Virus record (IMG/VR): IMGVR_UViG_3300018414_000001 | Length of the DNA: 64,000 nucleotides | Direction: 5' to 3' (one strand) | Source: an uncultured virus (IMG/VR IMGVR_UViG_3300018414_000001) | Lineage: Duplodnaviria > Heunggongvirae > Uroviricota > Caudoviricetes | Part shown: piece by piece, positions 1 to 64,000 of the stretch | Layout: each line of letters starts with the position of its first letter | Position numbering within the stretch: position 1 is the first letter of the stretch | Notes under the pieces: model-generated | The model's input: the letters and a program-made list of their open reading frames with translations, nothing else | Database searches by the model: none | What the model was told of the DNA's origin: nothing | Made by a program: the position numbers and the translations under genes

Positions 1-166
1 AAACCCATCGCGTGCCTGGGCACATAAGACAGCGTTCAACAAGGCTTTCCGCGAAGAAGTGGGATTTGGCCGAGCCTCGCCCACCATGAGCGCCCTTATA
101 TCGCGCTGGCTCCAAGAGCGGGAGAAACGCACGGGCGGTCTCAATTCTTCGGATCGACGATGACAC
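1..166 (-). CDS. terL: Terminase large subunit, N-terminal part (runs off the window edge)
   Basis: Not in the ORF track. Manual translation from GTG at 166 gives [46 protein letters not shown], with the PBSX-type terminase Walker A context (GGRGSxKS). It overlaps the end of the upstream small gene. Confidence 0.9.
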
Positions 167-434
167 GCTCGATCCTTAATGCGATTGCACTGCCATCTTC
201 GCCAGTTAGTTCTTTTGGCAGTATCCCCGCGACTGTCTTTATGTAGCCCATCGGGTCCGCGAGCCGTGCAAGTTGGATCGTAGCGATACCATGCTTCTCA
301 AAATCAGCACACATCGCACTCAGAAATGATTCGGATAACTTGGACCGCGCGCCAGGAGGACGGCCAGGGCTTTTCGGCGCCTGACCAGGTAAAAAGCGTC
401 CAGCTTCCCCTCTGACTACATTTTCATCAGACAC
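141..434 (-). CDS. terS: Terminase small subunit-like protein
   Basis: [18 protein letters not shown]-terminus and ELTGEDG C-terminus are typical of phage TerS. Lies immediately upstream of terL. Confidence 0.7.
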
Positions 435-464
435 GCATTTTCATCCGCTTAAAATTGCGCCATA

Positions 465-998
465 TCAGATATGAAACGCAATCAGGATTGTGCCGTTCCA
501 GGCCGTCGTCCCAGTGTTGGTCAACACGATAACAGTGCTGCCCGTCGCGTTCGTCACGCTGGTCACCGCGAAGCCGCCTCCGGTATTCGTGCCGGAGTGG
601 ACCTGAACCTGCGGCGCCGGCGCGCCGGCCACGAGTAGCGAGTTAGTCAGCGTGAAGGTATAGGTGGAACCAGCCGCCGTGGTCAGCGCCTCCGTCGTGA
701 TCAGCCCCGCGACCGTATTGAGGGTGGCGGCATGCACGGTGCTGGTCGCGGTATTGGAGACGATCTCGCTGGCTATCGCCGCGATCTGGAATGTGGTGGC
801 CGCGACTGACTGCGGGACCTGACCCGACGCGGTTTCAGTATCCACAGGGATGAGCGCTGAGGCAGTCAGATTGGAATAACTCAGACCCTCCCCGCCACTC
901 AGGGTGCCATTGATGTTGATGGAGTTCGCGGTGACCGTGACACCATTTTGGACCGGAGCGCCGATTGGCGGCAGGCCGTTCGATAACCAACCCGGCAT
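465..998 (-). CDS. Thr/Ala/Gly-rich beta protein, possibly a virion decoration protein
   Basis: 177 aa ORF in the late operon upstream of terS. Composition and position suggest a structural role. Confidence 0.45.
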   Translation of the reverse strand: MPGWLSNGLPPIGAPVQNGVTVTANSININGTLSGGEGLSYSNLTASALIPVDTETASGQVPQSVAATTFQIAAIASEIVSNTATSTVHAATLNTVAGLITTEALTTAAGSTYTFTLTNSLLVAGAPAPQVQVHSGTNTGGGFAVTSVTNATGSTVIVLTNTGTTAWNGTILIAFHI

Positions 999-1175
999 TT
1001 AACGTACTCCCCCATGATGTTTATGCGGCTCCAGGTGCCGGTGATCGACCTCTCGAGTCTCTTCCTTGTGGTGGTGTTCGAGATGCTTCGCGCCTTCCTT
1101 GAGGTGCTTGTCCCATTCACGTTCTTTCGAACGATGGCCTTCGTGCTTATGCTCGCCGGGTACAGGGTGCTTCAT
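999..1175 (-). CDS. 58 aa His/Glu/Lys-rich small protein
   Basis: Manual translation MKHPVPGEHKHEGHRSKEREWDKHLKEGAKHLEHHHKEETREVDHRHLEPHKHHGGVR. ATGA overlap with the upstream gene; its TAA abuts the next ATG. Confidence 0.7.
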   Translation of the reverse strand: MKHPVPGEHKHEGHRSKEREWDKHLKEGAKHLEHHHKEETREVDHRHLEPHKHHGGVR

Positions 1176-1393
1176 TTCATCTTCCTCGGTTTGAGTACGC
1201 GGTCAGCGGCACGATCAATCTCGGCCTCCTGCCGTTTGGTCAGCTTGCCTTTTCGTTCTTCCTCGGAGGCCCGCGCCTTGGCGTTCCGGGCATGATTTGG
1301 GTCATTCACGGGGTACGCGCGCTCTTTTGGAAGGCCGAATTTAGAGCCCGGGATACGCTTACGGGCTGCACTGGTAAGCCGTGCCATTCGCAA
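1172..1393 (-). CDS. Small basic conserved phage protein
   Basis: ARKRIPGSKFGLPKERAYPVNDPNHARNAKARA motif, common in phage late regions. AGGAG RBS upstream. Confidence 0.7.
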   Translation of the reverse strand: MRMARLTSAARKRIPGSKFGLPKERAYPVNDPNHARNAKARASEEERKGKLTKRQEAEIDRAADRVLKPRKMK

Positions 1394-1501
1394 TCTCCTG
1401 GGGCATTGATTGACCCACGCGGCGGGTCTATGTTCTCATTTTGTGAGACAAGGCGCAAAATGCAACCCTACCTAGGCATAAGCACATTCCGTAATCATCC
1501 G

Positions 1502-2272
1502 TCAAGCCCTTAATCGGCCTCGGTCGTCAAAATCTTCGCCTGTGAAATCCCCCGCCGAGGGAGTATGATATGCGCCGCGCGGGGGTGCGAAGGTGGGGAA
1601 CGACAGTCCCGTGGGGGCCATTTCCTTTGGCGGATGATAAAAATCAGCCAATCTGGCCAAGGCATCGCGCACATGCTGAATGGCATCCGTTACCGTCTTC
1701 CCGGCCTCTTGCGCCCAATCGGCCACGGGAACGCATTGGATAACCACGCGGTGTAAGCAAGTCACGAATCCTCCGGCGTGAATAAGCGCGGCCTCCAATC
1801 GTCTGCGGGTTTCAATTTGGGCAATCATAGCGGCGTTCTTGCCCGCGATTGGAGCGTCCGATCCGGAACCGGAGACCCCGAGATAATTGGCGGTACCCCC
1901 TCTGGGGCCTTCCCCGACCTCTTCCCAGTCCTGATAGAGTTGCCGGGCGGCGCGGCGGGATCGTTGAGGGCAGAAGCTGAATTCAGCACCCTTCGCCGGA
2001 TAGCCGTTCTCGATTCGGACGCGAGGGCCAACGATAACACGGTCCGGCGCCCCCTTCTCCACTATGATCTGACGACGGATCGATGGTGCCAGAAATTCCG
2101 CCTTTCGTTCCGCCTCGATGGCTTCGCGGCGTTGCTGTTCGGTTTTGGCGGCGGCCTTGATTAAATCCTGGGCTGCTCGTTTTTCGCGGTGGCGGCGGAC
2201 GGCTTCCTTAACCTGGCGGCGCCGGTTCATATCCGGGCCAGGTTCGGCGTTGGATATTTCAACCAATCCCAC
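1502..2272 (-). CDS. DUF6456-like protein, possible late-gene regulator
   Basis: C-terminal LHRVVIQCVP..WA..ALARLADFY pattern. Position just upstream of the late operon is like that of Q-type regulators. Confidence 0.5.
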   Translation of the reverse strand: MGLVEISNAEPGPDMNRRRQVKEAVRRHREKRAAQDLIKAAAKTEQQRREAIEAERKAEFLAPSIRRQIIVEKGAPDRVIVGPRVRIENGYPAKGAEFSFCPQRSRRAARQLYQDWEEVGEGPRGGTANYLGVSGSGSDAPIAGKNAAMIAQIETRRRLEAALIHAGGFVTCLHRVVIQCVPVADWAQEAGKTVTDAIQHVRDALARLADFYHPPKEMAPTGLSFPTFAPPRGAYHTPSAGDFTGEDFDDRGRLRA

Positions 2273-2414
2273 CCTCCTTCATCAGTTCAGCCCGCGCCGC
2301 ATCCAGCTTCCTGAGCCGTTCCCGCGCGCCCGCTTCTGGCGCCATATGCGTCACGGCGTCCTCTCGCGCAAGCCGGAGTAGAAGTTCGAGTGCCGCGCGT
2401 TCTGCCGCGGTCAT
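2259..2414 (-). CDS. 51 aa hypothetical protein, paralogue of 2801..2959
   Basis: Manual translation MTAAERAALELLLRLAREDAVTHMAPEAGARERLRKLDAARAELMKEGGIG. Confidence 0.7.
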   Translation of the reverse strand: MTAAERAALELLLRLAREDAVTHMAPEAGARERLRKLDAARAELMKEGGIG

Positions 2415-4700
2415 ATCATAGCCCGTGCATATAACGCTTCGACCGCCGCCAATATCTGCTGGTGTTCCGTTTCCGTCAGGCTGGCGGTATGCGCGATCCC
2501 GCTCTTGCCGACCCAGGTCCGATCATAGGCCGCGAAGGAGATATCGCTCAAGCGGCGGCCGCACTCGCAGAAGCCGTTAATGCCGGAGAAGGTGTGGCCC
2601 GCTATTGTTGACACACGATCGCTTTCCCCGAGATATCATGCACCCAGCGGCCGTTGCGCCATATGGGCTTGTAGCCCGAGGCGCACCAGGGGCAGCTCAC
2701 GCGGCCAATCTCAACGCAACAGGAGGCGGAACACGCGGCGATGCGGCCAATAGCCGTACGATCCGCCATGCTGGCAGGCGCAATGTCACGATAATTCCCA
2801 TCACGCCTCAACCTCCTTCATCATCGTCGCTCGGGCTTCATCAATCCACTTGATCCGATCCCGGACCCCAGCCTCCGGTGCAAGACGCGCGATGGCGTCC
2901 TCTCGGGCGATGCGGAGCAGCATATCAAGCGCAGCGCGTTCGGCCGAGGTCATCGCCATATCCACCAAGCCAGCGCCACCAGCCCAACAATCGCAACCAC
3001 CAGCCCGGCCGTGACCCACCGTTCCGTTGGAGTGAGCGGGGATGACGGAACCCAATCGTCGTCGCCAAAGGGGTCGCTCATAATTGCTCACTCACGAAGC
3101 GCGCCAACACCGCTTCAACCTCGGCCGGATCAAACCATCCGCCCTCGCCGTCCGAGTGCAGCCTCAGCGTCCCGTCCATCTCGTGCCACATCTCGAACCG
3201 CCCAATTCGGAACGGATCATATGGGCCGCGCGCTTCACCGTCGAGGACTCTGGCGGCGCGTTGTATGGCTCGGATTGGATTCGCGGGACTGAGCGACGAG
3301 ACAATCAGGGCCATCCGACCCTCCGTTGATCGCCTTTCCGCTCCAGCGACCCCGACGCCATCGGGGGGGCGGTCGGGTCTTTTGGCGCCTTTTTGAGAGC
3401 TTCCTGTACAACGACCCGATCATCCTTCGTGACCGACCCAGCCAGGATATCCCGCGCCACCTGTTGCGCCCGATCATGGATATCGGCGACCGAGTCGCCA
3501 TCGTTGACGCGCATCAGGGCGTTTCGCAGATCGGCATACTGGCCGCGTAGGACGGCAAGGCCATGGTTGAGGGTGGCCTGGGCTTCGCGCGCCGCCGTTC
3601 GGACCTCGACAACGGAGGGCGTGTACCAGGCGTGCTCAAATATCTGATCCGCCATCCGCGCGAACGCTTGGTCGGGAACTTCCCGCCGCGCGATCTCGCC
3701 ATAGGTGCAATCAGCAAACATGGCCTCAAGAAAAACAGCCAAATCATGCCTGTCTTCGTCGGTGGGGCTGAACTGATGTGGTTCCAGCGCCCGCATCGCG
3801 CGGTAAACGTCTTCCACGTTTAAAGGATCGCCGGTCAGGCGCCCACCCGCCTCGATCATTTCCGGCGTCACCGGGATTTCAGGCCCAACCCAAACAGACG
3901 GCGGCCGGAAAACGCCATCCGGGTCAGGCGACACCGACATATTCCCTGTCCACCCCTCAAGCCCCGCGCCATCCGGCTCCGTCAGGCGCGCGGCGGCGAG
4001 GTCGGAGGGCGAAACAGGATTCCCGGCGTAGATTTCCGCATACGCCTTCGCGCGATTGCGCTTCGCTTCGGGCGGGACGGGCGTAGGGCCAACACACATT
4101 CCGGGAACTCCCCGACAATCAGGACAGTCTGGATCACCGCACAAAAACGGCATAATCCGGCAATGGTCCATCACCCAACCTCCCCAACAACATATCCTCG
4201 GCTTCGCATACACCGCGCAAACTCCCCGCGGGCCTCCGTTCTCTCCGTCTGCGCGACAACCGCGATCCCAACCACCGGCAGAAAGAACCCCGCCGCGAAC
4301 GCACGCGCCTGTGCCTCTGGCCGATTCGCCCAGGTCCGGGCAAAATCCTTGCACTCCAAAATGTCCATCCGCCGGGCATCGCCCGAACCGGACACCGAGG
4401 ATGCCAATTGGTAGGAACCGCAGGAAGTAAGGAAAAACAGGGGAATGAGCCACCGCATCACGCATCCCCTCCAAAATCCCAGCCATCGCAGATCAACGGG
4501 CCGGGCGCCGAGTTCCTGATCAGCAAGTGAATCAAATGGTTCGGGCAAAACAACTCCCTGATATCCCGCAAATCGCGCTGGCGGATGTACTCCCGTGTTA
4601 TGCCGGACAACCGGCGGGTGGTTTCGGGATCACGCGGCGGAACCGGCGTGGTATCGACCGAAAAATATCCCCGATGGCCGGTCATGCCGCGATCCTCCAT
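2411..4700 (-). other. Run of small overlapping hypothetical phage genes, including a lipoprotein-like ORF (MRWLIPLFFLTSC) ending at 4171
   Basis: Chain of start/stop-overlapping ORFs ending at 2411, 2602, 2801, 3078, 3305, 4171 and 4458. Confidence 0.6.
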
Positions 4701-5206
4701 TCCCCACGCCTGACCCGCTTCCGCCCCGTCCGGTCACTCACCCCGAACGCGAGACTCGCCAACCGGATCGACATGAACTCCCCCCGATCCGTAACCACCG
4801 GACGCGCCCGGGGATGCCGATTCCCCAGCCGTAAATGATCCCCCGAAGGCCGGACCCTCTCCTTGATAACCCTGACAACCGGCGCACGAACAACCGGCGC
4901 GGCATACACATTGCCATCCTCATACCCAGAGACATCATCATGCCGCGCCATCCGATACCCGCCACGGCGAAACTTCGCCCGGTCGAGATCGTGTAATTCC
5001 CGCTTCCACCACTGATCCCACTGAAATACGGAGAACCGGAACGGAATACCCCTTGACCCGGCCTGCTCGCGATGACGGTCCCACGAAGCAAACACATACT
5101 CAGCGATCCCGTATGTGGCCTGCTCGTTGCGGGCGCGCTCATACTCCGGGGTTGAGGGGCGGCCACGAAGAGTCACGTCACTTCTCCCCACGCAAACGAG
5201 TGTCAC
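4682..5206 (-). CDS. His-Me finger/homing-endonuclease-like protein with C-terminal NUMOD1-like HTH
   Basis: RGIPFRFS..W..WW...MARHDDVSGYEDGNVY and HPRARPVVTDRGEFMSIRLAS..FGVS motifs. True start is probably internal. Confidence 0.5.
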   Translation of the reverse strand: MTLVCVGRSDVTLRGRPSTPEYERARNEQATYGIAEYVFASWDRHREQAGSRGIPFRFSVFQWDQWWKRELHDLDRAKFRRGGYRMARHDDVSGYEDGNVYAAPVVRAPVVRVIKERVRPSGDHLRLGNRHPRARPVVTDRGEFMSIRLASLAFGVSDRTGRKRVRRGEWRIAA

Positions 5207-5498
5207 GCTTCGGAAAATCAGTCATCGCCGGGAGGTTGAGGGACGCTATGGCCTTCGGGCTCGCCGAGACGGGCGCGCGCGGGACGTACACAGTAGAACC
5301 TCTACCACGCGAGAACGGGGGCGGAGGGACAGGTGTGGTAGCAACCGCGTCCAATGGTTCATCTGGCCGACGCATTTTAAGCCGGATCAACTCAGCCACC
5401 GATACGCTCATGGCCGTGGCGCGACGGCGCCAATCAGCCAGCTCCTCAATCGGAACGCGCATCTCGAATTTCTCAGACTTCGATGAAGTGCCCGCCAT
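5178..5498 (-). CDS. Ribbon-helix-helix (RHH) DNA-binding protein
   Basis: KFEMRVPIEELADWRRRA..MSVSVAELIRL. GGAGG RBS and three palindromes upstream. Confidence 0.6.
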   Translation of the reverse strand: MAGTSSKSEKFEMRVPIEELADWRRRATAMSVSVAELIRLKMRRPDEPLDAVATTPVPPPPFSRGRGSTVYVPRAPVSASPKAIASLNLPAMTDFPKRDTRLRGEK

Positions 5499-5514
5499 GC
5501 CGATCCCTCCTTAA

Positions 5515-5568
5515 GTGTCAGGACACTATATACAGGTGTGGGGACACCCCAGCAAGGTGTCAGGACAC
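5515..5568. promoter_or_regulatory. Three GTGTC-NN-GACAC operator-like palindromes at 21-bp spacing
   Basis: GTGTCAGGACAC at 5515 and 5557; GTGTGGGGACAC at 5536. Confidence 0.7.
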
Positions 5569-5573
5569 CAACA

Positions 5574-5783
5574 TCACATCCTCAAGCCGATGTCGCGCTC
5601 CAACGACACGACCCGGACGGTCAACGCGGCGATCTCAGCATCCTTCGCCGCCGCACCCTCCACACTGGCGAAGATCAGACCCGACACCGACGTTTTTCCC
5701 TCGGCCGCCCGAGCCTGCCACCGCGCCCAGGTCTCGTCATCCAGCCTGAACGTGCGAACCTTCAACGCCATCAGAGCACTCAT
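5574..5783 (-). CDS. RHH DNA-binding protein with coiled-coil tail
   Basis: KVRTFRLDDETWARWQARAAEGKTSVSGLI. Confidence 0.65.
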   Translation of the reverse strand: MSALMALKVRTFRLDDETWARWQARAAEGKTSVSGLIFASVEGAAAKDAEIAALTVRVVSLERDIGLRM

Positions 5784-5797
5784 TCATCAACGATGCC

Positions 5798-5830
5798 GGT
5801 ATATACCACCCGACCAGCCCGGTATATACC
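5798..5830. promoter_or_regulatory. Two perfect GGTATATACC palindromes
   Basis: At 5798-5807 and 5821-5830, directly upstream of the RHH gene 5574..5783. Confidence 0.7.
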
Positions 5831-5837
5831 GCCAAGG

Positions 5838-6047
5838 TTAAATCTTATCCACGTCCATCTCATCCATGACCCTGTTCGCCCGCTCCCCAGATAACCTCCG
5901 CAACTCCCATTCCGCCACACTTCCAAGCCCACGCTCAACCACGATCTCAAGCTGAGCCTGACCGGACCGGCGTTCGGCCTTCGCGATAACGACAATCTTC
6001 GCCCATAGCTTCGGAGGTAACCGACAGGGGACAGTTTTTCTTTCCAT
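5838..6047 (-). CDS. Arc-like RHH protein
   Basis: KTVPCRLPPKLWAKIVVIAKAERRSGQAQLEIVVERGL. Confidence 0.65.
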   Translation of the reverse strand: MERKTVPCRLPPKLWAKIVVIAKAERRSGQAQLEIVVERGLGSVAEWELRRLSGERANRVMDEMDVDKI

Positions 6048-6854
6048 GACCGGGAATGTGCCGTATTCGGAGCGTATGCGTCAAACCGAAACTTTTTTTG
6101 GGGTGTGGGGGGTGGTGTCACCCTTGTTTCAGTACCCTCCGTCCCATCGGCCGCACGATCTGAACGGGCCGGCGGTGGCCATTGACCCGGCGATGATCCG
6201 TCCCCGACTGGCCAGCGAATCCACCCCTCCGAACCATGCTGGTGACGCATAATATCTACTATGTAACTTCAAACACCTTATGCGAACCAATCCACGGTTG
6301 AATCTCGCAACCACGGCGGGAAATTGACACGGGACTTGCCAAAAGCGGTCGGATTGTTAGATAGTCGGGCGATGTTATCGGCTCATTGATCGATTGTCGG
6401 AAGGGATATCAGGTGGGCATGCCGCAAGCCGATCCGGGACTTTCCGAGCCGCTGAAATCGGTCGAGGTTGGCACGAAGGCCAGGCACACTCCCCAAGCAA
6501 GTAAGGAAACTCCTTACAGAACATGGCGTGACAACGGGTTAATCGCAAGTCGTGCGGTGGTTTACCTCTGGCCTTGGAAGGCCAGAGACTATCCTGGCTT
6601 ACATAAGGGTATGGTTCTAACCCTTGGACGCAGGGTATCCCGTCAGACGGTGTTTGACTGGTGCAAGGGTCGTTTCCGGTTGTCGCCTTGGGCGGCCGAG
6701 GCCCTACGTGACCAGATACGTGCCCGCGCGATGATTGGCCTGGCGATAGCGGATGAACTCGACCAACACATAATCGCGGAATCACACCGGATCAAAAGGC
6801 GCGGCGGATTCGGCAGAGGAAGCTAGGGAAGCAGCCCAGAGGCGTGCCCGCGGA

Positions 6855-7070
6855 TCACCGCTCCTCCGGCAACAGGCTATCCGCGCCCAGGGTTTCGATC
6901 TGGGCGGCGAGGTTGTGGCGCGGGATACGCCCAACGAGCCATTCGCGGATAATTCGACGAATCAAGGCTGTCCGGGCCACCCTTCCCATCGTATCGCGCG
7001 ATTGTCGAGCACACTCCGCATCCAGAGCGTCAAGCATTTCGCGAGGAATATCTATCAGTGTGCGTGCCAT
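6855..7070 (-). CDS. CopG-like RHH regulator at the first divergence point
   Basis: MARTLIDIPREMLDALDAE...RTALIRRIIREWL. TTGACA-N18-TATATC promoter ends 5 nt before the ATG. Confidence 0.75.
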   Translation of the reverse strand: MARTLIDIPREMLDALDAECARQSRDTMGRVARTALIRRIIREWLVGRIPRHNLAAQIETLGADSLLPEER

Positions 7071-7345
7071 GATGCGATATAGGCGCGGTGCCGCTCTGTT
7101 GTCAAATCCCATATCTCGTGATACAATCGGCGATACAAAACACAACCTAATTATTGTCACTTTCAACCGTAAGTTGGTATACATTCCGGTATCGCTGGCC
7201 TATATCTCTCTCACCGCCACCCACCAGGCGGACAGGCCACCCGGATCGCTCGCCCCTGAATGTGGGCTTCAAGACCGGGATCGCCTGAGAGATTAGCCTT
7301 CTCCACAAGGCGCGGGATTGTCCGCGCTTTATGATGGAGGCAAAA

Positions 7346-10300
7346 ATGAGCGCAACCAAAGTGAAGCTGACGCCAGCACAGAAAAAGGCGCTGGCCGCAT
7401 ACGAGTTTCGCCTTCGCGAGGAAGACCGCTACCTCGGGTCTGTATTCGTTACCCCGATGGGCCAGCGTCAGATCGAAGCGAAAACCAAGGTCGCATATGA
7501 TGAATGTGTGCGGCTCGGGATGACCTACGAACATGGATTGTAACGGCCAGCGGCTCGTAAGGGCCGCCACGCCTACCCGGCCATGGCCAGCATTGGGCTG
7601 ACCAGGACCGGGAGGGCTTACCCAATGAAGTTCTATTCTCACTCATTCTCTGACACATGGAACGACGGAGCGGCACGCATCAATGATCGGTTTAACACGA
7701 TCAAAGAAGCGGTCGCCGCCGCGATTGCCGCATATGGCGATCAGGTGGCCGTCGTCCATGTCTACTCGACTGACACCAAACTCCAACGGCTCGGGCAAGA
7801 CGGTGTTGCCCGTTTCGAGGGCGCGCGACTGGATCGGTATCGCGTCTGAACGGCGGCGGGAGCAATCCCGCCACGCCTACTACCTCAAGCCCCCGGTTGG
7901 CGGAGGCTTTGGACAGGAGGATATCATGGCCACAAGCATCACCACGACACAGACCCGCTTCCCTCAACTCGCGGTACGGCACTATCGCAATGTGACGCGG
8001 GTCGGCGTTCCCGGACACGCGCGGCCGTTCCAGGATACCTGGCACCGCTTCGTTGACACGGACGACAACCAGGAAATCGGGCCGTCATTCCCTACGCAAG
8101 CCGAGGCGTTTGCCTACCTACCGGTCTATGCGGCGGAAAACGGATACGAGGCAGCCTAACCGGCCAGCCCCTCCCCAGGGGCTTAGCCTTCTCCGCAAGG
8201 CCCGGAATGGTCCGGGCGCTTACGGAGGATGCGAGATGAAACACGACAGTAAAATCATCTGGCCGAATGGTGCCGGACATCGCGAATGCACCGCCGAATA
8301 CGCCGATCTGAACGAGGCGTTGCTGGCTCTGCAGCCTGAATATCAGGCGATCGATTGGGATACCCCTAACGCGCATCGCATGAATGGCGACAGCGCCAAG
8401 GTCTACAACGATTACCACATGCTGCAGCACCGGCTCGATCAGATGTCTCTTGAGGGGCATCTGGGGCGCGTGGTGCGTTACTGACACGGCGGGGCTTCGG
8501 CCCCGTCCAGCCTTCCGACAATGGCCCGCGATTGTGCGGACCATGCTCGGAGGACTGAATGATGGCGAAGAAAAAGACTGACCCGCGTTATCTGGCAATC
8601 GTCACTGTTTGCGCTGATAGCATCGAGCAACTCCGCACCTGCGATCTGCACCGCGCTTTGGATCAGGCGAAGGACATGGGGATTTGCCGCGTCTTCGCGG
8701 CGTGGCTCATGAGCGTGCGGCCAGACATTCACCGGCAGATAAACTCGGCCGCGTTGGATGTGTTGAACGGTTAATACCCTCCCGCACGGCGCGGGGATCA
8801 TGGAGGATATGATGAAACTCAAAACCCTACAGCATCACCGCAACGGTATTTGCGGCGGCCCTTTCTGGATTTGCCTGTTCACCGACAAGATTGACGGGAA
8901 ATCTCGGAACTTCATGGGAACCGCCTTCGCGGACTATGAAGAAGATCAGCACGGCAACGGGAAATATACCCTCCCGAATTGCATGGTCGCAGTCATCGAC
9001 GTTGATATGGCGGCGGCTGGCAACATCACATTTGGCGAGAACTCCTGGCGCGGGGATCACTATGCAGACCAGATACTCGCCTGGATTAACGAGCGCGAAA
9101 TGGCGCTGACAGCCTGACCATCCCGCGCTGTCTCTGGACGGCGGACGCAACACAGGAGGATACTATGGAAACCTGCACAGTAGAATGGACATTCGGCAGC
9201 CCCTCGCAATGGGCCAGTTCAAGCATCGCATGTCCGTCATTGAGCGATGCGGCGCGCGTGGCGACGCAGTGCCAGGACGCTAACCACACCTGTCCTCTCC
9301 TTTCTCTGACCATCACAACCGGCGACCACGCCGCACGGATCAGGGACGGCGTATGGGTCTCGGCACCTGAAGGTGGGTGGGAAGACGCGGCCTGATCATC
9401 ACGTAAGCGGCCCACGGCCCACGGGCCACGGCCCACGGGCCGCGAACGCGATAACCAGGGGGACAGAACGATGTTCGATACTGGCGCGCATCATTGGGCT
9501 GAACAGCATAAGCGAGAGTGGGCGGACGCTCACAACTGGGAAATGGCTCTCGTGCTTGCGTTGCAGAAAGCCGGGTACTCCCGCGACCAAAGCCGCCGCA
9601 TGGCTGAGGCTTACCGGAGGGGTGAGCCAATGCTGACAAATGACAACGGTGGCCCACCGTTGGACACTTAACCAGGAGGACGGAACGATGACAGAAATCG
9701 GCTTACGATCGGACAAGATCGGCCCGCACAGTTACCGGGCGGGCCGCTACATTGTCCGGATGATACGCGGCCGATGGTGGATTTTCGTCGGCCCCGATAT
9801 TCTTGCCGACGATATTTCCATGGACTTTAGAACGCTCACGAACGCGCGAGCCTGGTGCCGCGCGAACCCCTGACCACACAGACCGCGTCCCGAGGGACGC
9901 GGAAGTGAACTATAGAGGAATAAACAATGACCGACAAAGAACATGCCGATAAAATTCGCTCGCTCGCCAAGGAACTCACAATGGCGATGAAAATAGCGAG
10001 TGGCGCGGGATTAACGGTAGAGGTCTCGCTGAAGGCTTTTTCCTGGGAGAGTACCTTCTACGGGCATCGAACAATGGAATGGAGTCCGGTCGTTCTCGTC
10101 ACCCGCGTAATTCCTGTTTAATCCTGACATCCCCTCTCACGCCGCTCTGACCGGACACCAGAGCGGAAGCGAGGCGATGACTTAACCCAAAACGCGCGCG
10201 GCGCGGGAGAACGATGATGCGAATCGGATTAGTTTTATATGCAGCCTTCGTAACCACATGGGCATCGTGCATAGCGACCACCGGCTGGTGGACCATCACG

Positions 10301-12811
10301 GGGCATTGTTGTGGTATGTTTGTCCCATTTATAACGGGAGACGCGCTGTCGTGCCTTCCAGCAGGCGATCACCAATGGCCAGAAAAAATATTGATGTCCG
10401 GTCGGTGTGGAACAGATTGGCGGCGTTCTGGCGACTATCCGATATTCATGTGGCTGGCCTCCCACGGAAATGGAAAAGACTGACATGGCCCGGCATGAAT
10501 CCTGGTGGCGCGACATCAACACGATCCTCGTCACCATGCACGAACCACCGGCCACGATGGGCGAGATCGGCCCATGGTATGCTTGTCACGCCGGGCCGGA
10601 ACTCGCGGCGCGTGGGATCGTGGAACACCGCATGAGCCGTCGAGAGATTGACCATATCGACGGCGATCCCCGCAACAATGAGATCGGGAATCTCCGGTTC
10701 ACAAGAAGGGAGTCGACATCATGAATCCCGATGACTTTGAGCAAATCGCCATCGATACCTGTGAGGCTTGCGCGCTGGCCTCGGATCGACACGTCCTGCA
10801 TCGTGCCGTCGAGGCCGCGTTAGTCCGGGCTTACATCTCTGGTCTCAGAGAAGCCTCATATCTGACCACTGCGCCGCTCCACATTATCAGGCGCGTCCGG
10901 GCCGTTGAGAAAGAAACAGGGATAAAGTCATGACCCGCCGCACCGGCTGGCTGTCAACATCGAACAACTGGCACCTCGCCACCGGCTTGCGGGCACGTCG
11001 TAAGCGCCGGAACGCCTGGATATCGCTCGTGATCTGGTGCGTCGGGATGTTGACGCTCATGGCGTGCGGCGTGCTGGCGTGGCTGATTTAACCAAAGAAG
11101 GAACCCTGACCATGCCAACCACCCTCACGATCTCACTCGACCGCAAAACAGGCGCCGATCTGGCCCGATGCGGTGAATACCATACCCGTTCCGCCCGATC
11201 CTCGGCCGCGCGCGCCCTGGCCAGACAACTGATCGCGGCGGGGTTCGATCCTGGGCCATTCGAGGCCCGTGGGGAGGACGGCCGCTTACGGTATTCCGGC
11301 CCGAGCCTGCTGGAATTCAGCAAGTGGACGCTCGCGGAGGAGCCGCGCCTCCGCCGGGTTCGATTTGTGCCGTATGGGTCGCCTCACTGGCGGCGTGACG
11401 ATGATTCCGGGGAGGATGACGCGCCAGAAAGCCGAGACCCCGCTCCTGGCGAACATGTATCGGCGGAATCGGTAAAACAACAAGGAGACCTGACATGCCA
11501 ACCCTGACCCCGTGCCTACCAGCCTCGGCGCCGATCGTGGAGGAAGTCGTCGCTGTCCCACGCGCCAGACTGGCGGCGTTGGAGGCGGTCGCGACAGGAG
11601 GTTGCCGGTATCCGCGTTGCCACTGTGGCGATGACCGGTCGATGGGGGTGATATGCCCCCTCGCCGAGGCCCGCGATGCCGTGGTGCGCACAGCGATGGC
11701 GTGCTGGCGGCACCGTGGCGGCACGCCTTCCGCGGCATCCAGAATAGCACGGGCCGCGGCGCGCACGGAACTGGCGCGGCTGGAGAAGGAGATGGGATAT
11801 GGCGAATGACCTCGAACAAGCGGTGATCGATGCCGCCCGATACGATGTCGAGTGCGGCTACGCGAGCGCGGCCCTGGAAGCCGCCGTGAGCGCCTTGGAC
11901 GCCGTGCGCGCCCAGAACCCCGCGCCAGCCCCGGAACCGGCCCAGGCGGCTCTCGTAGCCGCCGCACGGAACGTAGTCGCGATGATGGACGAATTTGGGT
12001 ATGCCGGGCTGCCCGTGGGGCCACTGGAGGCGTTAAAGGCGGCGTTACCCTCAGATACGGGGGAGACCGGCGTGGTGGACGATCTGGCGGGCGTTGAGTG
12101 GGTTGTTTACCTCGCGCCCGGCGAATCGCACTGGCCGCAACTCGCGAAGGCCGAAGATATCGCGAGGATATTTGAACGGTGGCCGGAGTGCGATCTCCGC
12201 ATCCTCGCCCGGTTCCGGGTGCCGTCATGAACCGCTTCGGGGCGATCAATGACATGCACCCCGGAGCCTGGCGGTTGGAAGGCAGACGCCGGGAGAAACT
12301 TACCGTGCGGTGGAGGGGACGAAAACGCGGTCGCCGGATGATTCCCACAGGATGGGGTATCGGCTTCTGGAAGCACAAGGCAGCACGGAAAATGGGGTGG
12401 GGAAAGCCCCAATTGTATACTTCACAAAACACAGTAAATTCCTAGTGTGGGTCTATGGACTCATTTTTTGCTTGACAGGTCGGAATCGGGTGTTGTAGCG
12501 CGCCTCGTCTTATGGATCAGACTTACCCTCTAGACGGGGTGGCGCCACCCCAGAATCTCTTGCCGTCATTGCAGCTTCGCGCCGTTCGCGAGAGGATGGC
12601 TTGCGCCCCTTTGGTTCATCTGTCGGTCGCGGGTTACCGCCTTGTTCTTCCTGAGTTCGTTCTAAGTGGCGCCGCTGCTGATCTTCAGACAGCCAGCGGG
12701 GGATATGTAGCTCAGGAGGATTATACGGCTTCGGTTGAGCGCGTTTTGCAGGCATTGCGGCGTTATGGCCAGATATCTTTCCCTGCAGATGGTTTACGAG
12801 ATCAGCCATGA
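7346..12811 (+). other. Early block 1: about 15 small hypothetical genes with strong GGAGG RBSs
   Basis: Examples: 7346..7543, 7625..7849, 7926..8159, 8236..8484, 8559..8774, 8800..9117, 9165..9395, 9927..10121, 10721..10933, 11495..11809, 11799..12230. Confidence 0.7.
9413..9441. repeat. Short 7-nt tandem repeat (CACGGCC/CACGGGC) x4
   Basis: cacggcc cacgggc cacggcc cacgggc in an intergenic gap. Confidence 0.7.
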
Positions 12812-13435
12812 GTTGTTCGGCATTCTCAAGAGGAATGATGATCGACTAAGCAAACCCCCGGTCATTCGCCCTGGTTCCGCTCGCCACGTCCCATCCCTGG
12901 GCAGCCATGCCAGTGCGCGGGTCTGGGCGGCGGTCATCCGAACCGTACTCCGTTCCTCGGGCACGAGAGCCCCTGACACGTCGCCTCCGATCCTGGCGGG
13001 CAGATGCAGCCATGGCACATCATCGGGCCTGGAGGGTGCGTGCAGGCGATGTGGTAGGGGATGCCCGTTAGATAATCCAGATCGCTACCGCGCACGGGAC
13101 GGCCGCAGTAACCGCAAAGCGGGGTTGTTCCAATTGCAGCGGTCATGGTCCAATCTCCTTGATTTCCATCAAAAAGCAGCCCGGTCCGAAGTCACGCAAG
13201 GAGATTGTCGTCCATCGCCGTTGACGGAAGCCAACCGGCGAGATCACCTGAAGCCGGGCGCGGTTCCCCTCCAGTATCTCGATAACCTCGAACCGTCGTC
13301 CGTCGCGGGCGCGCCATTTTGACCAGAGGGCTGGAAGCATGTTCTCGGTCATGGCATCACCCTTCCGCCGTAGCGCAGCCTGGGTGCATCATACGGGATA
13401 TACGGGGGAATTATATACATTACTCCTTGGCTCTG

Positions 13436-15340
13436 TCACGGCCCGGTTTTCGCGAACAACGGCGCATCCAGGCCAGACCACCGCTTGATCCGATGCTCGA
13501 TGTCCCGCACGTGCTGCGCCTCTTTCTCGATCAACGTGCAGACAAAGCCCGCGAGCATGCACGCCTCGCCAGTTGTGCCCGACCCGGCGAAGCAATCCAG
13601 CACATGACCGCCGGGCGGACAGGCGAGCGTGACAAGCCAACGGATCAGATCAACGGGTTTGACGGTCGGGTGTTTGCTGTCCGCCCTGTCGGCCTTGTCT
13701 GCCTTTGCAGTGTAGAAGAAGCGCGCGGCGGAACCGGTGTCGCCGAAGCCAGGATCACCAGCCGAAAACATCCCGGTCGGAACATTTTCCACGTTGCCAC
13801 CGCCCGCGTTGCCGATCCGCCCGCCAGACGATCTGCCTAAAACCGGAAACCCCGCCAGCACTTCCTCGCTTCCGTCGTGGGCCACGTTCGCGGGAAATCT
13901 CCCGAGAGTTTCAGCGCGCACCACGTTGGCGCGGACCTTGGCCGCGAACGCCTCAGATGCTTCAGGATCGTCCATCCACGGGCGTCGCCACCCTTCATTT
14001 GTGAATTTTCCGGAGGTCTCCGCCTTCTCTCCGCCACCACCAAGGCTGTCGGCGGTCGGCACTCGGCACGCATCCACATTGATCGCGCCCGTTCCCCACC
14101 GCAGCACGTTCGCCGCGACCGTGCTTTCGGACAGCGGCTTGCGCGCGACGACAATGGGTTCAAACGCAGGCTTTAGAGCAGTGCCAAGTCCGAGTGGAAC
14201 AACAGGTTTACCGCACCGACCACAAAGCGGCCATGCTCCGCCAGCTTGTGGCTCCGGTTGTCCGGCCATAGTTCCAGGTTCGTCCGGTCCTGATTGTTCA
14301 ATGGCTGATGATCGCAATGGTGGACGCACTCCGCACGGGTCAATGGACGCCCCATCCAGCGGGCCATCACCAGCCGGTGCTCCATCACGTAGCCGTCCCG
14401 TCGCGCCATGCAAATCAGGTCCGGCGGACAACGGACGTACCGGACTTGCTGATAGTTTCCCTTCCGATGGCGCAGCGTCACGCCGCCTTTCCATGCCGGG
14501 TTGCGCGCGCCCCTCATCTTTTGAATTGCGTTCCGACGCCCCTCCGGCGATACCGCCGCCGTCCCCTTGTGCCCGTGCTGCGCCCACTCCCTTCCGCGAA
14601 ATACCCCGTTGCACTGGTAGGAGCAAACCGGCGTCTTGACCCGAAGAAGATGCTTTGTGTTCCGCCAGAACGGTCGGCCGCAATTCGCACAAATCGCCTG
14701 AGACACCTTGGTTTTCATGGTCGGAAGATATATTGGATATATGGCACTGACAACGGCTTTCTGGTGATAGAGCTTTGTCAAGATTTAGACTTTTTGGGAA
14801 TCCGCTTCCGTACAAGTAGGCCACCGTGTCCCGTATCTCGAACCCGGCATCCTCGATCGCGCACACCAGTCGGTGTGAGGTCCGCGTGCCACCGAAGGCC
14901 AGCAGATAAGCGCCGGGCAACAACACGTCATAGACGGCGCGTGCCCAGGCTTCGCACCAGGTCTGATAGGTCTGCATCTGCCGGTGACGGCCGTACATCT
15001 TGTCCGGTGCAGCGCCCTTCACGCGCCAGTCAGGGCTGGCGCACGCGCACTTTTTCTTGCCCCGCGCCCGTCCGCCGCACGTCGCGCAGGTCGGATTTGC
15101 CCCGCCGAACTGGTCATTGCCGCTTGTGAACGCGGGCCATGGAGTCTCACGTTCCCCGATTCCAGGCTTGGCGAAGCCAGCGCCCGTCTGCCACGCATCC
15201 CCTTTCCACGGCGCGTCCCAATCCCGGCCCATGAACTCCAACCCGTAAGGCGGATCGCAAACGCAGGCATGAAACCGCTCGCCGGTCGCAGCGAGTTTCG
15301 GTAGTTCGACCAGGCAATCGCCGTGGAGGATGCGGATCAC
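13436..15340 (-). CDS. Beta-class N6/N4 DNA methyltransferase with a large internal insertion
   Basis: CDPPYG catalytic motif, YGSGFPKS, GTALKPAFEPI, HPTVKP and VLDCFAGSGTTG SAM-binding motif. Confidence 0.9.
   Translation of the reverse strand: MIRILHGDCLVELPKLAATGERFHACVCDPPYGLEFMGRDWDAPWKGDAWQTGAGFAKPGIGERETPWPAFTSGNDQFGGANPTCATCGGRARGKKKCACASPDWRVKGAAPDKMYGRHRQMQTYQTWCEAWARAVYDVLLPGAYLLAFGGTRTSHRLVCAIEDAGFEIRDTVAYLYGSGFPKSLNLDKALSPESRCQCHISNISSDHENQGVSGDLCELRPTVLAEHKASSSGQDAGLLLPVQRGISRKGVGAARAQGDGGGIAGGASERNSKDEGRAQPGMERRRDAAPSEGKLSASPVRPLSAGPDLHGATGRLRDGAPAGDGPLDGASIDPCGVRPPLRSSAIEQSGPDEPGTMAGQPEPQAGGAWPLCGRCGKPVVPLGLGTALKPAFEPIVVARKPLSESTVAANVLRWGTGAINVDACRVPTADSLGGGGEKAETSGKFTNEGWRRPWMDDPEASEAFAAKVRANVVRAETLGRFPANVAHDGSEEVLAGFPVLGRSSGGRIGNAGGGNVENVPTGMFSAGDPGFGDTGSAARFFYTAKADKADRADSKHPTVKPVDLIRWLVTLACPPGGHVLDCFAGSGTTGEACMLAGFVCTLIEKEAQHVRDIEHRIKRWSGLDAPLFAKTGP
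14173..14718 (-). CDS. HNH endonuclease nested in an alternative frame of the methyltransferase
   Basis: CANC..CSYQC Zn finger, NPAWKGG, DGYVMEHRLVMA..GRPL..ECVHHCDHQPLNN...NLEL. Confidence 0.85.
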   Translation of the reverse strand: MKTKVSQAICANCGRPFWRNTKHLLRVKTPVCSYQCNGVFRGREWAQHGHKGTAAVSPEGRRNAIQKMRGARNPAWKGGVTLRHRKGNYQQVRYVRCPPDLICMARRDGYVMEHRLVMARWMGRPLTRAECVHHCDHQPLNNQDRTNLELWPDNRSHKLAEHGRFVVGAVNLLFHSDLALL

Positions 15341-15524
15341 GTCATCACCCCCACCAGCACCGCCACAAGCCCGCTAAGCGCCATGGCCACCAGGAACGGG
15401 CCTCCGTGGCTAACCGGCGGCGGGATAGGCTTTGGACGCCCCAGAACCGGCCAGATTGTTTCAGGCGGCGGTTCCTGGGAGGGACGCGAGGCGCGGAGGT
15501 CGATTGGGGGGATGATGGGCACGG

Positions 15525-16463
15525 CTAGATTGGCCAAAGGTCTGGCTTTTCTTCAATGACGCGGTGATAGGTGTCGTCTGCCGTTTCCTTCGGCGGCGCC
15601 CATCCCACCACGGTCATCGGTTCACCTAAGCGGATTGACACTTTTTTGTGGTTGACGATGCCCTCGATCCGGTCGCGTTGTTGACGATCCAGGTGCCGCA
15701 GGTTGGCGGCGGTCACGGGGCTTTCGTACCAGAGATCAAGGTCTTCGGCGGTTTCACGTTTCATGATCTCCCCAATCATGCTGTCGCTCAACACATCCAA
15801 AATGGTCTCGGCATGGGCACGGCGAATGAAGAAGCCCGTCTTATGCAATTTGAGCATCATCTCATCCAACTCGTCACCAAATCGGTCCATATGAGCAGCG
15901 ACAGCAGCAATGTCGTTCGCCACATCAGGGCGCTTCCATTGAGCAAAATATGGCGGTGTGTCTTCATTATAGCAAAACAGGTCATTCAGTGTGAACTCGC
16001 CGATCCACATCTGGCCTAACACCTGGATACGATGCTCGGAACCCGATCCTTCCATGTGGTATCGGACCATCTTCGGCGGAAACAGACTTTTAATCTCCAG
16101 GCCGTGCCGGTCATCCCCTACCACCAGCCGGTCTGGCGAACAGCCAAAACGCTTGTCATCGGTGAGGATCATGGAGATCGGATAGGTCTCAACCTCGTTG
16201 ATCGTCTCGTATTGTTGGATGGCTTTCGGTTCCTCTGTCTTGCCTTTTTCCACGAACTCAAGCCCTTCAAGGGACCGGGAAAATGACTGATTGAGGAACT
16301 GTTCCGCCGCGAGCCGGTAGGCAAAGTCGAACCGCTGCTTGCTCAGTTCCAGTTTCGCCGGTGTGATGACGCGGTGAAACTCCGACGCGGTGGGGCGGCC
16401 GATGTGCAGTTCGAACCACCTGTCCGACCGCTGGGGAGCCTCGGATTCCAATATTATCTTCAT
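15525..16463 (-). CDS. YqaJ/lambda-exonuclease family recombination nuclease
   Basis: QRSDRW..GRPTASEF, GCSPDRLV, GLEIK, Q..GQMW motifs. Confidence 0.9.
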   Translation of the reverse strand: MKIILESEAPQRSDRWFELHIGRPTASEFHRVITPAKLELSKQRFDFAYRLAAEQFLNQSFSRSLEGLEFVEKGKTEEPKAIQQYETINEVETYPISMILTDDKRFGCSPDRLVVGDDRHGLEIKSLFPPKMVRYHMEGSGSEHRIQVLGQMWIGEFTLNDLFCYNEDTPPYFAQWKRPDVANDIAAVAAHMDRFGDELDEMMLKLHKTGFFIRRAHAETILDVLSDSMIGEIMKRETAEDLDLWYESPVTAANLRHLDRQQRDRIEGIVNHKKVSIRLGEPMTVVGWAPPKETADDTYHRVIEEKPDLWPI

Positions 16464-16467
16464 CGCC

Positions 16468-17340
16468 TTACTCCTGTTTCACCGCTTCCTGCTGCACGAT
16501 TACCTTGAGGGTGTTCAACACACGGGGGAAGTCTTTAACCTCGACATCATTGAACGATTCCGCTGAACTTCCATCGATCCGGGAAATCATGGTGCGAATG
16601 AACTTCGCCTCCGTCCGTTTTGTCTGGCCGATCAGGTCCCGAAGTTGCTGTATCTGATCGAACTCGATGAAGGTCTGACCACCACGAACGCCATCGTCAT
16701 CCACGAGGGTCTTGAACACGACGTTAAACGCCCCCGTGACCGCATAGCGTTTGAGGAATGTTTCGGTTGACCCACCGCCATGCAAAACGGTTTTGACCGC
16801 CGTTCCTTTCGGGCCAAGCGTGTCGGCGGGGGCCTCGCGCCAATACTTTTTGGAATGACGCCCGAGGGATACCTCGCACTCGACCCGGATATTTCCAGGA
16901 GTGAGCGGAGGCACCGTGTTGTAAGCCACGTTGAACCCATGGCGCAGATAGATAGGCCTGATTGCCGCATCGACCGCTTCCAGCTTGGCATACCAGCTTT
17001 TGGTCTGGCTGTTCTCAGCCGTACGCGCGACGGGTTCGATCTCCGACTGCGCCGCAGCCATGGCTTCGTTGAACCGTTCCTCGGCCTGTAGCGCCTTTTC
17101 CTGGGTCTGGAACGCCATGAGACGATCGAACATGCCCTCGTTGATACCTGGGATACGCGCGAACGCCACGGCGGCGGCGAGGGAGGGATCGGCCGCGATC
17201 AGAGCGGCCATGTCATCCTGTGCGGATGGTTGGGTCACAATGGGCGTCTCGGCCATCAAGGCTATCTCCTTGGCTGGTGGCAACAGATTATCGACGGCAT
17301 CCACTTCCCGCGGATCGGCTTCGATTGTCAGGGCGTCCAT
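16468..17340 (-). CDS. erf: ERF-family single-strand annealing protein
   Basis: FNEAMAAAQSEI, YAKLEAVD..IRPI..HGF, GSTETFLKRYA..DDDG motif. Confidence 0.85.
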   Translation of the reverse strand: MDALTIEADPREVDAVDNLLPPAKEIALMAETPIVTQPSAQDDMAALIAADPSLAAAVAFARIPGINEGMFDRLMAFQTQEKALQAEERFNEAMAAAQSEIEPVARTAENSQTKSWYAKLEAVDAAIRPIYLRHGFNVAYNTVPPLTPGNIRVECEVSLGRHSKKYWREAPADTLGPKGTAVKTVLHGGGSTETFLKRYAVTGAFNVVFKTLVDDDGVRGGQTFIEFDQIQQLRDLIGQTKRTEAKFIRTMISRIDGSSAESFNDVEVKDFPRVLNTLKVIVQQEAVKQE

Positions 17341-17678
17341 GGTTTGTTTCCTTTTGTTCGGATTTGTTCACTCTCGGCCCACAAGCGTTCGGCCAGGGCA
17401 ATAGGGTCGATTCCCTGGCGCTCCCACCAGGAAACCTCGTCTCCTGTTTTGTGAACGCCATCGCGGGCGGCAGCGTCATGGTGGCAATATCTTCCCAGAG
17501 GAACGACCCAATCATCCCCGGCGGTCACGCTACCTCCCCCTTGCGGTCCACATTTCAAGTGATGCGGATCAACATCCCATCGGTTGCCACAGACGCAGCA
17601 AGGCATCCCCTTCACCCTGTCCAGGTGCTTGCGCGATCTTATCCGGACTGGCCGGAAGTTGGTCTGGACCTCGGTCAT
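17328..17678 (-). CDS. DUF968/HNH-like Zn-finger nuclease
   Basis: RIRSRKHL..V..MPCCVCG..DPHHL..DDWVVPL..HH..H..GDE..WW. Confidence 0.7.
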   Translation of the reverse strand: MTEVQTNFRPVRIRSRKHLDRVKGMPCCVCGNRWDVDPHHLKCGPQGGGSVTAGDDWVVPLGRYCHHDAAARDGVHKTGDEVSWWERQGIDPIALAERLWAESEQIRTKGNKPWTP

Positions 17679-18193
17679 GCGTAGGGACGCAGCAAAGTAG
17701 CGAGCCGGTCGAACTTCTCCGGCGACGCGGCGATTAACTCCCCGTAAACGTCTATCACTTCCGGGGCGAACCGCTTGCCAATCCGGCGCATGTCATTGAC
17801 GCCTGAATGAGTGCAGAAGATCGCCACGTCCCCTTTGATCGTCCCGGCGAATTCCTCGGCCGAACCGAACAAATAAGACACATTTTTCGGTTTCCCGGCG
17901 AACAGACAACCCACAAATACGCCCATCCATGCGGGGTTCGCCTCAATGCACCAGACCCGTTTGGCATATTGCCCGAGGTGAAAAGCCAACAAACCGATAC
18001 CGCCGCCGATCTCAATGACGGTTTTGCCTTCGATGCGCGCGGCAACGTGCGATGCGATCATGTCCGCTGTTTCGTCGTCGATTACCGTCAGAACGGATTG
18101 TGACAAAACCGCGTGGCGACGTGTATAGTCGTCAACCATTTCTGATTCTTGCATTGCCTCTTGCATGGCATCGACATCTTCCTTGAGGCTCAT
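17675..18193 (-). CDS. Class I SAM-dependent methyltransferase-like protein
   Basis: VIEIGGGIG motif I and V.CIEANP motif II. Confidence 0.7.
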   Translation of the reverse strand: MSLKEDVDAMQEAMQESEMVDDYTRRHAVLSQSVLTVIDDETADMIASHVAARIEGKTVIEIGGGIGLLAFHLGQYAKRVWCIEANPAWMGVFVGCLFAGKPKNVSYLFGSAEEFAGTIKGDVAIFCTHSGVNDMRRIGKRFAPEVIDVYGELIAASPEKFDRLATLLRPYA

Positions 18194-18930
18194 TGTTCTT
18201 CCTTAACCAAGTTTCCTGAGTTCAGACCCGGAGCATCGGCCAGCGGTCGCCCACACGCTCGCCATCAGGCAAAGCGCATGAACCGCTGGCCGGGCGAGGG
18301 TTTCCTTGAGACGAGCCCATCGCATACGACCAGGCTTTCAGGCGTGCGCGCCCTCTGCCATGGAGACACTTTTTCTTGCCGACGCACCAACCTTGCCGCG
18401 CGATATCCCATTTCCAGTCGCCGCACGCCCGGCTTTCGCAAGCCACCATGGTAACCGGGTGTCTTCCCCCGCGCGCCACTGGTTCACCCGACCACGCGAA
18501 GGGTCGCAGACGAACTGGAATCCGGGCGAGACAGAACGGTCACGCGAACAACGGTTGAAAATGCGGCGCAGGCGCAGTATGTCCTGCGGCAATCTGGTCA
18601 GCGGTGCTCTCATCATCGGTCTGGCCCGCGTCCGGATTTTGCTGATCCGTTCGCGACAGTGGCGACACTGGCACGGAACCGGAGGATTGGTCAATAGGCT
18701 TTTCCTTCGGCTTCCAGCTTTTTCGTTTTTTCCGATCTTGGCCCCGGTGGGGAAGAGGCGTCAGCGCCTCGGTTATGGCGTTCGTTCCCGATACCCCGAG
18801 GGCTGCTTCCAAGTCAGTCAGAAACCCTTTGCGGGTGTGCCCCCAGAATAAGGACTGGCGCCGTTCCGCGTCATCGCCTAGCAGAGCGGCCGCTCGAAGC
18901 AAGAAGTTCCGGGTTTGCGCTTGCGATAGC

Positions 18931-20352
18931 TTAGGCATCGTCCACCTCATGGTAATTCCGTGGGGCGCCGCCGTAGTGGTCTGTCTGCGTCGGGGTTGAG
19001 TACCGCCCCACCAGAGGGTCGAAATCCAGAGGTGCGCTCCCTCCCTTTTTACCCCATCGACGGACAAACCGGGCTTTCCAAAGATGGACCTCGGCCCGAT
19101 CCGGTCCAGGAGAATGGACCGTGATTCCGATATCGGCCCTGTTAAACCAGTGAGCTGAACCGTTGATGTCGTACGGACCAGGGGCCGAACTGCTGCCCCC
19201 TTCCTTGTTCATTTGGGGCTTGGTCGGGTGGACATTGACCCATACGTTGACGCCATACCGCAGCCCGAAAGAGGCGAGCCGTTGAAGCTGCCTGCCGATA
19301 TATTCGGTTTCGGTGATCCCTGGGTTCCGGGAGTGGTCCACCTGATTCCATGGGTCGATCCACAGGTCTGTCGCTCCGTCCCGTAAGACCGCCGCGCTCG
19401 CCCGTTCCATGATCCAGTCAATAGTCGGGGCGTCCTCAATCGCATCCGCGACGATCATGGTGACCTTATCGCCCAGCCAGGTCTCCGCATCCTCGATTTC
19501 CGCGTCGTCCATGGACTGTAACCCGGGGATCGGCCAGAACGATTTGCCGCTCCAAACCTCGGCACATTCAGCCGCGAATTGCTCCCAGGGCTGCATTTCC
19601 GGGGAGAACACGACCCACCGCCGATTATGGTTCGCAGCGGTGTGTATCATGACGAAACGGACCCAGGATGTTTTGCCGCTCCCGGGATACCCGGTAGTTA
19701 TGATCAACCGGCCTTCCGTTGGAAGTTTCAAGATCGCGTCCGTCGCCCTCGCCCCGGTTGTCATCGTGGTCGGGGGAGGGAGCCGCCTGAGTCCCTTCAA
19801 TGTCCCTTGGCGGATACGTTGCAACCCCTCGATCGGATAGGGTTCAGCGGCCCTCAGGGCGGACGTGATGGCATCAGGCCCGTGCCTCACCAGAACCTCG
19901 CAGGCATCCTTGCAACCCTCCGGCCATGCCACGAGCCAGCATCTGTGCCTGCCAAGCCTGCGGGCCAGTTCCTCTCGTGCCTCCCCTGGAGGGGCGCACA
20001 GAACCACCTTCTTGCAGCCCTGTAGGCCATCCGCATGAACCTTCAGTGCGGTTTGCGGGTCCGCGCCATGAACCGATACGACGGTCTCAACCCCACATTC
20101 CAGGATGGCGGCGACATCGAGTTCACTGGCTGCCCAAACTACATGGGCCGGTTTTTCCGCCAAGGCAGAGGCGTTGAACAACGTCCCCGAGGGAGCGGCG
20201 CAATAGATGATCGTTCGACGGGCGCCGGCGGTTATCCCGAGCGCATCCACCACCCGCGCGCCGATTTTCCGGTCGGAAAACCAATCGTATAGCCAGCCCG
20301 GCCGAACCTCCGCGGGTTCCTCGTCGTCCCAAAAATTAACGGGTTCGGACAT
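18931..20352 (-). CDS. Twinkle/T7 gp4-like TOPRIM + SF4 helicase
   Basis: WPEGCKDACEVL (TOPRIM end), Walker A TGYPGSGKT, IDPWN, VHPTK, YDINGSAHWFNRAD. Confidence 0.9.
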   Translation of the reverse strand: MSEPVNFWDDEEPAEVRPGWLYDWFSDRKIGARVVDALGITAGARRTIIYCAAPSGTLFNASALAEKPAHVVWAASELDVAAILECGVETVVSVHGADPQTALKVHADGLQGCKKVVLCAPPGEAREELARRLGRHRCWLVAWPEGCKDACEVLVRHGPDAITSALRAAEPYPIEGLQRIRQGTLKGLRRLPPPTTMTTGARATDAILKLPTEGRLIITTGYPGSGKTSWVRFVMIHTAANHNRRWVVFSPEMQPWEQFAAECAEVWSGKSFWPIPGLQSMDDAEIEDAETWLGDKVTMIVADAIEDAPTIDWIMERASAAVLRDGATDLWIDPWNQVDHSRNPGITETEYIGRQLQRLASFGLRYGVNVWVNVHPTKPQMNKEGGSSSAPGPYDINGSAHWFNRADIGITVHSPGPDRAEVHLWKARFVRRWGKKGGSAPLDFDPLVGRYSTPTQTDHYGGAPRNYHEVDDA

Positions 20353-21332
20353 TGGCGCGCTCCGCTATCAGGCGTTTTCTGTAAATCGGGTCAGCCGCCG
20401 CGAGTGCCCACCGCATCTTTTCCGGCTCCCGGCACCCTGAGACAACAGTTTCGTAATAGGCGATTGGATCGCGAAGCCGGTCCCGTTCCTCCCTCCGAAG
20501 GGTGGTGATACCGGCCTCGTAAGCCCCCCAGATCAGGTCGGGGACATGACCGGTCACCTTCTCCTGCTGGTCCACGGGAAGCAGGCCCAGACCGGCCCGG
20601 ACGGCGATCATCTCGACTTCATGCCGAGCCTCGCCGAATCCGGTCTGATCCATCGCGAGAAGAAGCCCCTGGACCTTGGCCTCGGATCGCATCATCGGAA
20701 TCACTCTGTCCCGGAAATCGTGCGCGAATGTCATCAGACGAACCTTATCCGAATGCCATCGTCCCGAAGTTTCCGGGCGATTGCCAGCTTAACATCCCGT
20801 AACGCGCGGGAATAAACCCTCATCTCCTGGACGGCCAAACTGCCCCTCACTTCAAGCAGTAGGCATGTCGGAGACTCGTCGGTCAGCTTGACAAACTGAT
20901 GGCCGGTGCTCCCAGCGTATTTGATGATTCCGCATGACAATTTCTGAATTCCCTTCGTCTTCAGGACGACATTCCGCCTGATTTTTTCAGCCAGTTCGAT
21001 GTAGGTGTGGTGGCTATTTGTCTGCCTGACCGACATTACGGAACCCCCGTCAGTTTGCTAATCCGGCGTCCGGTTGGGTTCGAGACGGAAACCTCTGTCA
21101 CCCATCCCTGTAACTCGCGTTTCAGAACCCCTTTGGCCGGGAAGAACTCGTGCGCGTCGGAAATGGCGCTCAGGCTTTCATCGGTGAAAACGCTGATCGG
21201 CATCTCATCCGCGAATGAGAGCGCGTACAGCCCGATCTGCTGCTTCGTCACGGGCGTCCTGCCCCCAGAGGTCAGGAGCGCCAACTTAGTCAGCCACAGC
21301 GTAATCTGCTGGACGTGCTGTGAGTTTGCCAT
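20336..21332 (-). other. Three hypothetical genes (20336..20734, 20734..21036, 21036..21332)
   Basis: Overlapping start/stop chain within the replication operon. Confidence 0.65.
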
Positions 21333-21960
21333 CGCGCGTCTCCGGGAATTGCTCTGAGATCGGGGTCATCAGGTCCATGCCGATTTCCTCGGCCAGTTCG
21401 GCGGCTTCATGACGCCTACCGTTGCGCTCCTTCACGACCGTCGCTGGTCGGGTGTCTTGCTCGTGCATCCAGCACCCCTCGGACAACCACCTTGGGGCGG
21501 TCTTCTGGTAATTCGGGTCCTCCCGAAACGGATAGGTCAGCAGCCCTGTCATGATTTCCTCGGCACTCGCGATCTTCCTGGCGGCGGAATACGCCTTCTC
21601 GGCCAGGAGACGCCCTCCCTCGGATTTTTTCGGGTAGTGGGACCAGAACCGATCAAACTCCGCCGCCAGATTGGACGCGATGGTGACCGGCCGAGGCTTC
21701 GGCGCCACGGTCAACGCTCCACGCGATGCTCCACGCGAAGCGTCCTGTGGAGCATGACCGGTCGCGGCGTCGTAAGCACGCACCGCAGTCCAAAGCCGTT
21801 GCCTCCAAGCCGGGCGGAACTTCCAATCGGGGGAGTCTTCTCGGGTTCCCTCACGGGCAGCCTCAACCAACTCGTGCAGAATTTGCACAAGTTCAGGCGA
21901 TTGGAGGGATGTCGTCCCAGATGGCGGGAGGGTCATTGGAGGAAAGTCGTTTGGGTTCAT
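21286..21960 (-). CDS. Protein carrying a replication-initiator C-terminal-like domain
   Basis: FDRFWSHYPKK..AEKAYSAARKIASAEEIMTGL..Y.F, similar to the C-terminus of the upstream gene. Confidence 0.6.
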   Translation of the reverse strand: MNPNDFPPMTLPPSGTTSLQSPELVQILHELVEAAREGTREDSPDWKFRPAWRQRLWTAVRAYDAATGHAPQDASRGASRGALTVAPKPRPVTIASNLAAEFDRFWSHYPKKSEGGRLLAEKAYSAARKIASAEEIMTGLLTYPFREDPNYQKTAPRWLSEGCWMHEQDTRPATVVKERNGRRHEAAELAEEIGMDLMTPISEQFPETRDGKLTARPADYAVAD

Positions 21961-22801
21961 GGGCTGATTCCGGTTTGGGGAATTGATCTTTGATTGGTGT
22001 TGCGAAGTCCAAAGTCAGATCGAGTTCATGGCCGTTCACCTTCTGCGCGATGGTGACGGGTGCGGTGTCCGGCTGCGTCAACCACCGCTTCTGATGAAGC
22101 CACGTCGCTGCCATGGGAAGCCACGCCGGATCGAACTCATATCGCCGCAGCCCGTCCATGATGGTCTCGAAGGATGCCAGTTTCCTGGCAATCTTGAATT
22201 TCGGCAGGCACGCCCCAGGCCCTTCCTTTTTTCGAGGGTAGATAGCCCAGAATTGGGCATGCTCGTCTTCCAGTGACCCCGCTAAATGGCGCGAGCGACG
22301 CGAGCGTGAATCTCCCTCTGACTCTGACTCTGTCTCTTCTCTCTTTCTTTCTCTTACTCTGTCTTTAAGGGGTGGGTTAACCCCCCCCGTTATCCTAAAG
22401 CGATAACCTGACCCGTTATCTACGCCTGGAAGGTTGCCAGTTAAAAGGGGATTACCCCCCTGCAAACCATATTCCTTGCCTTTTTCCCTAGCGGCGTTAT
22501 CCCTCACAAGCCGTCTTGACTTGATCATGCCGTCTTCTGAACGGCTAAAAACCCCATTAGTTTCAAGTTCTTGCAATAAGGCGGCGACTTCCTTTTCAGT
22601 TGTCATGCCTACCATCGCGGCGATCTGTTTGTTAGTTGGAGGCTTCCCGTTCAGGGACAAATGACCGTAGGGTTTACCCCCGTGCATGAACGAAAGAAGG
22701 TCGATCCACAGTCCGCGAGCCGCCAATCCACACACCCGTAAACCTTCGTCTCCGCGCCAATGATCGAAGCGCCATTTTACCCATGAGACCGCTTCGGTCA
22801 T
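21893..22801 (-). CDS. Phage replication initiator protein
   Basis: W.KW..DHWRGDEGLRVCGLAARGLWIDLL, LQELE..GVFSR..G.I.SRRLVRD, GGNP, FWAIYPRK. Likely start MTEAVS at 22801. Confidence 0.8.
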   Translation of the reverse strand: MTEAVSWVKWRFDHWRGDEGLRVCGLAARGLWIDLLSFMHGGKPYGHLSLNGKPPTNKQIAAMVGMTTEKEVAALLQELETNGVFSRSEDGMIKSRRLVRDNAAREKGKEYGLQGGNPLLTGNLPGVDNGSGYRFRITGGVNPPLKDRVRERKREETESESEGDSRSRRSRHLAGSLEDEHAQFWAIYPRKKEGPGACLPKFKIARKLASFETIMDGLRRYEFDPAWLPMAATWLHQKRWLTQPDTAPVTIAQKVNGHELDLTLDFATPIKDQFPKPESAHEPKRLSSNDPPAIWDDIPPIA

Positions 22802-22854
22802 CAGATTTTCCACCGTTTTGTGCAATGCAACACGGTTTTTTCTCCCCTGTTGAC

Positions 22855-23013
22855 TCAGGCCGGAACGGCTTCGGGGGTCCGTTGTAATTTGGCTTCGACA
22901 GCCTCGCGCACGAGATCGGTGATAGTGGTGTCCCGGAGCGCGGCCTCGGTTTTGAGGTCTCGCGCCAGTTTGATCGGCAGACGGACAGCTACGATCTTGG
23001 TGGAATCGGACAT
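22855..23013 (-). CDS. 52 aa RHH (ParG/CopG-like) protein
   Basis: Manual translation MSDSTKIVAVRLPIKLARDLKTEAALRDTTITDLVREAVEAKL. TTGACA upstream at 23062-23067. Confidence 0.7.
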   Translation of the reverse strand: MSDSTKIVAVRLPIKLARDLKTEAALRDTTITDLVREAVEAKLQRTPEAVPA

Positions 23014-23089
23014 GCCTAACCTCGCTAACTATCAAAGAAATTAGCGCGCCAGCCACAAAACTGTCAACCCCCTCCATGAGTAGATTCCC

Positions 23090-23536
23090 CTATTCGTCCG
23101 TTGGTGCTGATTGAGGACCGCTCAGAACCCGCACGGTTCCGTTCGGAAACACCAGATGCACGGTCTTCCCGCGCCGCCTCGCATATCTCACGGTTGACCA
23201 TGTTCCAGAGCGAATCTGTTCCTCGACCTCGAACGGTGCTGCGACCAAACATGCAGTGGAATCAACGATTCCCTTGTTTCGTTCGAGATAGGGCCGCGGT
23301 GGCGAAGCGGTATCACCGGGCTGGAAGCAGAACGCCCGCTTTTTCGGATCGGTTGGCGGGTGAATATGGATTCGGCACCCGACAGACCGGGCGATGTCGT
23401 CGGCCTGATCGTCGGACCCTTCGCAATCTCCGTGATGCACGGTGACCGCTCCGAGATCGAGGAACAGGCGCTGGACCGCGACACGCTGTTGGTCCGTCAT
23501 CCCTCTTTGCGTCCCGGAGAAGCCGATGGCGGTCAT
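23090..23536 (-). CDS. SLOG-superfamily (YspA/DprA-like) protein
   Basis: IGFSGTQRGMT, HHGDCEGSD, YLERNKGIVD, SGTWSTVRYA. Confidence 0.75.
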   Translation of the reverse strand: MTAIGFSGTQRGMTDQQRVAVQRLFLDLGAVTVHHGDCEGSDDQADDIARSVGCRIHIHPPTDPKKRAFCFQPGDTASPPRPYLERNKGIVDSTACLVAAPFEVEEQIRSGTWSTVRYARRRGKTVHLVFPNGTVRVLSGPQSAPTDE

Positions 23537-23720
23537 AGCAAAACGCTCCGCACCACCTTCGCCCGGCCATCCCTCTTTATCCTGGTCACCATTAGTGGCC
23601 AGACCGCCTTATGCCCATAGACCCACCGCTGGACGGTTCGGGCGGACACACTGAGCGCGCAGGCTATCCGGTGCGTGGGGATACCCCTGGCACGCCAGGA
23701 CCGGGCTTTCTCCTGGGGCG

Positions 23721-24617
23721 TCACTCCGCGGGGACCACCGATTCGGCTGGAGCCGGTAACTCCAGGGCCAATGCGATCCGGGCGAGTCCCTTCGTTGTCA
23801 CCCGAACCCGAGAGACCTCCTGGGTGCTTCCACCAGCCAAGGTGATCGAGTTGGTCGCCATGGTCAGAACCCCTTGGTGGATTCGGTTCTGGTAGGCCGC
23901 CCACTCTCCCCGGCCGCCGGGCCGATAAATCCATTGGTTCTTGGCCAGCCACTCAAAAAGCCTACTTGGTTGTAAATTCAACGTCTTAGCCGCGATTGTT
24001 ATGCTGAATGTGCCATCGTGGGAGGCGAACCGATCATGGGCGGCGGCAAGGGCATCCGCCTTCTGGGCTATTTCATCGCGTTGCATCGCAACATGCTCAA
24101 CCCTGGCATCTGCCGCTATCAACCGGGTGGCGTAGTCCCCGATCAACCCCAGAACCCGCGTAGGGTCACGAAGCAGTTCCATCATGGCGGCGGCCGGGTC
24201 CGCGGGGATAGCGGGGGCCACGACAGCCGGAACGGCGGAATAGGAGCCGGTTTTGCGGATAGCCGGGAACACGACCTCTGTCGCCCAGGTCTGGAACGCA
24301 TCGGCCACGGGTTTGTCCGACCGCATGACGAGCCGGTAGAAGCCGGATTCCGAGATTACGATGAGCGATTGCACCTGGAGACCGATCTCAGGCATCACGG
24401 CACGGATACCAGGCGTCAAAGTAAGGGTATGCCGTTCATGCTCTTTGAGCCGGGAAGCCGCCCGGCTGGGCTGTGTCAAACCCAGCACGCGACCGACATC
24501 GGTCAGGACGAACCAAGGGTCACCGTTCCGCAAGATGGTCCGTATCGGGGCGTCGCCGAACCGCCATTCCTGCGCCTGCCCCCATTCGTTAGTTAGAGGT
24601 TCGATTTCGTTAGACAT
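23721..24617 (-). CDS. BRO-N / KilA-C (ANT) phage antirepressor
   Basis: DPWFVLTDVGRVLGL, ISESGFYRLVMRSDKP..FQTW..EV.PAIRKTGSY, RVTTKGLARI. Confidence 0.9.
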   Translation of the reverse strand: MSNEIEPLTNEWGQAQEWRFGDAPIRTILRNGDPWFVLTDVGRVLGLTQPSRAASRLKEHERHTLTLTPGIRAVMPEIGLQVQSLIVISESGFYRLVMRSDKPVADAFQTWATEVVFPAIRKTGSYSAVPAVVAPAIPADPAAAMMELLRDPTRVLGLIGDYATRLIAADARVEHVAMQRDEIAQKADALAAAHDRFASHDGTFSITIAAKTLNLQPSRLFEWLAKNQWIYRPGGRGEWAAYQNRIHQGVLTMATNSITLAGGSTQEVSRVRVTTKGLARIALALELPAPAESVVPAE

Positions 24618-24826
24618 TTTGTTAGTCTCCTACTGGTTGCGCGGGTAGCGAGACAAGTTCATACCATTCTACATCGGTGCCTCTGGGCCCATTGACGAGC
24701 GAGAGGCTCTCCCAATGGTCCAGATTGCCTCGCACAGATGCGACGTAGCGAAACTTGCTAATTGCAGCCATCAAGCCAATAAGCGCGTCTGGCGGGATGC
24801 TTTCGTCCAGTGTCGCGATCAGAACC

Positions 24827-25537
24827 TTAGTAGACGTGTTCGGCATGGCTTGGCTCCTTGATCTCCTGTTGAACGCTTCGTGTCGGCACGCGGTTCGGCG
24901 GTTTGAAGGGAGGGACGCCAAAGACAGCCCCGAAGTTCCCGCCTTCGTCGGCGTCCCACTGTTCCTTGGCGAGTTTGGCGGACCAGCCTCTGGGGCGATG
25001 GCCACCATGCTTTTTGATCCACCCGAGGATATCGGCCTCGGTGTACTGTTCATCGTCCGCGCTGTAACTGACGACCTCCAACAGGTCCGTCATCGGCACG
25101 CCACGAACGAACAGGTCAATCGCATACCGCTCCGTCGTGAAATCGTCGGCACCCTGTAATACGCTGGTGAGATATTTCTTCTCCAACGCCAAGGTGTAAA
25201 TCTGGACCGCGAGTTCCGCCTCCCGTAAATTCATGCGGAACAATTCGGCGATGTCGCTGTTATCCTCGATAGTGGGTTCGCGCCGTTCAAGTTCTCTGAC
25301 GGTGACTCGCATCCTCTGCGGCTGTGTGTCGGGCACGGGGAGATATCTGACGGCGACACGAATAAGCGCCCTCGCTTGCAGCAAGCGGAGTTGGTCGGCA
25401 GCCTCTTTGTCATCCCATGTGAAATAGTCATGCAGAGGGGAGTTTGGGTTTCTCGCGTCCTCAAGAACGGCCTCCGGGCGCAATTCCCCGTGGGTGCGCC
25501 GGATCAGTTCAAGATGCTCGCGTTGAATTGGGGTCAT
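24827..25537 (-). CDS. Conserved phage protein, candidate partner of the RAMP-like gene
   Basis: LELIRRTHGELRPEAVLEDARNPNSPLHDYFTWDDKEAA..RLLQARALIR motif. Start MTPIQ at 25537. Confidence 0.7.
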   Translation of the reverse strand: MTPIQREHLELIRRTHGELRPEAVLEDARNPNSPLHDYFTWDDKEAADQLRLLQARALIRVAVRYLPVPDTQPQRMRVTVRELERREPTIEDNSDIAELFRMNLREAELAVQIYTLALEKKYLTSVLQGADDFTTERYAIDLFVRGVPMTDLLEVVSYSADDEQYTEADILGWIKKHGGHRPRGWSAKLAKEQWDADEGGNFGAVFGVPPFKPPNRVPTRSVQQEIKEPSHAEHVY

Positions 25538-26010
25538 TCGCTCGCGCCTCCGCAACGGATACAAAGTCTGTTGCCCGGGCCGTCACTCATGAACAGTTTC
25601 TCGCAGCGTAAGCACTTTCGCTGCGCGCGACGGTCGGCAGAACTGATGGTTGGCCGATTGGTCTGAGCCATATAAGGAGTAGGAGGATTAACCGGAGCGA
25701 CCGCAGCCGGTTTGAATATCTGCGCGGTTCTTTTTCTCATTGGGCATAAGGAAGCCACGGGATCAGAGACTCGCCTAAGAGGCATCGGCCGAGGAGCCAG
25801 TTTCATTCTGCTGCGCGCGCAATAGACCATGGCGATATACGGAAACTCCATTATCTTCATGATTTCTGAGCCGACGACACCGTCGTTCCAAAGCTTGGCG
25901 AACTGCGCCTTCTTTTCTTTTGACCATGGCGGCCCGTAGCGGCGGTTATGGCCAGCACCCATCGGACAACCGAAGCTGCTTAGCATCGGTTCTGCTTTCC
26001 GTTTTGTCAT
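25534..26010 (-). CDS. GcrA-like N-terminal HTH plus C-terminal Zn ribbon
   Basis: WSKEKKAQFAKLWNDG..SEI; RKCLRCEKLFMSDGPGNRLCIRC. Confidence 0.55.
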   Translation of the reverse strand: MTKRKAEPMLSSFGCPMGAGHNRRYGPPWSKEKKAQFAKLWNDGVVGSEIMKIMEFPYIAMVYCARSRMKLAPRPMPLRRVSDPVASLCPMRKRTAQIFKPAAVAPVNPPTPYMAQTNRPTISSADRRAQRKCLRCEKLFMSDGPGNRLCIRCGGASE

Positions 26011-26204
26011 GTCGCCACCATAACCGGATGCTCGTCTTTAGGATCGCGCACCGTAGTCGGGTAACGCCGGTCCAGATATCGGCAGCGCATACATAGCCGG
26101 AGGTTCTGACTGCCGAACCGATGACCACTAAGGTCACATTCGTCTATAGGTGCTGCCGTCGAGGGCACGATTGTAAATTGCAACATACTGCGCCTCACGA
26201 TCAT
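26007..26204 (-). CDS. 65 aa hypothetical protein downstream of the array
   Basis: GAGGAG RBS then ATG at 26204 (MIVRRSMLQF...). ATGA overlap with the next gene. Confidence 0.55.
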   Translation of the reverse strand: MIVRRSMLQFTIVPSTAAPIDECDLSGHRFGSQNLRLCMRCRYLDRRYPTTVRDPKDEHPVMVAT

Positions 26205-26220
26205 TTTGCTCCTCGGGTTT

Positions 26221-26245
26221 GGGGTGTCGTTATTACCGACACCCC
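26221..26245 (-). terminator. 9-bp hairpin closing the array (no U-tract on the minus strand; terminator or processing stem)
   Basis: GGGGTGTCG-GTAATAA-CGACACCCC. Confidence 0.55.
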
Positions 26246-26896
26246 TCCCCGCGTTGCGTTGCCTGTCCAGTCCCGGCCACGCGAAGCTTTGCCTAGCCGT
26301 TCCAAGCCTGCGAAGCCTCTCCCGGCGATTTCGTACCGAGCCGGGCCTCGCCATACCAAGCCACTCCTGCGTAGCCCTGCCGTGCCAGTCGCGGCCACTC
26401 GTGACCGCGCCGGGCCTAGCCTGGCCCATCCAAGCCTGCGCTGCCGATCCGTGCGACGCCATTCCAATCGACGCCGCGCCGAGCCTGCGTCGCCATGCCC
26501 GGCTATTCCGTGCCAAGCCTTGCTTGTCGCGGCCTCGCCATTCCTGCGATGCCCCGCCACGCGTAGCCGTTCGTCGTCTCGCGACGCCTCTCGACGCTTG
26601 CGAAGCGTTGCGTGGCCGTGCCAACCCACACCAATCCGCGTCGTTCCTTGCCTAGCCTGCGGTGCCACGCCGCGCCTGTCGTGACCGTTCCTGTCCTCGC
26701 ACCGCCTTGCCTGCGGAGCCAAGCCAAACGTCGCCTCGCCGCTCGCCGCCTTGCCGTTCCTGCGCTGCCCAACCAATCCGGGCCAATCGCGGCGCAGCCG
26801 TACCGTCCGTGCCATTCCTGCGTTTCCAACCCTATCCGCGCGTCTCCTGGCCCCGCCTCGGCGTGCCGTGCCAGCCCTGACCACACCTGCCATGCC
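26244..26896 (-). ncRNA. Array of 11 guide-like units of (GGN/CGN)NN pentamers separated by CGCA (VIPR-type RNA array)
   Basis: Separators seen on + as cctgcg/cttgcg at 26307, 26366, 26435, 26484, 26543, 26597, 26656, 26710, 26759, 26817, plus cctgcc at 26886. Spacings are 59,69,49,59,54,59,54,49,58,69, i.e. 5n+4 with one 1-nt exception. Confidence 0.85.
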
Positions 26897-26916
26897 AAAC
26901 AAAGGGGAGCGAACCC

Positions 26917-27678
26917 TCAAGCCGCATCGGCCTCTCTAACCAGTTGATCCGCATGTTGCCGTTGTGATCCTGATGAAATCGACCGGGAAGCCAATCCGTT
27001 GTCCAACTGCGTTTCGCCCTCTTGGACGATATCGAATGTGCCGAAGCCGATGCCCGCCGACATTTTGGAATCCGGCCTTCCTTCCCCAATTCCCCCTTGC
27101 GCTCCAACCCGGGCCAAGAGGTTGATGACATCGGCGGGGGAGAATTGATCAGCGTCGAACTTCACCCGAAGGGTCGCGCCCCATCCGCCAGCGGGCCACT
27201 GCGGCCGCACACGAAGGTCAACCACTCCTGTCGCGTTTCGCGCGGCCATCACGGATCGTTCGGGCCTGCCGCCGGTAATCCGAACCAACGGCGTCCCATC
27301 GTCCGCGTCCCACCCGTCCGCGATAATGAACAGACTGAGTTTCGCCAACGTCATCTTGAACCCCACCAATCGGCAGGCCGAGATCATGCCGTTGCGAAAA
27401 GCCCCCGCCGCGATGCCATCCCATCCTTCGCGGGACAGATGACGCGCACCGTTAAACACGGCGTCGAAATCTTTAGGCTCGCGCTTCCGCCCCTTGTTGC
27501 TCTGGGACCCGGCCTGTTGGGTAGTCGCGATCTGCTCCAACGCCTTCGTTGAGAACTTGTTGATCATCAGGGGAGCCGTTCCGACGATATCGACAACCAA
27601 TTCCCTTAAATTCGGTGGACTGATCAAGACCTGTGTCTGCATCCCCACCGAGGCTTTAGTCGCTGCTCTTGCCATCAT
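26917..27678 (-). CDS. RAMP/Cas7-like RNA-binding protein (Vipr-like effector)
   Basis: VDIVGTAPLMI first strand, GIAAGAFRNGMISAC helix and C-terminal Gly-rich loop GGIGEGRP..GIGFGTF. AAGGAG RBS. The array begins about 20 nt after the stop. Confidence 0.8.
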   Translation of the reverse strand: MMARAATKASVGMQTQVLISPPNLRELVVDIVGTAPLMINKFSTKALEQIATTQQAGSQSNKGRKREPKDFDAVFNGARHLSREGWDGIAAGAFRNGMISACRLVGFKMTLAKLSLFIIADGWDADDGTPLVRITGGRPERSVMAARNATGVVDLRVRPQWPAGGWGATLRVKFDADQFSPADVINLLARVGAQGGIGEGRPDSKMSAGIGFGTFDIVQEGETQLDNGLASRSISSGSQRQHADQLVREADAA

Positions 27679-27697
27679 TTAACTCCTTGTTGGTCGT

Positions 27698-27732
27698 GTG
27701 GCCTATGTGGCCACCGGAGTTAATTCTGTCAA
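27698..27732 (-). promoter_or_regulatory. Promoter TTGACA-N17-CACATA overlapped by palindrome GTGGCC-N5-GGCCAC
   Basis: -35 at 27732-27727; palindrome at 27698-27714. Confidence 0.65.
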
Positions 27733-27941
27733 CCTTTAATTTCCCTTTGCTGCTTTTTTTCCGCCATCAATGCGAGAACAACTCTGGTCTGTTTGGGAAC
27801 CTTCTTCATTCCCCGATAGCGTCTCGCCTGCCTGGGGCTGATTTCAAGCAGCGCGGCAACTCTCCTGTCCATTTCCAGGACGGGGAGAGTGATCGAAATT
27901 CCATTGGCCCTCAAAAGAGTGGCATACGCCTGGTCTATCAA
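27729..27941 (-). CDS. Small HTH regulator
   Basis: RRVAALLEISPRQARRYRG..KVPKQTRVVLAL. Confidence 0.6.
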   Translation of the reverse strand: MIDQAYATLLRANGISITLPVLEMDRRVAALLEISPRQARRYRGMKKVPKQTRVVLALMAEKKQQREIKG

Positions 27942-28984
27942 TGGAACTCCGTCCCGCCCTTTCGGGTCAGATATTCTGGAGATATGTATTTCACGATGAC
28001 ACGCCCGATCCGGGGGTCTGTCCGCTCTTTTTGTGATCTCACGACGACTCCTTCTCGCATATGCGCCATATTACCGGATATGGTCGCACCTGAAGCCAGC
28101 CGCTCGACGATGCCGCCAACAAGGGGGCCGCTGTAGAGAATCGGAACCGACGGCGCGATCTCTCCGACAACCCGATTGAATTCCTCCCGGTTAAGCCACC
28201 GGCCGCGCCCCGGAGTGCCCAGGTAAATATCGAAGGCCGAGAAAGTCGGTTCTGCCTGCCCATACGACAGGTCTTGAACCGTGCCGCCGTATATCTCCCC
28301 GAAAACAGTAGCAGACCGGCCATTGAAGGCCCCTCTTAACCGGCGTCTCATTCCAAATGCTGCTTTGAGGTAAAGGTTCTCAGGATTGGGTGCCTTCAGG
28401 ACGTGTCCTGTCTCGCCCAGGCTCTTGCTGTAAACAAGGGTGTCGCCGTCCGGAAGCCGAGGGTCGTTCAAGCCGGGAAGGTAGCCTATGGCGCACATGG
28501 TCCCGTGCAGCTTTTCGGTGATCTCGACTGGCTCTCCGTTCCTGACGACATGAGGCCAGCGCCGGGCGCTTCGTATATCGTAAGCGACTGTCGAACCAGG
28601 AAGAAAGATGCACTCCCCCCTCCATGGGGTGGGGATGGGTTGTTCGTATTTGACCACCCCAAGGGAAACTGAAACATCCTCTCCCACCTTCCCGCGGGGG
28701 ATAGGGCCGATCAGAATACCCTCACTGAACGCCCCCCGGAGCCTGTAGGGCCGCACCCGATTCTTCTTCTCCCCGAATAGCTTGGCCTGCCCTTTGAGGG
28801 ACGCCGCAAGATCACCGGGTAGCACGGAGTCAGGCGGCAGGTAGATGGCGTTATCGGAATTCCCGTAACGTCCTTTGGGCACAATCACATCGATATCGAA
28901 AACCTTGGCGAGTTCAATCTCGTCGGCCCCTGGGATGGGACTAATCGACTCAATCCGAACCACGGGGCAAGAAAAATCGCTCAC
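27938..28984 (-). CDS. ATP-dependent RNA ligase, DRB0094/Rnl2-like family
   Basis: N-terminal PIPGADEIELA, motif I TEKLHGT, VFGEIYG, FDI, REGVVV, K.ISPEYL. Confidence 0.9.
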   Translation of the reverse strand: MSDFSCPVVRIESISPIPGADEIELAKVFDIDVIVPKGRYGNSDNAIYLPPDSVLPGDLAASLKGQAKLFGEKKNRVRPYRLRGAFSEGILIGPIPRGKVGEDVSVSLGVVKYEQPIPTPWRGECIFLPGSTVAYDIRSARRWPHVVRNGEPVEITEKLHGTMCAIGYLPGLNDPRLPDGDTLVYSKSLGETGHVLKAPNPENLYLKAAFGMRRRLRGAFNGRSATVFGEIYGGTVQDLSYGQAEPTFSAFDIYLGTPGRGRWLNREEFNRVVGEIAPSVPILYSGPLVGGIVERLASGATISGNMAHMREGVVVRSQKERTDPRIGRVIVKYISPEYLTRKGGTEFH

Positions 28985-29817
28985 CGTTCATTTTCCCCCT
29001 TGACTGTGCTGGCCGTTATGTCCATGTTGCGGGTGTCCAGCAGACTCCCCGCTGGACTGACAGACGGAGAACATGATGCCATGGGCAACTTTGGCTGCGA
29101 TGCAATCCTGGCAAGCGGCGCCCTCTCGGGCGCCGCAGCCATGTCAGGGGTATATTTCCTCCGCAACTCGCTAACCGTTTCATCGTAGATTTCGACCAAA
29201 CAATCAGAGCGCAGCCTCGCGGCATTGATCACCGGAGAGGCAAGCCGCATAAGAGTTTCCGCTAAAACGTACGGCGTGAACCTCAAATTCGATATTATCT
29301 TGTTCCGCAAGCGATCAGCGATGCGCTGAAAGCCAGCATCGCTGACAATTATCTCCCCCGCCGCTCGGCGCAATGACCCAAATAGAACCGGCGATAATGG
29401 TCCGCTACCGTCGCCATGAACTGCATATTGATGACGACAGGAGCCGCAGCGATAGGCTCGTCCCTCGATTACTCGGACATCGTCCGAACCACACCACCCG
29501 CAGAGCCGAACCGTAAGCGGTAGACGCCATTGGGCCAGAAGCCTAGCGCCGTCCGCTGTGTTGCATTTATGGCACGCCGCCGCGCAGGTCTCCCAACAGA
29601 CCCTGCCCCCCGCACTCGCTGGGATGACATGCTCAATCGTGCAGAGTGTATCGCCTCGCCGCCAACGGTTCATCACCACGCCGCAGTAGCAACAGCGCCA
29701 GTTTTGAGCCTCGGCAAGCCGGTCCCGCAGAAGCATGGAGGGGGCAAGGGCGGAATGGTTCTGATCAACCTCCATGAACGCATAAGCCGCCTTATGGTCC
29801 CATCGGTCGATAATCAT
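28981..29817 (-). CDS. HNH endonuclease domain protein
   Basis: EAQNWRCCYCG..TIEHVIPASAGG..AACHKCN. Confidence 0.8.
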   Translation of the reverse strand: MIIDRWDHKAAYAFMEVDQNHSALAPSMLLRDRLAEAQNWRCCYCGVVMNRWRRGDTLCTIEHVIPASAGGRVCWETCAAACHKCNTADGARLLAQWRLPLTVRLCGWCGSDDVRVIEGRAYRCGSCRHQYAVHGDGSGPLSPVLFGSLRRAAGEIIVSDAGFQRIADRLRNKIISNLRFTPYVLAETLMRLASPVINAARLRSDCLVEIYDETVSELRRKYTPDMAAAPERAPLARIASQPKLPMASCSPSVSPAGSLLDTRNMDITASTVKGENER

Positions 29818-30139
29818 CGGAACGCCTCTTGTTCGTCTTCGGGGAGAGCGTTAATCGCCGCGCTTTGCAATGTCATGAACATGGACAAGCCAAGCCCTTC
29901 GACGAAGGCTGGGTTTTGGAGATTGTCCTTCCCGATCTCCTGAAGCAGCCAATGACCGTGCCAGCCATAAATCCTGACCAGAGCCGCCAACAGTTCCTTC
30001 ATGGACACAATCATAAAGGCGGTTGGCGTGATCCATTGCATCGAACCGTAGTCAAGGTTCTCTAGCCTGCCGACATGCTCATAGGCAAAGCCGTCATCAA
30101 GGGCATCGTCATCGGGGATCGGAACGGCAGCCATGTGGT

Positions 30140-30295
30140 TCATCGTGACGACAGTTCATGAAGCATGATTTTCCGATACCTCTCCACGGTGCCTTTGCTG
30201 ACACCAAGATCGGCCGCGATCTTCCGAAGGCTCTCTCCGGCCTGCAACCGCTCGATCATCATCTCAATGATGGCCTCCGGCAGAAAGTTTCCCAT
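30140..30295 (-). CDS. 51 aa HTH protein
   Basis: Manual translation MGNFLPEAIIEMIERLQAGESLRKIAADLGVSKGTVERYRKIMLHELSSR. Confidence 0.7.
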   Translation of the reverse strand: MGNFLPEAIIEMMIERLQAGESLRKIAADLGVSKGTVERYRKIMLHELSSR

Positions 30296-31674
30296 CACCA
30301 CTCCAGGGCGTTCAGGACACCAGCGGGAAGCGTTGAACCATAAGAGTCGGTGTCATCGTTGTCCCACTTCGGAGCATCCAAAGAACCCACCATGTAAGGG
30401 TTGTCCTGGCTCTTGCGGTAGGATCGCACAAAGGCACGCAACACATCCGGCGACCCCTTGAGGTCGTCCAGAGAGGTTTGTCCTTCCAGGATCGCCAGCA
30501 GCACGATCTGGCAAACATCGGCCCGCATAAAGTCTGGGTAAGCGCGAGAGACCAGTCCCGAGACCTCTATCGTCAGGGCCGCGCCATTTGCATCCGCGAA
30601 CCTGGGAAGCGTCGGCAGATATGGATAGGCGGATAGGATTTTCGGTTGCGCCGGAACCGATATCCTCGGCTTGGAAAAGAGCGGGCGCCAACTCGCCGGA
30701 ATTGTGACGAAAGGCACATTGTCTCTTGCGTACCATGCGATGGAAGTTGCCGACCGGCCCAAGGCCGCGGCTGCCTGATCTGGCGTCGCACCCGCCTCAG
30801 CCAAGGTCGTAAGATCATGTCTCTCCTGCGGCGTCCACCAGCCGCGAGTGGACCAGAGATACCCATAGGGGTAACGAGGCGCAGCAAGCAAATCGGCCAC
30901 ACTACGATCTATGATGGGAGCGGCTTCCGCTGTTTCTTTACGACCCTGCCAGGACTGGCGCATCTTCACGGAAAACGCGCCGTTTTTACAAGCTTTGCAG
31001 ACGGTCGAAGTCAGGCCCCATTCTCTAGCCGCGCCGCTGCGGAATTGGAAATCCGCGGAAGGTTTCTCCTGGCCGCAGTCGCGGCAAATCTTAGTAGGCA
31101 ACAGCGCGTCCAGTTTGGCGCGCGGCGCGTCAGGAGCCGCCTTCCCCCCTTGCCAATAACCGGTGAAATGGCTCTTTCCTTCCAGATTTCCGCAAAGCAT
31201 TTCCTGCGCTTTGCGGAACAGGATGTATGCCGTCTTGAAATTGCACCCGATGTCTTCCGACAACCGGCTGATCGTCACGTCGCCCTTATTGCGCTGGACG
31301 GCTGACAGGAGAAGCAAGATCGTTCTGATCGGAACCTTCAAACCGGCGAACACCGTCCCGCTCGTCAGACTGAAACAAGGATGGCGACCCTTGCATTTCC
31401 ATCGACTGGCGCCGTTTGCCTCGCGGCAACTGTAAACTTTCGTGCTGCTGCACGTTGGGCATGTCGGTTTCCCGTCCGTTCCGGGCCATCGCAAATGACG
31501 CCACATTGCTTCGGCCTCTTCGTCTGTGAGGCCCTTTATGGTGCCCTCGTCAGGCAAGAGCGGATAAGACGGAGCCGCTTTGGCGCTAACCGCCTGAGGC
31601 GGCAAAAGTTTCTCCCACTCCGAGGTTTTCCAGGAGTTCAGAAACTCATCAAGGTATGTGGTTGTTCCGTCCAT
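30295..31674 (-). CDS. IS1595-transposase-derived protein (Zn ribbon + HTH, DDE core absent) fused to additional domains
   Basis: LTDEEAEA..LRWP..GKPTCPTC..FSLTSGTVF..LSEDIGCNFKTAY, then almost directly GYWQ. No E-x-D-E/G, TDE or N-x-x-E catalytic motifs seen. Confidence 0.75.
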   Translation of the reverse strand: MDGTTTYLDEFLNSWKTSEWEKLLPPQAVSAKAAPSYPLLPDEGTIKGLTDEEAEAMWRHLRWPGTDGKPTCPTCSSTKVYSCREANGASRWKCKGRHPCFSLTSGTVFAGLKVPIRTILLLLSAVQRNKGDVTISRLSEDIGCNFKTAYILFRKAQEMLCGNLEGKSHFTGYWQGGKAAPDAPRAKLDALLPTKICRDCGQEKPSADFQFRSGAAREWGLTSTVCKACKNGAFSVKMRQSWQGRKETAEAAPIIDRSVADLLAAPRYPYGYLWSTRGWWTPQERHDLTTLAEAGATPDQAAAALGRSATSIAWYARDNVPFVTIPASWRPLFSKPRISVPAQPKILSAYPYLPTLPRFADANGAALTIEVSGLVSRAYPDFMRADVCQIVLLAILEGQTSLDDLKGSPDVLRAFVRSYRKSQDNPYMVGSLDAPKWDNDDTDSYGSTLPAGVLNALEW

Positions 31675-31709
31675 ACCGGGAATGTGGCCAATTAGGCCAC
31701 CACAGTCAA
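31675..31709 (-). promoter_or_regulatory. Leaderless-type promoter TTGACT-N17-CACATT with GTGGCC-N5-GGCCAC palindrome
   Basis: Palindrome at 31684-31700; ATG 6 nt after the -10. Confidence 0.65.
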
Positions 31710-31982
31710 GAGGCTTTGATCACTCGTCTCGAATAATATGTGACGACCCATCCGGTTCGATCCACGCGACCACTTTCGGCCATTCCGGGGTGGATGGAGG
31801 CACCACAGAGGCCCAGAAGCCCGATTCGTCCAGTTTACGCAGCATGGTCCCCATGTCCTGGGCAGCCGTCATCATTAGATCCATAGACACGGCATTGGGG
31901 GCGAATCGATAGACATTGGCGGCTTCCTGCAACCGGGTCGCCGCTGTCTCCAGGGCGCGTGCTATGGTGACCTCTCCGAGGC

Positions 31983-32432
31983 TCACAACGGCGTAACCTG
32001 AATTGAAACTCCTCGCGGGCCATCGGCGCGAGCGACTTCAAGATGCGTCATGTTGCGGTCATTCCTGACCATGCCCATCTTTTGCAATAAATCGCTAATA
32101 GGCTTCACAACATTGTCGATGTCCATCGCCGGAGCGCGCACGACAATCGTCAGTTTATACGCTCCCTCAATCGGCCTCCACGCCTGTCTGCCAGCACTGA
32201 TTTCTCCCTTGGCGGTTTTAATCCATGCACGATAAGCCGATGTCTTGCGACGGCCTACGCCCTCTACATTGGCCCACGCGCCGTTAACGGATGGCGGTAA
32301 TGACAGATTTGCAAAAAACGGTCCTGGCCGCTCGATCTCTTGCGCGACAGATTCTATTGGCACACGCTGCCGGGCCAATCCATGGCGCCGCGCCTCATAG
32401 TCAGCCAGCCATTCTTCGCTAAACCCACTCAC
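31983..32432 (-). CDS. rusA: RusA-like Holliday junction resolvase
   Basis: LPPSVN..W, DIDNVVKPISDLL..G...NDR. Confidence 0.85.
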   Translation of the reverse strand: MSGFSEEWLADYEARRHGLARQRVPIESVAQEIERPGPFFANLSLPPSVNGAWANVEGVGRRKTSAYRAWIKTAKGEISAGRQAWRPIEGAYKLTIVVRAPAMDIDNVVKPISDLLQKMGMVRNDRNMTHLEVARADGPRGVSIQVTPL

Positions 32433-33213
32433 CCCGGCACCCCCACGCGGCCCGTGCGTTGTGGTGCGGGCCGCGTGACTGGCGGCATCGTACCAACACT
32501 ACCAGAACCGCCGGGTTCGCAATCGGGCGTCACTTCCCCGGCATCGCGCCCATCTTGAGAACAGGCCACGATCTCACCGACAATCCGCTTCGCCAGCGAA
32601 TTGACGAAAAATACACGTTCACTTTTCGATAATGCCGTGAACCACGAGGGATGGCGGCCCATGGTGTGACGGATTTGCCCCTCGACGCGAGGTGTCCAGA
32701 AGTCGTGCATGGGGCTGTGTTTGCGGAGAGTCATGGCTCCTCCGGCACATCGAACCGCGTCCAGTGCGTATGTCCGCCGGTATAATCCCGATCCAGTGGC
32801 GTCCCGGCATAAGGCGGTTCCACCACCGGGAAATGCCACCATAGCACCGGGCCATCAGCCTCGGACCAATCCGCCAGGGCGTGGAGGCGTTTTTGGTCAA
32901 TCATTGCCGCCTCTGATTCAACGGATTCCCACAATCCGGGCACTCAGACCAGCCAAACGTTGCGATACCGCCGAGGCGATTATCAACCCATCCACTATTA
33001 TTACAGGTCTCGCAGACCAGAGCACACCAGCAACCACAGCCCCCAATGGATTCATCGTGGTGAGGCGGAACGAACGCAAGAGCGCAAACATCGGATTCCG
33101 GGATCACCTTCCTGCAATCACAACACCACCACAGAGACTTGGATTCAGGTACGCCATCTTCGCGCAACGCGGCCATTCCCCGCGCGATCCCGGCGAAGTC
33201 ATCGGCGATGCGG

Positions 33214-33555
33214 TCAATCGGCGGCACGACGCCACCCTTCCGGCACATACTCCCGCTGATTCCGGACTTCATATATCCCTGGTTCCAGCAAGAGTGAGTC
33301 GTGCGTGTCAAAGTCACGAAGATGCACAACCTCGGATGGTTCCGCGACTTCCAGCCACGCGATGAATGTGTTGGTATCGTGGATGAACCGGTCAGCGGCA
33401 CGCGACTCGATAACGTGGTGATGACCAGTTTCCGAATGTGCAAGGATGTGGTGGCCATTCTGAGGGGCCGATTTCTTCGCGCCATCTGGCACGATAGCGA
33501 TGCGGCGGATCATCAGATCGCCCTGGAAGGACGGGCGGCTGGTTACGATTTTCAT
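33214..33555 (-). CDS. Conserved phage protein, usual neighbour of DUF6745
   Basis: QGDL, ILAHSETGHHH, H...LEPGIYEVRNQREY..WRRAAD. Confidence 0.75.
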   Translation of the reverse strand: MKIVTSRPSFQGDLMIRRIAIVPDGAKKSAPQNGHHILAHSETGHHHVIESRAADRFIHDTNTFIAWLEVAEPSEVVHLRDFDTHDSLLLEPGIYEVRNQREYVPEGWRRAAD

Positions 33556-34787
33556 GTCCTGTGTTCCTTGAGTTTGAGTAAGTCCGGCGGAATATCGTAC
33601 GTCCAGCAGTTTCCCTCCAACGCCGTCTTAACCGTTGGAGGAACTGGTATGGCAAACGAGCGGCCCGTACCACATTGAACGCGAAGAAACCGCTCCTTCG
33701 GCGCGTCCGGCAAGCTGACCTCAATCAATTCCCCGATCTGAGGATCGTCATCGCGATCGATTGTCGTGCCCTTCAGATCATCCAGGATACGCGTCCAGCC
33801 CACGAGCTCGCAGGCCGCTCGTCGCTGTTCGACGTTCGTTTGCCCAAGGGCGATCTGGGCGGTCAGGCCGGTTTTGTTCATAATCCATTCAGAAGGCACC
33901 GCGACCCCGTGCCAGTGCCACAACGACCATCCGTCCTGATAAAGCATGGACGGACCTGTTTCATTATGCAATCGCCCTTGGTCATCACGCAAAATGGATT
34001 TAGGTCGATCCGAGATCGCCAGCACATCTTCGTGCCACCATGTCCAACCGCAACTTTGAATCAGGTCTTCGTCTATTTTGAAACGTTCGAGAACGGGATT
34101 GTCCCAATCACACACATCACGGAAGAACGAGATATACGCTCCCCATGAAGCATACAAAGCACTAGTGTAACTATTATTCAAGATGCTTCCGACCTGGCTC
34201 TCGACCTGGCTCTCGACCTGGCTCCTGACCTGGCTCTCGACCTGGCTCTCGACCTGGCCCTCGACTTGGCTCCCGACCTGGCTCCTGACCTGGCTCTCGA
34301 CCTGGCTCCCGACCTGGCTCCAGACCTGGCTCTCGATCTGGCTCCCGACTTGGCTCCTGACCTGGCTCCAGACCTGGCTCTCGACCTGGCTCCCGACTTG
34401 GCTCCTGACCTGGCTCCAGACCTGGCTCTCGACATGGCTCTCGACCTGGCTCCCGACCTGGCTCCAGACCTGGCTCCCGACCTGGCTCCAGACCTGGCTC
34501 TCGACCTGGCTCCCGACCTGGCTCCTGACCTGGCTCTTAAGCCCTGACATTTCACGGAGCATACTCCAGGCAGTAACGCCCCCCAAACACGCCGCCAGCG
34601 GACTGCCCATCCGCAACACGATCTTCGGCTTTTTCAGACCGGCCAGTTCGTAAGCCTGCAACGCCGCCGAGGTCGCGAGATCAAAATCTGCCGGTTCAGT
34701 GGATAAACCGATCTTGATCCATTTTTCCGACCATTCGGCGAAACGTGCAGATTGTTCAGGCGTTAATTTTGTGATCTTGTCAGCCAT
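33552..34787 (-). CDS. DUF6745-like protein with internal SQVx repeat
   Basis: W..IGLSTEPAD, CGWTWW, DDQGRLHNETGP..Y.DGW..WHGV.VP, NVEQRR. Start MADKITK at 34787. Confidence 0.8.
   Translation of the reverse strand: MADKITKLTPEQSARFAEWSEKWIKIGLSTEPADFDLATSAALQAYELAGLKKPKIVLRMGSPLAACLGGVTAWSMLREMSGLKSQVRSQVGSQVESQVWSQVGSQVWSQVGSQVESHVESQVWSQVRSQVGSQVESQVWSQVRSQVGSQIESQVWSQVGSQVESQVRSQVGSQVEGQVESQVESQVRSQVESQVESQVGSILNNSYTSALYASWGAYISFFRDVCDWDNPVLERFKIDEDLIQSCGWTWWHEDVLAISDRPKSILRDDQGRLHNETGPSMLYQDGWSLWHWHGVAVPSEWIMNKTGLTAQIALGQTNVEQRRAACELVGWTRILDDLKGTTIDRDDDPQIGELIEVSLPDAPKERFLRVQCGTGRSFAIPVPPTVKTALEGNCWTYDIPPDLLKLKEHRT
34188..34535 (-). repeat. 29 x 12-nt tandem repeat encoding S-Q-V-[R/G/E/W]
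   Basis: AGC CAG GTC + variable codon; seen on + as gacctggct-NNN. Confidence 0.95.
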
Positions 34788-34986
34788 GTTTCCGCTCCTT
34801 CTTCCGCCGCCCTGCCGTCGTAGCCATGATCTGTGCCGTTTCGGCACGCAACGCGGCCATTTCGGCACGCAACGCGAACCGAATCGCTTCACGGAAATTC
34901 AGATCGAGAAATTCGGCGATCTCACCGATAAGATCACGATCTCCCTCAGTCAGGTTCATCGCGAAGCGTGCGGATGGCTTTTTCAT
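34780..34986 (-). CDS. RHH-like small regulator
   Basis: ARFAMNLTEGDRDLIGEIAEFLDLNFREAIRFALR. TTGACA-N18-TAATAT ends 7 nt before the ATG. Confidence 0.6.
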   Translation of the reverse strand: MKKPSARFAMNLTEGDRDLIGEIAEFLDLNFREAIRFALRAEMAALRAETAQIMATTAGRRKKERKHG

Positions 34987-35655
34987 GCGGCGCATATTAG
35001 GCGCATCAGCGGCGCGGTGTCAATCCAAAATTCGCACCGTCCACCCCATCCTGGCAAAATACCCCCGCAACCAGTCCCGAGACTTCCCCTTGCACGTCCT
35101 CCGCAAGATCGGCGCGGCTTCCGTGCAGATATCATCAACAAGGATCAACCCGGCGACGAACGGCCGCCGCGCATCAGGTGGAGTGGAGACCTGGCAGAGC
35201 AGTTCGGTCACACCCTCGGATTAACCGTCCCTCCAAGCATCGAAAACGGCACCGGCTTCGGACGCTCAACCTTCCGCTCCACCCGCGACTCCCGTTCAAC
35301 CCGAGGCACCGAGGGACCAAGATGCGGCAACGATAACCGCGCCGACACCTCCTCCCGACGATCCATCGCGACCATCAGCGCGAGACGTTCCCGCCGTTTC
35401 GCGTCAAGTGCGTCTTTCGCCCGGTTTCCCTTCAACGCGGCATTGATGCGGACGCGCGATTTATATTCGGCTGAACGGCGCAGATGCAGACGGCTGTGGC
35501 TGTACCATTTCAGTGCCTTGACGCCGGGCAACGGCTCGCCGGGGAGGTCGTTCATGACGGCGATAATATCGTCCCAACTGGCATCAATCTCGAAGCCGTG
35601 GCGTATCGCGGTGTCACGTTTTTCAGTGGTCCATTTGCCAGGAGGTTGTGTGGGA

Positions 35656-36471
35656 TCAGACATTGGGATGATCCTCCCGCTGGTCGCGGACACGCTCGTA
35701 GGCCACACGGACATGGCTCTGGCAATACGGGCGGCCCGGTTCGGATGGCACATCGCAGAAGTGGAATTCCTTCGTCCCCGGTTCGTCGATCGGCCAGCAG
35801 CACTCGACCACGCGCCCATATCGCTTCGGTACCGATTCCGGGCGCGATCTAGCGGGTGCCATGATAACCGGCGGAGCACGCCAGGGAAGCAGAGGCTTCG
35901 CGGTGATGACGGTTTCCGCGATGCGGCGGTCATGAGCAGCGGTTATCATGGAGGATGGAGGTGGCGCCATGATCGAAGCCAGAGGTGCCAGGGTTGCCTT
36001 TGGCGCGCGCGGCGGCTTTGGTGGTTTCGGGGAACTGCTCCGCCTGATTGGCGATGGCCGGCTTTCCATGCCCGGGTAAAAATGCGGTTCGTTCATCATG
36101 CGGTGCGTCTGCCCGATGATGCTGTTTCTTGTTTTGCCGAGGCGCTTGCCAATCTCGCTTATGGAAAGACCCTGCATGTAGAGTGGGTAAATCGCGGCTC
36201 TGACGGCATGCCGTTCTGATTGCGGGGCTATAGACGGTGAGACGTAGGGCTTGTGGAGTATATAATCTCTCCGGGACGTCCCTTTCGATGACGGCGCTGA
36301 TCTGGTCGAAACCGTGACGCAGCCCTGCTCCATCAATTTTTTGAAAGCATATGTAATCGTATCTGCGTGTAAGCCGAGTTGTTTCTCAAACCATGAAATC
36401 GGAACGCCGGATACGACATGATCGACTGCCAAATCATGAAGCAGCGTATAAAGAGCTGATGGTGCTGACAT
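35656..36471 (-). CDS. gcrA: GcrA-family regulator with extra N-terminal winged HTH
   Basis: GLSISEIGKRLGKTRNSIIGQTHR and CCWPIDEPGTKEFHFC..GRPYCQSH..AY. Confidence 0.8.
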   Translation of the reverse strand: MSAPSALYTLLHDLAVDHVVSGVPISWFEKQLGLHADTITYAFKKLMEQGCVTVSTRSAPSSKGTSRRDYILHKPYVSPSIAPQSERHAVRAAIYPLYMQGLSISEIGKRLGKTRNSIIGQTHRMMNEPHFYPGMESRPSPIRRSSSPKPPKPPRAPKATLAPLASIMAPPPSSMITAAHDRRIAETVITAKPLLPWRAPPVIMAPARSRPESVPKRYGRVVECCWPIDEPGTKEFHFCDVPSEPGRPYCQSHVRVAYERVRDQREDHPNV

Positions 36472-36509
36472 TCGTTCCCCTCCTTGCCCAATCCCAACCG
36501 CCCCGGCGG

Positions 36510-36971
36510 TCAAGGATATGCGTCCTGATTATCGCTTACGCATCGCCGCAACGGCGATGGCCTCGGCGTAAACCCGTTGCGATGCGCGATGCCGCTGATG
36601 ACGTTTTTCTTCACACCCAGTTCCCGCGCGACCTGAGACGCGGTTAATTCCCGATCCCAAAGTGTGCGGGCCTGCGCGATAAATTCGTCTCCGTGATGCC
36701 GTAGAGATTTCGGCCCGCAGGTTCGGCAATATCTGATTGACCTATGCCGCTCTGGCACGAACAACACATCGCACGCCTCGCAGTTCATCATGCCGTACCG
36801 GACACGCTTATCAAGCGGCGCGCTGACGCGAGGAATGGACCGGCGACGTAGAATTTGTTGAACGCGCTGCCATGATATTCCAAACATCCGTGCGATATGA
36901 CCCACTCCTTGTCCCGCATCGGACAAGATGTAAATTCGTTCGTTGCGGTCTGTTTTTTCGGGTTCTGCCAT
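36510..36971 (-). CDS. HTH - Zn finger - GcrA-like HTH protein
   Basis: IARMFGISWQRVQQIL; CEAC..CRTC; LWDRELTASQVARELGVKKNVISGIAHR. Confidence 0.65.
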   Translation of the reverse strand: MAEPEKTDRNERIYILSDAGQGVGHIARMFGISWQRVQQILRRRSIPRVSAPLDKRVRYGMMNCEACDVLFVPERHRSIRYCRTCGPKSLRHHGDEFIAQARTLWDRELTASQVARELGVKKNVISGIAHRNGFTPRPSPLRRCVSDNQDAYP

Positions 36972-37142
36972 TATCCTGGCTCCTTTTTCTGCCTCTCCAT
37001 TTCCGCCAGCGCCGCACAGGCGAGGCGCATCCAATAGTCGATGTATGCCTGCCCGAGGAATTCATTTTCCCACAGCCGTTCGATCTCGTCACGTCCCAGC
37101 CCGGTGCAGGCCCCGTGGAGCGCGATGGCGATGGCGCGGGGG

Positions 37143-37997
37143 TCAGTCATCGTTCCCCTCGAACAACCCGGCCTGACGCGCGGGGACGGGGGTGGCGCGG
37201 GGGATGAACAGATCAGCCTGACGGTAGGCGGCTTCGATGCGGCGGAGGGCGATGTCGAAGTAGGGTTCGTGGATTTCGATGCCGATTGGAACACGTCCCT
37301 GTTTGATCGCCGCGACCATGCTTGTCCCCGATCCCATAAAGGGGTCGCATACTGATTCGCCTGGGTCAGTCCATGTCGCGATGTGATCGTATGCGAGGGC
37401 GTATGGCATTGGTGCCGGATGATCGCCAGCGTCGCCCATTTCGGCGTTCGGGATAACCCACCAATTCCGCCGCAACCCCGTGGACGGCACAAGTTCGCCA
37501 TTCCGTTTGGGGACACTCTTACTGCCGTCCGCCTCACGCCGATTCCCATGAATAACCGTTCCACCCCATTTATTGCGCCAGTCCTTAATTCCGTTGAAAT
37601 GAGCAGGCGCACTCTTTGAGAAAACAAACATGTACTCAAAGGCGGGATGGTAACGGTTGGCGTCTGGGAAAGTGACACCCTCACGGCAATAGATCATCGT
37701 ATCGTGCAGCCGTAAACCACACTCAATCGCGTGCAACGCATGACGAAAACTCTCGCCTGTTTCGCTGCCGTCGATGACCTGATCCGCGACATTCCAAACG
37801 CAAACGCCGCCCGGCAACAACAAATTGGCGATATGGTTGATTACCGCGAGACAATTTACAGGTGCGTGGCCACCATAATCGCGCACATTGCCGTACGGCG
37901 GGCTCGTTACGACGCAGTTGATTGGGGCAAGCCCCGGCAGAATCTCCCTGCAATCGCCCAAATAAAGTCTGGCATCCCCGATCACTTCAACCCTCAC
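37143..37997 (-). CDS. N4/N6 DNA methyltransferase (beta class)
   Basis: LYLGDC, VTSPPY, HPAPMP, DPFMGSGT. GTG start overlaps the upstream stop. Confidence 0.9.
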   Translation of the reverse strand: MRVEVIGDARLYLGDCREILPGLAPINCVVTSPPYGNVRDYGGHAPVNCLAVINHIANLLLPGGVCVWNVADQVIDGSETGESFRHALHAIECGLRLHDTMIYCREGVTFPDANRYHPAFEYMFVFSKSAPAHFNGIKDWRNKWGGTVIHGNRREADGSKSVPKRNGELVPSTGLRRNWWVIPNAEMGDAGDHPAPMPYALAYDHIATWTDPGESVCDPFMGSGTSMVAAIKQGRVPIGIEIHEPYFDIALRRIEAAYRQADLFIPRATPVPARQAGLFEGNDD

Positions 37998-38466
37998 GCC
38001 CCACCCTCCCGCAACACCCAGTTCCCGTTCCGCGCCTTCACGAATCGATAACCGGCATACTTTTCCCGTGGCCGAATACAATAGATACAATTTGCGCCCG
38101 CCATGTCGTCAATATGATACCATCCAACACTAAGCATGGTTGCGTCATGACTCACTATGGCAGACGGCCACCGGAACCCGGCCCAGATCGTGGCGTCGGC
38201 ACGGTAGACGGAACCGTTGATCTCGATGGTTGCCGGGGTCAAGGGGAGGGTGCGGGTCATGCTCAATCCTTCAACACCAGCGCGGTCAACTCAATCTCCT
38301 TGGCCGCGATTTCCCGGTCCAGTCTGGCCAGATCGCGGGCCTGACGATTACGGTCGTGGCGCAAGTCTTCCAACATATGGAGTGCCTTCCACCACCGCGC
38401 GGCGCGTTCTGGTGGTCGCGTGTCGCGATCGGCAAGAAAAGTTCTGGCGCTAGGATGTGTCATCCC

Positions 38467-38730
38467 TCAATCCCCCAACGCATGTTCATAAATATCCACA
38501 TCGCTTTGCAACGCCTCGGCCTTGGCCTTGTCCTGGGCACGATTACGAAGCAGGACGCGGATCGCTTTTGGGTTGAACCCGGCGCTCTTGGTCTCCAGCA
38601 TCACGTCCTTGAAATCCTCGCCCAACGCCTTGCGTTCTTCGGCCAGGCGTTCCAGTCTTTCGACCAATGAACGGAGGCGGCTGGCGTCGATGCCGCCGGT
38701 ATTGTGACCGGGGCCGGGTGTGTCAGTCAT
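38467..38730 (-). CDS. gapR: GapR/DUF2312 nucleoid-associated protein
   Basis: RLRSLVERLERLAEERKAL.EDFKDV..E.KSAGFNPKAIR..Y..ALG. Confidence 0.9.
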   Translation of the reverse strand: MTDTPGPGHNTGGIDASRLRSLVERLERLAEERKALGEDFKDVMLETKSAGFNPKAIRVLLRNRAQDKAKAEALQSDVDIYEHALGD

Positions 38731-38902
38731 GGCAGCACTCCCGCATCGGCGATTTCATCGAGAGCAAGTTTAAGGAGGATGTCAGCACGTAGCCAATCTC
38801 CTCGCGAGCCCGCGTCAAAGGCTGCACTGATATCACCTAGCGCATCGCTCAATAGATTATCCTTCCGCATCCTATCAGGACAGGCCGTTTCTGTTGCATC
38901 AC

Positions 38903-41563
38903 TCATGGCGTCAACGCCAACGCTTCGGCCAACTTGTTCGCCTCGGTCTCCGCATTTGCCGGAGCCGCCCCATTCCCCCGCATCTTTCGCGGCGCTCTGA
39001 CCCGCACCACGGGCTGTTCGGCGGCGGGATGATCCGAACGATCCAGCGTGAGCCCAGCGGCCTCCAGGATGCCTCGGGCCTTGACGATGGCGGCTTCATG
39101 CTCTGGCATTACCGTGGGGAGGCCGAGCGGGGAGTCCTGGAGGCGGACTTTGGTGTGGAACAGAAGGTGCGATTCGGTCATGACGTTAACTCCTTGTCTG
39201 TGGTTCGTTCGATCGGGCAGTCAGCGATGGATGATAGAAGATCGCATCTTTCGATCAGATCACCGCTTTCGTTGTAAGTTTCCAAAAATCCGCTCTCAAA
39301 GTCGATGCTGATACATTCACTCACTGGGCCTTTGTAATTTGGGTGCGGCACCAGATTGTAAATCTGCATGATCCATGTATCGGCCTGGTCCCATCCGGTT
39401 GCCGTGCCGATATTGCGGCCACAGATAATCCAGTCGGTTGGTTTGTCGGTTGTTAGCCAGTCGCTTGGCTCGTCAGACATTGGTTGGGTCCTTCGTTATG
39501 GCGCACGTTGCGCCTGGGTTAAGAGATAACGGGCTCCCGGATGTACTGAACATCGACGGTTGTAATGCCTACAGGAATTTGACGGCGGTTGGATTCAATA
39601 GTGCGGCCTTGCAGATATGTATCTGTCAAAACCGGGCGTTTGCCCCAAAATTCCAGTTCATTATCGCAGAGAGGGTTGGCGCATGACATTGAACCAGAGC
39701 CGGTTTCAAACGACACCCATTCCGCGATTTCGTCCTGTGTCGCACTCACCGGCAACAAGAACTCAAACTCGATTTTGATTATGCGGTCTTTTGGAAGCTG
39801 CGACATCACTCACTTCCTTTCATAAATGCCAGCCCCGCGCGCCTGCGTCTGGGTGAGGGGAGCGCGCGGGGCCGGCGAGCCACGGCGGGGAGGAACGCCG
39901 GGCTTTGGGGTTGAGGTTCACGTAGACTTCATCGCGGCCTGCAATCGCCGCAGATCGCCTTCCAGCCGTTCCTGAATGATCTGTAACGGTTTGATCTTGG
40001 CCTCGCGCGCGATCCTGCGCCGTTTATGGCGAGGAGGAATCGGGAAATACCGCATCACACCGATTTGATGTTTGATCATGGCTATCGCGTGGACGTAGCC
40101 ATGACTGACGCCGATAGCGCGCTCGATTTCGTTCGCTTCCATTATGGCGCCTCTCCAAGCATCGCAAACCGCGCCTCGACCTCTTCAATCGTCGGCATTA
40201 TATCAGTCTCGAATCCAACCGCCGCGAAAACACCATCGCCGGGAAGCAGCCAATGAAGTGCCTGAGTGTCGAGCAACGCGATTTCGCCCTGCACAGCCTC
40301 ATATTCGACGCGGTTCCGTGGGCGTGGGTGCGTGTCCCGATAAAGATCAGCGGGGCGAGTTTTGGAAACCCCTATCCGGTGGCCTATCGACCGCATTATC
40401 CATAGTGCGACGTACCGCGGAGATTGATCATCAATATGAGGCTTCGCGGACAGACACGCGATAATTGGTAAGCCACCCCGGAATGCCGCCATTTCGATCA
40501 TGTCCGGAACAGTCGCTTCGCGAATGGCCCGATTGCAAAACGCTTCAGCCTGGATCGCATCGAAGATCGCGGCCAAAGATGTGGGTTGCCAATGTTTGAC
40601 GAGGACTGTCATGGCGCCCCCGGTGGCGCGGCCTCGCGGGCGATGGCGTTCTCCAAAACTTTCCGACCCTTCTCCGTCAGTTCGATCCGATAGGAAATCT
40701 CAGGAGGAATCGAATTGCTGTTACAACAAAGTTCCGCGATGACGTTGAGCCAACCCTTCCAGGCAAGCGGCCACGCATCTTTTAGATAATGGATGTGGCC
40801 ATATTTGTCTTCTGGCTTCAGCGTTGCCAGCCAACTCAATGTCGAAATCGCGCTCAGTTCCGGGCGATTCATCATGGCTCGTAGGTGCGCGGCCAGTTCG
40901 GCCCGCAGTTCTTTCCGAACCTGGAACCGGAGATTGGCATCTTCCCGATCGCGCTTACGTTTCGCGCCCACGCCTCGCAGGTCCGACAAGTTGGTTTCTT
41001 CGATCTGCCGGGCGGCATATTCAAGAGTGGCATCGTCGATGGCATCCGGTTGAATCATCACCCCTCTCCCCGCCCTGACACTGGCTCGCGGGTGTTAGCC
41101 AGCGCCACGGCTGCATTATTGTGAATCTCCCATGCCAGAGCCTTCGTGCGCCTGTGACCCGCTTCTCCGAACGCATCCATTAAGGCAATATTGATCGGCC
41201 GCCAGTAATCCGCATCCCTGGACACGGCCAGCCCGATCGCCACGGCATATAGCGCGGCGCACGTTGCTTCAGTCGCGCCCTTGCGGACGGCTTCGGCTTT
41301 AATGACGACGGCGAGTTGGTCGGCGTTGTCCATTATGTGGACTCCGGTGGTGTGGGCTCACCCGCGATGGCGTCCAAAGAATCCTGTTCGCACTCCTCAC
41401 AGAAATCCTTGCCGCCCTCGACGCTCCAATGGTTGCGCTTGAGATAGCCTTTCACATTGCGGGCATCCCATCCGCCGCCGCCAAGATGGGTCAACGGCAC
41501 CAGGATCGTGTTTTCGCAATCAATTCCGTCGCACGAAACGGACATTTCTGCGGATCGCATCAC
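38903..41563 (-). other. Run of small hypothetical genes downstream of the Cro-like gene
   Basis: ORFs ending at 38903, 39178, 39519, 39918, 40142, 40609, 41058 and 41333, many with overlapping starts and stops. Confidence 0.65.
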
Positions 41564-41763
41564 GCGGGCTCCTGAGTTGGAATTGCCCGGATCAACTCGA
41601 TAACGGATATGCCAAGGACCGTGGCTAACGGCTCGGCCTTATCCAAGGGGAGTTTCTGTTTTCCAAGCACAATTCGTGAGAGTGCGTCTTCCGAGATGCC
41701 GATTTCTCTGGCGATCCAGGACTGCTTACGGCCTTGGGCCTCAATGATGGTTTTCAGGCTCAT
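41560..41763 (-). CDS. Cro/XRE-family HTH regulator
   Basis: LKTIIEAQGRKQSWIAREIGISEDALSRIVLG. TTGACA-N17-TAGAAC promoter. Confidence 0.85.
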   Translation of the reverse strand: MSLKTIIEAQGRKQSWIAREIGISEDALSRIVLGKQKLPLDKAEPLATVLGISVIELIRAIPTQEPA

Positions 41764-41961
41764 GACGCGGTTCTAGCGGGTATCGGCGCGGATGTCAATC
41801 TATCAATCGCACTTTTCTCGGAGGAAATCGTAAAAAGTTCTTGCATCCCTCCGCGCCTTCCCCTACGTTCCCTCCCCGAGCCGCCCCTCTGGGCTGCTTG
41901 GACGTTTCCTCCCAAACTGCCGGGCCTTCGGGTCCGGCCTTTTTGGGCAAGATGGAGAGAG

Positions 41962-42534
41962 ATGATGAGCAAGGATGCAGTAGCGACCATGGGCGGCTTA
42001 CTTCCTGATGATGCTGGTGGTCGCGATGCCGTGCATGTCGCGGTTTTCTCCGCCCGCGCGCCGGTTCAGGTGTTCCCGGGCCAGCATGTCGGCCTTGTAG
42101 ACGCCGAGCCTGTGGAATATGGGGATACGGTCGTCTCCCCGCTCGCGCCGTCGGTAGCCATCGTAGACCCGTTCCTGGCCACCCACGCTAATCCTGGCGA
42201 ACGGTTCTGGGCCTATCTGTACCCGCGCACGATCACGGCGTTATCACATCGGTGGTCTCATCCAGCGTTTGAGGATAGCGCGACGGTTTATGCGCCGCCA
42301 GCCTCGAAATTGGAATCGGAGGCCTGGCTGCGGCACTTTTGCGCCACATCGGATTGTCCCTCTTATGAAGAGGTGCTTGGGTTGGCAGTTTCGGACTACA
42401 ATGAAGAATATCTGCACTTCGATGGCCAGGACGCTCACGGTGAAATCCCAGATGAATTCTGGCGTCACGTCGAGGTTGTGATCGGCCGGAAATTGGATGG
42501 CGAACATCCGAAATACTTTTCGTGTTCGTGCTGA
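41962..42534 (+). CDS. Conserved phage hypothetical protein, first gene of early block 2
   Basis: RDAVHVAV, IVDPFL, GERFWAYLYPRTITALSHRWSHPAF, C-terminal FSCSC. GGAG RBS. Confidence 0.7.
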   Translation: MMSKDAVATMGGLLPDDAGGRDAVHVAVFSARAPVQVFPGQHVGLVDAEPVEYGDTVVSPLAPSVAIVDPFLATHANPGERFWAYLYPRTITALSHRWSHPAFEDSATVYAPPASKLESEAWLRHFCATSDCPSYEEVLGLAVSDYNEEYLHFDGQDAHGEIPDEFWRHVEVVIGRKLDGEHPKYFSCSC

Positions 42535-42558
42535 CACCTCATCGCACCGGAGACGAAC

Positions 42559-45500
42559 ATGATCACGCTCGACATGACCAAAGCCGCCGACTCCATGACC
42601 GCCCAGGACCTCATGACGTTCCAGATCGCGTTGCGGAAGCGGCTCGGAGACGATGCTCATGTGGGGTTCGGATTGTGGGAGCGTGGCAAGTGGAATCAGC
42701 AGGACCCGAGAAATGTGGTATCCGTTGGTCTCTACCCGGACGGTATCGGCGGCACGGAAGGCGCTACGCATATCTACGTACAGACCTGGCCTGAAGCCAT
42801 CGCCGCCGCCGACCAATGGATCACCAATTATAAGACAACGCACCGCAACGATATCGTCAGGCGCATGGCGCTGGCGATCATCGAACTGACCGACGAACAT
42901 ACCCGTTGCGATGATGCGATGCTGCGGCGCAAGAAATTCTCGGCTGGCGAGATCGCGGAGTTTCACCTGGCTGCGTGCGCCCGAGCCGGGGAGATGTGCG
43001 GCAATGCGCCGTTCCGGGTGGAGTTTTTTGGGAGCGAGACCAAGGCGACGGGAGATTGACGATGACCGCCGTCCCTATCCGCTGCGACGATTGCAACCGG
43101 AAATTCGCTGACCTGAACAGCCCCGCCGAGCAAGAGGATATGCCCTGATGCCACGCCCGACCACCCGCGCCGACATCTACGCCGCCATAGCCCAGTCCCT
43201 CCGTGAATTCGGCTACGACCATGTTCGGCCAGATCAGATCAAAGACACACACGAGGCCATGATCGCGGGAACTGAAATTCCGCATGGTGTCATCGGCCTG
43301 TTCGCGAAGGACCAGTTGCAGGATTGCATCGACCAGGCAGAAGCGATGGGGAGGGTGTTTTGATGCCTGACACCCCTGACACCCTGACGATCGACCAGAT
43401 CGTTCGCCTCGCCGAAATGGCTATTACCGATTTGCTGGAAGACATGGAGGGCGACTTGCGCCGTAATGGGCATGCCACCGCAAGAATAATTTATGTTTCC
43501 GTCGATGCTGGTAATCTCGGCGTCGCGATTGAGGTGCGGCCATGACGATCCCCTGCGACACCCAACCCCGCATCGACCGCCTCCTGGCCATGTCCAGGGC
43601 TTGCGCTCCAGGCTCGCTCGCCGCCGCACGGCTGGAGGAACGGGCTATCGCGTGCCGGATCATGGTGCGAGAGGATTTGCGGAAGGAGGCAACGAAGTGA
43701 CACCGTTAATTGATCTACCCATCATAACCGAATTGTCCGGCGCGATGCGACTGGCGGATGGAGGTCACAACTTTCCCAACATACAAGTCGTGATCGACGG
43801 CGCACAAACTGAAATCGTTGATCGCGAAGTTTATTTGGTGTCAGTCCAGGATCGCGGCCCGGTGTTGAAGCGGTGCATTGATCGCGGAAATTCGGTTATG
43901 CTCCACCCCGTATTCATGGGTCAGGACAGGCTGAAGCCGCTGATGCTGTTCGGCTACGAGATACCCTGCTTTTCCATCGAATTCAGCGACAGTTTTGACA
44001 AGCGGGTTCTGACTGTTCATGGGCGGCTTGTTGGGTTCGCGCCGTTTCGAGACGACGCATCTATTTCATCCGGCACAACGGAGGCGGGACGATGATCTGG
44101 CGCACCGATATCGAAAATGCCCCGAAAGAGAAAGGAGATAAGTTCCATTCCAGGCAAGAATTTTTGGCTATTCGCAACGGCAAACTCATAATCTGCTGGT
44201 ATAATGATGACCGCTACGCAACGAAACCAAGGCCGTACTGGGACGGTTCAGATGGCTTCATGAATACATTGTATGTGCGGCGGAACCGCTGGAAATCTGG
44301 GAGAGGCCCTATGCCTACTGACATGATCGACACCCACGCCCTCGACCAGGCCGTGATGACCGTCATGCCCGATATCGTGGATGCGATACGAAATGATTCC
44401 TGCCGGACCTATTCCTTCGCGATCAAGGCTTACCGACCCGCCGTGGTCGCTGAATACCACCGCATCCGTGCAATCGAAATCCCGTTCTGAGGACCCAACG
44501 ATGCCCCTGATCCAATCCCCCCGCGCGATCGAAGCCTTCTACGACACCATCCACGGCAACCGTGCCGCCGAGGAAGCCATGGCGTTCGCCAACAAATGCC
44601 GCCAACACCGCATCCCTCTCGACACCCCGATCCCCAATGCGGCGATGAGCGCGGTGCTGACGGCGTATCAGATCGGAGCAGGACCATCGGCGGCGGGTGA
44701 GGCGGATCGAGCCTGGAAACGGGCCAGGGCGCTGTGTGGGGTGGTGTGATGAACTCTTCCGCCATCGAAGCCGCCCGCGTGGCCGCTGAGCAGTTTCTAT
44801 TGCGTCTTGCTGCCTGGGATGTCGCCCAATCGACCTACGAATCGAATGGTGACACGTTCACCAATCCGACGCCTGTGGAAAACGGCGCGCTTCGGCGTGC
44901 AAGCATGGACCTGACGCGGGCGCTGGCGAGGATGCGGAAGCCATGATCTCGCTTATCCTCGCCGCCGCGCTCTACGTCTGTCCGGCCCGCGACGTGCGGA
45001 TCGAGCAGACACCGGACGGGCCGAAGGCGTGCTGCATCGTTGGGCCGAGGGAATTTCATTGTAAGGAGACGTGATGGTAACGCATCTATGCGCGGATTGT
45101 AGCCAGGAATGGTGGCAGGGTCACAAGCCCACCTGCCAGCGCGCCGCGAAAGAGTTTGTCGAGGAAGTAAGCCGCGACGGTTGGGCAACCGCCAAGGATT
45201 ATCCGCGCTGTCCGAAGTGCGGCGATTCTCATATTTGGTGGACTGATAATGCTCCCGCACATGCAACCGATGGATCGAAATGGACGATTCAATGCAGGGG
45301 ATGCGACCACGAATATCCCGTAGAGCTTGTTATCGACTACAGTTTTCGTGTTGCGAACCCGGAGGAAATGTCATGATCCCCCAAACCCGCGACGACGACC
45401 TCAACCACGACCTGACCGACCGGCACGCCTACGAAACTGACGACAACCCGCGACCGAGTTGGTGGCCCTTGTTCGGAACGGTCATCGTCCTGAACCTGCT

Positions 45501-47443
45501 TGGCGCGGGCGCGACGTGGCTCGTGATGCACATGATCGCGACCGGGAGGATATGGTAATGCCCGGTCACACCATGACCCATAATTGTGAAACCTGCGTCG
45601 CCTTTGCCACGCCGGAGCGGCCAGAGAAACCGACGCTGTGCGTGCCCGGGAGGCTCCGGAACCATGACGTGCCGGAGTGGGCCGGGCAGCATCATGTCCG
45701 CGCGGATCAGGGAGAGAGTTGCCCGGCCTGGGAAGCGAAGGAAACCGACGCCATGACCATGACAAGAGACGAGGCGATCAAATACCTGGAAACGACATTT
45801 TACTTCACGCACGATCCGCTGGTGCACGAAGCCATCGTTGTCCTGACGCCGGAGCCCGGCGCAGATCGGGTACAGGCGGCGCTGGATGCCCGCCGATACC
45901 GCCGTCTTCGTATTCTCGGAGCGGCGCCTGCTTACACTAATCACCTTCGCAACGGGAACGTGATGCGATTCAATAATCTCGATACGTTCATTGATGACGA
46001 TATCGAGGCTTATCCATCGCGTGGAGAAGCTGAAGAAGTTCTTTCTTCAACACGTCAGATGCCACAACCCGAGGGCCAGGGCGATTGCATCGCAGCCGGG
46101 CCGGAGGATGACGAGTGGATCGAGTGGCGGGGCGGTGTGAAGTGCCCGGTGCCAGCGGGGGCCAGAACTAAACTCCGATTCCGCGACAACAACACAAGTA
46201 CAACCGTCGATCCTGAGCTATATCGTTGGGAGCATCAGCGTAGAGATTCATATGGCGACATCATCGCCTATCGCATCATGAACGAGGCTCCCGGCCACAC
46301 TGATCTCATGGTTTCACCCGAGGCGATCGACGAATTTATGGCCAAACCGGAGAACGCTTGGGCGCTGGACATCGCGAATCGCGTGGGGAAGCTGGAGGAG
46401 CCGCCGGTGTGGACGAAGGAGAAGGAGCGGTTATTCCGAGAACTGGCGGTTGAGTGGGTATTACTTTCTCCTAACGATGGAGCCAGAGTCCATCGAAATA
46501 AAATCATGAATGCCGCTTTCCTGGAGAAACCAGATGGCCGGTGAAAATACACCCGTGCGTGCCTGGGCCGCGAAGGTGGATGGTGAAATCCTCACCATTA
46601 CCATAGACGAAGATCACACTCAGACCAGATTAAGGTGGGACGAAATACGACGCCTTTCACTCTACTGGCGGAGTAAGTCCGGTAAAATCGTCCCCGTCGA
46701 GATCAGGGAGATCACTAATGAGTGATAGATCGGACGGCCGATGTAGGACGTGTGGTAGGTCAGGTATCGTGGTCGCTACAGAGGCTGCGGCCCGAAATAC
46801 TCCGATGGCCGAGATCGAACGGCTGCGGGCAATCGAGGCGGCGGCAAAGATCGTCGCGGACAACTTTGGAAAAATGCCAATAGAAGCTTTTGTTAAAAAG
46901 CTCCGCGCCGCGCTCGCGGCCAAGGGAGGCGGGGATGGAAAATAACGAGAAATTCTATGACGATGAAATTGCTCCAACCCTCTTACTTCTTTGCAAAAAA
47001 TGCCAGGATCAGGGCATCCCATTTTTAGCGTCGATCGGATATGCTCCGGGCGAAATTGGGCGAACAGCTTTCGTTCCTGTTGGGTCACACGCCGTCATAG
47101 AGATCGGCAACGTGCTTGCACAATGCGGCGCCATGGGCACAGCTATCAACATTGATAATTTTTTATTTTGGTTAATGAAATGGGCGCGAAAGGTAGGCCA
47201 CAGTTCGATCATATTGAGTCAGCTTGGCGTTCCTATGTTGCCAAATCCAGAACCAGCGACCGGGGAGCGGGAGTGATGCTCCACAAACTAAAGCACTGGC
47301 TAGTCCCTCAACGCGGATTCGTGGTCGCCGCGACCGACAAGAACGGAATGGTATGGATCGGATACAAATGCGCGACGTGCGGGCGCGTCACCGGAAAATT
47401 CGCGGCTTACGATCAAATGCCGCCAGACGATAAATTCACCTGA
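42559..47443 (+). other. Early block 2: small hypothetical genes
   Basis: Chain of + strand ORFs, e.g. 42559..43059, 43148..43363, 44092..44490, 45071..45376, ending 46544, 47276 and 47443. Confidence 0.65.
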
Positions 47444-47657
47444 CCACCCGCTCGGCCGCTGACCGAAGCCGACAGGTCAGGCGTTGAAGCGGCTGGCACA
47501 AATTGCATCGCAAAATCCCGCGATCATGTGCCGACCGTCCGGACTGGATTTATAATAGACCGGCGCGATTACGGTCCAAGTCGGAGGCGATTCGGGATGC
47601 CGTATGACACCGACACGGTATTCGTGCCGGATGCAGGTAACTTCTTTCCCGCAGACG

Positions 47658-48347
47658 CTACAGGGCATTGAACCGGCGCATCGTTCTTGAACTCGCCGCC
47701 TTCGGTCTGCATCGCGGCCCCATCCGCGCCGCGAAGTCCTGGGTCCATTGACCATCCGGCAACCGTCGCTTGCTGATGTAGCCGCCGTCCGCTTGCGTGA
47801 ACGGCGCATTGATCGCGAGGATCGCAGGATAGGTGAACGGTGCGACACCCTTTGGATCGAACCAGGCCCGCGTCATGAAGGCGCTGATCTTGATGCCGTC
47901 AATCTCGAAGGCGAATTGATCGTCTTCGCAGGCGTCGGCGCATTCCATGGCGATTGTGTAGGAGACGCCAGCACCGTTCGTCATCTGGACCACGCCGGTA
48001 ATATACGGGTCTGCTAGCATTTCCCAGATTTCGTGGCTGGCCGTAACCTGCCACGAGGTCCCGTCCTTCTGATCATCCTCGACGGCGACGAATGCCTCTG
48101 GCGATGCACCGGGACCGCTCGCATCGTGAAATCCGAGGGCTGATGCCTCGGTCGAGTTGTTGACCAGATGCACCTGCCATGATCCCGCCGGGATGACCTC
48201 GCCGGGTTCGATGGGGACAATGGTTGCCGTCACGCCCCAGGCCAGCCCGAAGTGCTGGTCCAGGGCTTTCTGACACGCCGAACAGAACGCGGCGACATCG
48301 GCCTGCATCAACAGGCCGGTGCTGCGGATGACGGAGATTACGGCCAT
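47658..48347 (-). CDS. Zincin-like metalloprotein
   Basis: ALGFHD, TASHEIWEMLADP, ECADACE. Confidence 0.55.
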   Translation of the reverse strand: MAVISVIRSTGLLMQADVAAFCSACQKALDQHFGLAWGVTATIVPIEPGEVIPAGSWQVHLVNNSTEASALGFHDASGPGASPEAFVAVEDDQKDGTSWQVTASHEIWEMLADPYITGVVQMTNGAGVSYTIAMECADACEDDQFAFEIDGIKISAFMTRAWFDPKGVAPFTYPAILAINAPFTQADGGYISKRRLPDGQWTQDFAARMGPRCRPKAASSRTMRRFNAL

Positions 48348-48358
48348 CGAATTTTCCC

Positions 48359-48895
48359 TTACATCACCAGCTTCAACCGCCCCAGAGCCGGGTTCGCCGC
48401 CGCGGCAACCGGAACCGCGACCGTGGCCGGAGAGATAATCGTGTTCGCCAGCGCCGTCACGGCGGGCCAGAGCGCCCCAACATCCTTGGCGATGTTGATC
48501 GCCGCCGTGATCGTCCCGCCGCCCGGTAAAACGGACAGCCCGGCTACAACGGCATCGACGGCGATGGTGCCGAATTTCTCGACCGTCGCGAGCGTGGTTC
48601 CGGTCGTTACCGTCGAAAGCCCAGAGGTGACCGAGGCACCGACCTGAGTCGCGACATTTTCGAGATCGGTCATAGCCGCGCTGACGGTGGCCGGGATATT
48701 AGCCCCGAACGCGACCAGAACCGCGTTGAGGCTCGATACACCGGCCTGCACGTAGGCAACGGCCTTGGTCACGGCGGCGGAACCAGCGGCGGCTCCGGCG
48801 GTAGTGGCGAAGTTGGAGCACGCCGCCAAAGCGAACGGCACGGCGACAAGCGCGGTAGTCGAGCGAAACGCGGCACGGCGAGAGAGATCGGTCAT
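48359..48895 (-). CDS. Tat-type lipoprotein-like Ala/Val-rich protein
   Basis: LSRRAAF twin-arginine motif and LAAC lipobox. Confidence 0.6.
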   Translation of the reverse strand: MTDLSRRAAFRSTTALVAVPFALAACSNFATTAGAAAGSAAVTKAVAYVQAGVSSLNAVLVAFGANIPATVSAAMTDLENVATQVGASVTSGLSTVTTGTTLATVEKFGTIAVDAVVAGLSVLPGGGTITAAINIAKDVGALWPAVTALANTIISPATVAVPVAAAANPALGRLKLVM

Positions 48896-49114
48896 GGTGT
48901 TGTCCTTTTCAGATTGTCATTGGTTCGTTCAGCAGTCCGGGATCAGCGCGAGTTTGTTCACGAAGCCAGCGATTGTCGCGCTCGACCTTGGCGAATAGTG
49001 CATCCATGGTCTCGCGGTCGATTACTGTCGGGTGACCTTTGCATTGATCCTCGCAGAATTGTGGGTGAGAGCAACCATTTAGGGGATAGGCCCTGCAAAT
49101 CATGGTGTGTCCTT

Positions 49115-49369
49115 TCAGGTTGGGTCGCCAGGAAGTCTGGCTCGCGATGGCTTAAAGATCGAGCGGTTGATCCACATCCAGGCCGTCTCAAGTTGCGTGC
49201 GGCCGATAGCGAGCATCCGTTTGTCGATCTCCGGCGACATCGCCAGACTGTCCAGCGCGCGGAGGGTTTCTTCCTCAAGCTGCTTGTTGGCGTTGACGAG
49301 ATCAATCGCCGCTGTTGGTTGGGCGCGATAGCCGTGGACGGGTAGACCGTCGTGCAGAGGTTCGGTCAT
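49115..49369 (-). CDS. acb2: Acb2-like cyclic-oligonucleotide sponge (anti-defence)
   Basis: GYR.....IDLVN.NK and RMLAIGRTQLETAWMWINRSIFKP resemble the conserved Acb2 termini. Confidence 0.7.
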   Translation of the reverse strand: MTEPLHDGLPVHGYRAQPTAAIDLVNANKQLEEETLRALDSLAMSPEIDKRMLAIGRTQLETAWMWINRSIFKPSRARLPGDPT

Positions 49370-49718
49370 GGTGTTGGCTCCTTGTCAGTTTTTCAGCCGA
49401 TCACTCGTCGTGACTTTGGTCCGTGAGTCGAGCGGCAGGATCGACGCCATGTGCGCCTCGGTTTCGCCCGAGATTATCATGATGTCGCAAGGCAGCCCGA
49501 TTTCGTTACCGTCGATCTTGATGTAGGTGTCACAGGGTTGCGCGCGGAGACGATCCAGGTTTCCGAACGAGAAGCCGAGGACCAAGAGTTTCTTGCCGTC
49601 CGGGCCGGTTGTCATGGCTTTTATCATGGCCAGTCCCTCGGTGTGGTGACGATGGAAAGCCAGACGAGGAACACCGCGAGGATGCCACCGCCGACCGCGA
49701 AAATAAGGTTCGTCCAGG

Positions 49719-49979
49719 TCATGTCACGACAGGCGTGTAGCCTTCCTCGAACTGCTTGGCGGGGCTGATTGATTGATAGCCATCGCCGTCATAAACAACC
49801 CAGAAATCGCCAACGACAGGCGTGTATCGAGCCGTCATGTTCGGCGCATATTCACGAAGAACGGCGGTCCCGTCAGCTTCTTTGACGTAGCAGCCATACT
49901 CGACCACTTCGGTAATTTCGCCTGCGCTTACCTGCTTGATCGACTGGAAGCGCGCCAGCCCGGTTGTCGGTTCGTTCAT
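49719..49979 (-). CDS. Conserved small phage protein
   Basis: GDFWVVYDGDGYQSISPAKQFEEGY motif. Confidence 0.65.
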   Translation of the reverse strand: MNEPTTGLARFQSIKQVSAGEITEVVEYGCYVKEADGTAVLREYAPNMTARYTPVVGDFWVVYDGDGYQSISPAKQFEEGYTPVVT

Positions 49980-50651
49980 GGTGTTGGTTCCTTTTCAGTG
50001 CCATGCGGGGCGCGGCACGAACTGGATTTGCGTGTTCGACAGCGGAATAGACAAGACTTCCAGATCGGCGGCCAGTTCGTTCAGATCATCGCGGCAACCA
50101 ACGATCACACCCTCCCACGCGGCGACCCATTTCTGATCGTATTCGCGCTGGACGGCCGGTGAATTGATGCGTTCGCATGACTGAGTGAAACTTTCCATGC
50201 TCGCCGCGATTTCAGCATAGGAGCGTTTTATCACGACCCGTTCGGCGGCTGTCGATGCGCGGGAAAACGGGGCCTGACGTGTTGTCCTTTTCATGTAGCC
50301 GGTTGCCGTCTTACCAGACGGATGACAAGCTCGCGCGTGTCAGTAAGATCGTATTTTACTCCACCGAATGGGATATTGACATCCAGAACGGTTTCGGTGA
50401 CCGTGGCGCCATAGCCGCCCTCGGGCGACGGCACGCGATCCCGCGCGACGATATCGACGCCCCAGTTTTTGATGACGTGGCCGCGTAGGATGTCAATGGT
50501 TGTTTTCATGGCATGTCTTTTTTTCATGGCATTACCTCCGGCGCACACACCGCGCGTGGGCCAAACGGATGGCGATTGACGCAGTTCATCACGTCGGTTG
50601 AGCAGGCCGAGAGGGCGATGGCGAGCAGAAGCGCGATGGGGACGAGGCGGG

Positions 50652-51149
50652 TCACTGGAAACACTCCGCGGAAGCGATGTCGGTCATGTTGATTGAGCGC
50701 GTAATGCCGGTGCTATACAACAGTCCAAAGTACTGAACATTATATTCGTTTTTCTCGTCAGCGCACTCTGGATGCTGTTCGATTGTTTTTCTGTGCGCCT
50801 CTTCTGTCTCTTTCGCGAGTCTCTCCTGCCGCGCTTTCTCGGCCGCGATTTCCTCATCCGTCGCTGGTTGCCCCATGACCCGGTGCATCACGAACTCGCA
50901 CTCATGCCGCGTCAGGCCATGCTGCACTGAGCGGATGAGACCGTCATACTGCCGTTGGAGGAGATTCCAGGATCGGTCTTCGGGCGGCATACTTCCTGTT
51001 GGTTGAGAAGACCCATCGCATGTGATCGATCCGTCATTCTTAAAATGGCATACCTGATACAGTTGTTCTTGGTTCAAACCCGTCAGGTCCGCTCCCCACG
51101 CCGCCTGCGCGATGACAACGCCGCAGAGGATCAGGGTGAAGCGGGTCAT
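50652..51149 (-). CDS. Secreted hypothetical protein
   Basis: Signal peptide MTRFTLILCGVVIAQAAWG. Confidence 0.55.
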   Translation of the reverse strand: MTRFTLILCGVVIAQAAWGADLTGLNQEQLYQVCHFKNDGSITCDGSSQPTGSMPPEDRSWNLLQRQYDGLIRSVQHGLTRHECEFVMHRVMGQPATDEEIAAEKARQERLAKETEEAHRKTIEQHPECADEKNEYNVQYFGLLYSTGITRSINMTDIASAECFQ

Positions 51150-52126
51150 GGCTTCCCTCCAAACCCGAATGGACCGCGATCCGGCGTATCCTCGCTTGAA
51201 GGCTTTCTCACTCGCATGGCTTCCAGTCTCGTGATCGCGGCATCCAACGGACGTTCAAAGCACCTGACCAGGATCACCAGTTCCCGAAGATGTGCAACCG
51301 AGAAGCCGTCTGTCCGGGCAACCCATGTCTCAAGTTCCGTACCAGTGAGCGCAGGTTCTTTCGCTTGCAAATATACACGACGGGCTGCCGCGCTGGGCAT
51401 CCCAATATATTCGACGGTATCGAACCGCGACGGCCTGTCCACGAAACGTCTGTCCAATCGCTCCGGGTAATTGCAGGTCGCGATATAAACGATGCGGTCG
51501 ATCTGCGTTTCCCCGTCCAGAAGCGCCAAGAAATTGTTTTCTCCATGCCGCTGCACCAGAGCGTCGAGGTCTTCCATTATCGCGATGATCGGACGTTCCG
51601 GCTCGATCTTGCGAATGAAAGCCAGACAGGTCGCGGCTAGTTCCGGCCCGTCAATTTGAACGACAATGCCGCGCTGTCGCTCGATGATTTCCTGCGCCAT
51701 CAACATCAGGGACGTGGTTTTCCCCGATCCCGGAGGCCCCCATAGTAGAATACCGCGTTTATGGAGGAAGCCCCGCTCGGCGAATCGGTGCCGTAATTCC
51801 CAGAATGTTTTGAACTCGCTTATCACCTTCTCGCCAACAGTATCAGGCAGATGAATTAAGCCATCTGTCGTGATCGCGGCACGCCGTAGACATGGGCCGA
51901 TGTTTGGCATATTGTCGAAGCGATAAAATCCTGGTTGCAGAACTTCGCAGGTTTCAGACGCGGGCCAAAATACATCATCGGCTCGCGCCCATCGGCGTGC
52001 CGTTATGGCACCCGGAGTTATTTGAGTAGAACCAGCGGAGAGCGATTGTCCCTCAGACGGGTTAAGATGCAGAGGAGGTGCGGGCTCGACATCTGTGCCG
52101 ACGCGCTCAAAGAAGTTGCCGCTCAT
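51146..52126 (-). CDS. AAA+ ATPase
   Basis: RGILLWGPPGSGKT, IMEDLD, LLDG, NYPERLD..RPSRFD. Confidence 0.9.
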   Translation of the reverse strand: MSGNFFERVGTDVEPAPPLHLNPSEGQSLSAGSTQITPGAITARRWARADDVFWPASETCEVLQPGFYRFDNMPNIGPCLRRAAITTDGLIHLPDTVGEKVISEFKTFWELRHRFAERGFLHKRGILLWGPPGSGKTTSLMLMAQEIIERQRGIVVQIDGPELAATCLAFIRKIEPERPIIAIMEDLDALVQRHGENNFLALLDGETQIDRIVYIATCNYPERLDRRFVDRPSRFDTVEYIGMPSAAARRVYLQAKEPALTGTELETWVARTDGFSVAHLRELVILVRCFERPLDAAITRLEAMRVRKPSSEDTPDRGPFGFGGKP

Positions 52127-52484
52127 ATCGCACCACCAATCAACATCGACACAATCGCCGCTGCGGCAAGCAGGAGCATCGCGACCGCGAACGCAGCGAA
52201 GTGACCGGGGCGGGTCATCGCCCCATCATCCTTGCCTGATCGCTGCCAAAGTCCCGGAACGGATCGTGTGCCAGCCGGTCATCCTTCGGCGCGACGTTCG
52301 AAAGCATTGATCGGCGGTTCATGGTGTGTCCTTTCAGGTTATCGTCCAAGCGCCACCCGGGCCACCCGGGCCAGCCGGATCGCCTCCGCCTGAGCGAGCG
52401 TCATGGCGAACGGTGCCGGTCGTGGTGTCAGGCCGGTTGATGGGGTGGATATGGCCAGAGGGATGCCAAGGTAGGGGGTTGAGG

Positions 52485-53249
52485 TCATGGCGTCACAAAC
52501 TCCATCAAGGGCTGTTGTTTCATGGCCACGGCTTTCCGCGACCACTTCGTGACATCAGCCTTGATTTCTTCCCAGTTCCGGGGATGACTGGCACGGAAAT
52601 CGGGGTAGCGTTCTCCACGAACCCAGACACCATCCTGTGGGAGCAGCCATCGGGATTCGGTCCAGCGCCGGATATCGAGGGCTTGTTCCTTAAAATCCGC
52701 GCGGGTCAGGAACCCGGTTTCTTCCAACAGAATCGAGACCCGGATCGCGGCAATTTTCCAGCGCGTCAACTGCACCGGAGCCGAAACACCGGCCTGGACA
52801 TCTGGGACGTACTCCGGCACCCGGCAGCGTTTTGTTGGCAAACGATCAAACCAGTGCCGATTGTCGTCCTGGGGATACGAGTCCGGCAGACCAGGACTGA
52901 ATAATGGATAAACGATGTATTTTGTCTCCGGGGGCTTCCGCATCGTAATCACGGTGAGACAACAATGTTCCGCGATAGACGCCAATTCTCCGGCCTGCCC
53001 ATACGGCACCAGGCAGGCCCGATAATCCGGGCCGGGGCGATCCCAGGAGTCTTCGATGGCCTGTAACAGGACCTTGACATTGAGTTTCAGTTTCGCCTCG
53101 ATCCCGATCTGACAGCCATCCCCGTGACGAACCAGCAAAATATCCCAGCCATCGGTTTCCGGGTATGCGGTCCATTCCTTCGGTATAGCAGCGATAAACG
53201 CGGCACAGAGATCGGCCTCCTTTGAAAATATGGAGGGTGTTTTGCTCAC
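52485..53249 (-). CDS. Conserved phage protein, possible PD-(D/E)xK fold
   Basis: YPET.GWDILLVR..GCQIGIEAKL, GPDYRA.LVP, QLT.WKI.AI. Confidence 0.6.
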   Translation of the reverse strand: MSKTPSIFSKEADLCAAFIAAIPKEWTAYPETDGWDILLVRHGDGCQIGIEAKLKLNVKVLLQAIEDSWDRPGPDYRACLVPYGQAGELASIAEHCCLTVITMRKPPETKYIVYPLFSPGLPDSYPQDDNRHWFDRLPTKRCRVPEYVPDVQAGVSAPVQLTRWKIAAIRVSILLEETGFLTRADFKEQALDIRRWTESRWLLPQDGVWVRGERYPDFRASHPRNWEEIKADVTKWSRKAVAMKQQPLMEFVTP

Positions 53250-53633
53250 CTCGTCCCCTCTTCCAAACACGGCACAGTCGGCCAGGCGTAGTCGCATACC
53301 GGCGGCGCACACCCCGCGAGGGCGAGCGCGGCGAGGAACATGGCGAGGCGCATGGTCACGGTCGAAGCCTCAATCCGTCAGCGCGTCTTATCGCACCAAA
53401 TACCGCATGCGATTTCTCGTCCTTCGGTTCAAGCGGCGCAACGTTGCTCACCTTGAACGCGGCGAGTTCATTCTCAAGGCGTGTGACTTCGGATAGAAAC
53501 CATCCTGCCGCAAGCTGATAATCGGCCAGTTCGGCGCGCAACCCTCGGATCGTCTCCAGGAAAGCCGCCTCTTGCTCTCCATAGGCCTTGGCCATCAGGC
53601 GAAGTTTTTCGTGAAGGGATTCGAGGGTATCGG

Positions 53634-54245
53634 TCATGACGCATCTCCTCCAGTCATTGCCATCGGCACCGCATCATCCGCCGCGTCGAACGTCGCCTGA
53701 AACGCGGTCATTCCATTGATCCCGCCGTTCACGAGCCGCCGGAGCGCCACATAATCCAGATTGTCCGCCGCGAGCAGGACACGGAACCGCGGCTCCTTGT
53801 CCGCCAGGAACGCCGCCAGCAATTTTGCCGCGATGACCGGATCACAGGCCAGATCGGGATCAGCGATCAGATCGGCGCCGACCTCGGGACCGTATTTGGC
53901 GTAGTTCGACCTCCCGGTTAATTGGATGAAGCCCCGGCCTGGAAACAACGGGCCGTCGTGGGGGCCATTTCCGAGGTCCTGCCGGTTGTCATAGAGATCG
54001 AAGTGCTGACCGCCCGGCGATGTGTTCCATTCGCTCGGCGCACCTTCCTTGACCGGCTCCCATGATGCCGTCTCGGCCGCGATGTTCGCCAGCGCCACGC
54101 ACACCATGTCGTGATCCCCGATCTGCCGCGCCGACAGCGCGGCCAGGACGTGCGGCAGGTTCGCGGCGATGTTGGCTTGCGGCGTGGAGGGAAACAGTCT
54201 GGCGACCATCGGGACGGTTACCTGGGCAGTGATGTCGGCGGCCAT
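53634..54245 (-). CDS. Endolysin, glycoside hydrolase family 19
   Basis: AET, YDNRQDLGN..DG..FPGRGFIQLTGRSNY, RRLVNGG.NG. Confidence 0.9.
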   Translation of the reverse strand: MAADITAQVTVPMVARLFPSTPQANIAANLPHVLAALSARQIGDHDMVCVALANIAAETASWEPVKEGAPSEWNTSPGGQHFDLYDNRQDLGNGPHDGPLFPGRGFIQLTGRSNYAKYGPEVGADLIADPDLACDPVIAAKLLAAFLADKEPRFRVLLAADNLDYVALRRLVNGGINGMTAFQATFDAADDAVPMAMTGGDAS

Positions 54246-54497
54246 GTCAGGGTCCTTTGTGCGATGGTGTCAGCCGCTCAATTTCCATTCCAAGCGCCTC
54301 GAATTTCGCCGCGACCATTTCAGAATCGACGGGATCGTAAGCGCCGCTTCGGAACATCGCCGCGAAACCAAAAGCGCCCAATGCTCGGGGATTCCCCTGG
54401 CTTTGCATAAGCAACGGTGTTGAACTTAGACACGCCTCATCCGGCGCCGCCCCGCATGTCTCGCATCGGCCGGTGTCGGCGCGCCGGCAGTTTGCCA

Positions 54498-54818
54498 TCA
54501 CTTCGCCCCCGCCACCGGAGCCGCCGCCCGCGCCGCGAACCATTGCGAGATGTCCCCCGCCAGGATGGCCGTGCCGATTGCCAGAAGCGTCGAGGTCTGC
54601 CCGTCGATGTGGACGCCCCAATAAGCCGCGACCGACACCAGCGCGCCGGCACCGAGGCTCACGAGCGGGTTCTTCTGCGCGGCGGCGATCTGCGTCCCCG
54701 CGATCTGCTGGAGGAACGCCATCAGCGCCGGACTGTTGGCGGCCTTACTGGCGAGATCGACGCCGTCCTGGGCGTCACGGATCAGGGTGTTGGTGGTTGG
54801 GGTGGTGGTCGCGCTCAT
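54498..54818 (-). CDS. Holin-like membrane protein
   Basis: Two hydrophobic segments; located upstream of the endolysin. Confidence 0.5.
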   Translation of the reverse strand: MSATTTPTTNTLIRDAQDGVDLASKAANSPALMAFLQQIAGTQIAAAQKNPLVSLGAGALVSVAAYWGVHIDGQTSTLLAIGTAILAGDISQWFAARAAAPVAGAK

Positions 54819-55280
54819 GAGATTTTCCTTGTGCAGATTTCTCGGATTCCGTTTTCCGCCTGGATTGCTTCGCGAATCTTCCTGGTCAGATCAAGAGCCA
54901 GCTTGTCCACATCCAGTCTCGGACGATTCCGACCCGCCAATGGACGGCCCTCGAATGCGGCTTTCAAGGTCATCGCGATAGCACAGAACACCAGCCCGGT
55001 TTCATCTAAAGGTAATGACACCGAAGCTACATCTGGTGTTTCCGGCGTCTCCCATTTACCATCCCGCAATATACACATCGCACCATTTGTATTTGTGCTC
55101 CACATCATCTTAGGCACCTCGGGAAGACCCCAACCTGGGACGGTCGCGCTCATAGTGTGTCCTTCGATATAAATCCGTGAATGTTCTGCCACACTCGCGC
55201 TTCCGGTGCGAACCACGGCGTCTCATGCCGGTGCCGCCAGGGCCAGGAGATTAGCAGGTAGAGACCGGCGAGGAGGGGGA

Positions 55281-55835
55281 TCATGCCGCCTCCTTCGGTT
55301 CGGGTGGATCAGACCGTTCCCACAACGCCCGGTGCCCGTCTTCTTCGGCCGGGGGCGAATCAGGCTCGACCCGCCGCGTTTTTCTGACCTCTATATCAGA
55401 CTGGGCCGCTAACGTCTGATAGTAAAAGCGGTGCAAGAACCCGATAGCCAAAGGGCTCGCGGGGAAGGGTTTTTGGAACATTACCCAAAGCCAGACCGCA
55501 CGTCCTGTGCGGCCATTACCGTCCATGAATGGATGTAACATTTCAAAGGCAACATGCAGACTCCAAGGGTCAGCGTTATTCAGAACGTGCTCAAGTTCCT
55601 CTCGCATATTCGGATTCCCCGGCGGCGCGACATAGCCGCCGACCTGGACGTTCATTCCGATTTTATCCCGCAATGGCTTGCCGGGCGCATAAACTTTCTG
55701 AAGTGCGATCACATCTTCCGCAGATGAATCGGAGCCGAGAAACGCGCATGTCGCCTCGATCTCCGCATCCGTTGGCTCGCGGCGAATGCCTTCGATCATA
55801 AGGCTTTCCCGGAGAAACTCTTGAATGCTGATCAT
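55281..55835 (-). CDS. Fic-domain protein
   Basis: Canonical HPFMDGNGRTGR motif. Confidence 0.9.
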   Translation of the reverse strand: MISIQEFLRESLMIEGIRREPTDAEIEATCAFLGSDSSAEDVIALQKVYAPGKPLRDKIGMNVQVGGYVAPPGNPNMREELEHVLNNADPWSLHVAFEMLHPFMDGNGRTGRAVWLWVMFQKPFPASPLAIGFLHRFYYQTLAAQSDIEVRKTRRVEPDSPPAEEDGHRALWERSDPPEPKEAA

Positions 55836-56046
55836 GCCGCTCTCACGATCTCAACGCGCCACGTCTTCCCGCCGGTCTTGGTCCAGTGAATGCCGGGCGG
55901 CTTCGGTGGGGTAGCGAGCGTGTTGGCCATCCAGGACGCCCAGAAACTATTTTGTTCGACTTGAGCATTCGCATTGACCATGTGATATCGAGAACCCGGA
56001 GCGCCGAGAAGGACGGATGCCCCGAAGATTGCGCCGGTCAGGTCAC

Positions 56047-56256
56047 TCATGGCCAGGCTCCTGGCGAGATCGGTTCGTAACTGATGACCCGGCGCAGTCC
56101 CGGGGCAGAAATCACGGCCGGGTCAGGATCACGCTTACTTGTGAGCGCGAAGCTCACGGCACTTCGGCTGACACGCTTCCCCTGCGCCCATTTGGCCTGA
56201 GACCCGGCCTGTTTGACCTCTAAGCGTAGTTTTTCGAGAACCTGTTCGAGCGTCAT
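56047..56256 (-). CDS. Small HTH regulator
   Basis: GSQAKWAQGKRVSRSAVSFAL..RDP. TTGACA-N17-GAATAT promoter. Confidence 0.7.
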   Translation of the reverse strand: MTLEQVLEKLRLEVKQAGSQAKWAQGKRVSRSAVSFALTSKRDPDPAVISAPGLRRVISYEPISPGAWP

Positions 56257-56322
56257 GATTACATATTCGCGGATTTGTGGTTGTGTGTCAACCCCAATCG
56301 TGCTATCCTATCGCCACCGGAC

Positions 56323-56389
56323 GGCGCGGGCATGCAGTGAGCGGCATATAACGGAGAGGCAGCGGGTTCGATCCCCGCTATCGCCGCCA
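56323..56389 (+). other. tRNA-like fragment (T-arm + CCA)
   Basis: GCGGG-TTCGATC-CCCGC at 56362-56378 then TATCGCCG-CCA. D and anticodon arms are not convincing. Confidence 0.35.
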
Positions 56390-57642
56390 AACGCAAAAGC
56401 GCCCCGAGCCGAAGCCCGAGGCGCTTGATCTCCCACACCCGTTCTGTGGCGCACCCCTCAGGTGGTTCTGTGCGCTATGGCGTGGTCAGGCGATGGAGGG
56501 GCCGACCGTGCCAAAAACCGGCGAGCCCGGCAAATCCGATCCTGTTTCCGCGATTCCGTTCGGATCGGGGGTGGCGACTGGCGTTTGTGGCCGATGCACC
56601 TTGACCAGTTCATAGGCCACGATATCGGCCAGGATGCAGCGCCATGTCTCCTCGGTCAAAGCCCCGTCAGCGAGATCGTTCCCCCGCGTCCAGTCTTCTC
56701 CGGCGCGTGGTTTGCGGCACGACGCGATGCAGCCGAGATAGCCATGATCGGGGGAGCCATCGGCGCGCGTTGATCCATCTGCATCCCGTGCGTTAATATG
56801 ATAGGCGTTTGTATCGGTAAAGATCGTGAACCGCATCGCTTGGCCGCCCAAGGGCATCTCAAACAAAACGCTCTTGTCCGAACCGCCAGCGCGGCAAAAA
56901 TCGCGATTGATCCAACCGTATAGTTCGTCACTGGTTGCCATAACGGCCTCCTGGTTTGCGGTTCGCGCCATAACGACGCCCCCGCACCATAGCCGCCCCG
57001 CCGCGCCAGCGCAAGACCGCCAAACGAAAAATCCTGGTCACCGTTTCCGGCGCCGGGAAAGTTTAGGGAGGAAACAGAACTCCAGCGCCTCAAAAAGAGT
57101 AAGGCGCCGCATTCGCATCCTGAGGCCACGGCGGATCGGCGTCGAGCGTTACAGCCGCTCCATGACCATCAGCATGATAAACGAACTCAGGAGTGTCCCG
57201 CCGCCCCACCACAGTACCCGGCATATCCGGGGATGACCGCAGTGCCAAATGACATACGTGTTGAACCAAGGAAATGCCCGGCGCGCCCGGGTCACCATGG
57301 CATCCACCATATCCAGATAGCCGCCGTTTCCGTAATGGATCGCATCCATTCTATGATGGCCTGCGCCACGGCCGTCGCGAACGCGGACGCGATCGAGCAG
57401 CCAATCGCGATGAGAATCGTCTGACGGAACAGCCGGGACTGACGATGTTCCTGGCTTTCGGCATACCATCGGGTCCTCGCATCCGTTGTGTCGCCATCTT
57501 TTGACGCCCGGTTAACGTCCAAATCATGAGAATTTTCGTCGATTTGATGATGCAACGACTTGTCCGAGCCATGGGCGCCACCGGGAATGTCGCTGAAGGG
57601 ATCATTCTCCGACACTTCTTCCTGACTTTGGTGTGACGCAGA

Positions 57643-57933
57643 TCACAGTTTTCGACCCTTTCGCAGCACGGCAACCCCTACCACGCCCACCATGAACACC
57701 GCCAGGGAAGACGGCTCCGGCACGTCCTGGACAGCCGGAGAATACGTCAGGACCGGTGGCACGGCGATCAGACGCGGGACGAGCGCGGCACCCCCGGCAC
57801 AGACCAATGCGGCGGCTCCGGCGACGATGTGCGGCGTCTTGCCGAGCATGATGTGTGGCAGGGCGGACCATTGGCGGAACGTGAGCCAGCGCCAGAGCCA
57901 GACGCAGTGGATGCGGATGTGGGTGAGGATCAA
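57643..57933 (-). CDS. Small PEP-CTERM sorting-signal protein
   Basis: C-terminus VPEPSSLAVFMVGVVGVAVLRKGRKL. Confidence 0.8.
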   Translation of the reverse strand: MILTHIRIHCVWLWRWLTFRQWSALPHIMLGKTPHIVAGAAALVCAGGAALVPRLIAVPPVLTYSPAVQDVPEPSSLAVFMVGVVGVAVLRKGRKL

Positions 57934-58018
57934 TGTTCCAATGCTCCCGCGTCATATTGGCCGCCTTGCGGCCGTGCCGTGCCGATCATGTCCGGCGTAT
58001 CTCGGTAAATTAGCAGCG

Positions 58019-59371
58019 TCATCTTCTTCCTCTCTTTCCAGAGAATGGAGAGCGTTGGCCACTTATAGCCGCCGCGAGACAAGCATCCAATAATGGAAAC
58101 GGTGGATTGGACCATGGTGCCGGGACGCCCGTAAAGCCCGTCGTGGCCGTACCATTGGCGGGATTTGTTATAATATACCAAATATCGGCGTTAGACAATT
58201 TAGGTCCGAGACCGGCATAATAAGCGCACATGAGATATCTAACGATTCCAGACATAATTGAAGTGGCCATGGAACATCCGTACCAGGAGGTATAAGTGTT
58301 GCTTAAACCAGTGGTTAGTAAACCTGTCGCGGCTGTTCCAGCACAGGTAGCGACCACGCAACCTCGTCCTGTCTGCGGAGGACCGACCAGAAACGGTGGC
58401 CCATATCCTGGTGTCCAATCCGTGGGAATCGCGAATGGACTGCCTCCTTGACCCTGCGTGCCAGTTGTGCAAAGCGTAAAATCACTAACCGATGCACCAT
58501 TAGGTGCCTCGATTGAACTTATATCCTGTGACCCGCAACAAAGGAAAAATCCCATTTTATAAAGTGTCGGAATTGTAGTTGTAAGTGAAATCGTTAAAAG
58601 TGAGGACCCGCTGAATGGCATGTTGATAGTTCCTGGAGGAGGAACATTACTAATAATCCACTGAAAAGCTGCTTCTACGTTTGTTGATGATATAGAGCCA
58701 GTAGTACTAACCTGTATAGGAATAATGGAGCCGCCCCAGCCGACGCTCGCGACGCCAGCCGCGTTATTCGTGGCCGCACCCTGATATCCGATACAAGCAG
58801 TCCCATGTCCGATAGTATCGGTTAAGGTGCTACTGCTATTTACGATATTCCATTGACTTATTATATTCGCGGATAGATCGGCCTGTGAGGTCTGACAACC
58901 ATTGTTAATATCAATGCACACAGGCATCGTCGCCAAGGGCAGATTGTTAAGTTGAAGCGTGTTCCACGCGGCCGGGCAGTTCAGAACAGGCAAGTGTCCC
59001 TGGCTTCCATAGTTCGTGTCGTTCGGTGTACCGTTTGTTTCAGATAGCCCGTTTGGTTCAGCATATTTTACCAGATTATTTTCTACAAGTTCCCTCGCCA
59101 ACGGTTCCGCATCCGATCCCGCAATGGTAAAATGAAAAACTTTCCTGTTAAAAACCTGAATGAGTTTTGCGCGGTGCCGCGTCAGAACAGAAGATACGAC
59201 TGGATCAGTGAGATCACGTCCATCCATGAACTCGACGACAACATCTTCAGGAACTCGCTTGCCAGTCCAGGCGGCATGCCGAGACATACATTCCGCGGAT
59301 CGCCAAGGTAGCATCAATACACTGGCGGCAACGATGGGCGGTATGGAAAGGAAGGTGCGACGATAGATCAC
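58019..59371 (-). CDS. S8 subtilisin-like protein (degenerate Asp and oxyanion motifs)
   Basis: VKYAEPN, PND..Y..Q, AAW, GHGTAC, NN..GVASV, YGCSMAT. Confidence 0.75.
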   Translation of the reverse strand: MIYRRTFLSIPPIVAASVLMLPWRSAECMSRHAAWTGKRVPEDVVVEFMDGRDLTDPVVSSVLTRHRAKLIQVFNRKVFHFTIAGSDAEPLARELVENNLVKYAEPNGLSETNGTPNDTNYGSQGHLPVLNCPAAWNTLQLNNLPLATMPVCIDINNGCQTSQADLSANIISQWNIVNSSSTLTDTIGHGTACIGYQGAATNNAAGVASVGWGGSIIPIQVSTTGSISSTNVEAAFQWIISNVPPPGTINMPFSGSSLLTISLTTTIPTLYKMGFFLCCGSQDISSIEAPNGASVSDFTLCTTGTQGQGGSPFAIPTDWTPGYGPPFLVGPPQTGRGCVVATCAGTAATGLLTTGLSNTYTSWYGCSMATSIMSGIVRYLMCAYYAGLGPKLSNADIWYIITNPANGTATTGFTGVPAPWSNPPFPLLDACLAAAISGQRSPFSGKRGRR

Positions 59372-61539
59372 TGGCTTTCCACGACCAGGATAAAGCCAGG
59401 AAGACCAGCGGCGCCCGACCCCGGAGTCCCCGAAGCAGAACCGGCGCCGCCCGAACCGCCGGAACCATAACCTACCCCAGCACCACCATTGCCACCATTA
59501 CCAGTGGTGCCTCCACCCCCTGATCCGCCGGGGCAGCCAGGGCCATAATAACCAGAGACAATAGCGGTAGGTGAGCCCCCATTCGCCCCAGCTGCTCCCG
59601 CGGCTCCTTGAACAGAACACCCCATAGTGAAGGTTCCGACGGCCCCAGGATCAGCTAAAGGACCCGCACCGCCCGATCCCCCGGCGGCGTTATTTAGCGA
59701 ACCAACGGCCAATGAGAAGGTGCCGGCCGCCGTGGCGCCGTTCCCGCCGGCCGTTGCTCCAAGATAACTTGAACTGTTGGTGCTGGTAGTGTTACCGCCA
59801 GTTTGACCAACATCAAATGGTGTGCCTGGAAGGCCGGTCCCAACTGCATTGCCTGGCCCAAAATAACCACCCCCCGCGTACAGAATGTTGCCCGACACTT
59901 TTGTCGATCCGCATGTCGAGCCGTTTCCAAAACAAGTTGACCCTCCAATGGTCGCGGCGGTACTAGGAGGTATCCCGCCAGTCCCTCCGGCACCCACGGA
60001 AAGAGTTTGGCTAGGAGTAAGTTGGGAAGCGGTAAAGGTGCCAGACGGCATATTGGGGCACCAACCGGCAGCACCACCAGAGCCACCCCGCGTGGTTCCG
60101 CCATATCCACCGCCGCCGCCGCCTCCACAAACCCAGACTTGTATTTTGGTCGTATTAGTCCCCATCGTCCAAGTGCAGGGGGAAGCCGTAGTGCAAGACG
60201 TTGAATAGGCTGTTATAATCGACGTGGCCGGGATGTCCGCGGCAACAAGTCCGCGGAAAGTTGGCGATGCCGCTGATCCCGTCGTTGGCCCGGCAAATAC
60301 TGTGTTCGCGGTCTGCGTATTGAGAGCCGCCGTAAGCGTTCCCGCGGAAGTTACCGGCGAACCGGACCAGGTAAGAAACCCACTCGGCCCGCTAGCCGCG
60401 ACGCTGGTGACAGTGCCTGATCCTGTCAGCGCGATGCAACCAAGCGTTCCACTATTATTATATAATGCATAGCCGTTGGTGCATGTACCCCCTATCGTTG
60501 TCGTCCCTACGGTCAACGATGATCCCGCTGAACTCGCGAGAGGTCCTACCGTTGAGCCATTGATCTGAACATAGATGCCAGAGGAGGTCGTCCAGATATC
60601 ACCATTGACCGGAGAGGCCGGCGCCGTCCCGGGCGTGATCGTAAGACCGGACGATCCCGCGGCCGATGCCGCCGTGGTGGTTTCCCCCGTAGCTGATAGC
60701 GTTGTGAAATGGCCGGCCGCTGGTGATGAACCACCAATGGCGGGAGGGGATGCCAGATAAGTTGAGAACCCAGCGCCTGACACCGTGCTGGATGCCGACA
60801 GGGTAGAGAACGCGCCGCCGGCTGGTGTCGTGCCACCAATAGCAGGGGGTGTTGCATAATTTTGCGTCGCGAAAGTTCCAAATGCGGTTCCACTGGTTTT
60901 CGTGACGGTTAGCGAACCTGTATTTGAAATCGTGGCATCACCGGAGACGGCGACGGCGGTTCCGACATTCCCCGCACTGCCGACGATAATGTCTGTCGCG
61001 GGCAGAACGGTGTTGGTTGCTAGTCCGGTATAGCCGCCCACATCCCATTGGAACGGAGTCGTAGTCGTATTGGTATCTGAAGTTGCCGTTACAGATCCAT
61101 TGGGTGCGATAACAGTGGGGCCGCTAATCGTGCTGGCTGATGACAACGTGATATTTGCCGTGCCGGAATTTTGGATCGTAACTGAATTGCCGTTCTCGAA
61201 CCCTGGTGACCCTGCTGTCGGCAACGTCCAGGTCGAGGCGACCGTTCCGGTAAAGACAGCAATGCCGTTAATATCGGTAGGAGCGATCGTATAAGTTGTT
61301 CCTGTCTGAGGCCCAGTTGGTAAGGTTTGCAGGTAGAGAGTCTGGTTTGGCTTGACCGTCGCGGTTTGCGACGACAGCGAACTAGATAGCCCCTTACCAA
61401 GGTTGATCGCGGCGCGCGGCCCTGTCAGGACGTTCCCGGCCTTTGGGCGCTGGTCCGGCATGAACCAGCCTTGCGCGCTGGCGTTTCCCGCGAGACCCGC
61501 CAGGAACGCAAACGCAAGAGAGAGACGGATTAGTTTCAT
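59368..61539 (-). CDS. Gly/Thr/Ser-rich tail-fibre-like protein
   Basis: AIGGTTPA.G.F.TL repeats, PTFRGLVAADIP, C-terminal GGGGGGG Gly-rich domain. Confidence 0.7.
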   Translation of the reverse strand: MKLIRLSLAFAFLAGLAGNASAQGWFMPDQRPKAGNVLTGPRAAINLGKGLSSSLSSQTATVKPNQTLYLQTLPTGPQTGTTYTIAPTDINGIAVFTGTVASTWTLPTAGSPGFENGNSVTIQNSGTANITLSSASTISGPTVIAPNGSVTATSDTNTTTTPFQWDVGGYTGLATNTVLPATDIIVGSAGNVGTAVAVSGDATISNTGSLTVTKTSGTAFGTFATQNYATPPAIGGTTPAGGAFSTLSASSTVSGAGFSTYLASPPAIGGSSPAAGHFTTLSATGETTTAASAAGSSGLTITPGTAPASPVNGDIWTTSSGIYVQINGSTVGPLASSAGSSLTVGTTTIGGTCTNGYALYNNSGTLGCIALTGSGTVTSVAASGPSGFLTWSGSPVTSAGTLTAALNTQTANTVFAGPTTGSAASPTFRGLVAADIPATSIITAYSTSCTTASPCTWTMGTNTTKIQVWVCGGGGGGGYGGTTRGGSGGAAGWCPNMPSGTFTASQLTPSQTLSVGAGGTGGIPPSTAATIGGSTCFGNGSTCGSTKVSGNILYAGGGYFGPGNAVGTGLPGTPFDVGQTGGNTTSTNSSSYLGATAGGNGATAAGTFSLAVGSLNNAAGGSGGAGPLADPGAVGTFTMGCSVQGAAGAAGANGGSPTAIVSGYYGPGCPGGSGGGGTTGNGGNGGAGVGYGSGGSGGAGSASGTPGSGAAGLPGFILVVESQ

Positions 61540-61542
61540 GGA

Positions 61543-62082
61543 TCAGAAATCCGCGCAATTCACGACGATGTTGATAAGATCAGAGGAGGTCAGAGTCGTC
61601 CCAAAGGTCGCCTGAATGGTATCGCCACTGACCAGCGTGATGAACGGATTACCATCGCTGTCCAGTGGAAGTCCTGGCCAGACTGTTCCTGTCATCAGGT
61701 TCTGCGCCGCCGTGCCGGAGACAAAGCCCGCGCTGCTGACGGAGGTCAATGCCGTTCCGCCATACTTCACGGCGCTGTTAACGATCTGGACTGTCACAAG
61801 ATGCGTCGCGCTGGCATCGTTGTTCGTCATCCACATCGCGTTGCACTTCGATCCGTTCGACCCCGCCGTGTAGAGCGTTTTGTAGGTCCCGGCGCTATCC
61901 GTTCCTTGAAGGAACTGCACGATGCCGCGGTTCGGCGTCTGGGCCGTGACAACGCTGTTCGGTGTCGTGGCGCCAAAAGCCGGTGTCCAAAAAGAAACCC
62001 ACGTAACGGCGACAAAAAACAGAATACTCAAGCCAATTACATACGCATTATTCTTTAGTGCCTTACGGAACTTTTTCATCAT
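61543..62082 (-). CDS. Tail-associated small beta protein with N-terminal hydrophobic segment
   Basis: GGAGG RBS before MMKKFRK at 62082; lies between two fibre-like genes. Confidence 0.6.
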
Positions 62083-63998
62083 AGTCCTCCAAAGGATGCC
62101 ATCGCCACGGAGGCGGTCATGGCTTTTACAAACGGGGGCATGTCCGCGACCACTGCGGCGCGGAAAGTCGGTGCGGCGGCCGAGCCAGAGGCCGGGCCAT
62201 AAAAGCCGGTATTGGCGTTCTGATTGGCCAGCGATCCGGTCAACGTGCCGGAAGTGGTGATCGGCGTCCCGGACCAAGTGAGTAGGCTGCTTGGGCCGGT
62301 GATTGCGACGCTGCTGACACCGCCGGTTGGCGTCGCCCACGTCCCATCTCCCCGCCAGAACGTGCTGGACGAAGCCGACGTGCCGGAGTTGAGGTTGTTT
62401 ACGGAGAGGTTCCCCGATACGTCCGTCGCCAGCGCCACCGCCCCAAATGTCGGCGCTCCAGCAGCGTTGCCATGCAATACGGTCGAGGTCGTTCCGAGCG
62501 ATCCGAGAACCGTTGGCGTCGCACCAGCGCCGCCGCCAAGCACCAGAGCGTTGGCTGTCAGCAAGCCCGATGAAGCCAGCGTTCCGCTCGCCGTGTAGCC
62601 AAGGATACCGCCGCTGGTGCCGCTCGCGAGGTTCGTGCCGCCCGATGCCACGGGGACCAGTGTGATCCCCTGTATCGTCGTCGCCCCGGTCCACTGAGCG
62701 ATCTGCCCGTTCGTCGGAGTTCCGACGTTGGATACGTTGCCGCCCCCCGTGGGCGATTGCCACGTCGCCGTCGTGCCGCTGGTCGCGGTCAAAATCTGGC
62801 CGTTGGTTGGAGCCGTCGCCGCGCTAACCGAAACCGTCGTGGTGGCCGAGGTCAATCCATTCGCGGTGGTCGCCGTGCCCGCCGTCAGGCCCGAAGCCGT
62901 CCCGGTCAGGTTGGTCGCGACACCGCTGGCGGGGGTGCCGAGGATTGGCGCGACAAAGGTTTGCTGGCCAGACCATGTGTTCGCGTGACCAAGGGCGATA
63001 GAGGCAACCACGGCGCCCGTGGTGGGGGAGATCGTCAGGGTGCCGTCGCTGTTGGATACCGAACTGACGGCACCCCCACCACCCGCGAAACAATCCGCGC
63101 TCGCCGTCGAGAGAATGAAATTCCCCGAGGCATCCACGCAAACCGCGTTGGTCAGGGTGCCGGAGGTAAGGAGGCCGTTGGCGATGACGTGACCATTGAG
63201 ATTAATGGTCGCCGTTCCGGATGGCGTCAACGTAACTTCCACATTGCCAGCGGACTTTTCCGTCCCGGTGACGCTAGCCGTGCCGGTACCGTCATTCCAG
63301 CCAATGCCAGCACCAGGCACGCTCGTAACGCATAATCCATCATCGAATTTCGAGTTCGAGGCACATGCATATCCGTGCTTAAACTCACCCTGGGCCTGTG
63401 CCGGGGCGTAGGGGACGAGCGTGGCGAAACTCATCCACTGATTCGTGCCGCCGCCCGATCCGCTCGCGCTCGCGGTACCTGTACCGGTGATCGTGAAGTT
63501 GGTCGAGGTCACGTTGGCGATCGTATAGTTACCACCCCCGAACGTCACGCCGTTGATGGTGTATATCGAGGGAATGTAGACGGTGTTGCCGTTGACCTGA
63601 GATACACCAGCAGTATTGTTGGCGATGGTGACCGTGCTGGTACCGTTCGCCGTCGTGAATGGATTGATGCTTAGAAACTCGATCGCGCCCATGAAATCGT
63701 AGCCAACGCCTCCATGACCGCTCGGATCATTAGCTGCACCGACCAGGGAATCCGCTTGGTTCGAGTTGCAATCGTAGATGCCGACCAAGCCAAACGCTGA
63801 AAAGCATGAGTAGATCGTGTTCCAGTTGTGACCCGAACCACCACCGGGAACGAAGCCAGTGACGGTACCCCCTTGAGCGCCATACCACATACCGATCGTC
63901 GGGCGCGGCGCAGCATAGAGATTTGGAAAATATCCTTCATCGGAACCCCGATTGATGTAATCTTGCTCGTGTCCCGTCGCGCCGAAGTAGTGCGTTTT
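62079..63998 (-). CDS. Tail-fibre-like protein, 5' truncated by the window edge
   Basis: Frame is open to the window end. [28 protein letters not shown] and PTFRA motifs. Confidence 0.7.
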
Positions 63999-64000
63999 TG

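Follow-up and report, generated by a model that had tools for sequence, protein, structure and literature searches.

The 64,000-nucleotide stretch of DNA analyzed here, referred to as the window, probably carries a homing-type HNH endonuclease gene that lives splice-free in a permissive loop of a phage DNA methylase gene. The window is phage DNA, as seen from its exonuclease, Erf-like annealing protein, primase-helicase, and anti-repressor genes; freshwater metagenome runs contain its sequence, and the region is absent from the nearest virus record. The insert DNA is also open in the host register, with stop-creating synonymous changes purged; in the arrangement that we propose, the methylase would be translated straight through it, carrying a disordered passenger of ~175 residues. 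A CxC pair 5′ of the passenger and a W-x-x-CxxC motif 3′ of it would hold one zinc ion, closing the neck of the loop. The HNH protein would be produced from its own sigma70-type promoter within host codons, on a leaderless mRNA beginning at the ATG. The nuclease would nick or cut empty alleles near YGSGFPKS, and repair would copy the insert together with flanking codons. The same HNH lineage also moves out of frame within an intein located between YG and SGFPK, there without the clasp. The features of the region are as follows.

13436..15340, minus strand: host gene, a beta-class N6-adenine/N4-cytosine DNA methylase of 634 aa, stop-free through the insert (PF01555, E 7.5e-25)
15245..15256, minus strand: DPPY catalytic motif, residues 29-32, at least 90% conserved in 93 filled (insert-bearing) relatives
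15041..15088, minus strand: separate cysteine ribbon, CxxC-x9-CxC, within a variable loop near the N terminus of the methylase, outside the insert, in the reverse order of the clasp
14156..14809, minus strand: foreign tract, approximate, codons 178-395, with a third-position GC of 0.43-0.46 versus 0.72-0.76 in the flanks
14789..14803, minus strand: GFPKS, conserved upstream flank
14744..14752, minus strand: CQC (C197, C199), first half of the proposed clasp, 5′ of the HNH start, found in 52/52 loci at the window's insertion site (site B)
14725..14753, minus strand: predicted sigma70-type promoter of the HNH gene, TTGTCA-17-TATCTT-6-ATG (TTGTCA at 14753..14748, TATCTT at 14730..14725)
14718..14173, minus strand: HNH endonuclease gene, 181 aa, ATG start, in the +1 frame relative to the methylase (offset 622 nt)
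14611..14691, minus strand: N-terminal zinc finger of the HNH protein (C10, C13, C32, C36)
14245..14325, minus strand: HNH catalytic region, VHHCDH..NN..NL..N..H
14213..14233, minus strand: W-x-x-CGRC (W370, C373, C376), second half of the proposed clasp, over the HNH C terminus
14168..14185, minus strand: GTALKP, conserved downstream flank, containing the HNH stop
13577..13591, minus strand: FAGSG, SAM-binding motif I, residues 584-588, 3′ of the insert

An earlier note on this DNA had described an HNH gene at 14173..14718, on the same strand as the methylase and in a shifted frame. This is confirmed: the open reading frame lies in +1, matches eight PHROG HNH families (best E 1.2e-13), and has conserved catalytic residues. 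H134, H137, N142, N147, N154, and H157 are invariant in 66 aligned HNH sequences, and H134, N142, N147, N154, and H157 are kept in 55/55 site-B copies. Pfam gave no match for the window's own HNH ORF; HNH_3 matched 60 of its 66 aligned relatives, and the ORF had 360 relatives among 395 candidates. The AlphaFold model of the protein has a pLDDT of 87. Its top structural match is I-HmuI, which is a weak one (Z 4.6, rmsd 5.2, 80 aligned), and neither a Foldseek search of the model against the PDB (E <=0.001) nor a sequence profile compared with the PDB produced a significant match. Elsewhere in the window, a free-standing HNH gene (28981-29817, minus strand) lies directly 5′ of an RNA ligase gene (27938-28984, minus strand) with a 4-base overlap, and there is a further HNH-like small ORF at 17328-17678.

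For the host protein, DPPY precedes FxGxG and the modeled fold matches M.BceJIV, CcrM, and M.RsrI, as expected of a beta-class enzyme. DPPY, FxGxG, and the core are at least 90% conserved across the 93 filled proteins, which share 39-51% identity. Of 41 complete site-B alleles, 33 have both motifs within a single ORF, as do 112 of 124 empty alleles (p 0.10, pattern misses included); filled alleles may have suffered a modest loss of methylase function. The CxxC-x9-CxC ribbon recurs in locus L002, and three empty alleles (L107, L139, and L173) also carry it in their loop. A second beta-class methylase (SPPY), of another subfamily, is found uninterrupted and without the GFPKS site at 37143-38090 (minus strand) of the window. 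Also, directly behind the stop of the methylase gene, a strong promoter-like site, GTGACA-18-TATAAT (11/12; 13410-13439, minus strand) faces two small ORFs.

The HNH gene was said to lie between GFPKS and GTALKP, and both flanks were located, with the HNH stop inside the downstream one. The earlier figure of ~200 extra codons is valid only in comparison with the shortest empty alleles, because the commonest empty loop is already ~65 aa long; the distance from GFPK to LKP is 205 aa in the window versus 10-17 aa in the shortest alleles. A search for alleles by their flanks gave 160 loci (9 unparsed) and 136 distinct alleles, of which 4 have the window's element, 2 have a ShiLan-like HNH, and 130 have an HNH-free loop of 4-160 aa. 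Judged by these alleles, the insertion loop is a tolerant and hypervariable one. For this reason, comparison with insert-less homologues, as proposed in the earlier note, does not fix the junctions of the insert to the base. The tract of low third-position GC extends into both conserved flanks and thus resembles a co-conversion tract; no terminal repeats of the insert were found in the window. In two other loci (L084:983-2603 and L177:2146-3376), a ShiLan/Mantra-like HNH occupies the window's loop in frame +2 without the cysteine bracket, and therefore two HNH lineages have invaded that loop.

The HNH family set comprised the window plus 376 loci, 377 sequences in all. An HNH profile matched 223 of them; 158 of these were non-redundant, and the exclusion of 6 distant ones left 152. 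Among the 152 loci (9 of which were truncated or irregular and sorted by hand), there were 55 at site B, 3 at site C, 89 in an intein, 1 in an intein with one stop, and 4 outside a same-strand host frame. Site C lies between EIRD and WxYGxGFPK, and the same HNH with the bracket is found there in L203, L213, and L296; the ends of L213 repeat (IAWQ ... LAWQ). The 147 stop-free loci comprise 58 that are bracketed by cysteines and 89 that lie out of frame inside an intein ~20 codons upstream, with the intein insertion point between YG and SGFPK, two codons 5′ of GFPKS. The intein-borne HNH is in the +1 frame (L008:1562-2593, L013, L015, L029, and 85 more loci). These sister inteins have both canonical ends in 74/89 cases, a profile match to the AceL NrdHF-1-1 intein (E 5e-9), and, in a minority, weak Pfam Hint matches. 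The window itself was described as lacking an intein signature, and we likewise found no Hint match and no intein ends (N-terminal Cys/Ser, C-terminal Asn before Ser/Thr/Cys) in it. Two unusual loci deserve mention. In L214 (minus strand, one metagenome contig), an antisense HNH at site C splits the methylase into two ORFs, the first ending just past CHC and the second beginning just before CPCC. In L376:125-2291, a distant +1-frame HNH sits in an SPPY-type methylase of another subfamily, between a CxC-type motif and CxxC, just before motif I. Named genomes with copies (prophages or binned contigs) belong to Pseudomonadota, Myxococcota, Actinomycetota, Deinococcota, Bacteroidota, and others.

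A stop appears in the host frame wherever an HNH codon ending in T is followed by a codon starting with AA, AG, or GA. Such a T is used at 0/25 positions in the window (4.7 expected), 0/1687 in the 55 loci at site B (371 expected, given the usage of each individual locus), and 0/2666 in the intein loci (872 expected), compared with 28/127 (39 expected) in the 4 loci outside a same-strand host frame. As the locus classes were defined on stop-free loci, the fair, non-circular count is that of all 152 close non-redundant HNH loci, 147 of which have no stop in the host frame; the third frame has ~8 stops. These counts point to selection that removes each synonymous HNH change creating a host-frame stop. 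Over 1485 pairs, mean pairwise identity is 54.8% for the HNH frame versus 33.5% for the host frame and 34.2% for the third frame. Together with the invariant catalytic residues, this bears out the purifying selection on the HNH frame that the earlier note's reading entails. By these comparisons, the nuclease is conserved, whereas the passenger, taken as a whole, is unconserved, and selection acts on both frames of the insert.

The bracket formed by RCQC and CGRC in the methylase frame was present as described, with CQC at 14752..14744 and CGRC at 14224..14213. The four cysteines (C197, C199, C373, and C376) are invariant in 93/93 aligned proteins, which are the full-length choices among 120 listed, and apart from them and one tryptophan the passenger is unconserved in the host frame. 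At the synonymous HNH positions under the host-frame W, C, and C, T is fixed in 51, 50, and 50 of 58 loci, respectively (background, ~0.22), and no column in the 89 intein-borne copies has a fixed T at a synonymous position. Both Cys codons (TGT and TGC) are in use, at 65/47 and 43/69, the overlying HNH residues vary, and several copies have the CxxC in another register of the HNH. Because T is fixed at synonymous bases while HNH residues vary and registers differ, the 3′ cysteine pair is not a by-product of the overlapping HNH coding. The CxxC occurs in 56/57 splice-free copies versus 3/89 intein-borne copies; a CxC after GFPK was found in 0/79 intein exteins, and the CxC...CxxC pair was found in 0/130 HNH-free alleles. 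In the AlphaFold model of the methylase, pLDDT reaches 84 and 88 at the cysteine pairs and is mostly <50 between them, suggesting that the passenger is disordered. CxC plus CxxC(G) is a usual zinc knuckle pair, and we think it likely that the selected CxC and W-x-x-CxxC residues bind one zinc ion and so close the loop neck. Co-folding of two 32-residue junction pieces with zinc gave a score of 0.19 (mark, 0.32), which speaks neither for nor against the clasp. When the 5′ clasp was sought around other passengers by a DNA pattern scan, 2 of the 118 matches listed were real in-frame cases, both with the window's HNH type. A quick tree suggested that the clasp arose several times independently, but an AU test on 53 of 154 rows, with the clasp columns removed, did not reject one common origin (p 0.343); the intein-to-clasp direction is likewise unrooted.

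With respect to expression of the nuclease, the TTGTCA box of the predicted promoter falls inside the R-C-Q codons of the methylase. The earlier note mentioned neither this promoter nor the intein-borne sister form. Two promoter-like sites, this one included, were found in 2.3 kb versus 0.3 in shuffles, and no Shine-Dalgarno sequence for the HNH gene was seen in the window. The HNH mRNA is predicted to be leaderless, starting at the ATG at 14718. Across sites B and C, TANNNT precedes 19/178 candidate starts by 5-7 nt (17 at exactly 6) versus 4/732 controls (p 6e-11). By locus, the signature is present in 15/53 at site B, 3/3 at site C, and 31/86 in inteins. A -35 box with at least 4/6 matches accompanies it in 3 of the 15 signature-bearing site-B loci, and several intein loci have a perfect TTGACA. 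Intein-borne loci often carry a perfect sigma70 promoter inside the N-terminal splicing block. Loci without the TANNNT signature must use other signals. Given the signature, a sigma70-type promoter of its own, written in host codons, is the likely source of the nuclease.

Rfam identified no intron in the window, and RNA folding of the insert is not stronger than that of shuffled sequences (z 0.45). Reads were checked in 4 of 13 listed runs, all as contigs. In one RNA run, none of the contigs crosses a junction. RNA run X12 has a 151-nt contig identical to 14587-14736, past the predicted start site, which may be DNA. In DNA run X6, a near-identical contig (14823-15135) diverges by 25 letters just before the foreign tract, and a low-similarity alignment that skips 683 nt most probably derives from an empty allele in another phage. 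We give these read matches no weight as evidence. The splice-free reading, according to which the insert would not be spliced from the RNA, is supported because the HNH is under purifying selection, the host frame is open, and the methylase motifs are kept. Further support comes from host-frame selection on the cysteines, from their specificity for splice-free copies, and from the islands of AlphaFold confidence that flank the disordered passenger.

We compared the distribution of the insert on a methylase tree built from conserved blocks with FastTree (160 parsed rows: 95 empty, 33 intein, 30 site B, and 2 site C) with that on the HNH tree. The site-B label changes 24 times for 30 rows on the methylase tree (28.0 when shuffled), with at least 8 changes forced by well-supported branches, and 7 times for 55 rows on the HNH tree (45 when shuffled). 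The sister of the window methylase is an empty allele (support 95, 70% identity). By this analysis, the filled alleles have a scattered distribution on the methylase tree, and within-gene recombination or repeated loss could contribute to the scatter. Homing by cleavage of empty alleles is a likely cause of this pattern. The target is placed at YGSGFPKS because the sister HNHs sit in an intein there, and the cut would presumably fall near that motif or the GFPKS flank. YGSGFPKS, the presumed target, is uninterrupted in site-B alleles, and no fixed recoding of it that would give immunity was found in these alleles.

It is possible that the HNH is not homing at all, but has been domesticated or is carried passively, for example as a nuclease directed against co-infecting phages, and that the patchiness reflects recombination between methylase halves and repeated loss. 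The intact presumed target in site-B alleles would fit this explanation, as would the age and divergence of these HNHs (55% identity), which are unlike the near-identical ShiLan copies, and the frequent within-gene recombination in the methylase family described in the accessible part of PMC9957025. However, 148/152 close relatives cluster within ~35 codons of a single conserved motif in a single gene, all on the same strand and 89 inside an intein; the catalytic residues are invariant, and the low-GC3 tract reaches into both conserved flanks; we therefore consider a non-homing passenger unlikely. The cysteines, for their part, might be metal-free, forming disulfides or serving some protein-level excision of the passenger, since conservation alone does not name the chemistry and the sister form is an intein. 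The usual pairing of such motifs as zinc knuckles, the CxxC-x9-CxC ribbons in other loops of the methylase family, the reducing cytoplasm, and the absence of a Hint fold or terminal Asn leave a metal-free role only a slender chance.

Two further alternatives concern the open host frame. If the passenger-bearing methylase were inactive, the sole benefit of an open frame could be the avoidance of polarity or the coupling of translation to downstream genes. The gene is dispensable in mycobacteriophages (PMC11855218), and both motifs share one ORF in 80% of filled versus 90% of empty alleles, which is not a significant difference. This explanation is nonetheless very unlikely, as DPPY, FxGxG, and the core stay conserved in the 93 filled proteins and selection on five host-frame junction residues needs a folded protein that matters. 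Alternatively, the insert might leave the RNA as an unrecognized self-splicing intron or be skipped by ribosome bypass, in which case the open frame would be incidental. Unusual phage introns are known (PMC11855218, citing BAKA), but the window gave no Rfam match and no folding signal, and the non-coding room is only 55-60 nt between GFPKS and the promoter, with none at the 3′ end. Moreover, the host frame of an insert lost from the RNA would be free to accumulate stops, but it contains none, and we regard this alternative as extremely improbable.

Returning to the splice-free homing element as the preferred reading, the usual view has been that homing endonucleases inside genes need an intron or intein, or else break the gene. 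We suggest tentatively, and at somewhat less than even chance, that the bracket is a portable, non-covalent substitute for splicing, that is, a zinc staple owned by the element. One HNH lineage could thus use the same target whether or not an intein is present, enter different permissive loops (site B, site C, and L376), and even join separately translated halves (L214), and the element would encode, in host or intein codons, a leaderless promoter of its own. Two questions remained after the ShiLan paper (PMC11855218): what allows the host protein to tolerate the insert, and by what route the nuclease is produced. The window lineage offers concrete, testable answers to both, namely, four cysteines and a start site at one base, and comes with a natural control in the same nuclease inside an intein, without the cysteines. 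The lineage is common in environmental phages; because gene calling yields just one of the two frames, such hidden elements are undercounted. Protein engineering could also make use of a zinc staple able to tolerate a 175-residue passenger.

Several known systems resemble parts of this arrangement. I-HmuI is intron-encoded. The window HNH is of the I-HmuI type by HNH_3 matches in its relatives and by the weak structural match, and differs in its N-terminal four-cysteine finger and its overlap with coding DNA. Inteins with non-canonical endonucleases have been surveyed (bioRxiv 10.1101/2025.01.02.630785), and our 89 loci with the HNH lineage out of frame inside a methylase intein are of the same kind. 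As far as the accessible part of that survey goes, its architectures, in four other host genes, include HNH in frame, LAGLIDADG and VSR in antisense, and endonuclease VII in frame 3, but no +1 HNH in a methylase intein, and the window copy has no intein. In the split nrdA of phage Aeh1, judging from the accessible portion of PMC3045599, sequence added with the endonuclease mobE gives protein ends for enzyme assembly without RNA splicing; fractured genes with split inteins are a related likeness (PMC2677866, seen in part). L214 resembles that split-host arrangement. The difference is that the Aeh1 host gene is broken into two ORFs, whereas the window's host protein is one chain whose added ends are cysteine pairs. 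A literature search covering few subscription journals found no host-frame cysteine clasp, no internal promoter for a hidden HNH, and no +1 HNH in a methylase intein.

The closest known counterpart is the ShiLan domain of mycobacteriophage methylases, which inserts 202 stop-free codons with an HNH hidden in the third frame, lacks an intein or intron, and is predicted to loop out (PMC11855218; related sources are PMC9957025 and, for Applejack gp54/55, PMC12613952). Read-through was proposed there from ten phages, in a 2025 paper that contains no experiments and raises the question of how the HNH is translated (PMC11855218). Host-frame cysteines and an internal promoter are not reported in PMC11855218, and the accessible part of PMC9957025 does not mention zinc, cysteine, or promoter. 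The window HNH matches Mantra gp64, a ShiLan phage protein. The two elements share the host methylase family (Mantra gp64 has YGSGFPKS and GWGTALKP), ~200 in-frame stop-free codons, a hidden same-strand HNH with a zinc finger, the lack of a detected intein or intron, and a patchy distribution; scatter over the host-gene tree is the same pattern that was used for the ShiLan domain. Mantra gp64 (L034:922-3246) and L177 also have an in-frame endonuclease-like stretch near the N terminus, whose position fits the lone LAGLIDADG insertion of PMC11855218. The ShiLan insert lies after GTALKP with a duplicated flank and in frame +2, whereas that of the window lies before GTALKP, in +1, without a terminal repeat. 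In addition, the Mantra insert has no CxC...CxxC bracket, and the ShiLan domain is known from near-identical copies in ten phages, compared with 58 diverged loci plus 89 in inteins for the window lineage. Beyond ShiLan, the window lineage adds the clasp with its intein control, a second site, a split allele, and a start site by prediction; these are well supported as sequence patterns, and their biochemical roles are proposed. Taken together, the lifestyle is a known, ShiLan-type one, and the window element, because of its other site, its other frame, and an HNH identity of 31% to Mantra over 139 columns, is separate from the ShiLan domain proper.

Follow-up and report, generated by a model that had tools for sequence, protein, structure and literature searches.

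Systems termed VIPR, short for Viral Interference Programmable Repeat, were first described in 2026 (bioRxiv 10.64898/2026.04.26.720920), with companion preprints on their structures (10.64898/2026.04.26.720927) and infection biology (10.64898/2026.10.15.759431). As outlined in the first preprint, the variable dinucleotides (NN) of a guide read DNA in pairs, with one base, usually the codon wobble, skipped in between, and a target is called at an NN match of at least 80%. According to the preprints' account, Vipr protomers would polymerise on each vrRNA, every protomer holding a GG(C/A) triplet and presenting two variable bases. These two bases would pair with double-stranded DNA, each third base of the target being passed over, and silencing of the bound gene would follow. 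The Type II VIPR systems of Escherichia phage SUSP1 and a Pseudomonas fulva prophage share with the locus described here a small Cas7-like protein (bioRxiv 10.64898/2026.04.26.720920).

We analysed a 64-kb stretch of DNA from an uncultured freshwater phage (hereafter the window) and found that it carries such a CRISPR-like, RNA-guided VIPR system, consisting of a Cas7-like gene and an 11-unit array on the minus strand. In its gene and array architecture as well as in its NN code, the locus agrees with what the first preprint (bioRxiv 10.64898/2026.04.26.720920) describes. We consider it very probable that this is a phage VIPR locus with guides on motifs of two transposase families, whose genes it would repress.

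The vrRNA array (26245..26890, minus strand) lies directly behind the vipr gene and comprises 11 abutting units (U1–U11) of 49–69 nt. A unit starts with GCAGG, continues with 8–12 (C/A)NNGG pentamers and ends in NNNC. Neighbouring units overlap by one G, which belongs both to the NNNCG end of the first and to the GCAGG start of the second, an architecture termed 'staggered'. Staggered vrRNA arrays in which adjacent vrRNAs likewise share 1 nt appear in the legend of fig. S18 of the first preprint (bioRxiv 10.64898/2026.04.26.720920), and a layout in which the start of a unit is marked by the end of the preceding one agrees with the unit lengths of 5k+4 seen here. The autocorrelation of G at lag 5 was 0.50. 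Among 110 pentamers, position 1 was C in 59%, A in 26% and T in 11%, positions 2–3 were near-uniform, and G occupied positions 4 and 5 in 79% and 89%, respectively. At least four tandem YNNGG units on the strand of the gene, with a conserved GGY and hypervariable NN, the repeat criterion for VIPR, were present; the A at position 1 departs from the 'Y', and NNNGG repeat variants appear in the Methods of the preprint (bioRxiv 10.64898/2026.04.26.720920). No other (C/A)NNGG-type tract was found in the window, and neither Rfam nor a tRNA scan gave a match to the array, which thus belongs to no known RNA family or ribozyme. Readings as a TRAP-like ring-protein site, a CsrA sponge, G-quadruplexes, Chi/PAM decoys or origin iterons had been dropped after the Cas7 fold and the preprint.

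As far as SUSP1 VIPR is described in the preprint, the two systems have in common YNNGG-type pentamers on the same strand as the gene, an NN code that skips 1 nt at the wobble position, targets on either strand, the lack of a self-target and their location on a phage. Unlike SUSP1 VIPR, the present array has no 3' 'tail' between guides, since its units abut with a 1-nt overlap; it also differs in the frequent A at pentamer position 1, and no vap1 homolog was recognised at the locus. In the window, no unit's best site exceeded those of 200 shuffles, and the published VIPR systems, as presented in the preprint (bioRxiv 10.64898/2026.04.26.720920), likewise have no self-target.

Directly after the array, an inverted repeat (26221..26245, minus strand; arms GGGGTGTCG/CGACACCCC) could form a hairpin, possibly at the 3' end of the transcript; it is not followed by a T-run, and a terminator scan of the minus strand made no call. 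From a metatranscriptome run, the only piece recovered from 25900–27700 was a 262-nt contig (26513–26774) inside the array. This is a weak hint of array transcription, and DNA carry-over could also explain it. Of three DNA runs, X5 gave no contig here and X6 and X7 left parts of the stretch uncovered, which carries no information. The closest virus record (G001), a fragment of 22 kb, does not include the array region.

The vipr gene (26917..27678, minus strand) encodes a Cas7/RAMP-like predicted guide-binding protein, as judged by fold and profile homology. Its longest ORF spans 253 aa, and homologs suggest a start near 27642, which would give 241 aa. The Vipr family comprises 7094 relatives at E ≤ 1e-3, has neither a Pfam domain nor a name, matches phrog_4652 (function unknown) and contains a conserved G-rich stretch, GIGEGRPDSKxSAGxGFG. 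A search of the PDB with the AF2 model (pLDDT 84, pTM 0.76) using Foldseek gave 44 matches at E ≤ 0.001, all of them subunits of type III Csm/Cmr, type VII or Cas7-11 effector complexes, at modest TM-scores (0.34–0.49). The model as a whole thus agrees with the RAMP/Cas7-like fold (RRM core, glycine-rich loop, thumb) expected of a Vipr protein. To the SUSP1 protein, Vipr is only remotely similar: hhalign aligned the family profile with a gene of 195 aa at the VIPR locus of phiSUSP1 (28474–29061, minus strand) at 93.4% probability (E 2.5e-7, 176 columns), and no match was obtained with the neighbouring 146-aa gene. The 195-aa gene is probably vipr, given its size and its location, which is behind vrRNA1. 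In tblastn with Vipr (E ≤ 1e-5), no Escherichia phage was among the matches listed.

Same-strand pentamer arrays adjoined the vipr gene in 70 of 82 loci of relatives, and the pentamer-array scanner flagged nothing in 527 kb of unrelated control loci. The arrays beside vipr relatives include those of Mycobacterium phage Quico and Cy-LDV1. The VIPR family is also present, without annotation, in phages of Mycobacterium and Gordonia. A gene of the orf245 family (24827..25564, minus strand) is, on weak evidence, a candidate accessory (vap-like) gene; homologs occurred downstream of vipr and array in 28 of the 82 related loci, and the gene matches phrog_15946 (function unknown). A 70-aa ORF, an RNA ligase, an HNH gene and a GcrA-like gene, the other neighbours looked for, each recurred in none of the 82.

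A first-pass annotation, made from the DNA letters, had read NN as codon positions 1 and 2 and skipped the third base, which coincides with the VIPR rule as published. The dinucleotides it quoted for U1, U7 and U11 are present on the minus strand at the coordinates it gave. For all matched guides (U1, U7, the U11 core, U10, U5 and U6), the skipped base was the codon wobble position, and the NN match at in-frame targets was 100% for U1, U7, U5 and U6 and 90% for U10.

Within a single IS1-type family of DDE transposase-like genes, four conserved motifs correspond to the decoded U1, U7, U11 core and, in antisense, U10. U7 (26489..26547, minus strand; AT GA CG CA AA TT AC AT CG AT) reads I-E-R-Q-N-L-T-M-R-M, the Glu motif of IS1-like genes in sense orientation. 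It had 75 exact matches in genome_contigs (species genomes), with about one expected (estimated as 596 Gb × 2 strands / 4^20), and all 75 were in frame at IERQNLTMRM; in viral_contigs, there was one exact match. The Pfam domain DDE_Tnp_IS1 spans this motif, and the Glu in ERQN is presumably the catalytic Glu of IS1-type transposases. The exact matches occurred in Acidobacteriota, Alphaproteobacteria, Planctomycetota, Bacteroidota and others. The gapped-pattern search of IS1-type genes proposed by the first-pass annotation hence found matches far beyond chance, and its proposal to predict the host from the best hits failed because U7 is matched exactly in so many phyla.

U1 (26822..26890, minus strand; GT CA CT AC AC GA GG CA GA GC TA TT) reads V-Q-L-T-T-D-G-H-E-A-Y-L(-K) in sense and matches VQLTTDGH(K/E)AYL, the region of the second-Asp motif of IS1-type genes, at 22–24 of 24 bases. 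A score of 22/24 was reached in 5 of 150 locus-strands, and the maximum in 100 dinucleotide-order shuffles was 18. One metagenome contig (L158) matched at 24/24, or 27/28 counting the end pentamers; in viral_contigs, the exact pattern was not found. In 50 of 75 loci, the best in-frame U1 site was upstream of the U7 site, at a distance of 67–71 codons. For both units, the earlier assignment to IS1-type (PF03400) genes was borne out by homologous motifs matched beyond chance.

The assignment of U11 (26245..26311, minus strand) to the same genes held for part of the unit. Its central eight dinucleotides (TA AA TT GT CG CT CA AA) read Y-N-F-V-R-L-H-K, the YNFxRxH motif of IS1-like genes, and this core matched at 16/16 in two loci (L098 and L145) and at 15/16 in eight more of 84. 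The first ten dinucleotides reached 16/20 (80%) in seven loci. The whole unit reached at most 17/24 (71%), so that U11 does not exceed the 80% NN match of the preprint, and, in a blind scan, did not rise above shuffles (maximum 19), and its flanking dinucleotides had no match in any sequence examined. The best in-frame site was at +37 codons from the U7 site in 40 of 75 loci. Peptides with which the first-pass annotation had compared its readings do occur in the fetched sequences: VQLTTDGHKAYL in L090, L120, L141 and L143, and YNFVRIHK in L091, L103 and L113; YNFVRLHK itself occurs in L145.

U10 (26312..26370, minus strand) had been left without an assignment. Its reverse complement reads S-R-(I/M)-V-(D/E)-G-S-(I/M)-(N/K)-T, and on the opposite strand, the N-terminal helix-turn-helix region of the IS1-like genes is its probable target. 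The best match was 18/20 (L089), followed by 17/20 in three loci and 16/20 in two; with a shuffle maximum of 17, 18/20 is only just above. All 13 best sites were in frame and 522–540 nt upstream of the U7 site.

No single sequence in the collections matched U1, U7, U10 and U11 well at once; L158, with the exact U1 match, scored 17/20 for U7, 16/20 for U10 and 17/24 for U11. The natural target was thus not found. When 2279 eight-dinucleotide guide windows from 77 sources were screened, exact hits in the IS1-like set came only from the present array, with seven windows and a mean of 0.7 after shuffling. None of the other 82 VIPR loci had an exact window of this kind, which argues that targeting of IS1-like genes is not a trait of the clade. 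The screen misses U6 because the GG filter removes many of its pentamers, which have CG at their ends.

U5 and U6 spell, by the same decoding, two motifs of IS1595-family transposases. U5 (26602..26660, minus strand) reads Y-K-T-A-F-V-L-T-H-K, from the helix-turn-helix region, and matched at 20/20 in four viral contigs, three of which have one ORF in common. U6 (26548..26601, minus strand), whose unit head is degenerate (GCAAG), reads V-E-V-D-E-T-Y-V-G, the first-Asp motif, and matched at 18/18 in L193 and at 17/18 in at least four more of 37 IS1595 loci, a result equalled by none of 200 shuffles. With NF033547 (cut-off 75), L193 scored 197.5 bits, and the U5-matched ORFs L215 and L216 scored 148.7 and 159.7. 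Targets of the IS1595 family were multi-copy in several genomes, with 22 matches each in G012 and G070 and 16 in G093. The earlier claim that the array covers two DDE families is thus supported by the full matches of U5 and U6. Contig L210, in which an IS1595 gene (U6 17/18) lies beside an IS1-like fragment (U7 20/20), was considered as the natural target and rejected because the other units had no match there.

The remaining units, U2 (26764..26821, with one 4-mer irregularity), U3 (26715..26763), U4 (26661..26714), U8 (26440..26488) and U9 (26371..26439), all on the minus strand, had no hit among the sequences searched; U2, U4 and U9 had no exact match in viral_contigs. U3 decodes to T-(N/K)-G-A-(D/E)-(D/E)-(F/L)-(F/L), and its best resemblance, at 13/16 to the IS1595 motif TNxAExF, was not above shuffles. 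With 5 of 11 units without a hit, a 'dedicated' anti-transposon arsenal, as had been proposed, goes beyond what the matches show. That at least 6 of 11 guides spell conserved motifs of two transposase families indicates that the decoding was real and not numerology.

A resemblance to transposase motifs could arise by chance from the permissive two-base decoding, given that dinucleotides are ambiguous (CA = H/Q, GA = D/E, AT = I/M) and that U11 as a whole behaved like its shuffles. The comparison was, however, run on DNA and not on peptides. All exact 20-base matches of U7 fell on one homologous in-frame site, the exact matches of U1 (24 bases), U6 (18) and U5 (20) fell in the expected gene families, and the matches in IS1-like genes kept consistent offsets from the U7 site (upstream by about 68 codons for U1 and by 522–540 nt for U10, and +37 codons for U11). 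The exact matches refute chance for U1, U5, U6 and U7, and we give this explanation practically no weight. The tract might also be no guide array at all, that is, a 239-aa ORF (26201–26920), a G-rich structural or decoy RNA (G-quadruplexes, a ring-protein sponge) or a DNA repeat (iterons). One frame is indeed open across the entire tract, GG every 5 nt would permit two-tier quadruplexes, and the pentamer spacing with 9–13 repeats per unit calls to mind the binding sites of TRAP-type proteins. Yet neither PHROG nor Pfam gave a match to the ORF, and as the period is 5 and most unit lengths (49, 54, 58, 59 and 69) are not divisible by 3, a repeat is not preserved at the protein level. Such readings also leave the in-frame transposase matches of the variable bases unexplained, and the array is always on the strand of the adjoining Cas7-like gene. 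They are very improbable.

What kind of gene the guides would silence is less clear-cut. Ten of 12 sampled target ORFs scored above the Pfam gathering score of DDE_Tnp_IS1 (24.1), the other two reaching 19.6 and 21.4. The NCBIfam model NF033558 ('IS1 family transposase') was the best family for 11 of 12, at 46.9–81.6 bits with a cut-off of 100, so that the targets are IS1-like rather than canonical IS1. No terminal inverted repeats flanked the IS1-like genes in six of six loci, and the gene was single-copy in both closed chromosomes; five MAGs held 1–5 diverged IS1-like paralogs or fragments each, and MAG assemblies can collapse repeats. Taken together, scores below the IS1 cut-off, the lack of inverted repeats and the single copies indicate that the IS1-like genes may not be active insertion sequences. 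These features would suit targets that are the recombinase or regulator of a rival mobile element (a satellite or an integrative islet) or domesticated, transposase-derived host genes, in which case the phage would silence a rival or reprogram its host and not block transposition. An Xre-HTH gene adjoins the IS1-like gene in L158, L212 and L213, in the first two of these with an ImmA/IrrE peptidase domain, and the natural VIPR targets published so far in the preprint (bioRxiv 10.64898/2026.04.26.720920) are satellites, prophages and other VIPRs. Against this stand the absence of phage or satellite genes within ±8 kb at the three loci examined and flanks that differ between genomes and consist mostly of housekeeping genes, as expected of small mobile elements. 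Moreover, the genes have kept all of the D, D and E motifs, the targets of the IS1595 family are multi-copy, and exact U7 matches were far more numerous in cellular genomes than in viral contigs (75 vs. 1). We regard a rival element or domesticated genes as rather unlikely targets.

An anti-transposon purpose of the array is plausible. The array would then repress transposase genes of both families in the host or in rival elements, and by aiming at invariant amino-acid motifs, one guide would cover many diverged copies. Tentatively, VIPR may here provide the phage with an anti-transposase immunity that addresses whole protein families, with guides against invariant catalytic and DNA-binding motifs. 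As wobble bases do not count in the code, one guide could recognise diverged copies across many phyla and follow a protein motif through very distant genomes. If this reading were true, the locus would represent the first case of RNA guidance towards amino-acid motifs instead of the DNA of one element, and a new way for phages to counter insertion sequences. If the targets were the recombinase of a rival element, the locus would be another case of the inter-element warfare already published.

Transposase genes as targets set this locus apart from published VIPR, for which the preprint describes satellites and prophage regulators, and as a target class they have no mention in the main texts of the three VIPR preprints. 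Guides against two transposase families suggest a further arena for VIPR, between phages and transposable elements. The abutting, 'staggered' array represents a compact multi-guide format, and with its thousands of protein relatives and arrays at most of the related loci, the Vipr family is large. IS1 represses itself through InsA, the element's own protein, which acts at the IS1 ends; VIPR would similarly result in lower transposase expression, but here through a foreign RNA-guided complex predicted to act inside the coding sequence. CRISPR repeats, cas1/cas2 and other cas genes were absent from the window. With the backbone of Class 1 CRISPR-Cas (Cas7/Csm3/Cmr4), the system shares the predicted RAMP fold and, going by the preprints, a protein that would polymerise along the guide RNA and periodically interrupt pairing. 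The period is 6 nt with five pairing bases in Class 1, whereas here it is 5 nt with two, and the guide is noncontiguous.

The array formed a G-rich tract between the stop codon of ORF 26917–27678 and ORF 25534–26010, on the minus strand, the orientation of all genes around it. G residues recurred every 5 nt (autocorrelation of 0.50, 0.39 and 0.37 at lags 5, 10 and 15), and a window-wide scan identified this as the sole tract of its kind. It consisted of 11 units (U1–U11, 26245–26890) of 49–69 nt each, delimited on the minus strand by recurring C/GCAGG junctions. Each unit comprised GCAGG, 8–12 pentamers and four bases, the last being C; one unit head was degenerate (GCAAG). Among 110 pentamers, position 1 was C (59%), A (26%) or T (11%), positions 2–3 were approximately uniform, and positions 4 and 5 were G in 79% and 89%, respectively. 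Unit lengths were mostly 5k+4, so that the NNNCG end of a unit shares one G with the GCAGG head of the next. A hairpin (26221–26245) directly followed the last unit. No Rfam family matched the tract. A 239-aa frame was open across its whole length, without matches in PHROG or Pfam comparisons; since the period is 5 nt and unit lengths are mostly not multiples of three, a protein repeat cannot be conserved in this frame, and a protein-coding repeat was rejected. In one metatranscriptome run, a 262-nt contig lay wholly within the array, a weak hint of its transcription.

The gene directly upstream of the array (26917–27678, minus strand) belonged to an unnamed family (phrog_4652; 7094 proteins at E ≤ 1e-3) in which no Pfam domain was detected. 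The AlphaFold model of its protein (pLDDT 84) had 44 PDB structure matches at E ≤ 0.001 (TM 0.34–0.49), all of them to subunits of type III Csm/Cmr, type VII and Cas7-11 complexes; as modelled, the protein is Cas7-like. With the array as blastn query, a match was obtained in Mycobacterium phage Quico, immediately upstream of the homologous gene of that phage. A 56%-identical gene in Cy-LDV1 ('cyanophage', BK059895.1) was followed by two arrays (3125–3320 and 3920–4075 of locus L002). We surveyed 82 related loci, namely 80 from IMG/VR (some near-duplicates), Quico and Cy-LDV1. A same-strand array adjoined the gene in 70 of them; two of the other 12 had a threshold-level match on the opposite strand only, and ten had no array. 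The array scanner raised zero flags on 527 kb of unrelated loci. The pairing of this gene family with pentamer arrays is conserved.

The Quico array, with GGCNN pentamers and GGCA phase breaks (L001 2064–2330, about 37294–37560 of NC_028751.1), lies in the unannotated gap before gp57 (QUICO_57), which is 34% identical to the protein of the window. Such a gene, annotated 'hypothetical', is present in 25 records from Mycobacterium phages and 5 from Gordonia phages; the Florinda annotation turns the array region into a protein. These actinophage loci appear to be unannotated VIPR (Viral Interference Programmable Repeat) loci. The Cy-LDV1 gene, in a locus with a GC content of 67%, encodes the closest named relative of the window's protein; between its two arrays sits a relative of ORF 24827–25564 (minus strand, phrog_15946). 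Relatives of this ORF were found downstream of gene and array in 28 of the 82 loci. As the sole recurrent neighbour, the ORF is a candidate for an accessory (vap-like) gene.

VIPR has been described as a phage-borne RAMP protein, Vipr, with vrRNAs of 9–16 YNNGG repeats; the pairing of their NN bases with double-stranded DNA skips one target base, usually at the codon wobble position, and competing elements are silenced transcriptionally (bioRxiv 10.64898/2026.04.26.720920). Vipr protomers are reported to form a filament on the vrRNA, sequestering each GGY and presenting the NN bases (bioRxiv 10.64898/2026.04.26.720927). In phiSUSP1, pentamer arrays were located at the expected gaps. In a profile comparison, the alignment of the upstream-gene family matched the 195-aa gene behind the first phiSUSP1 vrRNA over approximately its full length (probability 93.4%, E 2.5e-7) and did not match the neighbouring 146-aa gene. 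Given the conserved link of gene and array, the Cas7-like fold, the homology to phiSUSP1 and the architecture described in the preprints, the locus is a VIPR system.

A first-pass annotation, made from the sequence alone, had read IS1-family transposase motifs in U1, U7 and U11. The dinucleotides it quoted were exactly positions 2–3 of the pentamers at the coordinates it gave, and its decoding was the published VIPR rule, with NN paired and the third base skipped. For U7 and U1 the matches were borne out. U7 had 75 exact matches in one-genome-per-species contigs (596 Gb), against an estimated expectation of about one for a pattern with 20 fixed bases. All 75 were in frame at ...STS(Y/H)IERQNLTMRMxMRRFT..., in ORFs of median 284 aa. 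Ten of 12 sampled ORFs exceeded the Pfam gathering score for DDE_Tnp_IS1, with the domain spanning the U7 motif; the NCBIfam IS1 model was the top match for 11 of the 12, every score being under its cut-off. U1 (26822–26890) agreed at 22/24 variable bases in 5 of the 75 U7 loci (shuffle maximum 18, n = 100). In 50 of the 75, its best in-frame site preceded the U7 site by 67–71 codons, and the genes read VQLTTDGH(K/R)AYL there. The metagenome collection contained a single occurrence of the exact 24-base pattern, in L158; it falls at the homologous position of a 315-aa IS1-like ORF, which reads VQLTTDGHEAYLK there, and with the two end pentamers included, 27/28 bases agreed.

For U11 (26245–26311) the reading held for the core but not for the whole unit. 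The central eight dinucleotides matched YNFVRLHK at 16/16 bases in 2 of 84 loci and at 15/16 in 8 of 84, and the site was the homologous one, at +37 codons relative to the U7 site in 40 of 75 loci. Neither the first two nor the last two dinucleotides matched any of the examined sequences, so that the whole unit reached only 17/24, which a blind scan cannot tell from shuffles. The match of U11 to IS1-like genes is weaker than those of U1 and U7, and is probable. U10, left without a reading in the first pass, reads S-R-(I/M)-V-(D/E)-G-S-(I/M)-(N/K)-T in reverse complement and fits the N-terminal helix-turn-helix region of IS1-like genes (SRMVGVSINT in L089, 18/20). Its 13 best sites were all in frame, 522–540 nt upstream of the U7 site; the margin over shuffles was narrow (18 versus a maximum of 17), and this match is likewise probable. 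No sequence found fits all four IS1-directed guides well. The natural target, presumably located in the host, was thus not recovered.

The first pass had proposed that the array covers two DDE families; the second, IS1595, was matched by U5 and U6. Against IS1595-family genes from alphaproteobacterial genomes (37 loci), U6 matched VEVDETYVG at 18/18 bases in one locus (L193) and at 17/18 in at least four more; none of 200 shuffles scored so high. For U5, four sites in viral contigs matched exactly, each encoding YKTAFVLTHK in an ORF above the NCBIfam IS1595 cut-off. U3 resembled the IS1595 motif TNxAExF, not beyond chance. No target was assigned to U2, U4, U8 or U9; U2, U4 and U9 had zero exact matches in viral contigs. 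No unit had a site within the window above shuffles. At least four guides (U1, U5, U6 and U7) therefore match two transposase families in frame, with the wobble base skipped.

In copy number, the IS1595 targets (as many as 22 matches in one genome) resemble ordinary insertion sequences. In the IS1-like genes the D, D, E motifs look intact and the flanks vary between genomes. Terminal inverted repeats were not found in 6/6 loci, the gene was single-copy in 2/2 closed chromosomes, and five MAGs held only diverged paralogs or fragments. In three examined loci, the 8 kb on either side contained no phage genes, and exact U7 matches numbered 75 in cellular genomes versus 1 in viral contigs. The assignment of these targets to the IS1-type family stands; their mobility is putative. 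An Xre-HTH gene was directly beside the IS1-like gene in three unrelated genomes (L158, where it ends just before the IS1-like gene; L212 8883–9950; L213 9259–10413), with an additional ImmA/IrrE (Peptidase_M78) domain in L158 and L212, an arrangement more suggestive of a small two-gene module under regulation than of a bare insertion sequence. A 23–24-bp near-perfect palindrome at the start of the IS1-like ORF (L115 1335–1384, L119 1341–1387) may be an operator.

Following the preprints, a Vipr filament would assemble on each vrRNA, its NN bases would pair with the target with gaps between them, and the bound gene would be silenced. The phage might thereby repress IS1-like and IS1595 transposase genes, which could shield it from insertions or handicap a rival. 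An anti-transposon purpose is plausible; the IS1-like targets, in which no inverted repeats were found and which were single-copy in the closed chromosomes, may not be active insertion sequences.

Host prediction from the best matches, also proposed in the first pass, failed: exact U7 matches were spread over many phyla and thus reflect conserved protein motifs. ORFs 25534–26010 and 36510–37034 (both minus strand) have GcrA-like C-terminal parts by sequence reading (the latter alone with a Pfam GcrA match, which was weak), and two database relatives of the Vipr-like protein carry the names Roseococcus and Stellaceae; together these point to an alphaproteobacterial host. Five freshwater metagenome runs contained DNA near-identical to the window, and four of these are possible sources of it. 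Just upstream of the VIPR genes, 27938–28984 and 28981–29817 (both minus strand) encode an RNA ligase (PF09414 and PHA02142 OB domain) and an HNH endonuclease, neither of them a recurrent neighbour of vipr among the 82 related loci. The 459-aa protein of 30295–31674 (minus strand) carries an IS1595-type zinc ribbon (residues 50–95, PF12760), with no NCBIfam transposase family match and no guide matches above chance. The early region encodes two N6/N4 DNA methyltransferases (PF01555; 13436–15340 and 37143–38090, both minus strand) and a recombination pair, an Erf annealing protein and a YqaJ exonuclease.

VIPR as a kind of system is already in print in three 2026 preprints (bioRxiv 10.64898/2026.04.26.720920, 10.64898/2026.04.26.720927 and 10.64898/2026.10.15.759431). 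Term searches of their main texts returned no transposase targets, which the supplementary data may list; the system is thus of a known kind, and transposases are possibly a new target class for it. In none of the 82 other VIPR loci did any eight-dinucleotide window match the IS1-like set exactly, so that within this sample the IS1-like programming is specific to the phage of the window. The layout of the array is that of the 'staggered' arrays of the fig. S18 legend (bioRxiv 10.64898/2026.04.26.720920), in which vrRNAs likewise overlap by 1 nt.

Follow-up and report, generated by a model that had tools for sequence, protein, structure and literature searches.

The locus described here raises the question of what an array of pentameric repeats is doing in a phage genome, and what its variable dinucleotides would be directed against if they are read as guides. 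The stretch of DNA analysed (64 kb, called the window below) is phage DNA that encodes Erf, an exonuclease, a helicase, replication initiators, an Ant antirepressor, RusA and DNA methylases, and the host of this phage is probably an alphaproteobacterium. Two N6/N4 DNA methylases (13436-15340 and 37143-38090) and a protein with a GcrA-like domain (36510-37034), all encoded on the minus strand, point to a host whose cell cycle is under methylation control of the alphaproteobacterial kind. The same phage sequence was found again in freshwater metagenome runs, and the array is absent from the nearest virus record, G001.

A first-pass annotation, made from the letters of this DNA, had proposed that the dinucleotides, written as the first two positions of codons, read as conserved motifs of IS1595 transposases with the wobble position ignored. 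This decoding has been borne out, and it equals the published code of VIPR (Viral Interference Programmable Repeat) systems. The link to the RAMP protein encoded next to the array had been missed, and the mechanism turns out not to be new. Our answer, which we consider likely, is that the locus is a VIPR system with a staggered array, whose guides are directed against IS1595 and IS1 transposases, and that the phage would thereby silence these genes across whole families. The main parts of the locus lie on the minus strand, as do all adjoining genes:

26917..27678, minus strand: vipr gene, encoding P0002 (253 aa), recognised by a profile match to a Vipr structure and by its RAMP fold

26230..26905, minus strand: staggered vrRNA array of about 120 GGY-NN pentamers making up 11 guides, recognised by lag-5 periodicity and a dynamic-programming parse

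26221..26245, minus strand: stable hairpin that closes the array, with a 9-bp GC-rich stem and a fold energy of -30.6 kcal/mol

The array begins 12 nt past the vipr stop codon. Within 26230-26905, base identity is 0.48 at a lag of 5, as compared to 0.25 at a lag of 3, and as all six reading frames are open across it, the array is no ordinary coding region. Read on the minus strand, GGC-like triplets alternate with variable dinucleotides (NN), and in the dynamic-programming parse 83 of 123 repeats start with GG, while 62 of the 123 carry a strict GGY. The parse reproduces every dinucleotide string quoted in the first-pass annotation, whose units U2-U9 are the guides g1-g8 below; the extent given there (26372..26818) lies within the array, but the array continues beyond it in both directions. 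A candidate pentapeptide or GxAxx repeat ORF at 26201-26920 was rejected, as the sequence lacks a 3-nt period, stays open in all six frames and matched no family.

The guides, g0 to g10, have 9-15 repeats each and are bordered by repeats that are one base short (…NN-CGC-A-GGC-NN…); nine CGCAGG junctions, each holding one 4-nt repeat (A-GGC), delimit the 11 guides. The last repeat before each internal border is CGC and not GGC (10 of 10 units; CGCAGG, once CGCAAG), a regularity that is not seen in the arrays of L125, L128 or Quico, and this invariant CGC may be a processing signal. There is no structured 3′ pseudoknot tail between the guides, only the 4-nt repeat, and a single hairpin follows the last guide. 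With z = -4.1 against 200 shuffles, this hairpin would be a 3′ cap or a terminator. The array matched no Rfam family, a sigma-70 promoter scan found no promoter, and PADLOC returned no match. A 262-nt contig from an RNA library spans 26513-26774 with zero differences; as it may stem from DNA carried over and does not show the strand, it is a weak hint that the array is transcribed. Contigs from DNA sequencing runs covered parts of the stretch, and run X5, with 0.92 of its words, gave no contig. Just past the hairpin starts an ORF for a Cys-rich product of about 65 aa (26007-26204, minus strand), which has a GAGGAG ribosome-binding site and overlaps the start of P0003.

The protein encoded directly upstream of the array had previously been assigned only to a PHROG family of unknown function. 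A profile built from P0002 and 8 homologues matched a single structure in the PDB, 36pp_D, the "SUSP1 Vipr protein" (E=5e-8), with the significant alignment to SUSP1 Vipr confined to the C-terminal ~48 aa. P0002 shares the Arg of the thumb and the Arg-Pro of the G-loop in this alignment, and the SUSP1 G-loop contacts D177 and W178 are replaced by E and G in P0002. Foldseek with an AF2 model of P0002 (pLDDT 74) gave Csm3/Cas7 as the best hit (E ~5e-7, TM 0.4-0.5). By its profile match and its predicted fold, P0002 is a Vipr homologue, a RAMP that would be expected to polymerise on vrRNA. Earlier ideas of TRAP-like ring binding and of an R-loop origin were abandoned upon recognition of this homology.

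VIPR was first described only in 2026 (10.64898/2026.04.26.720920; 10.64898/2026.04.26.720927). According to the main text of the first of these preprints, phage-encoded Vipr RAMPs operate with vrRNAs of 9-16 YNNGG repeats, target choice resting on the NN pairs under a "1-nt skip rule", and the skipped base falls "overwhelmingly" on the codon wobble position (10.64898/2026.04.26.720920). Targets are described there on either DNA strand, self-targeting as absent and degenerate vrRNA repeats as common (10.64898/2026.04.26.720920). A Vipr protein is a minimal RAMP made up of an RRM core, a thumb and a G-loop, and its vrRNA region, of at least 4 tandem pentamers, adjoins vipr. A figure legend of the same work introduces "staggered arrays", in which consecutive vrRNAs overlap by 1 nt, such that the end of one is the start of the next (10.64898/2026.04.26.720920, fig. 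S18 legend). The companion preprint describes one protomer per repeat, with GGY buried, NN paired, one target base flipped out and an R-loop triplex (10.64898/2026.04.26.720927). The mechanism, the wobble skip and the staggered architecture are thus already in print.

Our locus resembles the type II VIPR systems of Escherichia phage SUSP1 and a Pseudomonas fulva prophage in that a single RAMP gene lies beside tandem GGY-NN pentamers, and it shares with them the 1-nt skip, the location of the skip at the wobble position, targets on either strand and the lack of self-targeting. The repeats per guide number 9-16 in type II VIPR and 9-15 here. However, the type II vrRNA is ~100 nt long and has a conserved 3′ pseudoknot tail, whereas the guides of our array abut without such a tail, in keeping with a "staggered" layout and not with type II. 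The 1-nt overlap between guides that the legend describes for staggered arrays agrees with the single 4-nt A-GGC repeat per unit of our array, while the CGC triplet before each border departs from that description and is a feature of the studied array only. A further difference lies in the targets, which are a satellite or prophage regulators in the case of SUSP1 and P. fulva, but would be IS transposases here. With the Cas7/Csm3 filaments of class 1 CRISPR systems, the locus has in common the RAMP fold, one protomer per fixed guide increment and periodic base flipping; it differs from them in its 5-nt register with 2 paired bases, and in having 3 displaced guide bases for each displaced target base. 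In contrast to class 1 CRISPR, the window has neither cas genes nor a repeat-spacer array nor an adaptation module.

To what, then, do the guides correspond? The preprint regards an NN match of at least 80% as indicating a natural target (10.64898/2026.04.26.720920), and we have used this threshold. Four guides match transposase genes of the IS1595 type at or above it, with sense or antisense orientation as indicated:

26762..26815, minus strand: g1, 11 NN including the short repeat GG-AC, antisense, IS1595 motif QNGKRQVVV, 9/11 NN (82%)

26713..26757, minus strand: g2, 9 NN, IS1595 motif TNGAEEFFS, 9/9 NN (100%)

26600..26654, minus strand: g4, 11 NN, IS1595 HTH motif YKTAFVLTHKL, 11/11 NN (100%)

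26546..26595, minus strand: g5, 10 NN, IS1595 motif VEVDETYVG with the first catalytic Asp, 9/10 NN (90%)

All four motifs are those that had been read from the array in the first-pass annotation, including the treatment of the short pentamer of g1 as GG+AC in the reversed reading. The target ORFs L189, L165, L163 and L134 carry PF12762 (E 1e-34 to 1e-42) as well as PF12760, and judged by these domains (DDE_Tnp_IS1595 plus zinc ribbon) the target genes of g1, g2, g4 and g5 are of the IS1595 family. Matches of guides to IS genes are in codon phase, occur on either strand and end at the guide borders.

The g5 pattern, GTNGANGTNGANGANACNTANGTNGG, was found in genome contigs at no fewer than 120 loci, as compared to about 17 expected for uniform bases; among the matches listed, VEVDETYVG is in frame at 119 of 120, and PF12762 was present at all five loci checked for domains. 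For g2, 96 metagenome loci were retrieved: TNGAEEFFS is read at 66 of these, with RMRRAEI following in almost every case, as in IS1595 ORFs, and the remaining 30 are in unrelated frames; the exact g2 pattern had 0 matches in viral contigs. All four viral-contig matches of g4 are at 11/11 NN, and each lies inside an IS1595 ORF. In 401 Alphaproteobacteria, searched with up to 2 mismatches, g4 gave 4 matches against 1 for a reversed-pattern control, three of the four being inside full-length IS1595 ORFs. For g1, the match at the amino-acid level rises to 10/11 in P0142.

Across 254 IS loci, sites with at least 80% NN identity numbered 22 for g1, 97 for g2, 11 for g4 and 132 for g5, where the counts for g2, g4 and g5, though not that for g1, are partly circular because the loci were collected with those same patterns. 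The same loci held zero such sites for g0, g3, g6, g7, g8, g9 and g10. In ORFs that had been collected with the pattern of another guide, g1 in antisense reads NQNGKRQVVV and g4 reads YKTAFVLAHKL. Shuffled NN orders reached 7-8 matches at most in the IS1595 tests, as compared to 9/9, 11/11, 9/10 and 9/11 for g2, g4, g5 and g1, and the gaps fall on codon position 3, the matches of all four guides being in codon phase on IS1595 genes. Reading each NN with the next base of the array as a real codon was considered and rejected, since g4 then yields, by eye, a TAG stop and wrong residues.

Not one IS copy reaches the 80% threshold for every IS1595 guide. The ORF L189, for instance, scores 9/9 for g2, 8/10 for g1 (in the parse without the short repeat), 8/11 for g4 and 6/10 for g5. 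The IS1595 subgroups differ by guide, in that g5 fits the version VEVDETYVGG, while the type matched by g1, g2 and g4 reads VEVDGGYFGG.

Two further guides point to IS1595 genes less clearly:

26438..26482, minus strand: g7, 9 NN, antisense, possibly the IS1595 HTH region (LDVQYKTAF / LEVTQKTAW)

26369..26433, minus strand: g8, 13 NN, antisense, possibly the IS1595 C-terminal VSR.W.GYWQ

At 6-7/9 NN, g7 does no better than the shuffle maximum. For g8, which had been read in reverse as LVSRTWAGYWQ, only 7/13 NN match in L139 (HPVSRQWKGYWQR), which is under the 80% criterion, and a second IS1595 variant, P0137 (CRPSVDWAGYWQR), gives 7/13 at the amino-acid level. These weaker matches of g7 and g8 (54-78%) fall on homologous places in the gene, yet they are not above shuffles; the reversed reading of g7, put forward as tentative from the start, is not supported, and that of g8 is weak.

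The claim that the phage targets the most conserved codons of an insertion-sequence family stands, but its restriction to a single family does not, since g6 and g0 match IS1 transposases:

26487..26541, minus strand: g6, 11 NN, IS1-family motif IERQNLTMRME in the catalytic Glu region, 11/11 NN (100%)

26820..26884, minus strand: g0, 13 NN, IS1-family motif VQLTTDG..YL with the second catalytic Asp, 10/13 NN

26310..26364, minus strand: g9, 11 NN, antisense, possibly the IS1-family HTH ISRIVDVSINT

26230..26305, minus strand: g10, 13-15 NN, possibly the IS1-family motif YNFVRIHK, with an ill-defined 3′ border

The evidence for g6 is a single exact 22-base match in one collection, that of viral contigs, where it lies at L265 1201-1232, in codon phase and inside an ORF with PF03400 and NF033558; none of 500 shuffles equalled it in L265. 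The PF03400 match of this ORF (E=1e-6) is above the cut-off, and its NF033558 score is under the cut-off of that model. Among the 120 homologues of the L265 ORF that were listed, many are named "IS1 family transposase" by their sources and nearly all have PF03400. Going by these assignments, the target genes of g6 and g0 are of the IS1 family (DDE_Tnp_IS1).

For g0, 10/13 NN (77%) match in L267, where 0 of 100 shuffles were as good, and 11/13 (85%) match at the amino-acid level in P0070, one of the 120 homologues; on the L265 ORF itself, g0 reaches 8/13 at VQLTTDGNKVYLE, which 1 of 500 shuffles equalled. The NN-level test for IS1 was made on alphaproteobacterial copies, the family being present in 11 of 121 sampled genomes. 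In these copies g9 attains just 6/11 NN, which is not significant, while at the amino-acid level it reaches 9/11 in P0057, where the best shuffle scored 7. Similarly, g10 is not significant at the NN level in the alphaproteobacterial IS1 copies; in L265 it matches at 6/14 NN, which was equalled by 13 of 500 shuffles, and at 8/14 at the amino-acid level. Exact scans of viral contigs with g9, g10 (first 11 NN) and g0 (last 10 NN) gave 0 matches each.

This leaves one guide for which no target was found:

26659..26708, minus strand: g3, 10 NN, at chance level

Nothing in any IS1595 or IS1 set was above shuffles for g3, and there were 0 exact matches in viral contigs; the reading of this unit as a transposase motif, also offered only tentatively, is thus not supported. 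As to self-targeting, no guide matches the window at more than 6 NN, a score within the shuffle range, and against the phage's own genes, including that for P0001, no guide was above shuffles. When the 51 guide units of the related arrays in L122, L124, L125, L127, L128, L129 and Quico were compared with the IS1 and IS1595 sets, one borderline match was obtained. IS targeting is therefore specific to the studied array, and the guide repertoire differs between relatives, as expected of a programmable array.

Besides the array, the phage carries a gene that is itself related to the presumed targets:

30295..31674, minus strand: P0001, homologue of the IS1595 transposase N-terminus (Zn ribbon plus HTH) with no DDE domain; PF12760 is matched, PF12762 is not

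Residues 49-166 of P0001 are 40% identical to the N-terminus of the target-type transposase L189 (E=2e-26), which belongs to the IS1595 subgroup matched by g1, g2 and g4. About 290 further residues are unrelated to the transposase. An apparent trace of the transposase C-terminus in P0001, the letters GYWQ, was discarded as a 4-residue match (E=2.7). The P0001 gene matches g4 at 4/11 NN only.

Some truncated transposase derivatives, IS1 InsA and the Tn5 inhibitor among them, inhibit transposition. Like these, P0001 keeps the Zn ribbon and the HTH and is without the DDE domain; in contrast to them, it is phage-borne and has the ~290 extra residues. P0001 may be a piece of a transposase that has been domesticated or acts as an inhibitor, and it is possibly linked in function to the VIPR locus.

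If the locus works as the published systems do, its action can be pictured as follows. The array and vipr would be co-transcribed from the minus strand, and the transcript would give rise to ~11 vrRNAs bounded at the one-base-short repeats. Each pentamer would be bound by one Vipr protomer, with GGY buried and NN presented. By analogy with the work on SUSP1 and P. fulva, the NN of the filament would pair with double-stranded DNA at two bases out of three, the third being flipped out, and, again as in the SUSP1 and P. fulva preprint work, an R-loop triplex would form and block transcription. In this way the phage would silence insertion-sequence transposases across a whole family: as the guides lie on catalytic and DNA-binding motifs and are blind to the wobble position, a single guide would suffice for thousands of copies that have drifted apart. 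The phage would probably gain by curbing IS activity against its own genome or a lysogen, or by disabling mobile elements that depend on such transposases.

More tentatively, the array may be read as a family-wide defence against transposons in which nearly all guides sit on codons of the catalytic Asp/Asp/Glu residues and of the HTH, with P0001, a DDE-less version of the IS1595 DNA-binding module, deployed alongside it and escaping the guides through divergence of its codons. We regard this stronger version as plausible, though somewhat short of an even chance. Under it, six of the eleven guides would count as established and four more as suggestive. With the same reserve, we consider that conservation at the protein level might here substitute for the adaptive acquisition of spacers.

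The silencing of host insertion sequences has to be weighed against other explanations of the same matches. The array might instead be aimed at competing prophages, satellites or plasmids that happen to carry IS1595 or IS1 genes, in line with the published model of warfare between phages. Satellites and prophages are indeed the natural targets in the published account, as far as its main text goes, and the exact matches of g4 and g6 sit in viral contigs of 33-146 kb; on the other hand, six guides fall on catalytic or DNA-binding motifs of transposases, no typical phage gene was found as a target, and these motifs are also present in copies on the chromosomes of many bacteria, such that we think this explanation unlikely, at perhaps one chance in several. 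More doubtful still is the idea that IS copies merely serve as landmarks, at which the phage would silence neighbouring genes, block replication or recombination, or recruit P0001 or a nuclease, without limiting transposition being the purpose. Some published VIPR types are described in the preprint's main text as having nuclease or helicase accessory genes (10.64898/2026.04.26.720920), and our phage encodes an HNH endonuclease three genes upstream of vipr and, in P0001, a protein with an IS1595 DNA-binding module. However, the HNH endonuclease, the RNA ligase encoded near it and P0001 are without homologues in related vipr loci and hence are not conserved partners. As an observation apart, the RNA ligase (PF09414) and the HNH endonuclease occupy 27938-29817 on the minus strand, just upstream of vipr, and with no homologue of either at the related vipr loci, a functional link with vipr is doubtful.

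A more fundamental objection is that the decoding might be chance or pareidolia, with the array being nothing but a protein-binding repeat (TRAP-like, with GGC triplets) or a pentapeptide ORF. It gains some force from the fact that ambiguous codons had been resolved toward IS1595 consensus motifs in the first-pass annotation, that five of the 11 guides have no significant match and that all six frames are open. Yet exact gapped matches of 18-22 bases occur in codon phase in two transposase families, where shuffles reach 7-8 at most, there is no 3-nt periodicity, and the adjoining protein is a Vipr homologue, which together make a chance origin of the decoding highly improbable. We therefore return to a VIPR system directed against transposases as our preferred explanation of the locus.

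What may be new in this is the target class. As natural VIPR targets, the preprint's main text reports satellites of phages, regulators of prophages, further VIPR loci and viral sequences (10.64898/2026.04.26.720920). The main texts of the three 2026 VIPR preprints and of a fourth that mentions VIPR, together with one supplement, name no transposase or insertion sequence as a target, while their target data tables may list some. IS transposases as targets, and the presence of a DDE-less IS1595 homologue in the same phage, are thus the potentially novel points. If our interpretation is true, insertion-sequence transposases are a new VIPR target class, and if the reading as a defence against transposons is true, VIPR extends from conflicts of virus versus virus to those of virus versus transposon. 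The use of a wobble-blind code would also become plain, since one guide of 9-11 codons fits diverged IS copies by the hundred, in several phyla (at least 120 genome loci for g5 and 66 metagenome loci for g2). The locus would also allow repression of transposition by a phage to be put to a direct test.

The arrangement of a vipr homologue followed by an array is not confined to this phage, as a 5-nt periodic array lies downstream of the P0002 homologue in 7 of 9 viral-contig loci. The border type with a 4-nt A-GGC repeat is also seen in L125, L128 and Quico. In the related phage L125, the array (4655-5950) comprises 25 guides over 1.3 kb. The array of L128 (3590-4095) is partly duplicated, and two of its similar guides differ at a single dinucleotide, CT versus TT; both encode Leu, a change that would be permitted under selection at the codon level. 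Some of these loci share a further gene with ours:

24827..25564, minus strand: P0004, candidate accessory (vap-like) gene, a weak assignment from a shared N-terminal region of ~50 aa

Homologues of these N-terminal ~50 aa of P0004 are encoded beside the vipr homologue in L128, L129 and Quico; P0004 itself has neither a Pfam nor a PADLOC match.

Two of the relatives are cultured mycobacteriophages, and the unannotated VIPR loci of Quico and Florinda would make easy experimental systems. In Quico, gp57 (L121 2150-2749) is 34% identical to P0002. It is adjoined by a VIPR-like array of GGC-NN units with A-GGC borders at L121 2880-3140 (NC_028751 ~37295-37555), which was left unannotated in the record and lies near Ant, Cro and repressor genes. 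Mycobacteriophage Florinda has the same arrangement of array and homologue as Quico.

Follow-up and report, generated by a model that had tools for sequence, protein, structure and literature searches.

A staggered VIPR system is carried by a virus whose DNA was found in freshwater metagenomes. Within the 64,000-nucleotide stretch that we analyzed (the window), an array of guide units lies on the minus strand beside the gene of a stand-alone RAMP protein. We consider it probable that this is the system of a phage, itself probably alphaproteobacterial, whose guides are directed against IS1 and IS1595 elements and in which the last dinucleotide (NN) of a guide is a soft slot. The VIPR gene-silencing system was described in 2026, and its both-strand, double-stranded DNA (dsDNA) and relaxed-triplet grammar is already published. 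The new elements here are the insertion sequence (IS) transposase targets and a last NN that is array-specific in many relatives.

A staggered array and its RAMP protein

The vrRNA array (26255..26896, minus strand, delimited by sequence parse) lies directly 3' of the open reading frame (ORF) 26917-27678 and consists of 11 units built from pentamers, each a triplet plus an NN. Units hold 9 to 13 pentamers (49 to 69 nt), inside the VIPR range of 9 to 16 for a guide, have no tails and are parted by 4-nt joints, which read GGCA at 26891 and CGCA at all others (26822, 26764, 26715, 26661, 26602, 26548, 26489, 26440, 26371, 26312 and 26258). The register thus moves by one base at every unit boundary, and the array has no fixed repeat. 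We count units U1 to U11 from the vipr-proximal end, a numbering that reproduces the strand calls of a preliminary description whose parse we had not seen. One pentamer of U2 is short by 1 nt; this is probably real, because a contig from another study spans 26771-27015, the short pentamer included, without difference. For the U5/U6 joint, CGCA at 26612 was rejected in favor of CGCA at 26602-26599, which gives U5 a 22/22 match on two natural elements. A 9-bp hairpin, read from the sequence, follows the last joint (26221..26245, minus strand), and GC-rich inverted repeats also trail the arrays of the related loci L363 and L364. Folding of the array RNA gave z = -1.3, and a search for a promoter consensus found none. 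The only RNA-library contig in a 3-kb stretch falls inside the array (26513-26774, 262 nt, metatranscriptome depth 2.1, without strand, ends or DNA control). No array variants were seen in the four sequencing runs, two of which barely cover the array.

ORF 26917-27678 (minus strand) was identified as vipr, encoding a 253-aa RAMP protein, by profile comparison with the PDB and by fold comparison. A profile of 64 relatives found SUSP1 Vipr (36pp, E 7.8e-5) as its sole PDB match, and the ORF itself matched nothing in Pfam or NCBIfam. The Vipr model (pLDDT 84.6) has its best fold matches in type III Csm and type VII CRISPR complex chains. The locus combines the features by which VIPRs are recognized, namely, a stand-alone RAMP protein with a G-loop, a pentamer array, a 1-nt skip, targets on both strands and no self-targeting. 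Array and ORF therefore form a staggered VIPR system. Gly195 of this Vipr aligns to SUSP1 Cys173, in the purine-excluding Y3 pocket. Among 120 close homologues, 111 of them readable at this site, Gly occurs in 8, all from the window's subclade. A C-terminal extension of about 30 aa (26917-27000, minus strand) is absent from the seven closest relatives.

The triplets are more relaxed than GGY, as the preliminary description had pointed out: GGY accounts for only 66 of 118 (GGC alone for 57), against a median share of 72% over 157 loci. All the variants it had named occur (GGA 21, CGC 9, CGA 9, AGC 4 and GAC 2), together with GGG (3) and four singletons. A purine stands at triplet position 3 in 34 of 118 cases; this share is 29% in the window and in L363 alike, compared with a median of 11.5% in 157 loci. 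As a cause of these purine-rich triplets, Gly195 was rejected and kept only as a lead, given that the window and L363 rank only 16th and 17th and that Val-type loci rank higher. GGA and GGT are commoner before pyrimidine-starting NNs (GGC 60-61% versus 78-81%), which perhaps avoids self-pairing. There was no signal of triplets copying the skipped target base (20/82 at position 3), although this is a weak test because the matches are to relatives.

A candidate vap gene (24827..25564, minus strand; phrog_15946) shares 39% identity across 228 aa with the ORF that comes immediately after the array of L363. It is thus kept after both arrays, and it matched no named vap family. About 650 bp with small ORFs (25565-26220) separates the window array from this gene, whereas the L363 vap directly follows its array; at L363, the vap-like ORF (3905-5929) is a fusion whose long C-terminal part matches GP88. 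RNA ligase and HNH genes (27938-29817, minus strand) immediately precede vipr in the same orientation and might conceivably have a part in guide processing. Farther along, the N-terminal part of ORF 30295-31674 (minus strand) resembles an IS1595 zinc-ribbon/HTH region and is 35% identical across 124 aa to one of the type B transposases targeted. This ORF has no DDE-domain match and is not matched by the array guides; possibly it is a fragment that became domesticated in a phage with guides against that very family. A 12-bp tandem repeat of 29 copies (34185-34536) lies within ORF 33552-34892 (DUF6745). The phage carries a GcrA gene, DNA methylases, and Erf and YqaJ recombination genes, which suggests an alphaproteobacterial host. 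The nearest virus record (G001, about 25% complete) has neither the locus nor an integrase. Of seven metagenome runs listed, four may be the source of the window DNA.

Transposase genes as guide targets

Candidate targets were collected as 312 loci, through gapped patterns and genome regions, and as 390 proteins, through whole-protein similarity; one fetch pattern lacked stringency, so that its matches were mostly due to chance. Targets were found for 9 of the 11 units, and all are IS1- or IS1595-family transposase genes. All nine lie in codon register, and the base that is skipped falls at the wobble position. Example target proteins scored above the cut-off of NF033547 (IS1595 transposase); IS1-like examples scored above that of PF03400 and reached 70.8 bits with NF033558, under its cut-off of 100. 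Within IS1595, we label two subgroups type A and type B, names that are our own.

Six guides (all units are encoded on the minus strand) are sense to their targets. U1 (26823..26887, 13 NNs) matches an IS1-family transposase at VQLTTDGHKAYLN with 25/26 letters in L328, where its last NN fits and position 9 misfits. U3 (26716..26760, 9 NNs; best 16/18) and U5 (26603..26657, 11 NNs; 22/22 in L289 and L305) match IS1595 type B at TNGAEEFFS and YKTAFVLTHKL, respectively. U6 (26549..26598, 10 NNs; 18/20) falls on the first catalytic motif of IS1595 type A (VEVDETYVG), and U7 (26490..26544, 11 NNs) matches the IS1 family at IERQNLTMRME with 22/22 in L236. U11 (26259..26308, 10 NNs; 16/20) is a weak match to an IS1 C-terminal motif (YNFVRxHK), in which the first two NNs misfit and the last fits. 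Three guides are antisense: U2 (26765..26818, 11 pentamers) to IS1595 type B at QNGKRQVVVV, with 18 of 20 scored letters; U9 (26372..26436, 13 NNs) to the IS1595 type B C-terminus (VSRxWAGYWQ), with 22/26 at best and misfits at the first, penultimate and last NNs; and U10 (26313..26367, 11 NNs) to an IS1 N-terminal region (SRxxxxSINT), with 19/22.

A 1-nt skip gave fewer mismatches than skips of 0, 2 or 3 for U1, U2, U3, U5, U6, U7, U9 and U10. We also compared each guide with 60 shuffles, leaving out loci fetched with the unit's own pattern. No shuffle equalled the real guide for U1, U2, U7, U9 or U10; 1 of 60 did so for U5, 2 for U3, 3 for U6 and 18 for U11. The last of these draws support from a run of eight NNs on a conserved motif (profile p ~0.007). 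The targets of U4 (26662..26711, 10 NNs; best IS1595 site with 6 mismatches in 20) and U8 (26441..26485, 9 NNs; perhaps antisense to IS1595 type A, though only at chance level) were not above shuffles, 60/60 and 59/60 of which do equally well. No self-target was found in the 64-kb window, where the best sites range from 4 mismatches in 18 to 10 mismatches in 26.

The claim that both target strands are used, made earlier with U1, U3, U5, U6, U7 and U11 as sense and U2 and U9 as antisense guides, holds for every one of these units and extends to U10, which had been left unassigned. The antisense call tentatively made for U8 falls to the shuffles. DNA is the likely substrate, because a sense guide cannot pair with mRNA. 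The dsDNA targeting that had been proposed on these grounds agrees with the strand data and with published biochemistry (10.64898/2026.04.26.720920; 10.64898/2026.04.26.720927); it is not new, and for this protein it is a prediction.

The matches are to relatives of the source elements, not to the sources themselves. No long terminal inverted repeat pairs were evident around the five target genes checked, and some targets may therefore be larger or atypical elements. Short inverted repeats occur near one end of the transposase genes in the L320, L300, L289 and L328 flanks. tRNA calls adjoin 6 of 60 IS1-type loci.

Different guides against the same families are found in two related arrays. L363, whose Vipr is 83% identical, has five units, all different from those of the window. 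Two of its guides are perfect, against IS1595 and IS1 (26/26 and 22/22). A further guide, its second, is antisense to IS1595 by profile only (best DNA site 7 mismatches in 26). Its fourth unit, in sense, resembles what we take to be the N-terminal motif of a serine resolvase, with no match in the collected loci. In L010 (Vipr 65%), one guide is antisense to IS1595 (17/18) and finds no counterpart in the incomplete L010 genome, and another is probably directed at IS1 (15/16). A genome flagged as unpublished (G246) supplies one of six equal sites for the latter guide and one row of the IS1 profile, and it is never the sole basis of a claim. When 703 units from 147 related loci were scored, a value of at least 17 came up only in L363, L010 and one 7-mer of L055; about 1 in 500 shuffled units also reaches it. 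Elsewhere, an L117 guide matches 20/20, last NN included, at what is presumably an ATPase-like Walker A motif. An L026 guide (19/20, the mismatch being inner) is antisense to the vipr gene of another phage, and an L099 guide (24/28) falls in a gene that we assume to be peptidase-like.

How gapped guides are acquired had been raised as a puzzle in view of the lack of an adjacent integrase-like gene. Indeed, a Pfam scan of 38 ORFs of the window, chiefly the longer ones, turned up no integrase, Cas1 or reverse transcriptase. In L363, a tyrosine integrase lies directly upstream of vipr, more likely the phage's own. The covered parts of the VIPR literature describe no acquisition mechanism. A comparison of related arrays for unit gain or loss, which had been proposed, yielded nothing to compare: L363 and the window have no unit in common, and the search for a sister array that shares units found none.

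The last dinucleotide of a guide

The preliminary description held that the last NN often misfits, citing U1, U2, U6 and U7, and suggested that it belongs to the boundary signal. The misfit stands for U2 and U6, whose last NNs are seen at 0/24 and 0/60 homologous sites; for U6, 57 of the 60 loci have GG, encoding a nearly invariant Gly that also faces this NN in 79 of the 88 matches to the motif among diverse proteins. U10 (0/81) and U9 (1/42) are further misfits that had not been listed. For U1 and U7, the misfit was not confirmed. The U1 last NN fits in L328, is seen at 15% of 87 sites and is compatible with 86% of 120 proteins of one subfamily; that of U7 is seen at 3% of 91 sites, one of them the perfect L236 site, and in 0% of a 120-protein subfamily. 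The last NN occurs at 21/31 sites for U3, whose two best targets use the other Ser codon family, at 5/36 for U5 and at 55% of 89 for U11.

A per-position mismatch profile had been called for, and we compared last with inner positions. Over eight window guides (U11 dropped as weak), leave-one-out match was 0.27 at the last NN versus 0.81 at inner positions, and zero-match positions were 5/8 versus 10/72 (Fisher p 0.005). Over 12 guides, with the second L363 guide also dropped, the match was 0.35 versus 0.82. Positions never seen at any site were 3/9 last versus 4/80 inner (p 0.02). The deficit arises partly because last NNs land on variable codons (mean modal frequency of the target column 0.54 versus 0.80). 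When stratified by conservation it is borderline (4/12 versus 5/43, p 0.09; 1/2 versus 1/81, p 0.05). Note that several inner positions were preset by the target-fetch patterns; without pattern-fetched loci, the deficit persisted (10/13 versus 28/116), in a set that includes two weak guides. First NNs were not significantly worse (p 0.2). A terminal misfit confined to antisense guides was rejected when its initial signal (5/6 versus 1/9, p 0.011) weakened with more sites (4/6 versus 1/9, p 0.09).

Related loci were parsed by script; we kept clean units of 7 to 15 pentamers between two joints and discarded near-duplicates, which left 668 units from 146 loci. Among their NNs, AA, AC or AT accounted for 56% at the last position, 41% at the first and 25% at inner positions (last 377/668 versus inner 913/3719, locus kinship being ignored). 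These three were commoner among last than among inner NNs in 84 of 102 loci with at least three units. A CGCA joint followed 130 of 394 A-starting last NNs, compared with 20 of 274 others. Furthermore, across 109 arrays (577 units), last NNs were identical in 27.5% of within-array pairs versus 13.2 ± 0.9% when permuted across arrays, and middle NNs in 8.8% versus 6.9%. The last NN thus often behaves as part of its array's repeat. The window array is an exception, with seven different last NNs over 11 units and 3 identical pairs of 55. A search of 506 related guides against the collected DNA gave 6 matches, versus 2 and 8 for shuffles; because this is no better than shuffles, a family-wide mismatch profile was not possible.

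Three other readings compete with a soft last position. That the last NN forms part of a fixed signal for the boundary or for processing, without being read against the target, would explain the strong family bias, the array-specific last NN (0.275 versus 0.132) and its covariation with the first joint base, as well as L010, where AC ends 8 of the 15 units listed. As a family tendency, this part of the preliminary suggestion survives. As a fixed rule, and for the window, it does not: U1, U5, U7, U11, two L363 guides, L117 and L026 all have a natural target that agrees with their last NN, with full-length matches in L363 and L117, and last NNs vary within the window array. We regard this reading as unlikely. 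Slightly less so, in our judgment, is the opposite view that the last NN is an ordinary code position and that misfits reflect incomplete target sampling and guides that end past conserved motifs. The U1 and U7 misfits did vanish as more elements were fetched, the first L363 guide rose from 25/26 to 26/26 with more loci, and last columns are less conserved. However, the U6 last NN faces a nearly invariant Gly, first NNs sit at motif edges too without being significantly worse, and the family-wide composition bias is independent of targets.

It is very improbable that terminal pentamers are acquisition leftovers, carried along when recombination or duplication between joints creates a new guide. 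The array-specific last NN would fit such an origin, as would the identical first 12 nt of U9 and U11 (both misfit at the first NN), the identical last pentamers of U2 and U8, and the phage's Erf and YqaJ genes. Against it, adjacent units resemble each other no more than distant ones do (106/367 versus 367/1353), which leaves no tandem-duplication signature, and no sister array that shares units came to light. The best reading is that the last-NN misfit is a real tendency, overstated for the window array, and that the last NN is a soft position, less than a strict part of the code but not a fixed boundary signal either. One point counts against a soft slot: growth of an R-loop from the guide's 3' end, the direction given for SUSP1 in the covered text of 10.64898/2026.04.26.720927, would make a soft 3' end unexpected.

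By analogy with SUSP1, Vipr subunits would coat the array RNA, one per pentamer, hiding the triplets and presenting the NNs, which would pair with dsDNA while skipping every third base. Nine wobble-aligned guides, on either strand, appear from their sequences to aim at conserved IS1 and IS1595 transposase motifs, and the transposase genes would presumably be silenced. As in published staggered arrays, the 4-nt joint may break the 5-nt register and so mark the end of one guide and the start of the next, possibly by cutting. The NN before the joint would be held by the last subunit, where it can, and often does, pair and where a mismatch may be tolerated. In many relatives, this NN may have drifted, or been selected, into an array-specific, A-starting joint context. 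Filament formation, dsDNA binding and silencing are inferred from SUSP1, and curbing transposition during infection or lysogeny is a conceivable benefit.

A soft last NN would be a measurable end rule for tail-less guides, with bearing on array cutting, guide design and guide acquisition. Furthermore, our findings add IS transposases as a target class absent from the VIPR texts searched, through 9 of 11 window guides and different guides in two related arrays, and with target families known, per-position tolerance is directly testable in the window array. More tentatively, and with somewhat less than even confidence, we propose that the Gly-pocket subclade and at least one neighbor form a phage-borne RNA-guided anti-transposon system that has been independently reprogrammed against IS1 and IS1595. 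Its guide-end slot would have a dual use, for optional pairing and as joint processing context, and a wider pocket would let triplets vary.

Comparison with known systems

The RAMP fold of Vipr is common to the Cas7/Csm3 backbones of Class 1 CRISPR systems. The window differs from these in having no CRISPR repeats, no cas1 among its scanned ORFs and non-contiguous pairing.

Type II VIPRs, known from SUSP1 and P. fulva, share a homologous G-loop region with the Vipr described here (PDB 36pp). In the covered text of two sources (10.64898/2026.04.26.720927; 10.64898/2026.10.15.759431), a type II guide also targets the catalytic core of a mobile-element enzyme, a satellite recombinase. The terms 'insertion sequence' and 'transposase' are absent from the covered text of the latter, as are 'seed' and 'mismatch' from that of the former. 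As far as the covered accounts go, SUSP1 guides are about 100 nt, each with a 3' pseudoknot tail, in contrast to the 49- to 69-nt, tail-less units of the window; the structured tail of about 40 nt that follows each type II guide has no counterpart in the 4 nt between guides here. Changing GGY to GGA is likewise reported to abolish SUSP1 silencing, whereas 34 of 118 window triplets have a purine at position 3, and Cys173 is described as part of a purine-excluding pocket (10.64898/2026.04.26.720927, covered text). VIPR-like arrays with triplets off GGY appear in the covered text of 10.64898/2026.10.21.760802. Those clusters have alternative dominant motifs, unlike the window, where GGC is still dominant (57/118) among mixed variants.

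The closest system is the staggered-vrRNA VIPR (10.64898/2026.04.26.720920). Its reported targets are satellites, prophages, other VIPRs and viruses, and its text and supplement PDF name no IS targets. The published text gives neither a per-position mismatch profile nor a statement on terminal NNs. For its arrays, a relaxed repeat consensus and internal degeneracy are mentioned, and dsDNA targeting on both strands is documented with binding and reporter tests (10.64898/2026.04.26.720920). The window system has the same lone RAMP protein, with a candidate accessory gene, the same pentamer code and 1-nt skip, the same wobble alignment with targets on both strands and no self-targeting, and, judging from its 4-nt joints, apparently the same abutting guides with a 1-nt overlap.

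Follow-up and report, generated by a model that had tools for sequence, protein, structure and literature searches.

Which function does a gene derived from an IS1595 transposase serve in a phage that also carries a VIPR guide array matching IS1595 coding DNA? The window, i.e. the whole analysed stretch of 64 kb, is the first part of a complete virus record of 87,783 nt with direct terminal repeats. From its GcrA, RusA, antirepressor and terminase genes we infer an alphaproteobacterial phage. The gene in question lies on the minus strand and belongs to a long run of leftward genes, with the VIPR locus 2.6 kb downstream of it. Its ORF and coordinates were right in the original prediction, which had been made from the sequence alone. 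The following genes frame the question:

30295..31674, minus strand: DDE-less IS1595-derived gene (459 aa) with IS1595 N-module and tail, Zn finger and conserved HTH-helical core
30140..30295, minus strand: 51-aa HTH ORF, TGATG-coupled to the 459-aa gene
26917..27678, minus strand: vipr (RAMP-like) gene, phrog_4652 with E 7e-11; its relatives adjoin GGY/NN arrays
26259..26896, minus strand: VIPR array of the GGY/NN type with 11 units, of which U2, U3, U5 and U9 match IS1595 coding DNA

Segments resembling the 51-aa HTH ORF occur as N-terminal fusions in the proteins P0089 and P0154. The phage possesses a true GcrA gene (35656-36513) with the GcrA sigma-binding domain; GcrA-like helices were also observed at 25534-26010 and 36510-37034 of the window, in the same gene run. 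Furthermore, a DUF6745 gene at 33552-34892 contains a long 12-nt tandem repeat with SQV-type tetrapeptides, and an intergenic pair of 145-nt duplicates with 70% identity is located at 2270-2414 and 2809-2953. Reads over 25500-32500 showed no variants and no joints. In one RNA-labelled run contigs covered 26513-26774 and 28153-28299 and none covered the 459-aa gene, which indicates neither expression nor silence.

Within the 459-aa protein the following parts were distinguished, all encoded on the minus strand:

31390..31527: IS1595 zinc ribbon, aa 50-95; Pfam PF12760 (Zn_ribbon_IS1595), E 1.8e-6, over the cut-off
31195..31338: IS1595-type HTH, aa 113-160; alignment with intact transposases and helices in the model
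31150..31173: SHFTGYWQ, what remains of the C-terminal IS1595 tail, without the expected preceding DDE; hhalign
30979..31098: CxxC..CxxC finger of the HNH/EndoVII-accessory type, aa 193-232; PHROG 1035, E 5e-5
30706..30855: second HTH with GcrA/Myb-like fold, aa 274-323; VIA Z 6.0
30391..30594: helical bundle, aa 361-428, in which RADxxQ is near-invariant; an SLD-acidic tail comes after it; without a named family

The claimed IS1595 N-terminus was confirmed by the ribbon match and by the alignment of the HTH with nine intact transposases, which extends through residue ~160. FKTAYILF in this HTH is the equivalent of YKTAFVL in the transposases. The loss of the catalytic core, likewise claimed, was borne out by a comparison of HMMs, in which PF12760 matched and DDE_Tnp_IS1595 (PF12762) gave no match at E ≤ 1 in the 459-aa protein. 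For the control transposase P0011 both ribbon and DDE were detected, the latter with E 1e-37. In 6/6 full-length homologues no DDE was found with Pfam. Homology scoring of 8000 candidates was passed by 16 proteins. Apart from the query they comprise six homologues over the full length and nine IS1595 transposases that are intact; these nine cover just 26-27% of the 459-aa protein, namely the first quarter. The N-module shares 30-43% identity with intact IS1595 enzymes.

GYWQ had been assigned to the C-terminus of the transposase, and this assignment stands. A profile built from the tails of 15 fused proteins reached a hhalign probability of 68% (E 4.8e-5) against the IS C-terminus, compared with 1.7% against the internal YFGGY motif and ≤0.3% against three DDE segments, with short profiles and the 459-aa protein as first row. 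Literal GYWQ is present in 3/15 of these tails, the others reading GYM, GYQ, GYS, GYF or GFW, and it was seen again in the proteins P0020 and P0021. An initial suspicion that GYWQ corresponds to the internal YFGGY motif had arisen because the W was found in just this protein among seven compared; it was dropped after hhalign, the tail HMM and the tail of the prophage locus L004. In L004 a separate protein of 175 aa leads from ribbon over HTH to a clear IS tail (tail HMM E 7e-9). Its gene overlaps the beginning of the next one, which is homologous to the C-terminal half of the 459-aa protein, and no Vipr was found in the record. The locus (L004:9908-11282) belongs to a Zavarzinella formosa prophage, where a TGACAC-N4-GTGTCA-like palindrome lies over the -35 of the 175-aa gene. 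Judged by its sequence, the phage gene is catalytically dead: ribbon, HTH and tail of IS1595 are retained and the DDE is lost.

Behind the tail the predicted CxxC..CxxC finger is present, though two of the six homologues (P0005 and P0007) lack it, so it is dispensable in the family. The 'helical domain' of the original prediction was right as to the bundle and missed the second HTH. The model of this HTH together with the bundle had a pLDDT of 86; the full-length model was weaker (pLDDT 62, pTM 0.34) and returned nothing in Foldseek at E ≤ 0.001. The sole return of a PDB sequence search was archaeal Rpo4 at E 0.09, and Atlas look-alikes of the protein belong to HTH clusters or to clusters without name. 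The second HTH shares the fold of the GcrA DNA-binding domain (5yiu; rmsd 1.4, 46 aligned), but this hit is tied with Myb, Reb1 and Tc3 rows, no match to PF07750 was obtained and the GcrA sigma-binding domain is missing. In the region of the second HTH phrog_323 matches 66/107 family members.

The bundle has the motif order V..LV..P..D..Q..L....F/Y..SLD in common with sigma-70 region 2 of ECF sigmas. Sigma factors accounted for 9 of 22 Foldseek rows, all with E ≥ 3.3, and reached VIA Z values of 4.5-4.7, below those of MLLE domains (6.5). With hhalign 2.9% was obtained against RpoE. The score of 19 against an 11-sigma profile fell within 60 shuffled controls (maximum 22.75). Pfam sigma region 2 was detected in 2/107 family members at E about 0.1, and region 4 gave no match in the 459-aa protein, which ends 35 residues past the bundle. 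The likeness of the bundle to sigma region 2, in sequence and in the model, appears faint and stays below every threshold. For the core domain of L004 with the beta-prime clamp region of the host, the predicted complex scored 0.49 vs 0.56 for the control and is evidence neither way.

Frame and motifs are conserved in the six full-length homologues (44-60% identity), and zinc ligands and reading frame are intact through a diverse clade. Conservation in the close clade amounts to 53-82% in the non-IS half, compared with 33-54% in the ribbon-HTH part. With a profile built from residues 256-459, 330 clusters were retrieved at E ≤ 0.001. The IS ribbon was present in 19 of 149 new core proteins listed and scanned, and none of the 149 had a DDE among the top five families displayed per protein. 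In the remaining core proteins the core stands by itself or is accompanied by additional HTHs or HNH domains, with many different front and back ends. In a quick tree of 105 cores, whose ribbon-less rows may in part be fragments, the 24 ribbon-bearing rows require 9 changes, at least 7 of them forced. In the tree of the N-module (FastTree, 115 columns, long branches) 14 fused proteins including the 459-aa protein form a clade (support 99), and the 175-aa protein of L004 nests within intact transposases (support 97). Because the two are separate on this tree, the DDE-less module seems to have reached the core at least twice independently. With this search an unnamed family came to light, made up of modular phage regulators, in which an IS1595 front end was acquired more than once.

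For the closest clade (ten closest homologues) the alignment search yielded no locus among viral, metagenome or genome contigs, and the core had no match among 50,697 annotated phages. Core loci with classifiable context were phage records or short contigs. One group of loci (L005, L019-L035, L038-L046) encodes a conserved Zn-finger/HTH protein of ~260 aa whose end is formed by the RADICQ bundle alone. Its gene is situated between terminase-like and portal-like genes in L005, and the named hosts of this protein group are Acidobacteria. In another phage an intact IS1595 transposase of a different subgroup (L003:19970-20908) is separated by 8 kb from a fused member of the family.

The guides of the VIPR array were matched by the one-base-skip rule and scored in dinucleotides. 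Decoded, they read TNGAEEFFS (U3), YKTAFVLTH (U5), xQNGKRQVVVM (U2) and ...SRTWAGYWQK (U9). The best scores over the DNA of 70 IS1595-like loci were 9/9 for U5 (three loci with identical proteins), 8/9 for U3 (five loci), 9/11 for U2 (six loci) and 9/13 for U9 (five loci); order-shuffled control guides, for which 18 of these loci were used, scored 5-7. U6 spells an EVDETYVG-like motif and had no clear gain over the control on the 70-locus set. The guides thus match intact IS1595-like genes. The prediction that the 459-aa gene stems from the GYWQ-tailed IS1595 subgroup matched by the guides is supported at the level of sequence.

The gene was expected to escape its own guides. Its low match counts, originally given as 4/11 and 4/12, were confirmed as low and corrected to 3/9 for the site homologous to U5 (31213-31239) and 4/13 for that of U9. 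Because the genome-wide best scores are 5-7, with no unit above 7 dinucleotides in the phage's own genome, these values are background, and the predicted escape holds. Both sites are far below the match level of 80% set in the available text of the VIPR paper (bioRxiv 10.64898/2026.04.26.720920). In the recognition helix of the 459-aa protein the U5 motif has drifted to 4/9, compared with 8-9/9 in 84/129 transposases.

Upstream of the gene and of vipr the same palindrome was found:

31684..31700: palindrome GTGGCC-N5-GGCCAC, 9 nt before the ATG of the 459-aa gene and 3 nt behind TTGACT (31704-31709, minus strand)
27698..27714: second perfect palindrome, 19 nt before the vipr ATG and 12 nt behind TTGACA (27727-27732, minus strand)

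The genome of 87,783 nt contains exactly these two copies, none with one mismatch and none with any of 11 other spacer lengths. The expected count was 0.017 (mean of 60 Markov-simulated genomes), which overstates the rarity because the motif was picked after viewing these promoters. Singly, each palindrome is unexceptional (2/30 shuffles were equally good), and a consensus promoter scan calls neither site because the -10 is weak. Since the two palindromes of the genome stand before the gene and before vipr, the gene is likely to regulate VIPR. The connection with the VIPR system assumed in the original prediction thus gains support. We propose that a domesticated DNA-binding module of a transposase serves here as a regulator that autoregulates and controls vipr via the palindrome, and we give this reading about an even chance. 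GTGGCC-N5-GGCCAC would act as operator and would be bound by the 459-aa protein, most likely via the IS-derived module, comparable to the self-repression by InsA of IS1. Binding would overlap the spacer or the -10 and lead to repression, so that the protein would adjust both its own amount and the amount of VIPR transcript. The C-terminal core may supply contacts to DNA or RNA polymerase. Palindromes of their own were also seen by eye at the vipr promoters of L067, L068 and L070, with the common motif TTAGCAA-N-TTGCTAA, which suggests operator control of vipr in these loci as well. The fused genes of L003 and L036 have no clear upstream palindrome.

The candidate binder is ambiguous, because three HTHs come into question, two in the 459-aa protein and one in the next ORF. 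Possible, if somewhat unlikely, is a modular phage regulator in which the IS1595 module is one swappable part and the palindrome belongs to another, co-regulating factor. This factor could be the Cro-like XRE protein of the phage (41593-41757), the neighbouring 51-aa HTH protein or a CI of the host or a prophage. The varied ends of the 330 core clusters, the ribbon in few of the core proteins listed and the forced changes in the tree agree with this explanation. Because a near-identical site (TTGACA, then 11/12) occurs in the CI/Cro switch of another phage (L205/L206), the binder could be an XRE repressor encoded by the phage, its host or a prophage. No copy with two or fewer mismatches was found near the phage's own XRE gene, however, and no S24-type CI is encoded in the complete genome. 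The combined pattern of operator and -35 had 39 matches in viral contigs, roughly estimated the number expected by chance; the CI/Cro site accounts for 2/39, and none of the 39 adjoins a Vipr or IS module. The intergenic region of this switch (L205:3210-4258) contains several GTGGCC/GGCCAC palindromes.

Co-occurrence with RAMP-array loci, suggested as a check in the original prediction, was not seen in the few other testable records, which also speaks for a separate factor. Vipr was absent from 5/5 other phage records with the core (single-protein search). The 459-aa gene was found in 0/9 Vipr records, one of these complete. Besides its own genome, phrog_4652 was detected on a separate contig of bin G007 and not in the bins G002, G003 or G006. 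The arrays of related VIPR loci, with tracts in 7/9, remained below the IS1595 matches of this array. On the other hand, a separate factor leaves it as a coincidence that the sole IS1595-matching array examined lies 2.6 kb from a site-sharing gene of IS1595 origin.

Autoregulation by the IS1595-derived protein itself has a parallel in the donor genes. GYWQ-type IS1595-like genes are common in phages (62 loci in one scan). In 22/47 intact phage-borne genes a palindrome that beats at least 29/30 shuffles lies within 60 nt before the ATG, mostly behind a TTG(A/C)(C/T) hexamer and with a sequence of its own in each gene. As it is present in 22/47 genes, the layout of TTGAC and palindrome is regarded as typical of the donors. 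A classic terminal repeat was found for 1/47 phage-borne genes (200 nt upstream to 2.5 kb downstream) vs 5/7 plasmid copies. Because GYWQ genes are frequent in phages and mostly without nearby classic ends, the targets of the guides become a separate question. The GYWQ-type genes in viral contigs (L112-L168) may represent a phage-adapted or domesticated class. The phage gene has Zn ribbon, HTH and tail in common with GYWQ-tailed transposases, e.g. of Rhodovastum and Skermanella plasmid elements, and shares TTGAC and palindrome before the ATG with many phage-borne copies. In contrast to these transposases it lacks the DDE, and neither clear IS-type terminal repeats nor a target duplication were found.

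The closest known counterpart is InsA, the DDE-less front of the IS1 transposase, which represses the promoter before its own gene (PMC12428005, in the part available). Like the phage protein it is a DDE-less Zn ribbon-HTH protein from an IS1/IS1595-type transposase, and besides self-repression it competes for the ends of the element. InsA is produced by the element itself through lack of a frameshift. The phage gene differs in its internal deletion of the DDE, the retained tail, ~280 unrelated residues and a palindrome in common with a non-IS gene. As phage IS1595 genes share the layout and InsA represses itself, autoregulation extended to vipr is the simplest reading.

The role proposed originally would likewise be InsA-like: as decoy or dominant negative the protein would bind IS1595 ends or subunits of the transposase and, as a second anti-IS arm, block transposition into the phage. 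The accessible part of the same source (PMC12428005) describes that InsA and the transposase compete for both ends of IS1. The subgroup shared with the guide targets and its frequency in phages fit such a role. True inner terminal repeats often read GCCAC (L105, L106, L107, L108 and L135, by eye), five of the six half-site letters, and most of the intact enzymes listed share 48-56% identity with the stand-alone mini-transposase of L004. Yet the full palindrome occurs at 0/54 intact element starts, ends or promoters, and a half-site in 2/54; a match of five letters is weak. Moreover, the module is only distantly related to intact enzymes, its recognition helix has drifted, and the non-transposase half, which is the best conserved, has no role in a decoy. 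We therefore do not uphold this prediction and consider the decoy unlikely. A regulatory role, as far as it can be read from the sequence, fits the anatomy better, and the protein would be the control arm of an anti-IS system rather than a second weapon.

The original prediction noted no terminal inverted repeats. This needs correction as far as an imperfect inverted pair exists:

28996..29034, plus strand: inverted partner site with TTGACT, the same 3-nt spacer and then a palindrome copy (29009-29025; 9/12 positions by eye), facing back into the cassette

With 31675-31713 the site forms a 39-nt pair with 28/39 matches, 17/19 in the first 19 nt (next best 15/19). It encloses 2.7 kb with the 459-aa gene, the small HTH ORF, an ORF of 109 aa and the larger part of an HNH ORF. 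Passenger genes are known from IS1595 elements. The region 28996-31713 could be a decayed, internally deleted IS1595 derivative with passenger genes and a module without current function. However, no likeness of the pair to true IS1595 ends (best 16/24, located elsewhere) and no target duplication of 5-10 nt were found at symmetric offsets of -3 to 39. Because of these two results the site at 28996-29034 is read as convergent promoter-like or as a very old end. The core was present in 0/70 IS loci. The conservation, with zinc ligands and frame intact across a diverse clade, largely refutes a functionless relic, which we regard as most improbable.

Since true ends often hold GCCAC, cross-binding of the regulator to IS ends and a sensor circuit are conceivable. 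The tamed IS1595 module might repress VIPR until IS ends with inner GCCAC titrate the repressor or the transposase poisons it, so that VIPR would be switched on only in presence of an element; the drift of the motifs would hide the gene from its own guides. This transposon-sensing circuit is doubtful and quite speculative. If the gene does regulate vipr, a fragment of a parasite would have been turned by the phage into the switch of a guide system against this parasite.

The locus agrees with the VIPR systems (bioRxiv 10.64898/2026.04.26.720920) in vipr, the GGY/NN array, one-base-skip targets in wobble register and the absence of a self-target above 80%. It differs in the 459-aa gene 2.6 kb upstream of vipr with its own promoter-like site. 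The targets described there are satellites and prophages, and the available main text mentions neither operators nor autoregulation nor insertion sequences. In the accessible part of 10.64898/2026.10.15.759431 IS1595 is not mentioned. The literature covered, which did not extend to the supplements with VIPR targets and vap genes, contained no account of such a domesticated IS1595 phage gene or of a link between IS1595 and VIPR. The present locus provides a concrete candidate operator and regulator for VIPR, whose regulation is absent from the accessible VIPR text. A further VIPR locus with ~25 guide tracts on both strands was observed in a complete 67.7-kb phage (L066:10664-12061).
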